Source of the DNA: Hypanus sabinus | Taxonomy: Eukaryota | NCBI RefSeq assembly: GCF_030144855.1 | Contig: NC_082721.1 | Coordinates: 30,814,001-30,878,000, forward strand | Direction of reading: 5' to 3' | Length of the DNA stretch: 64,000 nt | Shown here: positions 1 to 64,000 of the stretch, one piece after another | Layout of the letters: each line of letters begins with the position of its first letter | Numbering within the stretch: position 1 is the first letter of the stretch | Made by a program: the position numbers and the translations under genes | Notes under the pieces: generated by a model | What the model saw: the letters and a program-made list of their open reading frames with translations, nothing else | Database searches by the model: none | Told to the model about the DNA's origin: nothing

Positions 1-354
1 CTTGTGCGGGCAGGTGTGTGCGCATGCGTGTACGTGCCAATCTTTTTCTACAAATCTGTTTTGTCTTAATCTTCCTGATTCTGGTAAGTGAAACTACACT
101 GTACATACATTATTTCTACTTTATAGGCTGTGTATTCATCATATCACTCCTGCTTTTACTATGTGTTAGTGTTATTTTAGGTTTTATGTGTTATTTGGTA
201 TGATTTGGTAGGTTATTTTTTGGGTCCGGGAACACTCAAAAATTTTTCCCATATAAATTAATGGTAATTGTTTCTTTGCTTTATGCCATTTCGGCTTACG
301 AACGGTTTCACAGGAACACTCTACCTTTGCAAAGGGGGGGCGGGGGGACACCTG
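1..354. mobile_element. Right end of a Tc1/mariner (Tigger/pogo-like) DNA transposon
   Basis: Ends ...ggggacacctg followed by TA (355-356), matching Tigger-type terminal inverted repeats. The left end lies outside the window. Confidence 0.6.
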
Positions 355-925
355 TACTTTACTCTCAAAGGTTAATTTATTATCCAAGTATGTATACAAT
401 ATACAACTCTGAGTTTCTCCTCCTCCAGATAGTCATGAAACAAAGAAAAACTATGGAAGTAAATTCAAAGAGAAACAGCACACATAGCTCCCTTCACAAA
501 AAAAATGGCAACATGATCATCAACCCCCTCCTCCCTCACACAAAAACGCTACAAAAAAATCAGCCTCCAAACCCCACTTTCCCCACAAAAAAGCTAACAA
601 AACCTCAGCAAGAACATTGATTCCCCCCGCAAACCACCCTCCCCGCACAAAATTGCAACAAGGACATTGGCACCAAAAACCCACTTCCACCTCAAAAACT
701 AACAAAACCTCAACAAGAACATCAGCCCTCAAACCTTTTCACCCCGCACAAAAATACATTAAGAGCATCGACCTCAAATCCCCATCCCCCGCACAAAGCA
801 AAATAACAAAAGCACAAGATCAACTCCCAAACCCCCACACCACAAAACACTCTCACGGCATATGAAGCTGCAACAGATATACCAGTGCTAAAAGGAGGCG
901 TGGAAGCATACTGAAGGACATAGGG

Positions 926-1472
926 CCTCCTCTACTGTCAAGATGAAGCCACACTCAGGTTGGAGGAACAACACCTTATATACCGTCTGGGTAGCCTCCA
1001 ACCTGATGGTATGCACATTGACTTCTCTAACTTCTGTTAATGCCCCTCCTTCCCTTCTTACCCCATCCTTGATATATTTAGCTTTTTCCCCCCTCCTTTT
1101 TTTTCTCTCTTTCTGCCCATCACTCTGCCTGTTCTCCATCTCCCTCTGGTGCTCCCCTCCCCCTTTCTTTTACCCTAGGCCTCCGGTTCCATGATCCTTT
1201 CCCTTCTCCAGCTCTGTATCCCTTTTGCCAATCACCTTTCCGGCTCTCAGCTTCACCCCACCCCACTCTGGTCTTCCCTATCATTTCGCATTTTTCCCTC
1301 CCCCTCCTACTTTCAAATCTCTCACTATCTTTCCTTTCAGTAAGTCCTGATGAAGGGTCTCGACCTGAAACGTCGACAGTGCTTCTCCTTAGATGCTGCC
1401 CGGCCAGCTGTGTTCCACCAGCATTTTGTGTGTGTTGCTTGATTTTCCAGCATCTGCAGATTTCCTCATGTT
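926..1472 (+). mobile_element. Penelope-like element 3' fragment (GIY-YIG C-terminus plus pLTR with hammerhead motif)
   Basis: 960-1040 encodes LEEQHLIYRLGSLQPDGMHIDFSNFC*, typical of the PLE endonuclease C-terminus. A pyrimidine-rich UTR follows, and the element ends ccagcatctgcagatttcctcatgtt. Near-TSD gacataggg (917-925) / gacacaggg (1473-1481). Confidence 0.8.
1344..1377 (+). ncRNA. Minimal type I hammerhead ribozyme motif (PLE-type), core intact
   Basis: gtc-CTGATGA-a-gggt(ctcg)acct-GAAA-cg-TC|gac. Stem I is gtc/gac, stem III is the palindrome ACGT, and predicted cleavage is after 1374. Confidence 0.7.
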
Positions 1473-1614
1473 GACACAGGGTTCATGTTCTTTTTTGCAA
1501 ACTTTTATCATTGGACACTTACAGTCTCCAGATTAATAGGTGTCTGAGTGGCATAAAGTTACTAAAAGCATTTTCAGCTAAACTGGATCAATATTACTCT
1601 CTAATTTTCCTTAC

Positions 1615-1797
1615 CAGGCTCTCTCTACTGACAATGAGCAAACCCCTGGCTCCATTGATTTGTGCAAGTCGCACTTTATCATAGAAAGTACAGTTTCCAC
1701 GCATCACCATGGGAATTCTGTTGTTAAATCCATGTAGGGGCACATCTGAAGGTGAGCACAGCACAGAAGATGTCAAGTCTTGGACCTGCAAGAGAGA
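1615..1797 (-). CDS. SPPL2B: Signal peptide peptidase-like 2B, coding exon 3 (PA domain)
   Basis: 183 nt, tttttcag| ... |gtaagg. Encodes SLLQVQDLTSSVLCSPSDVPLHGFNNRIPMVMRGNCTFYDKVRLAQINGARGLLIVSRESL, with the RGNCTF PA-domain motif. The gene continues left of the window. Confidence 0.93.
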
Positions 1798-1988
1798 CTG
1801 AAAAAGATCGCAATTTTTGATGCAGGTTAAACAATTTGTTGAAAATATTTTCAAAAATCCCTTTGAGTAAATCAAACCTGCTTCTAATGAAAATAACCAA
1901 CTTTACTGCATTGGGAAGTAGCAAGGAGATTCACATGTTGCCCAGATTGGAGGGTTTTAGTAATGGAAAGAGGATGGATATAAGATGG

Positions 1989-2223
1989 ACAACACACACA
2001 AAATGCTGGTGGAACACAGCAGGCCAGGCAGCATCTATAGGGAGAAGCGCTGTCGACGTTTCGGGCTGAGACCCTTCGCCAGGACCTCGTCTGAATCTGG
2101 GTCTCGGCCCGAAACGTCGACAGCGCTTCTCCCTATAGATGCTGCCTGGCCTACTGTGTTCCACCAGCATTTTTTGTGTGTTGTTGTTTGAATTTCCAGC
2201 ATCTGCAGATTTCCTCATGTTTG
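1989..2223. mobile_element. Fold-back PLE-terminus mini-element (inverted pair) inserted in a CR1 remnant
   Basis: Arms about 1989-2074 and 2099-2184 are nearly perfect reverse complements. 13-bp TSD ggatataagatgg at 1976-1988 and 2224-2236. Confidence 0.85.
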
Positions 2224-3139
2224 GGATATAAGATGGGCTTATTTTCTCTGCAGAAAGGAGATTGAGGTTGACCTGACAGAGACATATAAAATTATAAGAG
2301 GCATACAGCAAATAGTATCTCCCTCCCAAGGTAGAGATATCAAGAGGGAATAGTTTTAAAGTAAGAGGAACAAGATTTAAAAGGGAAATGAGGGGAAGGT
2401 CGTTTTAATTATGTTGAGATTGGTTGGTATCTGTTACTCACTGCAAGTGGCACAATCAGATACAATCATCACATTTAAAGTGACTTTTAGGCAGCAATTG
2501 AACTGGCACAGCATAGGATATGGACCTAATATGGGTAAGTGAGAACCAAATCATCAAAGATTCCTCCTCCTTCCCACAAACACACAGTAGTCAAATGCTG
2601 AGTTTCTCCAACAGATTGTTTTTAAACTCTATGACTATTTCTGGAATTGCACATTTTAAAATAAATATTCATATTAAAATAATACAACAATAAAAGTGAA
2701 TTATATATAAACAATCTCTCATTATGTGCTGCGTAGGAAAAATTGAAACAGACAATTGTTTCTTTTTAAAAATCAGAGCCTTTGACTAGAACAAAGAGCA
2801 TGTCTCCCCAAGAATCAAATATAGTATGGTAATTTGGCTAACTGGTCATCCTTTTTACATCAGCATAGAAAATGAACGTCAACATGTTGCACAACAGTGA
2901 AGATCCCTATGATCAATTTTGGTAATACAGAATTCTACCAAGCCTTTCAGACAGATATCTATTTCTTGATATCACACTCTTGGTGAAATCAAACAACCCA
3001 TCTATCTCTCAAAGAGATCAACAGCTGATGTACAGATCAGTATTTATCAAATAAGCTTAAAACCACATGGTTACCTAGTTTATCTTTACTCCAGTTAACT
3101 AACAAAGTTGTTGAAAGAATGGTACAGAGGGCAGAGCTT

Positions 3140-3940
3140 AGGATGATGACACCTAACGGCAATTCCTTTGCTTGAATCTTCGGAAACATCTATCTTTAAT
3201 ATCATTTTTTTCCTTTTCCGGTTTCTATTGAAGACCCTGACCTGGAGTTACATGCTGACTTTGGTTCTTTGCGGGAATGGGACCCGCTCTCAGGGCCTCA
3301 TGACCAGCCCTTTTTCGATATGTCAAAGATGCGGCCTAGAAGACCAGTGTGCCTTCAGAGTGCTGGATTTTTGTGGCTCTGGAGGCGGGTGCATTCGAGG
3401 TCGGTGTCACCACAGAAAACTAGTGTGTTGTGGGACTACATGGAAGATTGAAAGCAGCAAGCCAGCTGTTGGTTGTGTGCCCAGAGACCTGAGATCTTTG
3501 GGCACAGAGCTTGATAAAAGCGACACAACAGACTTTTAACACCATAAATCATTGTTTTGTTATGTCTCCCCTCTCGCTGCAAATCAGGGACACCTCTTTT
3601 TCTCTTATTAGAGGGAGAAAGAGAGAACCTGTGGTATGTCGATTACTGGGTGAATGAGTAGTCTTTGGGGTACTGCAAATCTGCTAGTCTTTATTGATGC
3701 TTTGCTGCACGCTTGAGTGCTTGGTGGGGTTGCCAATTTTTTTGTTGGTGGAGGGATTGATCGTTGCTTTGCTGCTGCTTATGCATGGGAGGGGGGAGCT
3801 GGGGGGGCTTTGGGATTCTAACATTTAACTGTCATTCATTCTTTGGGGGACTCCTCTGTTTTCATGGATGTTTGCGAAGAAAGAATTTCAGGATTTATAT
3901 TGTATACATTTCTCTGACATTAAATTCAACCTATTAAATG
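3140..3940 (+). repeat. Unclassified interspersed repeat with a Rex1-like 3' end
   Basis: Non-coding and compositionally distinct. Ends tgtatacatttctctgacattaaattcaacc, resembling other non-LTR tails in this window. Confidence 0.45.
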
Positions 3941-4467
3941 GAAATTTAAATTCTTCCCCTTTATAAATTGTGGATATTTTGCACAAGTAATTTGCATACT
4001 TTATAAAATGGAGTAAAACTGACATCAATCAGCTGATCAATGATATAAATCTAGGTCATTCCTAAAAGGGAAAGGTATCCAGAAGAAAGCTATGCAGAAG
4101 CAGGAGTTTATTGTTGTTGTATGTTCTATCTTCATTCTTTATGCAATTCATCATTCATGTTGAATCCATTCAGTGACATATAGAGCAGAGAAAATGGCGG
4201 TTCAGAGTAGCATCAATTGCAGGAGGGGTGGGTGGAATTATTGATATTTCAGGTCAAATCTCTGCATTGGGACCACTGCTCCCTCTCACTTTTCCCCATC
4301 AGTGGTTTATACTGCTCTCCTACCTCTTGTCACCACAACGGTGGGCATAACTAAACTGCTTCTCGTGAAAAACTGAAGAAGGTGACAAGGAACACGAAGG
4401 AACAGGTAACTTCAGATAAACTTCCACTTTAATGAAAGGGAGCAAAAGCTGACATATTTAAAAACCA

Positions 4468-4702
4468 ACATGAGTGAATCTGCAGATGCTGGAAATAAAT
4501 AAAAACACAAAATGCTGGCAGAACTCAGCAGGCCAGACAGCATCTATGGGAGGAGGTAGTGACGACATTTCGGGCCGAAACCCTTCATCAGGAGTCTGTT
4601 GCGTCGCTTTTATCGAATCCTAATGAAGGGTTTTGGCCCGAAAAGTCGTCACTACCTCCTCCCATAGATGCTGTCTGACCTGCTGAGTTCTGCCAGCATT
4701 TT
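4468..4702. mobile_element. Fold-back PLE-terminus mini-element (second subfamily)
   Basis: Inverted arms about 4509-4593 and 4618-4702, each with a hammerhead-like core. 14-bp TSD atatttaaaaacca at 4454-4467 and 4703-4716. Confidence 0.85.
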
Positions 4703-5073
4703 ATATTTAAAAACCATCTGCCTTTGAGTATCACCGAAAATTCAAATATACTTTGCAATAACCTTGAATTTCTGTTAGATGTCAAGAGCATTTCTGAAAT
4801 GCCACATGTTTACATAAATTTAGAAGCCTGAAAAATTATCCTGTGGCCTTGCAAATTATGTAACTTTCAACTCTCCCCACATCCAATCCTGAAAAGGTAT
4901 AAGTTCTGACCACACCACATCTGTGAGCATACAATAAAGTAATTGGGGTGGCGGGGCTTGAGGCAATCCAGATCCACTGTCAGAAGAACTTAAGGTACAA
5001 GAATCGTATCTGTGACATGCAGCCAGGGTGAGCTTCAGATGCAATTGCTAAATGTTACCCAAATCATACTTAC

Positions 5074-5193
5074 CGCTTTACTGAGATCGATAGGTAAATA
5101 TGCCCAGGAGGGGTTGAACTGGATACAGTAATCTTTTGTATTTCCTTGCTCCTTTTCAGACAACACGTGGACCATCCCATACTCAGACAGCAC
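5074..5193 (-). CDS. SPPL2B: SPPL2B coding exon 2
   Basis: 120 nt, tatgcag| ... |gtaagt. Encodes VLSEYGMVHVLSEKEQGNTKDYCIQFNPSWAYLPIDLSKA, matching the SPPL2B EYGMVHV...KDYCI.YNP.WA.LP.DLSKA pattern. Confidence 0.93.
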
Positions 5194-6032
5194 CTGCATA
5201 TTTCATAGCAAAATGCATCACACTAGCAGTTCCAAATATAGACAATACAAATGATACCTGCTGTGGTTAACCCAAACCCACTACTAGATCATCTGCTGGA
5301 AAAAAAAACAAAGATAACTGTGTACAATTATTCCCCTTCACATCCCTCTGAACTCTCTGATTATTTATCTGGAAAAGTTCTAACTTTATAAGATTCAAGG
5401 AATGGCTCAAAACAAGTTTTAGCATTAGAGAAAGAAAATACACATTAGATCATACCACTTGGTAATAACCAAAATTGCCAAAAGGAGAGAAGTATGGGGG
5501 GGAGGAGAGAAGAATTTTGGCAGGCGACCCTGGAAGGAGGGACATGGGCCCAAGAAGGGTGGGGTGAACACAGAGCCCAAAGGAGGTTGCAGAAAATGGG
5601 GGACTGAGGGGGCACGAACCCAGGTAATGTTGGGGGGGGGGCAAGTTGAAGGGCCCGATCCGGACTCACGAGGGATTCTAACTCCTGACCTGGGATTGGG
5701 GAAATGCAGACATGGACCACGGTAGGGGTCGCAGACTCATATGGGGGAGTAGGGGTGGTAAATGGGAAGCACAAAGGTGGACGTGACGGGTGGAAGGGAT
5801 ACGATGGAGGTTGTATTGGGGGGAGGGGCACAGACCCCTTGAAGGGTGTGTGTGTGTGGGGGGGGAAGGGACACGGACCTGGGGGTGGGAAGGAATACGG
5901 ATCCGGGAATGGGGGGACGGGGGGGGGTGCGCGGACCTGCGGTGGGGGGGGGGGGGGTGGTGGAGGTATAAGGAAGACGACACGGACAGCTGCGATCACA
6001 GGATCCGGCCCCGGGCTCGGCCGCCCGCTGAC

Positions 6033-6080
6033 CTGAGGAAGCTGCAGTGCGATCAGCAGTAGCCGTACTCCCAGCGCCAT
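6033..6080 (-). CDS. SPPL2B: SPPL2B coding exon 1 (signal peptide)
   Basis: aaaATGG Kozak context. Encodes MALGVRLLLIALQLPQ, followed by donor cag|gtcagc in phase 0 with exon 2. Confidence 0.88.
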
Positions 6081-6331
6081 TTTATAGCCCGCTCCTCCCC
6101 GCGTCCCTGCCGCGCCCACACACCCGGTCGAACCGTCCAAGGGCCAAGAGCAGCGAGGGTCGGTAACGGGGGGCGTCTGTTTACTTTCATTTACGTTTCA
6201 TTGTATTTTTTGGTCTCTAGAGCCGCTGACGGGAGACGGGCCTACGCCGGCAAACTGGCAGCCGGAACTCAGCTTGCCGGCCGGGGTTAAAGGTCTCTGC
6301 GGTTCGGAGGTCACAGGCTGCCGGCGCGGAG

Positions 6332-6337
6332 ATGGCG
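6332..6337 (+). CDS. LSM7: LSM7 coding exon 1 (MA)
   Basis: gagATGGCG|gtgagt, a consensus donor. Confidence 0.9.
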
Positions 6338-6608
6338 GTGAGTCTGGGGAGTACCTGGTGGGTGACGGGGAGTAAGGCCCCTGGGGATGGCAGAATGGAC
6401 TCTAAAACCACCCCGGGCTGCAGGGCGAGCCCAACTTTGTTCTCCTGTGTGTGTGGGCTCGTTTATGTCTGAGAGCCACCACTAGAAGCCGGTTGTTGAG
6501 CTTTGAGCAGCAACTTGGAAGAACGGTGGATTTACAGCAACGCGAGTTATCAGCGGCTCGGCCTTGTTTTATTTTACGCCATTAACAATTATATGTCTTT
6601 AAATATAG

Positions 6609-6699
6609 GATAAGGAGAAGAAGAAGAAGGAGAGTATTCTCGACCTTTCCAAGTACATAGACAAAACAATCCGTGTGAAATTTCAAGGAGGGCGAGAAG
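6609..6699 (+). CDS. LSM7: LSM7 coding exon 2
   Basis: 91 nt, tag|GAT...G|gtatcg. Encodes DKEKKKKESILDLSKYIDKTIRVKFQGGRE. Confidence 0.97.
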
Positions 6700-8384
6700 G
6701 TATCGTTTGATGATTTGTTTAATATATAATATCTCGTGTAAAATGCTTTGAGGTTTACGAAACTTTATTCTAGGAGGTGAAGTCTGAACCCCCCACCTCC
6801 ACCACCACCACCACCTCCGTCTTGGGGAGCTTGGAGAAGGAAGAATGTTGGCGGCTATGAATTAGGTGGGCAGGGTATGGGGGTGGAATTGAACAGAGTC
6901 CTTAAATATGTCATGGATGAAGTCAAGATCTTACGGCTTATTCTTCACGGCAGTAAGATATTCAAATTCATTTTTAATTGAAGGTCATTTTAAAGTCTAT
7001 GTGGATAATATATGTACTATTTGGCCCAAGTAATTCATTGTATTTAAACACTCCTTGCAGCAAACTATCTCGGGTTCTCTGAACTCAAACATAACAAAGT
7101 TTATTTTGAGTTGCCTGTTTGATTTTTTTCCCTATCTCTGCTTTTCCTGCTATTAGAAGCATTCTGTATTTTATGACAGGTTTCAACATTTTAAAGCACT
7201 CTTGGGTTAGCATTTAAGCTATCTCTTCAAGATAAACGGTAAACATACTCATTTGGCAACATATGTCACAAACTGTTAGAAAATAACCTCATGCAGCAAT
7301 GAAGTTTACCATATGGCATCCTATGACATTACTTTTGCCAATTCCTCCATTATCATTTCTATTGACCAGAAATAGTGGGACGGAGGATGGATATCCTGTG
7401 GCATAGCACTTATGTCCTGATGCCCCAAGGGCTTTTCACCATGGACAAGGCACAAATTAAAGAGTAATGTCTTATTTTCCACTTGTCTGGATGAATGCAG
7501 TTCCAATCATTTTCAAGAAGCTCAACACCATTCAGCACAAAGCAGCTCCCGTGAACCATCCCCATAAATTTACACCACTGGCTTGGCATCTGTTTTTGAT
7601 GATAGTGTACTGTAGTTGGTCAACCAGATCATTCTAGCTGGTATCTCTCAAACCAAGAAGGGTAGAGGCAGGAGATAGATGGGAAAACGCAATTTGGATT
7701 CTCTTCCAAGTTGTTCACCATCTTGATTTGAAAATATATGGCTTGTCCTTCATTGTTGCTGGATTCCCTATCTAACTGCACTGTAGGAAAAGGACTATAG
7801 CAGGTCAAGAAGATGGCTCATTGTCACATTCTTACGGGTATTTAGGAATAGATAGTAAATGAAGTTTTTTTTTCTGCAAACCGTATGTCATAAAATGAAT
7901 CAAGATTGAAAAAAATGAATAAAACTGTTGGAATTTATTTGCAAAGAATATGCCTATTCTGTACTTCTATTGCATTTTTATTTAAAATCTTTTAACAGGA
8001 GTCTGCATTACCTGAAATAGAATTGCTAAAATGGAAGTATGATTGTTTGCACTGTTGTAACTATATGTTGTAACTATGTGGTTTTGTGCAGGATGTGTAG
8101 CTTTAGTTTTTGGCCTTGTTTGTCTGGTGGGATTGGAGCTCCTTTCTGGGGAACATGCTAAGATGGTAGCGTGATATTAATACGCAGCAGCCTCTCCGGA
8201 CTCTGAATTGGGGATTGCCAAACGTTATGTGGATTTTCTGGTGTAGTCTGTTTTGTCATGTGCTTTTGTGATATCATTCTGGAGGAACGTTGTCTCATTT
8301 TTTAACTGCATTACATTTGTGGTTTCTAAATGACAATAATCTGAATATAATACTGATTGGCGTAATTTTTCTTTTCTTCCACAG

Positions 8385-8456
8385 CCAGTGGGATTTTGAA
8401 AGGGTTTGATCCACTCCTTAATCTTGTATTGGATGGAACTATAGAGTATGTGAGAG
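8385..8456 (+). CDS. LSM7: LSM7 coding exon 3
   Basis: 72 nt, ttccacag| ... |gtacga. Encodes ASGILKGFDPLLNLVLDGTIEYVR (Sm1 motif). Confidence 0.97.
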
Positions 8457-9085
8457 GTACGACAATATTCTTATAATAAACTTGCTGTAAAGAATCCACA
8501 TCACAGTGATTTAAGGGTGCAATGCATTTCGCTGCTACTTTCTAATGAAATTATAACTTTAATCCTAGCTGGGCTCTAAAATAGGGCCCTGAGTACCTTT
8601 TGCTGGATGTTATTTCATCCTATCGCCTAAGCTTTTGAAGCATTTAATCAAGTTGGTTGAGAGAAGTTCTGTGCAGTAGAAGGAGCGGAAGTGTAAAGTT
8701 TGTTGCTGAATCTGTGTAACGTTTCACAGTTAATTAGATGATAGCTAACTGCACCAGATTTGTATGGATATGTAAGGCTACCAGGATGCTAGAATCTAGC
8801 ACTGATTCATCAGTCATTACTCTTCTTAGCATACTAAAGGGAGCTTGATGCTAATTTCTAGCCTAAGCCAATAGTGAATGCTGGACGACATTGGTGCATC
8901 ATGATTCTGTACAGGGTTGAGAAGAATCGCATAGCTGTGCCGCTTCAGTGAAACATAACTAATTTTTTTCCTTAAGTGCAGGAAGTTACTTTTCCTCAAT
9001 TTGTCCAGTACTTTCTATGCCATGTTTTGTGTTGTAAAGCTGGATGCTCAGGAGCTAAAATATAATTTGTGCTAATGAATTTCAG

Positions 9086-9228
9086 ATCCTGATGACCAGT
9101 ACAAATTGACTGAAGACACACGCCAACTTGGCTTGGTTGTGTGCAGAGGGACTTCAGTCGTTCTAATCTGCCCGCAAGATGGTATGGAGGCCATTCCAAA
9201 TCCTTTCATCCAGCAGCAGGATGGTTAG
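9086..9228 (+). CDS. LSM7: LSM7 coding exon 4, to stop; U6 snRNA-associated Sm-like protein LSm7, 103 aa total
   Basis: Encodes DPDDQYKLTEDTRQLGLVVCRGTSVVLICPQDGMEAIPNPFIQQQDG* (Sm2 motif). Exon lengths 6+91+72+143 = 312 nt. Confidence 0.97.
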
Positions 9229-9548
9229 CTTGGAGACAGCTCACCACCAGATCTCAGGATTTCGATGTAGTTGATTTTATACATTAGCCAAAGCTGATGT
9301 GTTTGATGGGTCTTGTAATATCACCAGCATTGGGAGGTTTCTAAATGTGCTAAAGAGGACAAGTGGTTAGGGTGGCAAGCAAGAGTTTGTACTCTTTTCT
9401 TTATCGTATACAGATCAATCATGAACTTATTGCCAAGTTGTGTATTACAGGACTGGTTTTATTACCAGTAATCTGAGAAGTGGTGTGTTTTCACATGGAG
9501 CTAACTTCTAGAAATGAAGCAATGGCAGTGCAAATTCTGAGCTTCAAA

Positions 9549-9750
9549 GAGCAAAAAACTGCAGATTCTGGAAATTTGAAATAATAGCAGAAAATGCTTA
9601 GTAAGTCATAAAGCATCAGTGGAGAGAGAAACAGTTAATGTTTTGGATCAATGACCTTTTTCAAGGTCATTGCCTAAAACCATAATTCTTTCTCCACGGA
9701 CGCTGTCTGACTTAGTAAGTATTCCCAGTGTTTTAATGCTATTATTTCAG
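9549..9750. mobile_element. Old degenerate fold-back PLE-terminus element in the LSM7 3' UTR
   Basis: Inverted arms: tgaaataatagca/tgctattatttca, gtggaga/tctccac, and caatgacctt/aaggtcattg around 9659-9662. Confidence 0.65.
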
Positions 9751-9962
9751 GTTGCTGAGCTGCCTTGGGCACTGGAGTCATAATACACCACAAGCCCCGG
9801 CTGGAAGACTGGTGAAAAGACACTTCTGTTACAAAAACCAGCTGATTTGGAAACCTGCAGTTTTATACTTTTCATTTACATTGTTTATTTAAAATGAACC
9901 AACATTTCTGGAGCTGCCTTTTATTTTCTCGACAACTTTTATTCAATTCCTTTTTTTAAAAT

Positions 9963-10182
9963 AATAAAGCTATGTTGAATGGTTATTCCAGATGTTTGTG
10001 AATAACATTTCAGTAACTTGTGTTGGAGTCTTGCTTAGAGCTTCATTTAATGTAAGTCTCTTTTAAGATTTGGTTTGTTCCCTTGTTTACTTTTTGAAGC
10101 TGGACATGGATGTTAAACATTGTCCAATGTGTACAATAAACTTGTTTTTCCATTGTTTTGTATTGATTTTGCCTCCAATAAA
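9963..10182 (+). terminator. Candidate LSM7 polyadenylation signals
   Basis: AATAAA at 9963, 10135 and 10177, with U/GU-rich downstream sequence. Confidence 0.6.
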
Positions 10183-12134
10183 AGAACTTGTAGTCAAAGG
10201 GTTAAAAAGCACAGAACAGAAGAATGGATAATGTTTTACATTTGAACCAATGTTTGAAATTTGTCACAAGATCTGTGAAGATCTCAGAATGCTTAAATAA
10301 AAGGAAATTGATGACTTTATACTTAATGTTTAAGATACATTTAGAGAGATGGGAAATAAAGGGATTTGGACAGAAAGATTAATTAGTTTAGATTGTTATC
10401 AAGGTTAGCACAGCCACACTGGGCTGAACAACCACTCCTGCACTTTACTGTTCCATACTATTTCTTTCTTTAAAGGGTAAAGCTGTGTATTGATCACAGG
10501 ATTATGAACCAGGAACTGTTTTGAGAAGTCATTGGTGGCAACTGTGAAGAACACATACCTATAAGACCAAAACAAGACCTTGAGTTAGAGGAACAGTGTT
10601 GCAAAGTGACACCTTCACTCCCAGCAAAATATAAACAACTCACCAGGGAGCTGTTTGAATTTTTTTTTGGCTGCAAGTCAATGTGTCAGATATCTCAAAA
10701 TGAAAACAAGACAGCATCCATCTGGTTTAAGTGAGATGAGAAATACTGAGTCCATTCTGAAACATCCCATTGCATCAAAGGCCTCAGTGGTGGACTGGAA
10801 AGTTGCTGATACAGTAATAATAAGAGCCAAGTACAAGTCTTGGTTAAGACACCAAATGTACCTGTGTAGTGAAACTTGGCTGTGAGACTTACTTGGGGAA
10901 ACTGTCAGAACCAACTTCAAAATGAGCTAATGGAAGTTCAAAGTAAACTTATTATCTATGTATCAGTCTGAATATTTATGTTTAGTTTTTCTGTATTTCC
11001 CTTAGGCACCTTGAGATTCATTTTTAAGCAGGCATTTAAAGGAAATTTTATGGAAAAACTGTACATAAATATTCAAAGACTGATAATAACCAATGTGCAG
11101 AAGACAGACTGCAAACAGAAAATAATACCAAGAACATGAATTGTAAAGAGTCTTTGAAAGTGAGTAAAACTGTAGCATTTGCTCAGAGTGATGGGGAATC
11201 TATGCCGGTTCAGGAGCTTGATAGTTATAGGGTAACAACTGTTCCTGAACCTGGTGGTGTGGGACCTAAGGCCTCTGTACCTCCTGCCCAATGGTAGTAG
11301 CAAAAAGAGGATATGGCCAGATGACATTGCTCTTTGATGATGGATGTTGCATCCTAGCTGTCCACTTGATATGCAATCCAGGGTACTGTATTATGATATG
11401 GAGAGCAAGCTGATGCCTATGCAGCAGGCTCCCCCTCTCCACACAGCTGATGAATCTAAAGGAACAGCAGAGACAAATATAGTTTGGCATCAGCAACATC
11501 ACAAGAGTTGCCAGTCAGCTTTGAATTCAATGCAGTACTGCTTTGGCAACCCCAGCTCCAGACTTTTCCTTGGGATTTATTCTCGAAGCTTTCCCCATGA
11601 GGGGGTACAGCCACAAGGCAACAGAGGTTTGAGATTAGAGTTTTTCTTCTCCAAATGGCTGATGAGCCCCATCTGCCCAAAGTGACTGGTTCTAAGGCAC
11701 CAGTAACCACCTTTGTCCTCCTATCAGTAGAAATGGTTCCACCAGAGCGTTTAATGTCTTTGGGCCTGTACTCGCTGGAGTTTATAAGGATAAGGCAGGG
11801 ATCTCATTGAAACCTTTTGAATATTGAAAGGCCTAGCTAGAGTGCATGTTTCCTATAGTGGGGCAGTCTAGGACTGAGGTCACACAATAGAGGAATGTCT
11901 ATTTAGATGGAGAGAGGAGGAATTTCTTGTGTCAGAGGTGGTGAGTCTGAAATTTGTTGCCAATGGTAGTTGAGGAGGCCAGGTCATTGGGTGTATTTAG
12001 GCAGAGTTTGATAGGTTGTTAATTAGTCAGGGAGTGAAAGGTGAGATTGGGGTTGAGAGTGAAAATGGATCATCCAACATGAAACGGACGACCAGATTTG
12101 ATGGGCTAAATAGCCTAGCTCTGCTATAGTCTTG

Positions 12135-12710
12135 TATCAAAAACTCCATTCCTGCCACACTGGGCACCTACCAATATACTTATCAATGACAGATGCTGTA
12201 GCACTTGTCACAGACACATTTAGAAAAAAAAGACATTATGTCACAATGCTGTTTCTGGAATTCAACACTACTGTCCCACAGACCTTGGTGAACAAACTCC
12301 TACTCCTTGGTCTAAATACACAACTGTGCAACTGGGTGTTGGACTTCCTAACGAACACTCAGGATGCACAATCGCTCCTCCCTCCCCATCCTCAACATGG
12401 GTGTTCCCCAGGGCTGTGTGCTGAGCTCATTGTTTTACACTCTGCTCACACATGACTGGCACGGCCAAACACCTAGCAATCACAACATCAAGTTTGCCAA
12501 TGACATAACAGTGGTGGGAGTCATCACCAGCAACAATGAGATGGTCTACAGAGGTGATAAAAGAGCTCGCGGGTTGAGGCCAGGCAAATAACCTCTTCCT
12601 TAATGTCAATAAGACTAAGGAGGTAGTGGACTTCAGGAAAATCACACCACCATACCCCCTTTCACATGAGTGGCACAGCAGTGAAAACTATAAGCAATAT
12701 CAAACTCCTA
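12135..12710 (+). mobile_element. Rex1/Babar LINE reverse transcriptase remnant
   Basis: Fragments LCNWVLDFLTN, GVPQGCVLSSLFYTLLTHD, NHNIKFANDITVVG. Confidence 0.75.
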
Positions 12711-12714
12711 GAAA

Positions 12715-13330
12715 AACTAACTGAAATCAATATCTAGTGTGACCAACCTTTGCCTTTAAAACTGCATCAATTCTTTTAGGTACACTGCTGTGTAGTTTTA
12801 GAAGAAATTGGCTGGTAGGTTGTTCCTAACATTTTGTTGAATTTGCCACAGTTCTTCTGCAGACTTTGGCTGTCTTACTTGCTTCTGTCTCTCCAAGTAA
12901 TCGCAGTCACCCTATGATGGAGGTCATACCATTTGTTGTAGAACTTCTTGTTCTTTTTTGCTGAAGATAGTTCTTTGTGACCTTGGCCACACATTTGGTG
13001 TCATTGTCTTGCTACAGAATGAAGTTGAGACTCATCACACACCTCCTTGATGGTATTGCATGATGGATGAGAATTTGCTTGTACTTCTCAGCATTGAGGA
13101 CTCCTTTAATTCCGACCAGATCACTGACTCCATCTGCAGAAATGAAGCCCCAAACATGCAGGAAATCTCCACCGTCCTTCACTGTAGCAACCTCCAGCTA
13201 TTTTACAGAAAAAAACTGCCTCCTATTCGAGTCAAAAATTTCAAATTTCAACTCGTGCTTCCAGAACACTTGCTGCCATTGTTCAGCACCCCAATCCTTG
13301 TATTTCGGTGCATCGTCTCTTGGCTTTATT
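12715..13330 (-). mobile_element. Tc1-like transposase remnant
   Basis: Resembles Tc1 transposase 3' sequence read on the minus strand (tgtgaccaacctttgcctttaaaactgcatcaattct..., gcagaaatgaagccccaaacatgca). No intact ORF. Confidence 0.55.
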
Positions 13331-14286
13331 TCCAGTTCAGAGATATACCAATGACTTGATTTAGTCTTTTACTGTTTTTTGCTCTATAGTAATTTTTTGA
13401 GATTTAGAAACTTCATTATTTTGAAAGCATCTTTACAATTTTTTGCACGTGCCTGACTTCTGCACAGAACTGTATGCATATAAGCTAACTTATGTATTAA
13501 TATTGTTTTTTTTAAATCTTTGTTTTTTTGCACTTCATTGGATCCAGACTAACAATTATTTCATTCTCTTTTACACTCGTATACAGGAAAATAATTAAAC
13601 AATCTTTAATTTATTACTTTATTAAAAACAATATTTGCAAAAACATGGTATCAATTTAAGCAACTAGTTCTCATTATCAAGTCATTGGACATCCTATATT
13701 TCACTTAAGTTGCAATTCAATGTGGAAAAACTGCTGTCAAAGATCTGAACATAGAACCCATAAATTAAACACATAAAACTTAAATATCACTCCATATAGT
13801 TATAGTCATTTGAGGTCTGATGAAAAGTTTTATTTCTCAACTATGTATTGGCAATTATGACTCCAAAAATTGTTGCTAGCCAAAACAATGTAAATAGTCA
13901 TGAATAAAAAACAAGTCCACTTTGAGTGACCTAACCAATATGGAGATTGTATCATCCACTTCTGAAGCGCAGTTCATCGATGTGCTTTCAATTTGTATTA
14001 GGAGCAACAAGTTCCACTGGAAGGAGTGCAGGACCTTTTAACAATGTTTTTTTTCCTTCGATAACTGTATCAAAACATTTTGGTAGAGTAGATTTGAAGA
14101 ATCAAGGATTTACAGAAGAACACTTTAAGGAAACCAGGAATCTGAAAAAGAGACGATGTACTTTAAGATACATGTCTACTACAAGTGGCTGTGAGACCAA
14201 TAAGCACACAAGTTTATCATGAACTATCTGCATAACTGTATTGCATCAACTTTTCATTATCTGTAATCCAAAGTCTATGCAAAATG

Positions 14287-14363
14287 TAGGGGTTACCATC
14301 TTTTATGCCATGGACTCTTAACATTAACTGAGGGGTCCGTGAATCCCAGGTTGGGAACCCCCA
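14287..14363 (+). mobile_element. About 80-bp hAT (Charlie/MER5-like) MITE; related inverted copy at 60626-60705
   Basis: Terminal inverted repeats aggggttaccatc / ggttgggaacccc. The second copy shares internal sequence in the opposite orientation. Confidence 0.55.
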
Positions 14364-15384
14364 AATTAAACATTCTCTACTCACCAAACTGTTCAAGACC
14401 TAAACTGCCAAAGAACATCTTTCAATCACAGTTGTTTGTGGTCTCACTGCTGCCAGCCCTTCCTTAGACCCCAGTTCTTTACACAAATTTATGTCAATGG
14501 CAGGGGCGAGGTAAGAATCAAATGAATCTATTGTTGACATTTAGTTGCCTTCTGTTGGTTTTAAAAAAAAAATTCCCAATCCTCATACTTTCTACATATC
14601 ATTGCTATATTATATGCATTCTCCTTTGCTTTAATGTTGGCTTTGAGTTCTCTTGTTAGCCATGGTTGCATCATTCTCCTTTAGAATACTTCATTATCTT
14701 TGGGATAGGCGTATCCAGCACCTTCCAAATTACTCCCAAAAACTCCAGCCATTGTTAATCTGCCATTGCTCCTGCTAGTGACCTCCTCCAATCACCTTTG
14801 GCCAGCTCCTTTCTCATTCTCTGCCCAACATCCTGAAATTCCCGTCACTGAAATAATTCTTCCCCAATCATCCTTACAATGCCATCTAAAATCATTCATC
14901 AAATTTCCTTGGTGGAACTGCAAGTCAAACCATCTTCCCCATGGGCAATAAATGCTGGCTTAGTTGGTGACGCCCACATCCCATAAATGAATTAAAAATG
15001 GTCTAATATTTGCCTCCCACCATCAATCTGATTAATTTAACATGCCTCCACACCCAATACTGCTTTCTTTAAAAATTGCATTACTTCTCCAGCAAATCCT
15101 CCAAAGAATTCATGCTCTGTTTCTAAGAAGCGCATTTCATAATTTGGGGATGTATGCATTTGGGATTAGAACAGTCACCTCCCGATCAAATTAAGAAATA
15201 GTTTGTAAGCTTAGCTTCAGATAGTGGCCATGGATGGAGAAAGATTTGATGAAAACAATTTGTAACATATTTCAAAAGCACTCCACATACTTGACTGAAA
15301 GATTTCTGATCATTCAGGACTGAATGTTGGACACAGGGCCAGTTAAGGCATTGAGTGAATTACAATCACCTTCAATGCAAGAAT

Positions 15385-15521
15385 AGATCTATACAATGTT
15401 TTTTTATTAAAATAGTGGCAGCGATGATCAGGCCCAAGGATACATAAAAAAGGGTAGGGAAGAGTCTCTGAACAGTGGAGCCATGTGACTGCAATCCCAA
15501 GTGGCAAGTCAACAGATATAC
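15385..15521 (-). other. Candidate terminal 3' UTR exon of the CDC42SE gene
   Basis: Acceptor ttctcctctcag|G at 15521 and AATAAA at 15408-15403. A downstream exon is required because a consensus donor follows the stop-codon exon, but this particular assignment is unproven. Confidence 0.35.
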
Positions 15522-15949
15522 CTGAGAGGAGAATCATACAGCCACACATATTAAAAGCTGCTGCTAAGTGCAATGTGAACATAGTTATGAAAGATCACAT
15601 TCCATTGTTGCTGCCGACCAGGACAAAAAATTCTGGTTGACTATATCCTCTTCTATCTTAGATAAGATGAAACTAATTATAAATGGCCCACAGTGATTGG
15701 TCATTTCAGTAGACCATGAATTGAATCCAAGAACCAAATCCTTCTGATCAGTCTGGCTCAGTAACTCTATGAATAAACTAAATGAATCATCGGAGAATAC
15801 AATTATTGCTTTTTACTTGTTGAATGAGTAATAAAAGGAATACATTCCTGCTTACATGTCAACTTATCAAGTATTCTGCAGGAAAATAATAACAGATTGA
15901 AAGAGGAAAAAGCATAAAATGGAGTATGAACCTGTCAGGCTATGACAAG

Positions 15950-16680
15950 GTCAAGTCACTTATTGTCATTTCGATCATTACTGCTGGTACAGTACATAGT
16001 AAGAATGAGATTTTTCTCAGGACCATGGTGTTATATGACACAGTACAAAAACTAGACTGAACTATGTTAAAAAAACCACAGAGAAAGCTACACCAGACTA
16101 CAGACCTACACAGGACTGCATAAAGTGCACAAAAACAGTGCAGGCATTACAATATATAATAAACAGGACAGTAGGGCAAGGTGTCAATCCAGGCTTCGGA
16201 TATTGAGGAGTCTGTTAGCTTAGGGGAAGAAACTGTTACATAGTCTGGATGTGAAAGCCCGAATGCTTCGGAGCCTTTTCCCAGATGACGGGAGGGAGAA
16301 GAGTTTGTATGAGGGGTGCATGGGTCCTTCATAATGCTGTTTCCTTTGCGGATGCAGCGTGTAGTGTAAACGTCCATGATGGCGGGAAGAAATGCCCTGA
16401 TGATCTTCTCGGCTGACCTCACTATCCGCTGCAGGGTCTTGCGATCCAAGATGGTGCAATTTGCGAACTGAGCAGCTGCTCAGGATGCTCTCAATACAAC
16501 CCCTATAGAATGTGATGAGGATGGGGGGGGTGTAGGAAATGGACTTTCCTCAGCCTTCACAGAAAGAGATGCTGCTGGGCTTTCTTTGCTATGGAGCTGG
16601 TGTTGAAGGACCAGGTGAGATTCTCCATCAGGTGAACACCAAGAAACTTGGTGCTCTTTACGATCTCTACCAAGGAGAGA
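15950..16680 (-). mobile_element. Rex1/Babar LINE 3' fragment
   Basis: Fragments STKFLGVHLMENLTWSFNTSSIAKKAQQHLF, DRKTLQRIVRSAEKII, LPSSGKRLRSIRAFTSRLCNSFFP. Tail aaatgacaataaagtgacttgacc. Confidence 0.8.
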
Positions 16681-16969
16681 TCACTATCACCCTGGGCCAA
16701 GCAAGCTAATAAAAACATAATCAAACAGAAGTTTTTTTGGGAAAAAAAGCACAAATAGAACAACAATTTTTTAACATAGTGAAATATTCCATCATACTTA
16801 ACAGGAGCATTAATGAACAAATTTTGACACTGAGCCACATAGGGAGACAACAAAACACTTGGTAAAATAGATGGGTTTAGGCAGATCCTTGAAAGAGGTA
16901 AAAGGGTTTATGGAAGGAATTTCCATAGTATAGGTCTTAAGCAAATGAAATCAGATGCAATGATAGAGT

Positions 16970-17450
16970 GAGAGATGCCACAAAACAACCTGTCTCTCAA
17001 TGTCAGCAAGATCAAAGAGCTGATTATTGACATCAAGAGGGAGAAACTGGAGGCCCATGAGTCTCATCAGGGGATTATAGGTGGAGAGGGTCAGCAACTT
17101 CAAATTCCTTCGTGTTATCATTTCAGAGGATCTGTCCTGGGCCCAGCACACAAGCACAACTATGAAGAATGCTCAGCAATGCCTCCACTTCCTTGGAAGT
17201 TTGTGAAGATTCAGCATGACATCTAAAACTTTGATAAACTTCTCTATATGTGGTGGAGAGTATATTGACTGGTTGTATCACAGCCTGGAATGAAAGGACC
17301 AAAATGCTTGAATGGAAAAAAAATCATAAAATGTAGCAATACGGCTCAGTCCGTCACAAGTAAAGTCCTCTCCGCCACTGAGCACATCAGCATCCATCAG
17401 AGAACACCCACCACCAGACCACGCTCTCTTCTCACTGCTGCCATCAGTTA
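16970..17450 (+). mobile_element. Rex1/Babar LINE fragment
   Basis: NNLSLNVSKIKELIID motif. Confidence 0.65.
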
Positions 17451-19921
17451 GCAGCGGACAAATCAAAAGAGAGAACTTCACACACATTGGAGGGAAGCTT
17501 AAAAAGGAGCATTTTGCGGGGATTGGCGCATTAGCGGCAGACCAATTGATTCACGATTCGTTAGCAGGAACAAGTAAAAACAAGGTCAAAGTAGAGTGGC
17601 CACTGTGCCAGTGGACAATGTTAAACCTTTAAAATAAAGGCTATTAAATAAATGGAAAGGAATACAACTACAATGCAGCATTCCATTCAATATGTAAATA
17701 AATGAAATAGAATAGCATTAACAATGATAACAAGTTATACTCGAGTAAACTACTTGTGCCATTGCTTATGATCAGCAAATGAAAATGCCATTTTAATTTA
17801 CCCTTGGTGGCAAATGGTGTTCAATGTATTTGGAAAGCTGACATGGTAAATCTGAGAGTGATAGTTAACACAGCAATTTAGAAAGGCAATACTAAAATCA
17901 AAGAATGACCAAATAAAATGGAAAGAGGGGAAAAAAATTGTGAGCAGCAGAATGGTGCTCGAAGATTACTTTAAAAAAAATTGCTAAAGGGTGGGGGAAA
18001 ATGGTTCATGAAGCAACTTAACTGATGTTTTTAAAGGTACAAAACAAAAATTATAACCCAAAATAAAAATTCATGTTTGCACATACATGGGTCCATTGCT
18101 CAGAAGATTTTTTGTTCCTGCCGGGAAATATCGCAATGCAAAAAAAAAGGTCTCAAAATTAATACAACCAAGGCAATTCAGAAAATTGGCTAAATCTCTA
18201 GCTAATCTGGCCAAGACAAATTACATGTAGTGATGCCAAGGCCAGAAACAAATATATCTTGCCGATAAATGACCCTTTGGAATGGATGCTAAAGTGAGTG
18301 TCCAACATAATGAATTGAACATTAGCCAGTGTCTGAATGTTTAGGTTCAAAGCAGGATGTACACATGCAATTTACACAAAGTATCACAGCTGACTAGATC
18401 ACACTGTTTGTTCCAGATTGTTATTAGGCAATCTGCTATTAGGTTCATAGCCCTGAGAACGTGGGTATAGCTGAATGCAATTTAAGAGCTACATGCATCA
18501 GTGCCAAAAGCCTCTTGCAGTAAAAGAATTCTCTGAAAGCTAGTGAGGCCTTATTATCTCACAATTGGTCTTGAAAGAGGTAGTGAGCCCTTTGGTGAAC
18601 CACTGCACCAAATATCTGAAGGTATGCCTGTTTACTGTTGAATTGTGAGCTTCTGGATTTAGACTCAGCAATGATGAAGGATTGTCAATTTACTTAAAAT
18701 TCAACTGCAAGAATTGAATAGACTGCATTTGTTTTCATTGGAGCAGAGAAGCCCAAGAGGGATCCTGAGTGGGTTATACATAATTGTGAGGGACATAGAG
18801 TGATTGTAGAAACATTTTAACTAAGTAAAATGTGCCTATAACCAGTAGGCACAGGTTTAAGAGGTGGGAGATTTAAAAGAATGTTCATTCAACAGGATGC
18901 TTGAAATCTGGAAAGAATTGCCTGAAGGAGACAGATACAGTACTCTCACTACATTTTAGTATCTAGATAGACAGCTGGTGAGGGAATCAGATGACCAGCA
19001 TGGAGATGTTGGGCAGAAGGGTGTTTCACCGCTATAGAATTCCATAACTCCCAAGTCACGTGCAACTTGGACCGGGTGGTGCAAAGAAAATCAAAATACT
19101 GAAGAAACTCAGGGTTCAAGCAGCATCTGCAGGAAATGGTGTTCCACATGCACAGTGCCTTGTCCTTGTGGTAGAGATCATGAGTTTGGGAAACACTGTT
19201 GAAGTAGTCAAAAATATCTGTAGAGCTTCTTGGAGATGGCAAAACTATAGCCACACAGCTCCTAGGTCTTATGGTCTAAATGTAGAGTAATCCACCATAT
19301 TCCTAATGTGTACGTTGCAGATAGATGAAAGCTTTTAAGGTATCAGGAGATGAATGATATGTTCGAAGCTACTCACCCTCCATGTTTTCTTGAGAACAGA
19401 GGATCCATATGGCTGGCCCATTTGAGTTTCTGTTCAATAGTTTCACATCCCCCCAAACCTTCACCTTCCCAGAATGTCATAGGCAGAGTAACAGCAATAG
19501 AACAGGGTGGATAACTAGATTTTCTCTTGTTGGAGATGCTATTTTCTGTCTGTTATTTTCCAAATTATGTTTTCTACATTTTACTGTGGTCAGGCAAGAA
19601 TTTACCATGACATAAGCACAGATGGCAGGCATCACAGCGTGAAAACTTGGATCCAAAGGGCCAATATCAAGTCTAAAGTGCCACCATCAAGATCTCTCCA
19701 GGGATTACCTGGTAAAGTCCATGTACAAGTGTGGTGATGGGCAGAAGAGCTGCCCCATCATGATCGCAAAATTTATTCTTGGGATTGTCTAAATTCTGTA
19801 ATATAGGATCATGAAAGCAATGCTACTGGATAAAACCTTTATTTGATTCAATCAAAATCACAGTAACAGCGATACTTACTAATGGATTAACTGGATCTGT
19901 GGAACTCCGTTGCTGATGATC

Positions 19922-20023
19922 CTATGCTGCTTTTGTATCGATGAGATGCAGAGTCTGAATACTAATTGGCATGGTATCACCGTAGCCACCCTTAGATTTC
20001 ATTAAGCCATATACATCATTTAA
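19922..20023 (-). CDS. CDC42 small effector (SPEC) family protein, coding exon 3 to stop
   Basis: ttttgtgacag| encodes LNDVYGLMKSKGGYGDTMPISIQTLHLIDTKAA*, matching the CDC42SE2 C-terminus pattern MQSKGGYG...L.DTKA. Confidence 0.9.
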   Translation of the reverse strand, partial: LNDVYGLMKSKGGYGDTMPISIQTLHLIDTKAA

Positions 20024-20809
20024 CTGTCACAAAACAAAAATGGTTTATTAATTAGATAAGTCTACTGTTTAAATGTTGCATTGTCAGAACGTTCTTATGA
20101 CTGATTTTCTCTCTCATTATTCTTGGGAGTATTTCTTACTTTCAGTTTAACTTGTTCAACATCCAAGTATGTTATTAAAATATCGTGGCTCTACCACCAA
20201 CTCCTTCAGAAGAAAGATCCAAGAATTGCCACTTCTGCAGTATTTGAGCCCAGAGCTAATCTGTCATTGTACAACAGTGATGGAAGCTGTCACTTTGCAT
20301 TTAAGGAGGTACCAGATTGAACCCACATCCTTTAAGTTAATTTAGGTACTAGGAGCAATTCTAGCTCAGCATGAAAAGATTTAGCTCTTCAAGATCGTTA
20401 TGCAGAAGCTATTGCCAAAATATGCACATGCTAGGTTAAGGTGGCACCTCCTCCTTACTTAATAATCAACATGTATTATCCCATTTATGAATATGACTGT
20501 ATCCAACAGAATTCAGGGAAGTTTGTGTGAAGGAAAGGGAGGAAAAAGAAACAAAACTATTTTTGACAAGATGCAATTCTACACCTGCTGGTCTGCATTT
20601 TCAAAGCTAGGTGGTGCCAGAATACAATCTTAACAAACTTCAGAAAGAAAGAATAGAGTCCAGTTTCTTTAAAATTCTCCTCTTCCTGTGCCCCAGGTCT
20701 TAAAATGGGAGGAACGGTATCCCTGAGTCACAGAAACTATTAATAGGATGGTAGACATGACCATAAAGTCCAAAAGGAAATCCAGATTTCTTCCCACATA
20801 CACACAAGA

Positions 20810-22780
20810 TACTGGAAACCCAGTGCAACGCACACAAATTGGAGGAACTCAGCAGGTCAGGCGGCATCGATGGAAACGAATGAACAGTCGACATTTCAGG
20901 CCGAGACCCTTCCTCAGGACTGGAAAGGAAGGGGGAAGATGCCAGAATAATAAGGTGGAGGGAGGTGAAGGAGTACAAGCAAGATGTTGATAGGTGAAAC
21001 CAGGTGGGTAGGGGAGAGGGGATGAAGAAAGAAGCTGGGAGATGGAAAAGACAAAGGGCTGGGAAAGAAAGGAATCTGATAGGAGGGGAGAGGACCATAG
21101 GAGAAAAGGAACACCAAGGGGAAAGTGTTAGGCAGGTGAAGAGGCAAGAGACCACAGTGGAGAACTGAAGAAGAGGGAAGGGGGAGGGTAAAAAAAAAAT
21201 TACAAGAAGTCGGAGAAATCAATGTTCACGCCAACAGGTTGGAGGTTACCTAGATGGAATATGAGGTGTTGGTCCTCCAACCTGAGAGGGGCCTCATTAT
21301 GGCAGAAGAGGAGGCCACGGACCAACATGTCAGAATGAGAAATGTAAAGGAATTAAAATGGTTGGCTACTAGGAAACGCTGCTTTTTGCAGATGAAGCAG
21401 AGGTGCTCAACAAAGTGGTCCTCCAGTCTACATTGGATCTTACTGATACAAAGGAGGCTACATCAGGTGTACCGGCTACAGTATACAACCCCAAAAGATT
21501 CGCAGATGAAGTGTTGTCTCTGCTGGAAGTACAGTTTGGGGCTTTGAAAAGAGGTGAGGGAGGAGGTGAATGGGCAAGTGCTGCTTGTAGGCATATGTGC
21601 CGGGGGGGAGGGGGGGATAGAAAATGGTCAAGAGAATCACTGAGAAAGTGGAGAGTTGGGGTTGGGGGGAGAGGAAAAGATGTATTTGGTGGTAGATCCC
21701 ATAGAAGATGGTGGAAGTTGCAGAAAATGGAGTGTTGGATGTCGGAGGCTCATTGGGTGGTAGGTGAGGACAAGAGGAACTCTCCCTGTTAAGGTAGCAG
21801 GAAGATTGGGTGAGCAAAGATGTCCAGGAAATGGAGAGATGCAGGTGAGGGCAGCATAAATGCTGGAAGGGAAACCCTATTCTTTAAAGGAGGGCGACAT
21901 GTTCTGGAAAGGAAATCTCATCCAAGGAAACAGATGGGGCGGAGAAGGAACAGAAAATAAAGAATGGCATTTTTGCAGGAGATGGGGTGGGAAGAGGTAT
22001 AGTCAAGATAGCCCTGTGAATCAGTAGGTTTATAAAAGATATTGGTAGACAATTTGTCTCAAAGATGGAGACAGGGAATATCAGAGAGGGAGATGTCAGA
22101 AATGAACCAAGTGAATTTAAAGGCAGGGTAGAAGTTGGAGGCAAAATTGATGAAATTGACGTGAAGCAGCACAAATGCAGTCAATATAATGCAAAAAGAG
22201 TTGGGGAACATGGACTGTTCCATGTGGGTGCCCATGGCTACACTGAGTTTGGAGAAAGTGAGAGGAGCCAAAAGAAAAATTGTTGAGGGCAAGGACTAGT
22301 TCCACCACACTGAGGAGGGTGGTGGTGAACAGCAACTGGTTGGGCCTGTTGTTAAGAAGCAGAGAGCTTTAAGGCCTTCTTGGTGGCAGATACAAGTGCA
22401 TAGGAACTCATCATTCATGGTGAAAATATGGCGATCAGGACAAGGGAATTGAAAGCTGCTGACGATATAAAGAGCACGTGAAGTGTTGCAGATGTAGGTG
22501 GGAAGGAACTGAACCAAGGAGAGTAAAATGGAGTCGAGGTATGCAGACACTAGTTCAGGCAGAAACAATGTGCCGATCTTGAGTAGGAGGTAGAAACAAG
22601 CAGTGTGGGGTAGGGGAACTTTGAGGCTGTTGGGAGATCTCCAGAGATGATGAGGTTTGTGATGGTGCAGGAGACAACTGCCTGATGGTCCCAAGTGAGG
22701 TCCTTTTCAAGGGGTAAGAAAGAGGTGGTGTCTGGGAGTTATCTTCTGACCTCAGCAAGGTAGAGGTCAGTCCCCCACAC
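20810..22780 (-). mobile_element. Degenerate Penelope-like element (RT, GIY-YIG and pLTR)
   Basis: Fragments VAMGTHM and FINFASNFYPAFKFTWFISD (PLE RT). Terminal hammerhead motif at 20885-20922: cagtc-CTGAGGA-a-gggtctcggcct-GAAA-tgTC-gactg. Confidence 0.8.
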
Positions 22781-24965
22781 TACAACTCATACATATTCCC
22801 ACATTGGCACAACATTGTGGGCCGAACTGTGCTGTACTGTTCTATGTTCTATACCTATTTAGAAGTTCAGTTAAATTCCTTTTAATCTTTGGTCCTTCGT
22901 ATCCTGGTTGAAACTCACCCAGGATTATTTGTGCCATGGCGTGTAGTAGCTACCACTGCCATCTCAGATACAGGGATCTCAGGTGCTCTCTGTGATTTCT
23001 GTTGGGCACTTTGGCATTGTCCTACATCCAAAGTCTGGGTTGTAGGGGTTGAGGTAGAAGGGAGATTGGATAGGGTGCATCTGTTTTCTTTGGAGTATAT
23101 ACAACCATAAGATATAGGAGCAGAATGAGGCCCATCGAGCCTACTCCACCATTTTATCATGGTTGACTTATTTTCCTCTTCAACCTTATTCTCCTGCTTT
23201 CTCCCCCATATCCACCACTCTCTAACTAAAGGAATTTCTCATCTGTTCTAAAAGGATGTCCTTCTGGTCTGTAGATTTCAATGAGATCCTCACCTCATTC
23301 TTCTAAACTCCAGTAAGTACAAGCCCAGAGCCACCAAATGCTCCTCATATGTTAACCATTTCATTCTTGGGTTCATTCTTTTAATCCTCCTCTGGACCCT
23401 CTCCAATGCCAGTACATTCTTCCTGCCCAAAACTGCTTATAATACTCCAAATGTAATCTGAGCAATGTCTTATATAGCTTCAGTATTACATCCTTGCTTC
23501 TATATTCTAGGCCTCTCAAAGCAAATGCTAACATCACATTTGCCTTCTGTACTACCGACTCAACCTCTGAGTTAACCTTTAAGGAAGCCTGCACTGGGAC
23601 TCAAGTCTCCTTGCACGTCATTTAGAAAATAGTCTATGCATTTATTCCTTCTACTAAGTGCACGGCCATACACTTCCCAATATGCCTGTAGCCGAGATGT
23701 GATATGATCACCTGCAAAATGGGGTCTCATTTGCCAAACTGCTGTTTATAGACTTCAGTTTGGCTTCCAACTGGTATGGAAGCAGTCAAGCTTCAGACCA
23801 GAAGTCCCTATAAAGGATCTCACTACCATCCATCGGGGACATTTATCAGGAGTGCTGTATATGCAAGGCCCTTCATATCATTAAGGATCCTATTCATCCA
23901 TTCAGCATCATCTGACTTTCTACCATCAGGCAAGAAACGATAATACAGAAAAACAGGAATGGTCAGGATGAGAAACAGTTTCTTCCCCAGGCCATTAGGC
24001 TTCTGAACTCCCTGCTGCATTGTATTCTAAGTGGCACTGGTTAAACTATTCTGTAGCTTAGAATATTTAATAATTAATGCACATTGTTATTTATGTGTGA
24101 TTTATTTGTAGACTGTATCCTTACCTTCATAAGTTAGTGTGTTATGCGTACTATTGTGCTTTACACCCTGATATGGAGAAAAATTGTCTCCTTTCTATAT
24201 ACATTAGATAGTTATTTACATCTATGCATGCATATAGTTAAATGACAATAAACTTGATTAGACTTGCTATGATAGAAGTTCTATCATATCATAGAAGTTG
24301 CTATGAGAGGCATAGATATAGTAGATAGCCAAGTCCGATCCCTATGATAGGAGTGTCCAAAACTAGAGTACCTTGATTTTACGTGAGAGCTGCCAGTGGA
24401 CAACAGAACACTTATCTGGATGGGTTTCTGACTGGCATAGGAGGATATGGAATTAATGCCGAAAATGGGATTATTATAGAGAGGCACAATATTTGACACA
24501 GTGATTCACAGGGCCTATTTCTAAGCGGTACAAATCCATGACAAGCTAGTAAATTACACCAGTTAACCTCAAAGGCAAGTCAACCAAAGGTAAAGCTGAT
24601 GGGCATTTCTACCCATCTTACACAACAAGTGAAATTCTTGGATTCTGTGTGCCAAAGGGACTGTTTCTTTGCTATGGTAAAATTCTACTGAGTAGAATTG
24701 TAAATCAATTAAGTGATCCTCTTGTAATCAGCAATAACAAATACTTAAAAACAAAACAAAAATTACTTCAGCTGTTGCTGCCTTCCTTTACAAGAAATTT
24801 CCAATCTTTGATGACAGAAGACTGGCACACATGTTAAAAAGATCACTATGACTGATCTCTTATGGCCTGTGAGATGTTGGCTTGCTCATTCTCACACCAT
24901 TGCAAAGCAGACAAAAATAGTTGAAAAAATCTAGTAACCTTTCAAAATAGCTGAGAGAAACTTAC

Positions 24966-25070
24966 AGAGTTAATTTGATTCCCTAATGTATCTCCAGTCC
25001 CCATGTGTGATGTATGAACAAAATTTGTTGGCTCTCCAATCATGCTTCTATCTATTCGCCGCCGCCTTTT
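24966..25070 (-). CDS. CDC42SE-family coding exon 2 (CRIB domain)
   Basis: 105 nt, tttttacag| ... |gtaagt. Encodes [35 protein letters not shown], with CRIB motif [14 protein letters not shown]. Confidence 0.95.
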
Positions 25071-25495
25071 CTGTAAAAAGAATAAGGTACAAATATTAGG
25101 GATGTGGTCCTACTTTAATACACAGGCATGTCAGCAGTAAAGTGACATAACAGAAATAATGAATAATGTCTACTGCTAGGTTCTTTAGAAATGCCTTGCC
25201 CCATAAAATTACAATTATCAACCAGTTTAGTCTGAGAAGAAATAAAATGGAAGACAATAAATAAGCATCAGAACCATCATATGTTCCATATGGTTTCCCT
25301 CAACCTGGGCAATATAAATGCACTCTTAAGTACATCCTTGAATACAAAAGGTGGATGAGCTCCCTGTTCTAATCTCCTGTGGCTTCTCTATAGAAGGCAT
25401 ATAAAAATAAACTGAACAATCCAGTACTATACTTCTGAACATTATAAAATCAATAAACTAAACTCTGGGATTAATTCATTTAAAAGCATACTTAC

Positions 25496-25549
25496 TGGCC
25501 TTGGTTGTTCTGCAATGCAGCAGTTGAAACATAACCAGAATTCACTCAT
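25496..25549 (-). CDS. CDC42SE-family coding exon 1; protein 86 aa total, CDC42SE2-like
   Basis: Encodes MSEFWLCFNCCIAEQPRP, then |gtaagt. The di-cysteine palmitoylation motif is present. Exon acceptor tttctttag| at 25610. Confidence 0.95.
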
Positions 25550-26015
25550 CCTTACACGATAACTTGCAATATTTGGCAAATTCAGAATCACTTGGCTATA
25601 ATTGCAGTCGCTAAAGAAACCAAGTGATGTGAATGTTATACAACACTCAGATTGTGCACATGCAGCCAGAATCCAACAGTCACAGGTAAACTTGTTATTG
25701 GTCTTTCATCTGAAGGTTTCTTCTTCCAATCATGGAGCAAGTTTGTGTTTCACCACTCTTACTATAACCAAATTGTAGAAACAATATAATTATTTGCATT
25801 AGTGAAACATGACGCTTAATTTCTACGATTACATATTTTGGCCCTGCATGATTAGACATCAATAGAATTCCAAATTTATGAGATGACCAATACTGCATTG
25901 CTTAAATAGAAAATACAGTTTCCACAGTTATAGGAACTCACCTGGCCAGGATTCACTGCAGGTAACATCACATCCACAACTACAATTCCAAGCTTCAAGA
26001 GCCACACTAGAATTA

Positions 26016-26087
26016 CAAATAGCAAGTCCACTAGTACGACACTCACTTTGTGAAAAGTGAGTGTCGTATAAGTGGACTTGCTATTTG
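26016..26087. repeat. Near-perfect 34-bp inverted repeat (hairpin with 4-nt loop)
   Basis: 26016-26049 versus 26054-26087 gives 32/34 Watson-Crick pairs; loop gtga. Confidence 0.9.
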
Positions 26088-28899
26088 CACTTTGTGAAAA
26101 GTGGCTCGTAATCTTACTCTAAATGACTAACCTATGATAATGGCTGGTTCTAAAGAACACCAGCACAATCCAATCCCCAAAGTCTGTATCAAGAATCCTA
26201 TTTTTGAAAGTGTCAGCATCTACAGGAAACCAAATGCCCTCAAGAGACAGGCTGGAAGCAAACAATGGACCCTGCCATGCATAATGAACCCATATCCCAG
26301 AAGCAATGACCACATCCTGGTCAGTAAATAGAAAAATCAGCAAAAAGGAATACAGAAAGCTTTGGAAATCCAAAACTTAGGTCAGGAAGATAAAATTTTG
26401 ATCAGAGAAGTTTCAAACAATTCAAAAGAGTAAACAAAGTATTATTTTTAAATTCCTTCAAACCTCTCTGATGGACATAACTGCAGGAAAATTAGATGAT
26501 ATGTAAGCACTATAATATGTTGCTCTCAGTCACTTAACAAACAAAGCAAAAACCCACCTGAAATACTGCAGAGCCAACTCTTTCAAATGGTGTATCTTTT
26601 GGACAAGACACAAAGTACTGCTAGGCACTGAGATTTATCTCTGCCTGCAGTGTTCATGGGAAACTGGATTTTCCATTGCCCAGTATTTTGGTAGCTTGCC
26701 CTATGACTCAGATGTCTGCAGCATTTTTTTTAAAATGGCTTTACACTGTAGTCACTACCCAGTTAGTCAGACATTGCAGAACACTAAAGTAAATATCTTC
26801 CAGAAAACTCTATTTGTTGGACCAAATATTATAGAAAAGTATCAACCCAGTACACAAGAGTGGAATGTTCACAATCCTTTCATAACTATTTGGTGACTAC
26901 ACAGAAGAGTCCCAGTCCAGCTAATTCAGTAGCTGAATCAGATCAGTTGTTTTGTGAAATTAGAGCAAGTTTCCCCTCCCCATAATTTGAGAAGCCACTG
27001 TTCTGAGCCATTTTAAATCAGATGAATTCTACGTACAGCAATATCAGCTGAATTCACAAGTACAAACGTTTGTAGGAATTTTTAGTTTTCAAAAGTTGTG
27101 TGAGTTCCATCTTAAAATTTTATCAAATCAAACACATTTGTGAGGATACCGCCTCAAATTTCTTAACTCAGATTTCCAGGGAATAAACTTCTTTAAAACA
27201 ATATCCTACAGTAGCATCACCCACCTTTACTAAAATAATGCTGTAGATTCCAAATCAACCCATTTTATTGGGACAAAACCTCATTAGGTTAGTTATATTT
27301 CATTATTTGGACATTGACTCATAAACACAGAAATCCACTACAATAAGAACCCTACTACAGGCTCGATTAGCCCTCCCTCCTTAATGCAGCAGAATCACTA
27401 GTTAGTAATGGGTCATTTGAACCACAACACATCCACCTTCCCTGATGAACACTAAATCCATTCATGTTGCAACCAAACAAAGGGTTAGCTAATCCAGTTG
27501 ACATGGTTCTGCTATGCGATTGATAAACCCACTGAGTCATAGTGCTAGCTTTGGTAAATTTAAGGAGTTGAGTAAATTGGGAAAGTCTGGTACATTAAAA
27601 AGGACTAAAAGGCATTGGATGTCTGAGCCAAGCAGCCATTTGAACGTCTGTATCTTATGACATCTACCACATCAACATGTTTAATTCCATATTTGGATCC
27701 TAACTTCAGTTCATCAGGATTTCCACCTGTGCTGTACTCTACTACTGTGAAAATAGAGAATGTGCACTAAAGGAGATTTAATGCTTAGATTAAGGTAACA
27801 AATTGCAGTAAATCTAAGTATTTTTTTCAAATACAAGGTAGCTTTATCAGTTTCTGAAAGTAATGACAAACTAACATCTACGTAGTCCCTAATCACAATA
27901 CCAAAACTTCTAAAGGCTCCGTAACTTTCCATCTCTGCCTACATTCATCAAAAACTATTTGCACTTGTATAGCACTTTGAAAATAGCAAAATACATTAAG
28001 ACAAGAATGGTCTGTAATTAATGAACCAACTTATTTTTAAGTTACATGTGCATAAAGCTGCTTCAGTTATTTATTTGGCTGAGTAAACTACAAAAGCAGG
28101 AGAGCGGTGAATTGCGCACCTCAATGAACACGTGGAAGCAGTAAAACTTATCTTTAAGTAGCAACGGGAAATTTAAAATTAGTATTATATCAGGGCGAGA
28201 AACTTTAGGCAAAGTTCAGCTATAATTAAACTTAGTTGTCTCTTACCTTCTCAAAAGTTTTCAACTAAATTCACAAATATGTAAACAATTATCACAATAA
28301 TAATTATCCGTGAATCGTATTATATACATCCTGTATGGACATCGTCGTTTATGTGTATTGGGTGTCCAGGGAGGAGTAGCACTTCGGGTGAGAGGGCTTA
28401 TCGTGTCCATTTTGGAGCAGCTCACTCACCTTTCATCCCCACCGGACACTCAGCTCTCACCTGTTGCTTCAAGTAGTTGTTTGCATGCCACACCCCGGTA
28501 TACCGCTTCAACATGCGGGCTAAACCAGATGAGCTAGGGACATGTCTATCCTAGCATATGAAGTCAGCTTCCGGGGACTAGGCAGATAGTATAGAGATCC
28601 AACGGCCAAAAAGGCGATTCTGCAACATTCGTGAAGAGCGAAGTGGCAAGGCACACAATTCGTGGTCATCTGCCGCAACTACGGAAGACCCTAGTTTGTA
28701 ACGACTATCCATACCACTGCACCCGGTCTTCCGAGGTGGAGCGTGGGGTTTCCACAGTGCAACGGCTTTTCCACTTTAAAAAAACTCCCCACTCAGGTTA
28801 CCTGTCATCGTTGGAATCGAAGGGCAACCAAGCCATTGGAATAGTGTTTTAAGGAAAGGATTACACTGAATTCTTGCCAATTATCTATTGTATCATTTC

Positions 28900-29600
28900 T
28901 GAATACATACCGAAAAGACAAACGAATACAAGTTTGTCACAGTGCAAACATCAATTTTCAACCGGCCGCTGCTAGTTTATATCAAGGACTTATTTAAACA
29001 ATGGACTCTACTCTATTTTCTAAGAACTGCAGTCAATCTCCAGCAACTCAAACCACTGCGGAGAAGGAAACGCACCGCAGCCTGCCGCGCACTCTGAGCC
29101 TGTTGGATAATGGATCGCCGCTATATTTGCATTGACGTCAGCAAAGACTGACTGCTGTGGAAGGAGTGGGTGGAACTCCAATCCATCGGATTTATTAACT
29201 TTAAAGCGCAGCAAAATAAAACACAATAGCAGACGATTGTCGTTTCTTTCAAGGATATCAAACACAAATTAGCACCTTCGCCAGCCCCAATCATTGGCCG
29301 CTCGATTTACCCTATTGCCCCTAGTACCCGCCTAGCTATGAACATTGACCAATTGTGACGCAACTATCGCCGTTCCCTTTGTTCTGAATGGTCCATTCCT
29401 TGTCAATCAACATCAACGGTTTTCCAGCCGGTCATCGCAGTATGCTGAACCAGCGGGATTTCAGGGAGCCTCACGCTATCTGAGGCTCTCCATCGGCGTC
29501 TCATGAGGGTCCTAATGCCGTCTTGCCCTGAAGCATTCGATTCACAGTGAATCCTCAGATCGCCCCAGGGGATCCAGATGATGTCATAAGAGAACATGAA
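28900..29600 (-). promoter_or_regulatory. CpG-enriched promoter and first non-coding exon region of the CDC42SE gene
   Basis: Full CRE TGACGTCA at 29133-29140 abuts octamer ATTTGCAT at 29125-29132. CCAAT/ATTGG pair at 29287-29297. Candidate donor tcg|gtatgt at 28911. Confidence 0.6.
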
Positions 29601-30025
29601 GCATTATCTTAAACTTGACTTCAGATACCCCCACCAACAAACCAATACAGAATCACTGCAGAAATGTACTATGCTGAAATCATCCAGAAAGCCCTCCACT
29701 CAAAATGCATTTTTACCAATGAAATAAAATTAACTTACTTTACATACCCTTTAAAATAAAGCACTGTAAGGTGACCAAGCCTTGACATATAAGAAATAAA
29801 GCAGTAACAGGCCATAACGTAGTGTACTAATTTGATTCCAACATTTATCTACCTCATCTTCCCTCTCATTCAGATGCAGGGTCTCAACCTGAATATGGAC
29901 ACACACCTTTGCCTTCACAAATTCTGCTTGACCCATTGAGTTCTTCCAACATTCTATTCTTGTTTAAAATTTCAGCACCTACAGTTCCTTTATTCATTGT
30001 CCCCTTTTATCACCATAAACGAGTC

Positions 30026-30669
30026 TTCTTCTTCTGTTGTTTTATGGCAGTTGGCAAACCAGCTTTAAGGTGCATTACCGCCACCTACTAGACCAGAGTG
30101 TGGATCATTTGATAAACAGGAGGAATGAAAACATTGCATTCCCCAAATTCCATATAATAAACCAGAGTCTTTCAGATACTTCATGATATAGGTTAGTATT
30201 TCTCTTGAACTCCCACATAAAATGTCTTCTATATCCACAGCAGTATTTTTGTTTATCTGAAGCGCTCCTATCATCTTCACTCTTTCTCTTTCATACATGT
30301 TCAATACATGTTCAACTGTTTCTGGTTGATTACAGTCTTCACTCAACCCAATTGGATGTTTCCCTATTTTGTATAATGTGTAATTAAGACTTGTATGACC
30401 AATTCTTAAATGACTGATGATCACTTCTGTCTATGCCCACCTGATAATCTTTGGTATCTGACTTGCCTTTGTATTTTGTACAGTTGTCTCCCTGTTTCAC
30501 TCTCATCCCAATGCTTCTGCCATGTCTCAATACATGTTTTTATAATGCTTTTCACTACCGCTGTGCTTAGAAGGATCTGGACCTCTATTATGGATGATTT
30601 ATGTGATTGTTTAGCTATAATGTCCACTTTTTCATTACCCTCCACACCACAATGAGCAGGAACCCAAAC
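30026..30669 (-). mobile_element. 5'-truncated Nimb/I-clade LINE with RNase H remnant
   Basis: WVPAHCGVEGNEKVDIIAK (RNase H) and LRIGHTSLNYTLYKIG. 3' end gtaggtggcggtaatgcacc...(gaa)n. Near-TSD aacgagtc (30018) / aatgagtc (30670). Confidence 0.75.
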
Positions 30670-30944
30670 AATGAGTCACAAAAATTCAAGAAGTGCAGAA
30701 GTAGGCCACCATTCAACATGACCATAGGTGATCTATTTTGGCCTTAATCTCTCCTCTGGGTCAGATCCCTATATCCTTCAATTCTCTCATCTTTCAGAAA
30801 TATATCTTGAATCCTTTAATATCCATAAAATCTATTAATCTGAGCCTTAAATATTCTGTGGTAAATTACAGGAACCATTGCACACTGCTTAAAATGTGAA
30901 GTTGTTTATTTAAGTGCAAAAATATAAAAGAATATTATGTAGTA

Positions 30945-33480
30945 CAGCACAGAAAAAGGTCTTTTGGCCCACAGTATTGCGTTAAACTAATTTAACTAGT
31001 AATTAAATGCCTAACTAAACTAATCCCTCTAAGAGCCTTTTAAATGCCTTTATTGTATTTACCTTCACCACCATCCTTGGCCACAACTTTCTATGTTTAA
31101 AAAAAACTTGTCCCATACGTCCCATTTGAACTCCCCTCCCCCCACATACACACACATATTAAATGCATGCTCTCAAGTATTGGACATTTCAATCCCGGGA
31201 AAAATACATTAACTATCCACTCCGATTTCTATCATGTCTCCCTTCTGTTCTGGCGCTCCAGAGAAAACAACCCAAGTTTGTAAAAACTTTCCTTTTCACA
31301 CCTGTCTTCCAATCCAGGCAGCATTGTGATAAAGCTCTTCTGCACTCTCTTCAATGCCTCCTTATCCCACTTCTAATGGCATAACCAAAGCAGAATGTGC
31401 TTCAGATTTGGCCTAACTAGAGCTTTATAACTTCCCATCTTTGACAAATGATACCCCATGCTATATGCCTTCTTTTTTCACCCCATCAAACTGTATAGCC
31501 ATTTTGAGGGAGCTATGGACTTGGACTCCATGATCCTTCTGTACATCAACACTATTAAAGCTCTTGTCATTAACAGTGTACTGTCCCTTTACATCTGATC
31601 TCTGAAAGTGTAACACCTCAGGTTTGGCTAGATTAAACTCCATCTACCATTTCTTTGCCTATATGTGTAACAGATCTATGTCCTGTTGAATCTGTTAACA
31701 ATCTTCTACACAATTCAGAAAACCAACAATCTTTGTATCATTTGCAAATTTACTATCCCACACATCTACATTTTCATTCAGGCTATATATGTTTCATCAC
31801 AAACAGCAGAGGTCAACATTTACTACTTGAATAAGAGCTCTGAAGCAAAGAGACCCGAGTATCCTAATGGATGATCTAGAAAAGGCTAACATGTAGATAC
31901 AGCAAGTAATTCGGAAAATTAACAGAAATGTTAAATGTATTGCTGGGAAATTGAATACAAAGGCTGGGAGGATGTGCTTTCGTCACACGGGGCATTTGCA
32001 AGACCATAAGACACAAGAGCAGCATGAGGCCATTTGGCCCATCAAGACTGCTCAGAATTCAATCATGGCTGAATTATTTTCCTCCTCAACACCCATTCTC
32101 TTGCCTTTTCCCCATAACCTTTGACACCCTTACTAATCAACCACCCTCTGGCTAAAGAAATTACCCCTCATCTCTATTCTACAGAGATGTTCTCCTCTTC
32201 TGAGACTCTGCCCCCTGATCTTAGATTCTCCCGCCATAAGAAACATCCTCTCCATGTCCACTTTACCCAGGCCTTTCAGTATTTAGTAGGTTTCAATAAG
32301 ATACCCCACCGTTCTTCAGAGTACTGTCTCCAGAAAGTACAGGCCCAGAACAATCAAACACTCCTCATACATTAACCCTCCTGATTCCTGGGATCATTCT
32401 CATAAACCTCCTCTGGACCCTCTCCATTGCCAACACATCCTTTCTTAGATATAAGACCCAAAACTGTTCACAACACTCCAAATGTGTTCTGAACAATGGA
32501 CCTTTGATTTCTTAATTTCCTCCCCATTTAGAAAATAGTCTATGCATTTATTCCTTCTACCAAAGTGCGTGACCATACACAGTATTTCATCTGTCACTTC
32601 TTTGCCCATTGTCCTAATCTGTCCACAGACTCCCTGCTTCCTCAACATTACCTGACCCACCACCTATCTTTGTATCATCCGCAAACTTGGCCACAAAGCC
32701 ACAAATTCTGTCATCCAGATCATTAAAATATAACATGAATAGTAGTAGACCCATCACAAACCCTTTTGGAACAGCACTAGTGAAAGGCAGCCAATCAGAA
32801 AAGGCCCCATTTATTCCCACTCTTCTGCCAGTCAGCCAATCTTTGTCCATGCTAGTATCTTTCCTGTAAAGCCATGGGCTCTTATTTTGTTTAGCAGCGT
32901 CATGTGTGGCACCTTGTCAAAGACCTTCTGAAAAATGAAACAAACTCTCCTTTGACTATTCTGCCTGTTATTTCATCAAAGAATTTCAACAGATTCAAGA
33001 CCACACCGAGGATACAATGTACAATTTCAGTCTCTTTATGTAAGAATTTTTTAATGTGTTGGGAGCAGTTCAGAGGATTTTTAAACTAAAATGCAATCTG
33101 TAGGTTGTCTAATGAGGAAATGTTAGGTGCAAGGCTGTCTTTGCATGAGATTAAGAAGTGACTTAATTGCAGCATTTAAGATCCTGGCAAGGTAGAGAGA
33201 ATTATTTCTCTTGTGTGGCAATCTAGAGCTGGGGATTAGTATTTTTTTTTAAGAAAAGGTATGGTGCATTTAAGACAGAAATTCGACAGTTTTCTTTCTA
33301 GGAGTCATGAATTTGGGACACTATTCCACAAAGGAAGTGGAAACAGAATCTTTGAATATTTCTAAGGCAGGGTGTATTAATGTTTATTTAGCAAAGGGGA
33401 GTAAACGGTTATAACAGATAGATGGAAATGCAGAGTTGAGGTTAGTCTTACTCAATGGCTGAGTAGACTTGAGGCTCCAA
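30945..33480. mobile_element. Cluster of nested CR1 LINE fragments on both strands
   Basis: Fragments MEFNLAKPEVLHF and FVAKFADDTKIGG, with CR1 tails. Confidence 0.75.
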
Positions 33481-33772
33481 TACCTCCTCCTGTTCCTATT
33501 TTGATTGTTGCAATGTACTGTATTGCAACAGCTGACAGCATGACTTGGCAGGTGATCTATGTTTTACCACCTAGCTGCATATTGACTGAAAAAATCTAAT
33601 ATTTTAAGGATACAGCTACTACATTGTCAGCCAAAAATACAGTTCACAATTTGAATGATGAGGCTAGAATATGTGTAGAGATTGTCCCCTGCCCAAATGT
33701 AGGGACCAAAGGCTTTACACTCAGTGGGTGGGTCCATCCAAATGGAGATGTGAGAAGATGTCAAAAAGCTAG

Positions 33773-34316
33773 TGTAGCACCCTGAGAAAGGTTTCACTGC
33801 AAATATAATGGTCTTTCTGTAGAAGCACTGCTAATGTAATAGTTTTCCTGTAGCAGCAGAGTTTGGGTTATGACTAGAGATAATGGCGGCTTTGGAATGT
33901 GCGCCATCGAATGAAGAGAGTGATTTTCTTGTTGTGTGCCTGAGACCAAGGTGATCTGGGTCTGTTGTTCGGTGTGAGATGGAGAGAGAAGATGCCGGAA
34001 GAGAGAGGTCGTAGACACCAGAAAGGAGAGGACTTGGAGTGGGGCTGGGAGTCAACGAAGCCTGCGAAATTAATGGTGGACCAGTGGAAGGGAAACTGTG
34101 AGCTCCAACTTGTGCACGTTAGACTGCTTCATTAAAATGGGCCCTTTTCTTTTTGTTTTACTTTACTAACCCTTTAGTCAAATTAAGAATTATAAAGCTA
34201 AACCATTTAATTGCCTACAGTGTACTGTCTGTTTTCTCGTGGTACTGCTTTGTAACAGGGGAACAAATCACCCAGCTTTTACACGAACATGGAGGTTTTG
34301 TGCCTCAAATGTCACA
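33773..34316 (+). mobile_element. Probable solo LTR (tgta...caca)
   Basis: TG...CA ends. Homologous to the rearranged copy at 47880-48438, which retains a primer-binding site. Confidence 0.6.
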
Positions 34317-34814
34317 CATTTGTCTTCCCTGAATACACTGGTATTCAGCTTCTGTGGGATAGAAGTGAGTCTGCAAAACAGGACCAGTGTTGATAATGTC
34401 AGCACATTTGTTGTTAATAACGGAGTTCATCTTAGTGGGTGAAAAGCTACATGTTCAGAGGGGGAAATGTTAGGATGAATTATTTCAAGGAACAACATCT
34501 TTTTCTGTCAGGCCACATGACCACCCTCAGAACTTAACATTGAATTCATTTCAGATATCTAGCTTTTCTAGTTAATATCTGACCACTCAGTGGGTCAGGT
34601 GACCTCCATGGGATGGGTATTACAGTTGGTATTTCAGATCACTGACCTTTCACAATGGGGCATATTGACGTGAGATATTTACAGGTGCTCTTCTTCTGCC
34701 ACTCTGCCTCAGTGCCATTTTCTATGGCCAGGAGGCTCTATCCAATACTACCGTGGACATTTTCTGATCCTTTCCTTCTAGCCTCTTTTCCACCTTGGAT
34801 CTACTCATCACTGT

Positions 34815-37560
34815 CATAGAAACATAGAAAACCTGCAGCACAATACAGGCCCTTTAGCCCATAATGCTGTGCTGAATATGTACTTACTTTAGAAGTTACC
34901 AAGGTTTACCCAAAGCCCTCTATTTTTCTAAGCTCCATATACCTATCCAAGAGACTCTTAAAAGACCCTATTGAATCTGCCTCCACCACTGCTGCCGGCA
35001 GCCTATTCCACACACTCAACACTCTCTGCATAAAAACTTACCCGACATCTCCTCTGTACCTACTCCCCAGCACCTTAAAACTGTGCCCTCTCGTGTTAGC
35101 CATTTCAGTCCTGGGAAAGAGCCTCTGAGTATCCACATGATCAATTCCTCTCATCATCTTATCCACCTCTATCAGGTCACTTCTCGTCCTCCGTCACTCC
35201 AAGGAGAGAAGGCCAAGTTCACTCAACCTATTCTCATAAGGCATGCTCTCCAATTCAGGCAACATCCTAGTAAATCCCCTCTGCACCCTTTTTATAGTTT
35301 CCACATTCTTCCTGTAGTGAGGTGACCAGAACTGAACACAGTACTTCAAGTCGGATCTGATCAAGATCTTATATAGCCGTAACATTATCTCTCAGCTCTT
35401 AAACTCAATCTCACAGTTGATGAAGACCAATACATCATATGCCTTCTTAACCAGAGTCAACCTGCACAGTAGCTTGGAGTGTCCTATGGACCCCAAGATC
35501 CTTCTGATCCTTCGCACTGACTCTTACCATTAATACTATATTCTGCCATCGTATTAGACCTACCAAAATGAACCACATCACACTTATCTGGGTTGAACTC
35601 CATCTGCCACTTGTCAGCCCAGTTTTGCATCCTATCAATACCCCGCTGTAACCTCTGACAGCCCTCCACACTATCCACAACACACCCAACCTTTGAGTCA
35701 TCAGCAAATTTACTAACCCTTCCCTCCACTTCCTCATCCAGGTTATTTATAAAAATCACAAAAAGGGGTCTCAGAACAGATCTCTGGAGCACACCTCTGG
35801 TCACCAACCTCCATGTTGAATATGACCTGTCTACAACCACTCTTTACCTTTTGTGGGCAAGCCAATTCTGGATCAACAAGGCAAGGTCTCCTTGCATCCC
35901 ATGTTTCCTTAGAAATATCAAAAACCTACAGCACAATACAGGCCCTTCAGCCCACAAAGCTGTGCCAAACATGTAAATACTCTTCTTGGAACTTGGCTGA
36001 TTTTTCACAAAAGGATGAGAGTTTATGAATCAGTTTTAACAGTGAAGGCCAAAATGATTGGCTTAAGAAACAATTAGATGCTTTTCTGGAGAATGAAAAG
36101 TTAAATTCCTATATATAATAATCTTTATTGATATTAGATGAAGGAATTTAACTTAAGACGCTGAAGTTTCCTTAATAAGCCTCGCATTGGGTACCTTATC
36201 AAATGCCTTGCTGAAATCCATATACACTACATCTACTGCTCTACCTTCATCAATGTGTTTAGTCACAGCCTCAAAAAACTCAATCAGGTTCATAAGCCAC
36301 AAGCTGCCTTTGACAAAGCTATGCTAACTATTTGTAATTATATTATGCTTCTCTAAATGTCATAAATCCTGCATCTCAAGATCTTTTCCATCAATTTACC
36401 AACCACTGAAGTAAGACTCACTGGTCTATAATTTTCTGGGCTATCTCTACTCCCTTTCTTGAACAAGGTAACAACATCTACAAACTTCCAATACTCCGGA
36501 ACCTCTCCTGTCCCCATTGATGATGCAAAGATCATTGTCAGGGACTCAGCAATCCTCGCTTCCCACAGTAGCCTGGGTTATAATCTCGTCCCAGTGACTT
36601 ATCCAACTTGATGCTTTCCAAAGGCTCCAGCACATCCTCTTTCTTAACGTCTATCTGCGCTTTTCAGTCTGCTGTAAGTCATCCCTACAATCGCCAAGGT
36701 CCTTTTCCATAGTGAATACTGAAGCAAAGTATTCATGATGTACCTCCGCTACCTACTCAGGTTCCATACACACTTTTCCACTGTCACACTTGATTAGTCC
36801 TATTCTCTCATGTCTTATCCTTTTGCTCTTCACATACTTGTAGAATGCCTTGGGATTTTCCTTGATCTTGCTCACCAAGGCCTTCTCATGGCTCCTTCTG
36901 GCTCTCCTATTTTCATTCTTAAGTTCCTTCCTGCTAACCTTATAATTTTCTAGATCTCTACCATTACCTGGTTTTTTGAACTTTTCTTAAGCTTTTCTTT
37001 TCTTCTTGACTAAATTTTCAACGGCCTTTTTACACCATGGTTCCTGTAACCTACCATCCTTTCTCTGAGTCATTGGAATGTACCTATGCAGTATGCCACG
37101 CAAATATCCCCTGAACATTTGCCACATTTCTGCTATATGTTTCCCTGTGAACATCTGCTCCTCATTTATACTTCCAGGTTCCTGGCTGATAGCTTCATAT
37201 TTCCCCTTACTCCAATTAGACGTTTTCCCAACTTGTCTGCTCCTATCCCTCTCCAATGCTATGGTAAAGGAGAGAATTGCGATCACTATCTCCAAAATGC
37301 TCTCCCACTGACAGACCTGACATCTGACCAGGTTCATTTCCCAATACCAGATCGAATACAGCCTCTCCTCTTGTAGGCTTATCCACATATTGTGTCAGGA
37401 TACCTTCTTGAACTCACCTAACAAACTCCACCCCATCTAAACCCCTTGCTCTAGGGAGATGCCAATCAATAGGGAAATTAAAATCTCCCATCACAACCCT
37501 GTTATGATTGCACCATTCCAGAATCTGTCTCCCTATCTGCTCCTCAATGTCCCTGTTACT
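34815..37560 (-). mobile_element. CR1 LINE, degenerate ORF2 (endonuclease C-terminus to RT) with a nested insertion
   Basis: Fragments ENYRPVSLTSVVGKLMEKIL, VSKFADDSKVG, WADKWQMEFNPDKC, LKYCVQFWSPHY. Tail (ttctatg)n at 34815. Confidence 0.85.
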
Positions 37561-38198
37561 ATTGGGTGGTTATTGACTCCTTCCTGTTTCTAATTTCCAC
37601 CCACAGAGACTCAGTGGGCAATGCAATTGTGTTGCTGGGACTCTTGACCTCACAATCTACCTTGTTCTGATTTTGCGCCTGCACCACGCTTTCTTGTAGC
37701 TCCTGCACTTTATTCTGCATTGTTATTATTTTACCTTGTACCACCACAATGCACTGTGTATTTTAATGATTTGTAATGACTGTATGCAAGACAAGCTTTT
37801 CACTGTATCCTGGTATATTTAAAAATTATAAACCAACTCCAATATCTGTAATGATACAGAACTTGTAAATTTCAAGATTTACTTTTTCAGTTGTTTTCAT
37901 ATTAACTCCGTTTAGTCGGAAATAATGCCTTGTATTGTCAAAGCTGTTTACACGTTCTTCGTTTGACTGAACCAGGTTTCATTGCTACATTAAATATGAT
38001 TTAAAGGTGCTATCCCGGTTTGGGGGACCAGTATCACCCTTGTCACGCCATTAAAATAGGTCTGGAACTTTTTTGCCTGACCCGCTGAGTTCAAGCTGCA
38101 GCTTACTTTTTTTTTCGCTCTGGATGCCAGTCCGACTTGGCTCCGGTCACATCTGCTCCTTAAATCAAGCTAAATATAGAGCAGGAGGCCAAGGCAAA

Positions 38199-39099
38199 AT
38201 GGCTTGCGAGCCAACGGGCCACGGTGACAGGGAGCCGGCCGCCGACACCGTCCTGGAAGTCGGCCAGCGGCTGTTCCGTGTCAACAGGGGCGTGCTGTCG
38301 CGGGCCAGCGAGTACTTTCGGGCCATGTTCTTCGGAGGCTCCAGGGAAGGGTCTGAGCGCCACGTTGTACTGCGAGGCGTGGACCCCGAAGTCTTTAAGC
38401 TGCTGTTGGCCTTCGCAGTCGACGGCCGGGTTGAGATCAAGCGGGACAACGTGACGGCCCTGCTGGAGGCGGCCGATTTCCTGCTCTTCGACCGGCTGAA
38501 GCTGCTGTGCAGCGCCTTCCTGCAGCGGGAGCTGCACGTGTCCAACTGCCTGGGCTTCTGGGCCTACTCGCGACGCCTCGCGTGCCCGGGCCTAACGGCC
38601 GCCGCCCGCCGCGTCGCCCTCACACACCTGGAAGCCGTGGTCACCCACCAGGAGGAGTTCGCGCAGCTCTCCGAGGAGGCGCTGGTCGAGCTGCTGGCCA
38701 GCGACGACCTCTACGTGCGCAAGGAGGACGAGGTGTTCGAGGCCGTGGTGAAGTGGGCGAGCCACCGGCGCTGCAGGGAGGCAGCCTTGCTGCCGCTCTT
38801 GGGCTTGATGCGAGCCCCCTTCATGAGCCTCACGTTCCTGGACTTGCTGATCAAACGGTCCAAGCGCGGCAGCGAGGACGACACCTGCGCCAGAGTCCTG
38901 CAGATGTTGAACCGCAACCCTCCCCGCACCTGGTCGGCGACCCAGAAGAGCAGGCGCTACGAGACCATGTACATCCTCGGGGGAAGACATGAGCGCGAAC
39001 AGCAAGAACTCTTCCAGTTCTATCCTAAAAGCAACACATGGCAGGCCTGCTCTCCTCTCCGCCGCAGAAACCTCACTCAATACGCCGTGGCAGCAGTAG
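38199..39099 (+). CDS. Kelch-like (BTB-BACK-Kelch) protein, coding exon 1
   Basis: aaaATGG start. BTB: DTVLEVGQRLFRVNRGVLSRASEYFRAMF...LLEAADFL. BACK: NCLG...LLASDDL...EDEVFEAVVKW. First kelch repeat YILGG. Donor G|gtaact, phase 1. Confidence 0.9.
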
Positions 39100-39428
39100 G
39101 TAACTCAGCCTGAATTGTATATCAAACACCACGCATAATTCATCTCACGCCCTTAATACGCTTTGCGGTAATCAATAATCACCCATTCACTTAAATGCAA
39201 TAGAATTTTGTTTGTCGGTTTGCTTGACACTTTTATTTTCCGTCACCTCCATCCTTGTCTGCGTTGGCTGTGAACTGCTTCTGTTTCGCACACCCTGTGT
39301 GCCTGAGTCAAGCATAGAGAGCGTTTTATCTTCGGTTAACTGTAACATTCCGTTCAGTCATTCCAACGCACTTCTAGACCAGAAGCATCACTGATTTGGA
39401 TATGTTGTAGTTAAGGAAAGTGTTTTGA

Positions 39429-39562
39429 GCTTAGCCATTCCTGATGAAGGGTTTCGGCAGGAAACGTCGTCACTACCTCTTCTCATAGATGCTGTCTGGC
39501 CTGCTGAGTTCTGCCAGCATATTGTGTTTTTATTTTTTTCCAGCATCTGCAGATTCACTCGT
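39429..39562 (+). mobile_element. Short PLE 3'-terminus insertion with a damaged hammerhead motif
   Basis: CTGATGAagggtttcggcagGAAAcgTC at 39441-39468. 9-bp TSD gtgttttga at 39420 and 39563. Confidence 0.75.
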
Positions 39563-39642
39563 GTGTTTTGACTGCTGTAAAAGCTAAGCTTGCACCTGAA
39601 CAACGTGCTCCTACTGTTTTAAAATATTTACTTCCTATTAAA

Positions 39643-40546
39643 TCAGAAACAAGAGAATCTGCAGATGCTGGAAATTCAAGCAACACACACAAAATACTAG
39701 AGGAACTCAACAGGCCAGGCAGCATCTAGGGACAAAATTATAGTTGATGTTTCAGGCCAAAACCCTTCTGCAGGATTGGAGAAAAAAAGCTGAGGACTAG
39801 ATTTTAGAGGAGGGGGAAGGGGTGAGAGAACCACCATGTGTTAGATGAAACCTGAAGGGGGAGGGATGAAATAGAGAGCTGGGAAATTGGTTGGTGAAAG
39901 AGACAGAAGGCCATGGAAGAAAGTAAAAGGGGGAAAGAACACCAGAGGGAGGTGATGAGGTGAGAGGGGAAAAAGGGGATTCGAAATGGAGGGGGGGGGG
40001 GGCATTACGGGAAGTTTGAGAAATCAATGTTCATGCCAGCAGGTTGGAGGTTACCCAAACGGAATATAAGGTGTTGTTCCTCCAACCTAAGTGTGGCCTC
40101 ATCACAACAGTGGAGGAGGTCATGGATGGGCATATCGGAAAGGGAAGTGGAATTAAAATGGGTGGCTACTGGGAGATCCCACTTGTTCTGGGGGATGCTT
40201 AGTGAAGCAGTCTTTCAATTTATGTCAGGTCTCACCGATGTACAGGAGGCCACACTCGGAGCACTGAACACAGTAAATGACCCCAACAAATTCAGTGAAG
40301 TGTCGCCTCACCTGGAGGGACTGTTTAGGCCCTGGGTGGTAGTGAGGGAGAAGGTGTAAGGATAGATGTAGCACTTGTTCTGCTTGCAAGGGTAAGTGCC
40401 AGGAGAGAGATCGCCGGGGGGTGGGGGGGATGATGGACAAGGGAGTCGCGTAGGGAGCAAACCCTGCAGAAAGCAGTAAGTGGTGGGGGAAGGAAAGATG
40501 TTTTTTCATAGATGCTGCTTGGCCTGCTGAGTTCCTCCAGCATTTT
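39643..40546 (-). mobile_element. 5'-truncated Penelope-like element with an inverted terminal copy
   Basis: GVIYCVQCSECGLLYIGET (GIY-YIG). 40507-40546 is an inverted copy of about 39691-39728. 8-bp TSD ctattaaa at 39635 and 40547. Confidence 0.82.
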
Positions 40547-41369
40547 CTATTAAAACTACCTTTTTACAACAAAATAACTGATTAAATCCAGACTCTATTT
40601 CCAGTATCCTAAATCCATTCTTAGATGATAATTCCTCATGAATTGTCATGGCTAAGGCTGCCACAACTGTTTTAGCCTTGGAGGTTAAAGACAAAACTGA
40701 TTATGAATTTGATAGCTTTTAACTATGAAGGGAAATATGATTCAAGATTTGATGATGAAGAAAAATACAAATAGAAGCCTTTTCACAGCATTTGTAGGAG
40801 ATACCCTCAGCATCTGGAACAGGATATGCCTATGCAGCAAGCTACTGCATTAAATTAACTGATCTGTGGGACAACTCTCCCAAACAGTTCCCAACTGTCC
40901 ATAAAATAAACTTTGCAAGGTCAGTTGGACAGGAAGCAACTTTGCAGAGTCACTGTACTGCGGTAGTTTCTGATACAACTGAATGTTTTGCCAAAACATT
41001 TCAGAAGGTTACTGTGAAATGTCATCTAGGTTACAGTAGTTCTGATGTCACAAATGACTCACACCAAGAATGAGTGACAGATTTCTTTCCCTGAGGATGT
41101 TAATAAACCAGATGTTAGAGGGTAGGTTAGAATGATCATTTCTTTTGTCCCCTCATTGCTAAGACTAGGATGCCACTTAAGTTCAGAAAATAAATTCAAA
41201 TCTCCAAGGTGGGATTTGAATTGATTTTTGTGACTATTACTGCACCCCTCTGAAGTATTAAAGCTAGAACTGAATGGTCCTAAGCTACCAAAACTACCCA
41301 TCAGTGAGTTTGCCTTTGCTGCTTGTTAGGGCTTTGTAGGAGCTTCTATCATTTTACTAATGATTGAGT

Positions 41370-43447
41370 GCAGATGATTGGCAGGAGGCAAAGAATGGCC
41401 TTTTCTGGTTGGCTGCCAGTGACGAGTGGTGTTCCACAAGAGTCGACATTGGGATTGCTTCTTTTCACATCATAGGATGATGAAATTGATGGCTTTTTTT
41501 GCAAAGTTTGCAAATGATATGAAGATAGGTGGAGGGGCAGATAGTTTTGAGGAAGCAGAGGCTACAAGACAGATTAGGAGAATGGGCAAAGAAATGGTGA
41601 ATAGAATTCAGTAACACACACAAAATTCTGGAGGAACTCAGCAAGCCAGGCAGTATCTAGCATCTACTCTTTTCCTAGATGCTGCCTGGTCTGTTGAGTT
41701 CCCTCCAGCATTCCGTGTGTGTTGCTTGGATTTCCAGCACCTGCAAATTTTCTCTTGTTTTTGATGGAATACAGTGTCATGCACTTGGTAGAAGAAATAA
41801 AAGGGCTGACTATTTTCTAAATCGAGAGAAAAGACAAAAGACTGAGGCACAAAGCGACCTGGGAGTCCTAGTGTAGAATTCCCTAAAGGTTAATTTACAG
41901 GTTGAATCTGGTGTGGAATTCAAATAAAATGTTAGTATTCATTTCAAGAGGAATAGAATATAGAAGCAAGAATGTCATGTTGAGACTTTATAAAACACTG
42001 GTGAAGCCTCACTTGGAATACTGTGAGCAGTTTTGGGCCCCTGTTCAAAGGAGGGTCAGAAAAATGATTCCAGGATTGAATGGCTTGTCAAATGAAGAGA
42101 GTTTGATGGCTTTGGGCTTGTATTAGCTAGAATTCAGAAGAATGTAGAGTGACCTCATTGAAACCTATCGTATAGTGAAAGGCCTTGATAGAGAGGACAT
42201 GGAGAGGATGTTTTCTATGGTGGGAGAATCTAAGACCAGAGGACTCAGCCTCAGAATAGAGGGGTATCCTTTTAGAATGGGGATGAGGAGGATTTCTTTA
42301 GCCAGAGAGAAGTGAATCTGTGAAATTCTTTGCCACAGGTAGCTGTGGAGGCCAAGTCTTTATGTTTATTTAAGACAGGTTGATAGATCCTTGATTGGTC
42401 AGGGCATGAAGGAACACGGAAAGAAGTTGGTTGATTGGGGCTGTGAGGAAAATTGGGTCAGCCACGTCAAAATGGCGGAGCAGGCTTGATATGCCAAATA
42501 ACCTAATTCTGCTGCTATATCTTATGGTCTTATCGAATTAGTGGCTTTGCAGCCAAGTTTGTGGACAATACAAAGATGGACAGGGTGGAGGTAAGTAGTG
42601 TTGTGGAAGCAGTGAGTCTGCAGAAGGTCTTAGACAGATTGGGAGAATGGACAAAGTGTCAGATGAAGGGTAGTGTAGGGAAGTGTATGGTTGTACAATT
42701 TGGTCAAAGGAATAAAGGCATAGACTATTTTCTAAGCGGAGGAAATTTAAAAATCTGAGGTGCAAAGAGACTTGGGAGTCTGTGTGGGATTCTCTAAAGG
42801 TTAGCTTGCAGGTTGAGTCAGTGATAAGAAATGCAGATCCAATGTTAACATTCATTTCAAGAAGACTAGAATATAGGAGTAAGGATGTGAAACTGAGGCT
42901 TTATAAGGCACTGGTCAGACCACATTTGGGGTATTGTGAACAGTTTTGGGCTCCATATCTGAGAAAAGATGTGTTGGCATTGGGGAGGGTCCAGAGGAGA
43001 TGAAAGTGTTAATGTTTGAGGAGTGTTTGACGGCTCTGGGCCTGCAGTTGCTGGAATTTAGAAAAATGATGGGGGAATCTGATTGAAACATATTGAATAT
43101 TGAAAGGTCTGGATAGAGTGGATGTGGGTGGATGTTTCCTATAGTGTGTGAGCCCAGAACTAGAGGACACAGCCTCAGAATAGAGCGATGTCCATTTAGA
43201 ACAGATATGAGGAGGAATTTCTTTAGCCAGAGGGTACTGAATCTGTGATATTCATTGCCATAGGTGGCAAGTCATTGAGTGTATTTCAGGCAGAGGTTAA
43301 TAGATTCTTGATTAGTCAGGGTGTCAAAGGTTATGGGGAGAAGGCAGATGAATGGGGTTGAGAGAATAATAAATCAGCCATGATGGAATGGCAAAGCAGA
43401 CTTCATGGACTGGAATGGCCTAATTCTGTTCCTATATCTATGGTCTT
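41370..43447 (+). mobile_element. Two tandem CR1 3' fragments; the first is interrupted by a fold-back PLE mini-element (41613-41762)
   Basis: LYKTLVKPHLEYCEQFWAP and LYKALVRPHLGYCEQFWAP, with cttatggtctta-type tails. Confidence 0.8.
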
Positions 43448-44339
43448 AGGGTGGGTGATTCAGTTAGCAGAATTGGAGTCAGCTTCATTTTATTGTTTAT
43501 TTTCCACTTTGTTGGATAAATCATAATTGCAGCAGAACCGCTTGGACAGAGGATACTCACTAAGCAGAAAGTACCTTTGGGACAAAACTAGGATGTTGAC
43601 AGACCCATAATCTTTCCTTCCAATTGTTTATTGATATCACGTTAACTGAATTAAATTGAAAATTTTATGAAGAGGGTACTCTCAATCCCTTATAAGACAA
43701 GCCAGGCCACACAGCTAACTGTGGCATTTTATACCCTACTTTTTCAGCTTTAGATGACCCTTGGCTACACATAGCCTACCTGGGCCCTGTAATCTTTCAT
43801 AGGCTTCTAGCTTCTCAGGTTGGGAAATCAGCCCGTTGAATGTGTGTTATTAGAGGTCAAATACTGAGGCCACAGAACATCATTGCAGGAGTTGCTCAGG
43901 AGTGTGTCTTATGCACAAATGGCTTCAACAGCTGCATTATTCCCACACTATACAGTCTAAAGTAATATTTACTATGTTCAGTTCCATTCAAAACTCCATA
44001 GAAAATGACACAGACCTTGCCTACATACCACAAGATCCTGGCAAATAATATTTGCATTACAAAAAATTGCAAGGCAATGATCAACTCCAAACTAGAGAGA
44101 TCTAACCAGCTGCATTTAATATTGACAACTCCCTGCCAACAAAATCCTGGAGGTCACCACTGACTGGAAACTCAAATAGACTAGCTACATAACAGCATGG
44201 CTACAAGGCCAAATCAGAGGCTATATAATGTGATAAGTAACTATCTACAAGGCATGTTGGGAGCATGCTGGAATACTCTACTTCACAGGATGTGTGCTAA
44301 GTTGCTGGCCAGGTTGTTGTTGCCAGGCCTGCGTTCCAT

Positions 44340-45150
44340 AGAATCCCTAGTCCGTCAAGCATCACTGGGACAAAGAGTGGGACTGTCATCAGGGAGGAGG
44401 CTACGTAGCCTCCACGCTAGGTCCACCAGATTCAAAGCAGTAAAGCTGATCAACACCTCCATCCACTAACCCACCATGCCCCATTGACTGATGGGAGTGG
44501 GACTAACAGTCGATAAGCAGGGTGTTTGTCATTGCAGGCCCACGTGAGCAAAGTGTACAACAGTGGGTGATGATGATGGGGGAGGAAAAGTGGTTGTGCG
44601 TCCTGACTATCGGAGGTCTGTTCGTTAGGAAGTCCAACATCCATTGCACAGTGGTGTATTTAGACCAAGCAGTAGGAGTTTGTTCACCAGAGACTACAGG
44701 ACAATAGTGTTGAATGCTGACCTGAAATCCCGGAACAGCATTCTGAAACAAGTGTCCTTGTTTTCTAGGTGCGTCAGGGCCAGCTGCATGACAGATGCTA
44801 TAACATCTGTCGTAGAGCAGATCTGTTGGTAAGCATTTGGCAACTGTCCAGTGTGGCAGGAATAGAGTTTTTGATATGTGCCATTACCAGCCATTCAAAG
44901 CACTTCATGATGGTTGGCATCAGTGCTACCAGGTGGTAATCGTGTAGTTCTGAAAGTGTAAAGTTTCTTTGGTACAGGGATGATGGTGGCTGATTTGAAG
45001 CATGTGGGGTCAGCAGTCTGGATGAGTGAAGTATTGAAGATGTCCGTAAAGACATCAGTGAGCTGGTCTTCATGCTCCCCAAGTACTCTGGTCTGGCGGC
45101 CTTACATGAGTTAACTCTCTGCAGAGACCTTCTGCCACTCCTTCAGCTAA
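44340..45150 (-). mobile_element. Rex1/Babar RT remnant
   Basis: Fragments [56 protein letters not shown]. Confidence 0.75.
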
Positions 45151-46264
45151 GCCACCTAGCCCAGGTTGCTGTCAGCTGGCCTGGCATCCATAGAATCCCT
45201 AGTCCATTGAGCATTGCTATTAACTCTACTGCCAAAAGATTAAAAGTAATTTTGCCTAAGAGTTTAGTGGTGCTCTATTCGTGAAACTTTAGTTGATTGT
45301 AATCTCTGGCTAAAAACTTTGAAATATTATCCAAGTTGTAGTCTAGATTAGGTGTGGTTGCAATTTTTTTAAACTGATAATCTTGTCATTGCATGGTAGT
45401 GGAGGATCTGCAATGTCTACAATGGTGATTACAAACCAGAAATAAATCATGGCACCAAGTTAAAGAGATGTAAAGAAACCTGCTGCAGATCATGACATCA
45501 TTCTACCTCAGGTTGTTGTCCTGTATTCAACAACACTTGATAAAGCACTAAGAATATCAATGGCAATGAATGCATTCTGAGTGGGGGTCTTCAGTGTAGC
45601 ACCAATAATAACTAGACATGTGAAATACAAAAGTTTATATCTGCCAGATTGATTCTGTAACAGCTGGAGACTGAACTAACAGGAGGGATGGAACTATATG
45701 ACTTGGTCTGCACTCCTAGTAGAGACAAAACTCCATTTACATTGGGGGTGTAATCCATGGCGCTGTACTGCATTACCATAGTGCTAAATGGGATGTCAGA
45801 ATCTATCTGGTGGCCTAAAACAGGGCATCTATGAAAAATTATGGCCTATCAACACCAGAATTATATTTCATCATAAACCATGACCTCAATGCCTTGGATA
45901 TTCCTTGCTTTGTCTTTCTCATCAAGCTAGCTTCTATTCCATTATATCAGACTCTTGAACTGACCTTTTGTATGTTAAGATGGACTCTTGGCCTCACAAT
46001 CTACCTCGTTATGATCTTGCACTTTATTGTTACCTGTACAGCACTTTTTTTCACTAACTTTACACTTCTTTCTACACTGTTTAATTATTTGATCTATATA
46101 AACTTTTCACTGTATGGTACCTGTGACAATAATAAAACAATATCAATAAAAACAGATACTGCCATTTTCTATTTCTGGAAGTAGATTAACCGCCTTAATT
46201 GTATAGACTCTCCATAGTTTCTCCAATCTGTGATTATGTTGTTCCATGTCTGTCTGTTTAACAG

Positions 46265-46676
46265 GTAATTACATCTTTGTCACGGGCGGATACTTCCGAG
46301 ATGAGATAGTGTGGTACTGCGTAGACTGGGTGCTAATTTATAACCACTGGGAAAACAACTGGATGGAAGGGCCTTCCCTGAAGCAGTCTCGCAACTGGCA
46401 CTGTGCAGTCGGTGCTGGGGAGTACCTATACGTGTTGGGAGGAAGCACTGATGAGGCAGTGATTGCTGATGTTGAGCGGCTGCTAATGATGGACACACAG
46501 TGGGAGAGCATGCATCGTATGGTGCAGCCAGTCGAGAGAGCAGCAGCAGTCAGTGATGGCACCAGCATTTATGTCTTGTGTGGACTGGATGAAAATGGTG
46601 ATGTCTACAGCGGAGTTCAGCGGTTGGTTGTGGACACAGATGTTTGGGATGTCATCTCTTTCTCTCCCCTTCCCCG
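46265..46676 (+). CDS. Kelch-like protein coding exon 2 (kelch repeats)
   Basis: 412 nt, ttaacag|GT ... CG|gtgcgt. Repeats YIFVTGG, YLYVLGG and IYVLCG with downstream Trp. Phases 1 and 2 fit exons 1 and 3. Confidence 0.9.
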
Positions 46677-47879
46677 GTGCGTTCTTTTCTTTATTTACAT
46701 CTCATTACCACCACATTTTAGCTTGAACCACTACCCTTTGTCCTTTTAATCATTCTTACTCTCCAGACCAAAGAACTTCACACCTATTCTTTCCTCCTCT
46801 TATCACCCATCTAGTCTCGAACTCTCACCCTGTACTTTCATTACACCTGTTTTAACACTTGCTAGATTTGTAACATGTTCCAATTATAACAAAAGGTATG
46901 AACTTAATATGTTAACTTTGTTTCCAATGTGTCTTCTTAGCCTGATTTAAAAAAAAGATTTTGAATGTTCTTTGTGTTTAATTCACTGCCCTGTTGCTTC
47001 CAGCATTCACCAATCATTTTGCCAATGGGGTTATCTTTTTATCTCATTTACTTTCATGGCTTCCTGTTTCTCTTGAGTTACATGGAAACTTGCAGCATAG
47101 GAGGAGGTTATCTGACCAGTCATGGCACCCAGAGATCTACTAACATTCACTTTCAGACACATTACTATTTCTGCAACCCTCTCAGTCTCGGATTCATTCA
47201 TTTCATTTTGGATTGGGGTGATCAAACCCAAGTTTTTAATTGTGAATCAAGATACTGCAAACAACCCTTCCTGAAATGCATGCTGAGCCATATACACTGT
47301 CTTCAGCTTTTGCTTCTTCGCTTGCTTACCCTGGTTGGCACTTCCATTCATTCCATCTTTAGCCACTGCACCTCAGTTAGCACTTTAACTAAACATTTAT
47401 TCTTTCATATTACAACAATCACACACTCAACAATCCTTAGACCCAATAATGCTACAAATGCTTTTCCACTCATGGTTCTCCAACCCCTCTTTTCCTAATG
47501 CCTCCATTGAACCTGTGCATGATTTTCCTGTCTTCTGTAATGCTGAAAAAAGACCTTACCTTTGTTTTATCCATTTACGCCCCTATTTCAATTAATTATA
47601 GTTCTGCTGAGATCTGCTGAGTTCTGCTTCTTCCTTCACTTCTACCTCTGCACTAGCTCCTTCTCTTGACGCAATAAATCCTATCTCCAGAATCCTTCTA
47701 GCCTCTTACCACCCCTCCTCCACCAGATCTTTTCATTGGGAACTTCTGTTGCAACATGACACTTCAATATCTCTGTTCCCCATACTTACTCCCTTTTTAT
47801 ATTGAACAGCGACTGGTTTGATTCTTCTTTCTCACTCCGAATGAGAAGTATTCCGGATCACTGTAAGTTCTGGCTTTGG

Positions 47880-48438
47880 TTGCACACCAGGCAACACATC
47901 ACGCAGCATCCACACAAACAAGATTTCTTTGTTTGGCGGGGCCAGAGGTTGTTTTCCCCTAGACAAACACATGCTGGCCGAGCCTGAGGGTTACAATTGT
48001 GGGGGCTCGTCTGGATGTGTTGTCCGATTACAAATCCACACCACAAAATATACAACAGTACACCATATGCAATTAAATGATTAAACTTTATAAATCTTAA
48101 TCTGGATATAGGGTTAGTAAAGAAAATAAAAAGGAAAAGGGCCCATTTTATGGAAAAAAAAAGTGCACGTTGGAGCTCTCTGCTACAGCTATGCATCAAC
48201 CATCGATCTCCTCCAAGCATTGCCAAACTTCAGAGCCTTGCTCCCAGTCTACTCCACCCAGTGGTCTACCAGCTCTCTCCACACTTTTTACTTCTCTCGC
48301 CGACAGAGACCGCAAAAAAACTCTCTTCCAGACTCACAAGAAAGAACAACATTTTTCCCATTGGATACCATACATTCCAAAGCCCTGTTATCTCTAGTCA
48401 TAATCCAAACATTAGCAGTGAAACATTGCAGTGTTACA
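47880..48438. mobile_element. Rearranged LTR with a tRNA-Pro-type primer-binding site
   Basis: Plus-strand LTR end gggttaca (47995) is followed by tgggggctcgtctggat (48000-48016). The LTR 5' part lies inverted at 48040-48438. Confidence 0.6.
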
Positions 48439-49025
48439 TAACTCTGACTAAATGTTGATCTTCCTGCTTAGATTTGTGTTTCTCTCACCTTCATATGGTT
48501 CTTCTCTGGCTCTACCCTTCTTCGAGGTGAAAAGTTGTCAATGTATGTTCACCATAATTTCACTGGTTAATTGCTCTTCATCTTGCTCTCTTCCAATTGT
48601 TTTTGGGATACAGCAAGCAATAATTCTGCATCTATAGCCCTGTCCCTTTTTGTTTCTCTGCATGTCTGATTATTATGTCCTTTTGCTTAGTTCTGTTCAT
48701 CACTGTTGTCTTTCGCCCTATCATGAAATTTGTTGCTGTTGACCTCACCCCTCCTTTCTGTGTATATCTGCTTACTGATCTGCTTCACCTGTAACATTTA
48801 CCAGTTCTCCTGAAGGTCATATCTTTCAAATGTCAACTCTGTCCTCACAGCTTTCAGATCTCCAAGTGTTCACGGTATTTTCTGTTTACGATTAAGCGTA
48901 GTTCTATCCAGAGGACTCTGTTTAAAGTTAGCCATACCCACAATGTTATAGCTGACAGTAGGATAGCAGAGTCTTATAATTAATAACATCACCACTAACA
49001 CTGGCATTTCCTTTACCCATTTAAG

Positions 49026-49344
49026 GTATGATCTATGTGCCACTTTCCTGAATGGTGCAATATATGTAGTGGGAGGTCAAACATTTCGTCTTGACATAGA
49101 CACGGACGAGTGGACTCCTGTGGATGAGGAAAGCTTGAACCAGAAGTTCTTCAGTGGTTGCACTACTGTTAATGGGAAGACATATCTTCTTGGGGAGAGG
49201 AGAGGGAACACATCAATCCCAAATATGATTCTTTTCGATCCTTATACAGACACCTGTCAGGTGGTCGACAAAGCTGTGCCCTGCCCGCTCCCTGTACGAG
49301 GCTGCATGTCCATCGGAAAATTCAGCACAACTTCTGGAGTCTGA
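49026..49344 (+). CDS. Kelch-like protein coding exon 3 to stop; 543 aa total
   Basis: tttaag|G TAT. Encodes YDLCATFLNGAIYVVGG...TYLLG...FDPYTDTC...SGV*. Exon lengths 901+412+319 = 1632 nt, in frame. Confidence 0.9.
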
Positions 49345-50204
49345 AGGAGGTGGAGGCATAGTTTACATTACAGGTCTTAGATCACCGACAACCCCGTTAG
49401 TGGGGTCATGACTGGGGAATCACAGCACCAGCATTGCCTTGCAACTCGTATTACTATGGACAGCGCCATGCAACTGAATCCAGGATTCTGATTAGCAATC
49501 CTTCACCTTTCTATCAAAAGGCATAGGAAGCTGGCTCAATAATCCAGGTAGAAATCATTAACTGGAAACTCTTGCAGACTGTACCCTACAAGGATCCATA
49601 CCGGCTCTTTGAGTAAGCTACCTGCTTTCCATCCTCCCTCAATATTGTCTTTCTCAGTATCCTCCTGAATTACAATTTTCCCCTACCCAGCCTGGCATTT
49701 GGCACATTTCATAAATTCCAGTGCATCCAAATCTCTACTTGTTGTCCATTGCGTCTCCTTGCTGTCCTGGGCTGGTAACTGACTCAGGGTTAAGTCAATG
49801 CTGTCCTCCCTAGCATTGTGATAGTTTCCAACCCCTTAAGCCATCCCCCAAACCCTCTGACCTTCACTCTCTTTTGTGCTTCTTCCTATTCAATACTAGC
49901 CTTTCACTGCTGTTAGCACTTGTAGCTTTACCTATTAGCCCATGTGCTCTAAAATTTAAACTTTAAGATCCTTATTAAAAAGTAGATTTGATCAAATGGC
50001 CTTCATAAATTACAAAGCATCCAAACCTCAATGTTTGTTGCCCGTTGCCTCTCCTTACTATCTTAGATTGATAACTGGCCACCTCATGCCCCAGAGTAAT
50101 TGGGAACTGGCTGTTAATTTTGCAAGGTTGCAAACTCTATCTTTAAATAAATCTGTTTAGATTTGCCCTTTCTTTACAAAACACCAGTTAGTAAGTGTAT
50201 GCAG

Positions 50205-50795
50205 CTGGATGTAAATGCAGGGATGTAAAGTTGAGATTTTATAAAGCACTGGTGAGGCTTCACTTGGAGTATTGTGAGCAGTTTTGGGCCTCTTATCTGT
50301 TGAAACTGGAGGGGTTACAAAGGAGGTTAATGAAAATGATTCCAGGTTTAAACGGCTTGTCATACGAAGAGTGATCTCTCTGAGCCTGTATTCACTGGAA
50401 TTCAGAAGAATGAGGGGTGACCTCATTGAAACCTATCAAAAGGTGAAAGTCCTTGGTAGAGTGGATGTGGAGAGGATTTTTCCTATGGTAGGAGAGTCTA
50501 TGACCAGAGGATACAGCCTCAGAATAGAGGGATGTCCTTTTAAAATGGTGTTGAGGAATTTCTTTAGCCAGAGTGGTGAATCTGTGGAATTCATTGCCGC
50601 AGGCAACTGCGAAGGCCAAGTCAATGAGTATGTTTAACGCAGAGGTTAATAGAGTTTTGATTGGTCAGGGCATGAAGAGATATGGGGAGAAGGCAGGAGA
50701 TTGGGACTGAGAGGAAAAAATGGATCAGCCATGATGAAATGGCAGAGTAGACTCGATGGGCCAAATAGCCTAATTCTGCTGCTATGTCCCATGTA
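50205..50795 (+). mobile_element. CR1 3' fragment
   Basis: LYSLEFRRMRGDLIETY motif. Confidence 0.75.
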
Positions 50796-53700
50796 TATAA
50801 TAACCCAATAGATCTCAATGGCAGATTGTCCGAGGGGGAAAAAAAAGTTTTAATTCACTATATAGTATGCAACTCCAGTTTACTCACCACTGGCAGTGGA
50901 TAATGACCTTTATTGACCTTAGAGCAATAGTTCTTCATTGTTGGTGTTCTTGCTAGTGGCTTGGGTGTAAGTGAATGTAGTTGAATCTTGGTCACTGAAG
51001 AGCTTTATGCTGTTTGCACAGATATATCCTTCCATCTACACCATCAATAACAAAACTTACAACCTAACACTGGAGAAGATACAGTTTGAGCAAAAACTAA
51101 GTACCAGCATTAAAATAAAAATGCTGTATTTAAAAGAACAAATTTGAAACAGAATGAAGGTGCCCATTGTTATTAGGTGATTTTTTAAAAAAAAAACTGG
51201 TGAAATGTGCCAAAAAATCATTCCAAAACTTGATCACATCAATATACACAAATTATTTAAAAGGTAATTTTGTGCAGGCAGCATGAAAATAAACAAAAAT
51301 ATTGACAGGAGGCTTTAGCTGATACCATGGTATTGGTGCAGATTTGGGAATGGGATGGTTGCAATGAGAGGGGAGAGTGGGCTATTAAAGTAGGTCCATT
51401 TAAATAACTACTTTGAGTGCACTGACTGTTAAAATTACACATACGTAAACAACCAACCTCATCGTAAATTATTCTGGAGTGATGGTATGAAAGAGTTCAA
51501 TAAAACACTTATTCCATTACATCAGTTTTTATGCACACACATCCAAATGTCTCAAACCACCTATTATTCCCAGATGGTAGGTATTAAAAACTAAAAGACT
51601 GTGATGTATTAAGTTTATTTTAGTTGAAATATTGTTTATGCTGAGTTAGTGAATATTTCAGTAATCTAACTCCATGCTAATAGATTACCCCAGTATAGAG
51701 AACATCATAGTCACAGGGCTCAGTACAGCTCAAAAAGGTATAATCAGATAACCCAGTGGTTGCTGGTATTCATGCTAAGGACCTTGTAACAACTGAATTC
51801 ATGCTGTACCTTTAGTTTGAGGATCCACACACACCCTCTTACAACATATCGATGAGACTTTTAAAAATTGCAACTAAAGTTATATCAGAGACAGCTTTTT
51901 GGTCTGGCTGTCAACCCACTCCAGAGATTGGAATACAATCTTAGATGAATATTTCATGTGAGAACATAGAAAGTGACCCACTTGCAGGGTTGCCTATCTT
52001 TTTGGATGTTAGGATAAATAGAGATATATTCCCTCTTTTATGCAAAATTAAAAATTATGCTTATGTCCACTGGATAGACCATCCTCTAGCGTATGATCTA
52101 CAAAATCTTTTCCAAGCTCAAAATTGGTTGCCATTATTGCTTCCACTAAGAACACAGTGAAGACCTTGATGAGCATGAAAATACTCGTACAAAAAATATC
52201 AATGCCATTTCTTCCTTCCATCAGTTTGGATGAACTAATCTCCAAGATATCATCATCTTCCAAACATTTAGCTTCAGTCAAAACATAACAAAATAGTAAA
52301 CTAAACAATGCATGGCAATCTAAACAATTAAGGCAACAATTGCTGTAAATACTTAGCAACTGGCGACCTCTGGATTCAAATTCAATGTCAAAACCACAAA
52401 GACAAACAAAACTTACACATAATTAATTTATTCAGAACTTCCATTATTTCAAAACCAAAACCTTCATTAAACTATAAATTAAATGGAGCAGAATCAGACA
52501 CTCAGTATGTGATCAGCTTGGATACTTAATTAAGAATATGCATTCACAGGCAGGCACATTTAGGCGCTGTAATTAAGACTGTCATTTATACAACAAAGTC
52601 ACTCAGTCTTAATATTCAAAAGGTGCATTAGCAACTTAAATGTAACACAAGAAAGTCCTTTGGATTACTTCAGAGTTCTTTTTGTTGCATCTTGTGTGGT
52701 CCCGGACCCTATAGTTTACAAATGCAGAAACTCCTCCTGTAAAAGGTAGCTTTCTACCATTCAGAATTCAGACAGTACAAGAATTTGATACAATTGGTCA
52801 TAAAGTCAATATGGCTTGAATTCTTTACATAATGCCCATCAAATCCTCTGAGCATACTCACATACACGAACATCTGGAAATGCCATGTATTTGATATATT
52901 TTTCACCTAAAGTTCTCAGATTAGACTAAATATTTAACTTGAAAGGTAAACCCACGAATCCTGTTGTTCATTCCATTTATCAGGAAGACTTGTGTAATTG
53001 CATCTTTTCACCTACAAGGGAAGTTATTGTCACTGCCTCTATTGAATTTTGCGAATCTAACATCTCTGCAGTTTTAAACACTAAAACCCACAGAAATCAG
53101 GATTCCAATAGTAACTGTGTTGGGTTAAGGTTTATAGGAAAACTAAATATGACTACAAATAATGTCACAATCAGTGTGAACTGGAAAAGGGAAATGTTGC
53201 AGTAGAAACATTCTCACTCTCACTCTCCTAGTGAGAAAATAAATTCTAGTACTTTGATAATCTAGTACAGAAGTTGCTTCACAGCAAACTATCAAAACAC
53301 AGACTAAAAGATGCATTAAATCAGATGCTGGATTTAGCTCTAAATCCAGTTTGAAACTGCCCAAAATATTCCCAGGATTTGTAATCTGAAGACCAAACAT
53401 AACCACATTCCCAAAAAATGACTGTTCTGCCACCAAATAAAAATAAAAGATTAAATATTACAAATTGTTCAGCACTAACAAAAAGATTACACTATGATCT
53501 GGATTGCTGACTGAACTCTCCCAAGATGTTCTTTGCTTCAACCTGGTAGGTTTGTGGCTTGTGTCACTTTGCACTTCAAGGAGGAATCAACCCAGTGGCT
53601 GTGGGCACCAACTTGTGTTCAAAAGAACTAGGGAACTGATGACAAAACATTGGAGTAGAGAAAAGCTAGGGAAGCTCTACAGGAAATCCCAAATCCATTT

Positions 53701-54032
53701 TATATTTTGTCAGTATTGTGTTTCAATACAAAATACAGTTACCCAAATCTAATCTCGAATTCTTCAAGTGCATGAAGGTGACAGGCAAAACAAGACTATT
53801 CTGTATTTAGCAATCCACTCCACATCCACATCAAGACATGTGAAATGAAAGGTGTGAGATTTGACTGAGAACACCAAGAACCACATTTCCATTGGTGTTT
53901 AATCACCATTTCTGTGAAAGTCATTGTAGATTCCTTAATGAGAGATGAATTTGAGCAGTTGGTTGATGGTATTGATAACTTTCTTTTAGTAATAAGGCAG
54001 TACTAAACCTGTCCTTAATTGCATATCCCCAG

Positions 54033-54197
54033 CTACCTGGCTTTGGGTAGCCTGTTCCTTTCATTTATTTTACTTTTCATCCCATTTGTTATTTTTTTTA
54101 GTACACCATTGTGATTGGTAGATGACTTTGGTTCCATCCTTCCATCTTCTTCAGTCTCATCACTTTCATCAACATCACTCCTTTCGTCCTTTTCAAT
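54033..54197 (-). CDS. CERS4: Ceramide synthase (CERS4-type), last coding exon
   Basis: cttttaaag| encodes IEKDERSDVDESDETEED...LPKAR*, with the DxRSDxE acidic CK2-site tail of CerS2-6. Confidence 0.8.
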   Translation of the reverse strand: MEKDERSDVDESDETEEDGRMEPKSSTNHNGVLKKITNGMKSKINERNRLPKAR

Positions 54198-54659
54198 CTT
54201 TAAAAGGCCAGAAGAGAGGATTAATATTTTCAACAATGCAATCCCAGTCAGTTAGGGTATTTAGGTTCCCAAGTTGCCTGCCCTGTCCTTCCATAACCTT
54301 TCTGAGCACTTACATCATTTAACTCAACATGACAAAAAAAAAACTGGAAACATTCCAGTCTCAGACCAGGAAAGAGATGGAACTGAAAAGTGTAGATAGA
54401 CATCTCCTTCACTTGTCTATCTGACTGAGCAAAGTTCTGATGATCACCTCTCCAACTACTTTTCCTGGGAATTCAACCAGGAACATACATTAATCATTGG
54501 CTAACAACGGGATCAATAGACAATAGGTGCAGAAGTAGACCAGAAGTAGATCATGTTACTCTTAGACTGAGATCTCCAATTTCTTAAGGAACACAAGAAA
54601 CTTAAATCAATATTCTCTGTTTAAGTTCTGTGCATTTGACCACAGTTTATTATTTTATC

Positions 54660-57600
54660 TACTTTACAGTTGCTTAGTTAGGAACAGTTGAGATGCCAGG
54701 CAGGATAGTGGAATGTTCCTCTTGTAGGATATGGGAAGGCAGGGAGACCTCCAGTGTCTCTGATAACAACATCTGCGAGAAGTGCATTCTGCTTCAGCTT
54801 CTAAAACTATGTGTTAAGGAGTTGGAGTTGGAACTGGATGAACTCCAGACCATTTGGGAAGCTGAGGGGGTGACAGATAAGATATATAGAGAGGTAGTTA
54901 CACCCAAGGTACAGGATACAGGAAACTGGGTGACAGTGAGAAAGGGGAAAAGGGTTAAATAGCCAGTGCAGAATACCCTTTTGGCCATCCCCCTCAACAA
55001 CAGGTATACTGCTTCAGGTATTGTTGAGGGAGTGACCTATCAGAGGAAAGTTACAGCAGTCTGGTCTTTGCCACTGAGTCTGGCTCTGTGACTCAGAAGG
55101 GAAGGTGGGGGAGGGAGGGGCAAGCTGTGGTGACAGCAGATTCATTAGTTAGGTGAACAGAAAGGAGATTCTGAGGACAAGATTGAGATTCTTGGATGGT
55201 AATTTGCCTCCTGGGTACCAGGGTATCTCGGATTGAGTCCTCAGCATTCTTAAGTGGGACAATGACCAACCAGAGGTTGTGGGCAATGAAGGTAACAATA
55301 ATGTAGGTATGAAAAGCGATAAGATTCTGCAAAGTGAGTTCAGGGAGTTAGGTGCTAAGTTAAAGGCAAGACCTCCAGGATTGGTTGTGATCTCAGGATT
55401 GCTACCCGTGCCATGTGATACTGAGGCCAGAAACGGGAAAATTAATTCAGTTTAAAATGTAGCTAAGAGTTGGTGTAGGAGGGAGGGCATAAGATTTTTG
55501 GATCATTGTGCTCTCTTTCATGGAAGGTGAAACCTGCACAGAAAAGACAGTTTGCACCTGAACTGTAAGGGATCTAATATCCTAGCAGGAAGGTTTGCTA
55601 GTGCTGCACAGTGGGAATGGGAGCCAGAGTGCCAGAACAGATAGTGCAGAGGTTTAGGAGACAGATGTTGTTAAACCTCAGACAAAATCATGAATCAGAA
55701 GGTTGAGCATGGTGTGCCTAATGTCCTGAGCTGCGTATATTTCAATGCAAGAAGTATTGTAGGAAAGGCAAATGAGCTCATGACATGGATCAACACCTGG
55801 AATTATGATATTGTAGCCATTAGTGAGACTTAGTTGCAGGAGGGGCTGGACTGGCAGCTCAATATTCAGGGATTTTGTTGTTTTAGACGTGACAGTGGGA
55901 ATGATTGAAGAAGAGGGGTGGGATTACTAGTCGAGGAAAGTGTCATGGGAGTGCTCAGTTCAGACAGACTGGAGAACTCGTCTAGTCAGGCGTTATGTAT
56001 GGAACTGAGTAATAAGAAAGGTCTAACTATTAGTAAAGACTGCCCAACAGTCTGAGGGATTTAGAGGAACAAACTTGTAGAGAGATCGCATACCGTTGCA
56101 AGAAACACAAGGTTCTTATAGTAGGCGATTTAAAATTTCCACATGTTGACTAGGACTCCCATACTGTAAAAGGTCTAGTTGGGATAGAGCTTGTCAAATG
56201 TGTTCAGGAAAATTTTCTTAATCCATAAGTAGAAGTCCCAACACGCGAACATGCAATACTTGATCTGCTATTAGGGAATGAGATGCAAGTTTGTGTAGGC
56301 GATCACTTTGCATCTCGTGATCACAGTGCTATTAGTTTCAAAATAAATATGCAAAAAGATAGGTCCAGTCTGCAGGTTGAGATTCTAAATTGGAGAAAGG
56401 ACAATTTTGATGGTATCAGAAAGGATCTGGCAGATGTGGATTGGAACAGGCTGTTCTGTGACGAAGGTGCACTTGGTAAGCGGGAGGCCTTCAAAAGTGA
56501 AATTTTGAGAGTACAAAGCTTGTATGTACCTCTCTGAATAAAAGGTAAAGGTAACAGGTGTAGGAAACCTTGGTTTTCAAGAGATATTGAGGCCCTGGTT
56601 AAGAAAAAAAGGAGGTACATTGCAGGTATAGACAAGTAGGAACAAATGAGGTGCTTATGGAGTAAAAGAAATAAGAAAGAAATCAGGAGGGGTTAAAAGG
56701 CAGCATGAGATTGCCTTAGTGGAGAAGGAGAATCCTAGGGGATTCTACAGATATGTTAAAAGCAAAAAGATTGCAAGGGACAAAATTGGTTCTCTGGAAG
56801 ATTAGAATGGTAATCAATGCATGGAACCAAAAGAGATGGGGGAGATCTTAAAAACATTTTTTGTATCTGCATTTACTCAGGGACAGTCACAGAGTCAAAA
56901 AGAAGTAAGGCCAAATTGCATCAAATTTATGGACTCTACAAGTTATTGAGGAGGAAGTGTTTGCTGTCTTGAGTCAAATTAGGGTGGATAAATCCCCAGG
57001 GCCTGACAAGGTGTACTCTTGGACCCTACGGGAGGCAAGTGCAGAAACTGCCAAAGCCCTAGCAGGGATGTTTAAATCATCCTTAGTGACAGGTGAAGTG
57101 CCAGAAGATTGGAGGATAACCAATGTTGTTCCACTGGTTAAGAAAATAAACCAGGAAATTGTAGTCCAGTGAGCCTGACATCAGTAGTGGGAAGTTATTG
57201 GATGGTATTCTATGGGACCAGATATGAGTATTTGGATAAACATGGACTGATTGAGGATAGTCAGCTTGACTTCATGCCTAACCGACTTTACAGAGTTTCT
57301 TGAGGAAGTTAGCAGGAATGTTGATGAAAGCAAGGCAGTGGATGTTGTCTACATGGACTTTAGCAAGGCATTTGACTAGGTCATGGGAGGTTGGTTAAGA
57401 AGATTAAGTATCTCGGCATTGAAGATGAGATAGTAAATTGGATTAAATATTGGCTTTGTGGGAGAAGTCAGAGCAGTAGTAGATGGTTGCCTCTGACTGG
57501 AGGCTTGTGACTAGTGGAGTGCTGCTGAGATTGGTGCTGGGTCTGTTGTTTCTCATTTATATCAAGATCTGGATGATAATGTGGTTAACTAGATCAGCAA

Positions 57601-58466
57601 ATTTGCAGATGACATCAAGATTAGGGGTGTGAACAGCAAAGAAGCTTGTCATGACTTGCAGCAGGATCTGGATCAGCTAGAATAATGAGCTGAAAAATGA
57701 CAGATGGAATTTAATGTAGACAAGTGCGAGGTGTTACACTTCGATAGGGCTAACCAGGGTAGGTGTTACACAGTGAATGGTAGGGCACTGAATAGTGTGG
57801 TAGAACAAAGGGATCTGGGAATACAGGTTCATAATTCATTGAAAGTGGCATAACAGATTGATAGGGTTGTAAAGAAAGCTTTTGGCACATTGGCCTTCAT
57901 AAATCGAAGTATTGAGTACAGGAGATGGGATGTTATGTTGAAGTTGTATAAGATGTTGGTGAGGCCGAATTTGGAGTATGCAAACTACAAAAGATGTCAA
58001 CAAGGTTTAAAGAGTACAGAGAAAATATACAAGGATGTTGCCGGGCCTGGAGGGCTTGAGTTATATGGAAAGATTGAATAGGTTAGGACTTTATTCCTTG
58101 GAATATAGAAGACTGGGGAGATTTGATAGAGCTATACAAAATTATGAAATGTATAGGCAGGGTAAATGCAAGCAGGCTTTTTCCACTGAGTTTGGGTGAG
58201 ACTACAACTAGAGATTATGGGTTAAAGGTGAAAGGTGAAAAGTATAAAAGTAACATGAGGGGAAACTTCTTCATTCAGAGGGTCACGAGAGTGTGGAACA
58301 AGTGGTGTATGTGAGCTCGATTTCACTGTTTAAGAGAAGCTTGGATAGGTACATGGATGATAAGGATATTGAGAACTATGGTTCTGGTGCAGGTTGATTG
58401 GAGTAGACATGGACTAGATGGGTCAAAGGGCCCATTTCTGTGCTGTAGTTTTCTATCATTCTATGC
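54660..58466 (+). mobile_element. Near full-length degenerate CR1 LINE (ORF1 zinc finger/coiled coil/esterase; ORF2 EN-RT)
   Basis: Fragments VECSSCRIWE..ICEKC, DKSPGPDKVY and LKLYKMLVRPNLEY. Tail ttctatcattctatg. Confidence 0.88.
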
Positions 58467-59271
58467 CTCTAAAGCTAGTTGTGCACAATGAAATGGGAAT
58501 CAGGAATTTCATATGAACAGTGCTTCACGTATCAATTCATTAGTTCATTTAATTTATCATGTTGTGAAAAGGTATTATTTAGATGCCAAATTCATAGAAT
58601 CAGAAAGTGATAAAGTGGCCATTATTCGTGACTCATATTTGCCATTACTTGATATCCATTCATTAATCTCAAATTCAGATTTATCACATGTACATTGAAA
58701 CTTACAATGAAATGTATAGTTTTGAGTTAACAATCAGCACACCCAAGGTTATGCTGGGGGCAGCCCACATGTATTGCCACACATTCTGGTGCCAACATAG
58801 CATGCCCACAAGGCATTGCAATTTGAAAATGCTGCACCAGGTGCACAATGTAAAGGTAAGATATTTACAAAGAAATGAAGGCCTCTTCTTGAAACAGAGA
58901 GGGAAAAATAATTATGTCAAATATTCATATGCAAAATGCTCAAAATTATTTAACTTCCTAAATTTAGAATGAGTGTACTGCCTTCATCAGTTCACCATAG
59001 ATCCTGGCCCTATTCGTAGTTGCATTAATCAACTGTTTTATATCAGTGATCGGAACATTTAAAACAAAAAATGGCAATATACTCAAAGCAAAGATTTTCA
59101 AAGGCATATAACTCCTTTCCCAAACGTACTGGCTTGATTTTATGATCAACCGAGGCTATTAGGGGGAGTACACGAAACAGTTATGAAATTGACTCAAACT
59201 ACTCAACCCTGGTGATGTACATTATATCTTCAGCACATTATATCTGCTTCATCTGAAAAGCTATTTCTTAC

Positions 59272-59428
59272 CTTTCCAACAAACACAAACTTCACTGCCA
59301 TTCTTAGGATGAGATAGGCCCAAAATATGTGCAAAACCTGCAGAACCATCAGGAGAAGATTGAAAAAGTAGTAACCAAAGAAGGGCTGAAAAATCTCCAT
59401 GGAATAGTAGAATGTGGTGTAGATTACC
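59272..59428 (-). CDS. CERS4: Ceramide synthase penultimate coding exon (end of TLC domain)
   Basis: 157 nt, ctgcag| ... |gtaaga. Encodes VIYTTFYYSMEIFQPFFGYYFFNLLLMVLQVLHIFWAYLILRMAVKFVFVGK. The YTT.Y.S...PFFGYYFFN pattern is closest to CERS4. Upstream exons lie beyond the window. Confidence 0.85.
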
Positions 59429-61159
59429 CTGCAGATGAAAAATGTCACATGGTTAGTGAAGCTAGATGGCAATATTCAAAATTGAGTAAGATCTTCCCTA
59501 TTCACCTTCAAAGTTTCAAGAATTCCCAGTTCTCATATCTATAGTATTGTCATTTATGCATTGGTACACAGTTGTTCTCATCTTAATAACTCCACAACTC
59601 TAGTAACAGAAGACGTGAGAAAGTGTGCTGAGGAGATTGTGGGATGTGGGAAGGTCACTGCAAAGGGCATGAGCATTCTGCAGCATAACCAAGAACATGC
59701 ACTTATCTAGGATAGAAATGATTGGTCTTACAGTTCCTCTCAAACTTCCCTCAGCCTGATATCAGAATGATGCCACGTCAAAGGACCAAGTTAACTAGAA
59801 GCAATAGGAACGCATCATTATGATAAAGCCACTGCTGCTTTGAGTCATTTAGTTCTGTTGAACATTTGCAATATAACCTCATCATTGGAGTTGGTGCATC
59901 TGCAGGACCCAAGGAAGGGCTGAGATTATGAGGAGCTGTTGGCTTGTGCATTGAGAGCAAGATTTGAAAAAAGTGAATGGAACCAGTCGAGGCATTCTGC
60001 ACGCTTGAAATCGCTAAATAATTCAGCACTTGGAAAGGGCCAATAAAAAGTTAGGTTTAAGCAGAGCAGTCATTGTTTGAGTGGAACAGTGTTAGAATGC
60101 AGAGGCTTTGGCTCAAGAGGCAAAGAGAGGTAGAGGCTGTAGGTAGGTTTTAAGTAAGTTTTTTCCCCCTGCAAAGTTAGAGCAGTGGGAATTCCAGACA
60201 AAATAGTCAAATGCTCCTCTTGGAAAATGTGGAAAGACAGGAAGACATCAGGTGTCCCTGACGACTATTCTTGGTAAGAACTGCATTCAGCTGCAGCTTC
60301 CTACAGATCGCATTAGGAAAATGGAGCTGAAGCTACTCCGGATCATTTGGGGTTTTTTTTTGGATTGATTTACAGGTGATAAAGGGAGGTAGTTATATGT
60401 GAGATGCAGGTAACTGGGAAGCCATGAGGAGGGGGAAGAGGGATAGGCAGCAAGTGCTGCCCCTGACCCATTCCCCTCAATAACAAGTATATCATTTTGG
60501 ATACTGTTTGTGATGGAAGGAGAATGACCTGTCAGAGGAAAGCCACTGAATATGGCTCTGTGGCTCAGAAGGGAAAGGAGGACAAGAAGCAAGCTGGAGT
60601 AATAGGGGTATCATTGGTTAAACTGCAAGGTTCCCTGCCTGGGATCCATGGATCCTTTAGTTAATGGTAGGGGTCTATGGCATCAAAAAGGTTGGGAAGC
60701 CCTTGATTAGGAGAACAGGTAGGTAGGAATGGTGATGGAGTCCCACAAAGTCAGTTCAAACAGTTAAGTGCTAAATTAAAGGACAGACCTTCAGGGCTGT
60801 GATTTCAGGATTGCTACTTATCCCACATGCTAGAGAGGGAAGAAATAGGTCATGGCTATCCCTCGAGGTCGAGGATGATGGTCTTCATTCCGTTGATCTA
60901 TTTATGGGCTCTCAAAATATGAGTCCAATCTTGGCTTTGAAAGTTCTTCCACATTCAGGACAGGTAGTTCCAGATGGCAGATCGGGCTTTAGTTGTTGTT
61001 GCCTCTCTTTCCATTTTTTTCTCTTCTTCTAATTCTGCACATTTGTTAGCTTGGAAAATAGCTGTTCCTTCTTGGATGATGGTTTGCCAGAGTTTCCTGT
61101 CCTTGGCATTGGTTTCCCAATTGTTGATGTCGATGTTACATTTCTTCATGTTGTCTTTT

Positions 61160-62135
61160 TTTTTGAAAACTTTTTTTATTGCATTTTTAAGTAATTACAG
61201 AGTAAAGTATGAAAAAAATGTATATAACCCTTCCCCCTCCCCTTAACCCCTCCCCCCCTGACTACCCTATAGAAAAAAAAGAGAAAGAAAGAGAAAAGAA
61301 AGAAAGAGTGCCTGGTTGTTGGTAGATCTCCACATGCTCCATGGAGTTCGTAATAACTTTAATATATATATATTTATTTCTTTCCCCAAATAACCAATTG
61401 TTTCATCTTCAGAGCATCTATATATTTAGTCCTGTCTTTTGTAAATAAGGGCTCCAAATTTTCAGAAATGTTTCATATTTATCTCTTAAATTATGTAATT
61501 TTTTCTAATGGAATACAGCCATAGATTTCTTTCTTCCAAGAGTCTATACTTAAATATGTATCCGATTTCCAAGTAACTGCAATAGCTTTTTTGGCTACTG
61601 CCAGTGCAATTTTTATGAATTCTTTCTGATATTTATTTAGTTTGAGTTTCGGTTTTATCCCTTCAATATCACCTATTAAGAGTAATATTGGATTATGAGG
61701 AAATTGTGTTCCTGTAATTTGTTCCAGTAAAAGTCTTAAATTTGTCCAAAAAGGTTGAATTTTAGAACAAGACCATGTAGAATGTAAAAAAGTACCAGTT
61801 TCTTGGTTACATCGGAAACATTGATCCGATAAATTTGGATTTAATTTATTTATTTTTTGTGGTGTAATATATAATGGATGTAGAAAATTATACTGCACTA
61901 ATCTTAACCGAACATTTATTGTATTTGTCATACTATCAAGACATAGTCTTGACCAATTTGTTTCTTCAATCTTAATATTCAAATCACTTTCCCATTTTTG
62001 TCTTGACTTATGGACTCCTTGTTTAATTGCCTGTTTTTGAATCAAATTATACATACAAGATATAAATTTTTTAATATTTCCTTTTTGAATTAAAATTTCT
62101 ATTTCATTAGATTTCGGCAGTAACATTGTTTGACC
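61160..62135 (-). mobile_element. 5'-truncated L1-clade LINE
   Basis: 211-aa ORF2 C-terminus with CFRC...HSTWSC zinc knuckle, AATAAA and an A-tail. 11-bp TSD tgttgtctttt at 61149 and 62136. Confidence 0.85.
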
Positions 62136-63043
62136 TGTTGTCTTTTAAGACGTCTTTGAATCTCTTCTGCTATCTGCCTCTTTTACTTTTGCCTTCTTTA
62201 AACTGGGAGTAGAAGATTTGCTTCGTTGTTTTTGCTTCATTTAGCATGCTAACATTGGTTCTATTTTCCCAGCTGATATTTAAGATGTTTCGAAGAAAGC
62301 GTTGATGGAACTTTTCAAGTGCCTTCAAATGTAGTCGGTATGTTGTCTATGTTTCTGATGCATACGGGAGCATTGGGATCACCACTGCTTTGTAAACTAA
62401 CACGTTGGTGTCTGTTCGGATGTCATGATCATGAAAGACTTTTGTTTGGAGATGTCCAAAAGCTGTTCCAGTGCATTTAAGACAATGTTGGATCTCGTCA
62501 TTAAGGTTGACATTGGAGGAGAGGTGACTTCCAAGATATGGAAAGTGGTCCACGTTTTCCAGGGTTGTTTTGCCAAGTTGAATTGTTGGTTCTATCCAAT
62601 TTGTCTCAGTTGGTGACTGTTGGTAGATGATCTGAGTCTTTTTGGAATTGATGGTAAGTCCAAATTTCGTGTATGCATGGTTGAAGGCAGTCAGAATCTG
62701 TTGTAGGTGGTTTTCTGAGAGGGCTGCAACACTTGTCATCTGCGTATTAGAACTCAATGAGGGAACTCGTGGATGTCTTGTTTTTGGACTTGAGACGGGC
62801 AAGATCAAAAAGTCTGCCATCTGTTCTGTAGACAATTTTGATTCCTGGGGATAGGTCGTCTTTGATGATGTGGATGATTGTCGCAGTGAAGATGGTAAAC
62901 AAAGTTGGGGCAATCACGCATCCCTGTTTTACTCCCAATCTGACTTGAAAAGGCTCACAGTTACTATTGCTGACCATGAATGTGGCAAGCATGCCATCAT
63001 GGAGGAGTCTCAGGATTTGAATGTACTTTTCAGGGCATCCATA

Positions 63044-63920
63044 GTCAAGTCAAATTTATTTATAAAGCACATTTAAAAACAACCCATGTTGACCAAAGTG
63101 CTGTACAAACTATAACAGGTAGCTAAAATCACAAATACAAAAAACACAGATATAAACACCAAGGCACTCAGCTTATAGGCACAAAATAAACAACACATGA
63201 GCCTAGGCACAAGCCAAAAATCAGCCACATCAGGAAGATCCAAACGCTAGCGAATAAAGGTAAGTTTTGAGCCTGGACCTAAAAGAGTCAATGGAGGGGG
63301 CAGATCTGATAGGGAGGGGAATGCTGTTCCACAGTCTAGGGGCTACAACAGCAAAGGCATGGTCACCCCTGAACTTAAATTTAGATCACAGGACATCCAG
63401 GAGCCCCAAGTTAACTGACCTGAAGGACCTAGAAGTAGAATAAGGAGTTAGAAGGTTTGCGACATAGGAGGGGACCAGCCCATTTAGGGCTTTATAAACA
63501 AACAGGAGAACCTTAAAATCAATTCTAAACTGTACTGGTATCCAGTGGAGAGAGGCCAGGATAGAAGTAATATGTCTTCCGGGAATCTGTCAGGAGCCTG
63601 GCTGCCGACTGACTAATCCCACAGGGAGTTGGAATAGTCCAAGCAGGAGGATATAAGGACGTGGATGACTTTCCTGAAATCTTTGAAAGAGAGAAACGGC
63701 TTGATTTTGGCAATAGTACAAAGCTGGAAAAAACTGGCTTTTACTACTGCATTAACTTGCTGTCAAACTTAAAGGCGGAATCAAATATCAGACCAAGGTT
63801 TTTGACATGAGGTTTGACAAAGGTGGACAGGTTACCAAAACTGTTGGTAATCACTTTGATGGAGTCAGGGGGGTGGCAAAAAGGACAACTTCAGACTTGC
63901 CTTTATTCAGCTGTAGGAAG
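63044..63920 (-). mobile_element. L2-clade LINE 3' fragment
   Basis: L2-type tail (aaatgtgctttataaataaatttgacttgac) and a degenerate VKNLGLIFDS...SSFFQL-type peptide. It splits the RTE reading frame. Confidence 0.65.
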
Positions 63921-64000
63921 TGGATAGGACATCCTACAGGAGTTCTCTTGATACTGAGTTAAAGGCTTTGGTAAGGTCGATGAATGCCATGTACAAAGGT

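What the first reader, a model, noticed from the sequence alone, without database searches (positions are those of the whole stretch)
25999..26107. Near-perfect 34-bp hairpin with a replication template-switch signature, a candidate de novo miRNA precursor
Seen: arm 26016-26049, loop gtga, arm 26054-26087 (32/34 paired). The self-complementary apex 16-mer cactttgtgaaaagtg (26044-26059) is repeated exactly right after the hairpin (26088-26103). The flanks gagccac (25999) and gtggctc (26101) can also pair. This is the pattern expected if the nascent strand folded at cacttt/aaagtg, copied itself for 28 nt, then resumed at the apex. It is not a recognisable transposon. It lies in the 5' transcribed region of the CDC42SE gene, just upstream of a strong donor cag|gtgagt near 25942, so it may be exonic. 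Established: template switching can create miRNA-like stems in one step, and about 35 bp is the stem length Microprocessor prefers. The 4-nt loop is shorter than optimal.
Basis: partly seen in the sequence, partly recalled or inferred. Interest (0 to 1): 0.7.

Follow-up and report, generated by a model that had tools for sequence, protein, structure and literature searches.

The report
Young template-switch palindrome in ray gene
A 72-base near-perfect DNA hairpin beside a small ray gene is real and single-copy and looks like the product of one replication template switch, but three close relatives lack it in an unpredicted way and nothing shows it makes a microRNA, so it is an ordinary young palindrome.

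Summary
Arms 26016-26049 and 26054-26087 pair at 32 of 34 positions around the loop GTGA. The 16-mer at 26044-26059 recurs exactly at 26088-26103. The RNA fold is about -67 kcal/mol on either strand (z = -12.5). The element is single-copy in the window and matches no Rfam family.

The window equals the exact one-step template-switch product of a hypothetical precursor lacking 26060-26103, apart from two adjacent bases (26069-26070). In the four-point model this is a "point 4 before point 1" event.

The sister-taxon test did not give the predicted allele. Contigs of three related organisms (about 98% identical) all skip 60 nt, 26032-26091, not the predicted 44 nt. The 16 nt they additionally lack has no template nearby. 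Their allele is therefore more likely a deletion derivative than the ancestor. No outgroup DNA could be fetched, so the direction of change is unresolved.

The hairpin lies in CpG-poor DNA about 400 nt upstream of the ATG exon of an 86-aa CDC42SE2-like gene on the minus strand, probably in a 5'UTR intron. The exonic claim has no support, and the microRNA claim was untestable and is a priori unlikely (about 0.3-2%). The scan noted one other template-switch-like hairpin elsewhere in this genome (s1-207163). Verdict: a real but ordinary new member of a known kind.

The parts
26016..26049 (.). Left arm of the palindrome (34 nt). In the template-switch reading it is the template.
26050..26053 (.). 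4-nt loop: GTGA on the + strand, UCAC on the - strand, which is the gene-sense strand.
26054..26087 (.). Right arm. It is the reverse complement of the left arm except at 26069-26070.
26044..26059 (.). Seed quasi-palindrome CACTTT-GTGA-AAAGTG (6-bp inverted repeat with a 4-nt spacer). This is the first copy of the 16-mer.
   Evidence: family D2
26060..26087 (.). 28-nt inverted copy of 26016-26043, corresponding to fragment 2->3 of the four-point template-switch model.
26088..26103 (.). Exact second copy of the 16-mer. It marks a return to the original template 16 nt behind the point of departure (point 4 before point 1).
   Evidence: PMC7954356
26032..26091 (.). The 60 nt absent from contigs of related organisms B, C and D. 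There is one joint, 26031->26092, with 1 nt of ambiguity and no letters in between.
   Evidence: tables 5 and 8
26032..26047 (.). 16 nt of the left arm that the relatives also lack. It has no templated source within +/-300 nt or anywhere else in the 64 kb.
25999..26005 (.). GAGCCAC, which pairs with GTGGCTC at 26101-26107. Both lie outside the 60-nt difference, so they are also present in the relatives.
26101..26107 (.). GTGGCTC, the partner of 25999-26005.
25936..25943 (-). Donor-like AGGTGAGT. This is a consensus match only, and such matches occur at chance frequency in the window.
25496..25610 (-). Putative first coding exon of the CDC42SE2-like gene. The acceptor AG is at 25612-25611, the ATG at 25549-25547 and the donor GT at 25495-25494. 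It lies about 405 nt downstream of the hairpin in gene sense.

Best explanation
This is a single-copy, lineage-restricted, near-perfect palindrome made by one short-range template switch during DNA synthesis. It has no demonstrated function. Inferred mechanism: a precursor carried the 6-bp/4-nt quasi-palindrome CACTTT-GTGA-AAAGTG (26044-26059). After copying it, the 3' end AAAGTG paired with CACTTT on the nascent strand or on the opposite strand. The polymerase then copied 28 nt backwards (26043 to 26016). Synthesis returned to the original template at 26044, 16 nt behind the point of departure, so the 16-mer was copied a second time. This added 44 nt (26060-26103) and created a 34-bp stem in one step. 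It is a 3-2-4-1, '4 before 1' event, the class that looks like one large insertion in an ordinary alignment. Two adjacent bases changed later, or were miscopied during the event. The three related organisms carry a 60-nt shorter allele. I read that allele as a deletion derivative. The most likely route is that the palindrome arose before the split and was then removed in their common ancestor by a deletion that takes out its centre, as is usual for short-spacer palindromes. The less likely route is an independent 16-nt deletion of the precursor. The element lies in CpG-poor non-promoter DNA about 405 nt upstream of the ATG exon of a minus-strand CDC42SE2-like gene. The most likely context is a 5'UTR intron on the sense strand, where it would be transcribed as part of the pre-mRNA but is probably neutral.
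For: Shown: the structure and its coordinates and stability far beyond chance. The window equals the one-step template-switch product of the 44-nt-shorter precursor except at 26069-26070. The element is single-copy, and its contig continues unbranched from unique flank through the palindrome. Organisms B, C and D each span the site with the same 60-nt skip. They share 11-12 fixed differences from the window over about 940 nt and have 3-4 private ones each. The 16 nt they lack beyond the copied part has no local template, with alignment scores no better than shuffles, so their allele cannot yield the window by local templated copying. CpG observed/expected is 0.17 around the hairpin. CpG islands lie at 28.0-29.5 kb and 38.0-39.5 kb. 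An AGGTGAGT donor on the minus strand lies inside the first island (28424-28431), and another (37412-37419) lies about 0.6 kb gene-sense downstream of the second. From the literature: '4 before 1' events exist and appear as single large insertions (PMC7954356). Template switching builds perfect stems in one step and made more than 6,000 such hairpins in primates (PMC10710096). Inverted repeats of 5-9 bp with 3-12 bp spacers can seed snap-back, and long-arm, short-spacer palindromes are the least stable (PMC7999016).
Against: The precursor allele is hypothetical and was seen in no organism. B, C and D behave as one group against A, so there is no outgroup. Insertion in A and deletion in B/C/D are therefore equally parsimonious on the tree. 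The relatives read CCAC-TTG with two T's, whereas clean slippage between the CACT repeats (26029-26032 and 26088-91, or 26044-47) would leave three T's. Every scenario thus needs a 1-nt-microhomology end-join or one extra step. The junction 26087/26088 has no microhomology. Transcription through the site was not shown.
Confidence: 0.6

Rival explanations
1. The relatives' short allele is ancestral, and the whole 60 nt (26032-26091) was inserted in lineage A. This would be either one complex double-strand-break repair event (polymerase-theta-type end joining with about 16 nt of untemplated or distantly templated filler, then snap-back copying and re-annealing) or two successive events (a 16-nt insertion, then the template switch).
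For: Only organism A carries the palindrome, while three other organism labels carry the short allele. The outer 18 nt of the right arm (26070-26087) is the exact reverse complement of the relatives' sequence up to and including the T at their junction, one base more than its match to the window's own left arm. The short allele already carries a 6-bp mini hairpin, CCACTT/AAGTGG, that could seed snap-back.
Against: The inner 16 nt occurs on both arms and has no template within +/-300 nt or in the 64 kb. It would have to be added first and then copied. Both copies of the 16-mer have three T's where the short allele has two, which requires another step. The one-base-longer match has about a 1 in 4 chance of being coincidence.
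Confidence: 0.25
2. The hairpin is a working, or nascent, small-RNA precursor (a de novo microRNA or shRNA-like hairpin) processed from the host gene's pre-mRNA.
For: The stem is 34 bp, close to the 35 bp preferred by Microprocessor (PMC10710096). It probably lies in a sense-strand intron, the context of 81 of 99 intragenic template-switch microRNAs. On the gene-sense strand a UG sits at the basal junction (read; motif from general knowledge).
Against: The loop is 4 nt against the 10 nt or more that is preferred. The sense strand has no apical UGU/GUG and no CNNC in its 3' flank (read). There is no Rfam family match. The element is absent from three closest relatives, so it is not conserved. 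Runs guessed to be RNA hold 0 of 9 sampled words. The base rate in primates is 18-111 annotated loci out of more than 6,000 template-switch hairpins, or 0.3-2%.
Confidence: 0.03
3. It is a miniature inverted-repeat or fold-back transposable element, or the footprint of one.
For: The same window holds two large fold-back inverted repeats, at 1969-2204 and 4503-4708.
Against: No other copy of the arm exists in 64 kb at up to 3 mismatches. The 1-kb neighbourhood has only one 20-nt chance hit elsewhere in the window. The contig carrying it does not branch at its borders. The 60-nt difference has no target-site duplication: CACT flanks it, but the empty site is one base short of what a duplication would give. 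The ends of the 60 nt are not inverted repeats of each other.
Confidence: 0.02
4. It is an assembly or sequencing artefact, such as a fold-back chimera.
For: No single short-read contig bridges 26087/26088 with 31 nt on each side. All four organism-A runs lack the same 3 of 9 sampled words. Contig depth drops from 16.6 to 8.2 across the break.
Against: One contig from run data carries both arms and the loop with at most one differing letter (not located) over 439 nt. Another carries 15 nt of the right arm plus the second 16-mer and the flank, matching the window exactly. No loose ends or unlike continuations were seen. Six runs from six sample labels hold the words. Fold-back chimeras of long reads are kilobase-scale, not 34 bp (general knowledge).
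Confidence: 0.02

Closest known systems
Short-range template-switch mutations under the four-point model, '4 before 1' class (Walker et al. 2021, PMC7954356; Loytynoja and Goldman 2017)
   Same: The descendant equals the left part up to point 1, then the reverse complement of a nearby fragment (28 nt), then a restart at point 4. Point 4 lies behind point 1, so the change looks like one large insertion and leaves a perfect inverted repeat. Point 2 lies before point 1, so an intra-strand switch is possible.
   Different: The ancestral allele is inferred, not observed. The only relatives available carry a third allele, so the direction of change is unresolved, which is the pitfall that paper warns about.
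Template-switch-generated microRNA hairpins of primates and mice (Monttinen, Frilander and Loytynoja 2023, PMC10710096)
   Same: A 30-55-nt stem was created in one step and is lineage-specific. It probably lies in a sense-strand host-gene intron. It meets that paper's formal criteria of an inverted fragment of at least 15 nt explaining at least 5 differences.
   Different: There is no expression or processing evidence. The loop is 4 nt. The species is a cartilaginous fish, where no such case is on record in the papers I read. Only a small fraction of such hairpins become microRNAs.
Quasi-palindrome-associated template-switch mutation (the classic bacterial and yeast hotspot type)
   Same: It is seeded by a short imperfect inverted repeat with a small spacer, and the arms are extended by copying.
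   Different: Classic events correct a few bases between existing arms. Here the arm grows from 6 to 34 bp and the seed is duplicated.
Snap-back (fold-back) synthesis during end joining or break repair
   Same: A 3' end folds on a 5-9-bp inverted repeat with a 3-12-bp spacer and copies its own strand (PMC7999016).
   Different: That route would need a break and a rejoining that re-creates the 16-mer. Nothing here distinguishes a break from a replication fork.
MITE or fold-back transposable elements
   Same: It is a short hairpin-forming inverted repeat in non-coding DNA.
   Different: It is single-copy, has no target-site duplication and shows no similarity to the window's fold-back repeats.

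Membership tests
Short-range template-switch mutation (four-point model) | The descendant sequence equals L->1 plus the reverse complement of a nearby fragment 2->3 plus 4->R of the ancestor. | tested here: met
   the predicted product of the 44-nt-shorter precursor equals the window over 301 nt except at 26069-26070. The points are 1 = 26059, 2 = 26043, 3 = 26016 and 4 = 26044.
Short-range template-switch mutation (four-point model) | The inverted fragment is at least 15 nt and explains at least 5 differences (criteria of PMC10710096). | tested here: met
   The fragment is 28 nt and the event accounts for a 44-nt difference.
Short-range template-switch mutation (four-point model) | The pre-event allele is observed in related genomes. 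| tested here: not met
   organisms B, C and D lack 26032-26091 (60 nt), not 26060-26103 (44 nt). The predicted precursor was not seen in any of them.
Short-range template-switch mutation (four-point model) | The direction of change is resolved by an outgroup. | not testable with these tools
   B, C and D group together against A. The only other assembly with the same protein gave no DNA.
Canonical animal microRNA precursor | A stem of about 35 bp flanked by single-stranded basal segments. | tested here: met
   The stem is 34 bp with one 2x2 internal loop and is flanked by unpaired stretches of 8-13 nt on each side.
Canonical animal microRNA precursor | An unstructured apical loop of about 10 nt or more. 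| tested here: not met
   The loop is 4 nt. The requirement is as stated in PMC10710096.
Canonical animal microRNA precursor | Stacks of roughly 22-nt reads from both arms with Drosha/Dicer-type offsets. | not testable with these tools
   No small-RNA run was reachable, and the 31-letter word index cannot see 22-nt reads.
Canonical animal microRNA precursor | The locus is transcribed. | tested here: inconclusive
   Runs guessed to be RNA hold 0 of 9 words of 25985-26125 and about 0.04 of the words of 25700-26400.
Canonical animal microRNA precursor | A match to a described microRNA family. | tested here: not met
   Rfam 15 at E up to 10 gave only sub-threshold noise: mir-194 at 17.9 bits against a gathering threshold of 52. 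miRBase and MirGeneDB were not available.
MITE / fold-back transposable element | Multiple dispersed copies. | tested here: not met
   There are no other copies in 64 kb and the contig is unbranched. A genome-wide count was not possible.
MITE / fold-back transposable element | A target-site duplication flanking the element relative to the empty site. | tested here: not met
   The empty site in B, C and D reads CCAC|TTG. The CACT repeats flanking the difference would predict a 59-nt skip, not the observed 60 nt.

The most novel reading that the evidence does not exclude
The hairpin is a species-specific proto-microRNA or shRNA-like small-RNA precursor, born in one template-switch step inside the sense-strand 5' intron of a CDC42SE2-like gene of a stingray. 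Among the papers read here this would be the first such case outside mammals, caught while its closest relatives lack it.
Probability: 0.03. Interest if true: 0.6.

Novelty: new member of a known kind. Interest (0 to 1): 0.25.

Why it matters
The locus is a clean textbook example of how one replication error can extend a 6-bp quasi-palindrome into a 34-bp stem. It also shows why a sister species cannot simply be taken as the ancestral state. The relatives here carry a third allele that removes the centre of the palindrome, which fits a birth-then-deletion life cycle for short-spacer palindromes. Such palindromes are common, however. One count puts about 180,000 palindromes longer than 40 bp in the human genome, and template switching made more than 6,000 hairpins in primates. 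Without evidence of transcription or processing the locus has no demonstrated biological role. It would gain interest only if small-RNA data showed processing, or if population data showed the palindrome segregating against its deletion derivative.

Tried and rejected
- A run search restricted to 25985-26125 found only organism-A runs. The 60-nt skip in the relatives explains this.
- I tried to fetch orthologous DNA for an outgroup. The spliced 86-aa protein is on record in two NCBI assemblies, GCA_030144855.1 and GCA_048418815.1. The first has a gene span of 5,628 nt, the same as 19922-25549 here, so it is probably the source of the window. Neither file is served as DNA.
- The 84-aa spurious ORF next to the hairpin is not on record, so it cannot be used to pull relatives' contigs.
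- A protein search gave Mobula hypostoma (95%) as the nearest other species. That is too distant for intron alignment.
- Exact one-step template-switch solutions for relatives->window and relatives->precursor: none.
- A template for the 16 nt at 26032-26047: none within +/-300 nt or in the whole window.
- Both 16-mer copies are followed by TCGTA at slightly different offsets. I estimate the chance of this at about 5% and did not use it.
- Rfam and the bacterial-type promoter/terminator scan were uninformative.
- Searches of earlier findings by sequence and by words gave nothing on this element.
- From memory I believe GCA_030144855.1 is an Atlantic stingray (Hypanus sabinus) assembly. No tool confirmed the name, so I do not rely on it.
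Full report
**1. The observation**

- The left arm is 26016-26049, the loop GTGA is 26050-26053 and the right arm is 26054-26087.
- The arms are complementary at 32 of 34 positions. The only mismatch is the adjacent pair 26033-26034 (AG) against 26069-26070.
- The 16-mer CACTTTGTGAAAAGTG at 26044-26059 is itself a 6-bp inverted repeat around GTGA. It recurs exactly at 26088-26103.
- GAGCCAC (25999-26005) and GTGGCTC (26101-26107) pair as an outer helix in the predicted folds.

As RNA the 126-nt stretch folds to -67.2 kcal/mol (+ strand) and -67.6 kcal/mol (- strand). Dinucleotide shuffles give -26 +/- 3.3, so z = -12.5, and none of 200 shuffles folds as well. The arm has no other copy in the 64 kb at up to 3 mismatches. 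The 1-kb neighbourhood has only one 20-nt chance match elsewhere in the window. Only two other inverted repeats of 30 nt or more with a short spacer exist in the window. These are the large fold-back repeats at 1969-2204 and 4503-4708, and they are unrelated in sequence.

**2. Is it real DNA?**

- Six runs labelled organism A, from six sample labels of one study, hold the words of the region.
- In run X1, one contig runs unbranched from the unique left flank through both arms to 26088. A second contig starts at 26073 and carries 15 nt of the right arm, the second 16-mer and the right flank.
- The second contig matches the window exactly. The first has one differing letter over 439 nt, which the tables do not locate. 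Neither has loose ends.
- No contig bridges 26087/26088 with 31 nt on both sides. All four runs in the narrow search hold the same 6 of 9 sampled words. Contig depth drops from 16.6 to 8.2 across the break.
- I read this as loss of coverage at a strong hairpin, but I could not test that.
- These runs may derive from the animal that was assembled, so they are not fully independent.

**3. The sister-taxon test**

Contigs of three other organism labels (B, C and D) lie on 25650-26650.
- They show 15-18 substitutions each.
- 11-12 of these are shared by all three, and each organism has 3-4 private ones.
- They also share two small insertions.

Each organism spans the hairpin site with the same single joint, 26031->26092. 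This is a skip of 60 nt (26032-26091), with 1 nt of ambiguity and no letters in between. The relatives therefore read ...AAGTCCAC|TTGTGAAAAGTGGCTC.... They have one 16-mer-like motif with two T's instead of three, no right arm, and no inner 18 nt of the left arm.

It does explain why none of B to J held any of the 9 words.

B, C and D form one group against A, so the comparison is unrooted. Insertion in A and deletion in the ancestor of B, C and D are equally parsimonious on the tree. Walker et al. (PMC7954356) warn against exactly this error of taking a sister species as ancestral.

**4. What made it**

A formal check shows the following. Take the window minus 26060-26103, append the reverse complement of 26016-26043 after 26059, and restart at 26044. 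The result equals the window over 301 nt except at 26069-26070.

In the four-point model the points lie in the order 3 (26016), 2 (26043), 4 (26044), 1 (26059).
- Point 2 precedes point 1, so an intra-strand fold-back is possible.
- Point 4 precedes point 1. Walker et al. found many events of this class in great apes and note that they look like a single large insertion.
- The first switch has 6 nt of complementarity (AAAGTG on CACTTT). The return at 26087/26088 has none.

By contrast, the relatives' allele cannot give the window by one template switch. The 16 nt it additionally lacks (26032-26047) has no template within +/-300 nt or anywhere else in the window, with alignment scores no better than shuffles. 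Because this 16 nt occurs on both arms, it must have been in place before the arm was copied.

The simplest histories are therefore:
- (a) A precursor became the palindrome before the split, and the ancestor of B, C and D then lost 60 nt including the palindrome's centre.
- (b) The precursor was ancestral. A template switch occurred in A and an independent 16-nt deletion occurred in B/C/D.
- (c) The short allele was ancestral. A 16-nt insertion of unknown origin and then a template switch, or one complex break-repair event, occurred in A.

My rough odds are 45-50% for (a), 15-20% for (b) and 25% for (c).
- History (a) links the two events causally, because long-arm, short-spacer palindromes are the least stable (PMC7999016).
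- The 2-nt arm mismatch suggests the copy is not brand new.
- Expected substitutions on 88 nt since the split are about 0.7, if the roughly 1.5% divergence is shared equally between the lineages. This is inference.
- None of the histories gives the two-T junction by clean slippage between the CACT repeats. A 1-nt-microhomology join or one extra step is needed in every case.

**5. Context**

The gene on the minus strand encodes an 86-aa CDC42SE2-like protein.
- The exon with the ATG is at 25549-25496, preceded by an acceptor at 25612-25611.
- A second coding exon lies at about 25070-24966.
- A third lies at about 20023-19925, followed by the stop codon at 19924-19922.
- The spliced protein is on record with exactly this sequence in two NCBI assemblies. 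One has the same gene span as here.
- The nearest other species is Mobula hypostoma at 95%, so the window comes from a myliobatiform ray.

The hairpin lies about 405 nt upstream of the ATG exon in gene sense, and the acceptor in front of that exon implies an upstream non-coding exon. The DNA around the hairpin is CpG-depleted (observed/expected 0.17). CpG islands lie at 28.0-29.5 kb and 38.0-39.5 kb. A minus-strand AGGTGAGT lies inside the first island (28424-28431), and another (37412-37419) lies about 0.6 kb gene-sense downstream of the second.

It carries no weight by itself. The most likely reading is that the hairpin sits in a 5'UTR intron on the sense strand. This is inference and rests on no RNA evidence.

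**6. The microRNA idea**

For it:
- The stem is 34 bp.
- The likely context is a sense-strand intron.
- A UG sits at the basal junction on the sense strand.

Against it:
- The loop is 4 nt, where 10 nt or more is preferred (PMC10710096).
- The sense strand has no apical UGU/GUG and no CNNC (read; motifs from general knowledge).
- There is no Rfam match.
- The element is absent from the three closest relatives.
- Runs guessed to be RNA hold 0 of 9 sampled words.

In primates, template switching made more than 6,000 suitable hairpins, of which 111 are miRBase loci and 18 are MirGeneDB genes. That gives a prior of about 0.3-2%. I put the chance here at about 3%.

**7. Verdict**

The template-switch architecture holds formally. 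The predicted ancestral allele was not found, and the relatives carry a third allele whose polarity needs an outgroup. The exonic and microRNA parts are unsupported. This is a new member of a known kind of mutation product and is of modest interest. The scan also noted another template-switch-like hairpin elsewhere in this genome (s1-207163), which I did not examine.

Noticed in passing
window 19922-25610, minus strand: An 86-aa CDC42SE2-like gene in three coding exons: 25549-25496, about 25070-24966, and about 20023-19925 followed by the stop codon at 19924-19922. The identical protein is on record in NCBI assemblies GCA_030144855.1 and GCA_048418815.1, and the nearest other species is Mobula hypostoma at 95%.
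   Followed up: partly
window 5501-7000, 28001-29500, 38001-39500: Three CpG islands (CpG observed/expected 0.7-0.9, GC up to 0.67). A minus-strand AGGTGAGT donor consensus lies inside the 28-29.5 kb island (28424-28431), and another (37412-37419) lies about 0.6 kb gene-sense downstream of the 38-39.5 kb island. Both islands are candidate first exons or promoters for the CDC42SE2-like gene.
   Followed up: partly
window 26272 and 26542: Organisms B, C and D share a 10-nt insertion (AGCAATGAAA) after 26272 and an AT insertion after 26542 relative to the window. Together with the 60-nt difference, that makes three indels in 1 kb on the branch between A and B/C/D.
   Followed up: no
window 26073-26088: The contigs of run X1 break inside the right arm with only a 16-nt overlap, and their mean word depth drops from 16.6 to 8.2. 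All four organism-A runs lack the same 3 of 9 sampled words. This may be coverage loss at the hairpin or heterozygosity; it was not resolved.
   Followed up: partly
window 1969-2204 and 4503-4708: Two large fold-back inverted repeats, with arms of 106 nt and 94 nt that are 89-93% complementary and spacers of 24 and 18 nt. They are unrelated in sequence to the hairpin studied here.
   Followed up: no
window 26005-26010 and 26029-26034; 26060-26068 against 26104-26110: The 6-mer CACTAG recurs 24 nt apart, the second copy ending on the two mismatched bases. Both 16-mer copies are followed by TCGTA at slightly different offsets. Both observations are at about chance level.
   Followed up: partly
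window 39537-39674: A 26-nt inverted repeat, 92% complementary, with an 86-nt spacer, lying just past the edge of the 38-39.5 kb CpG island.
   Followed up: no
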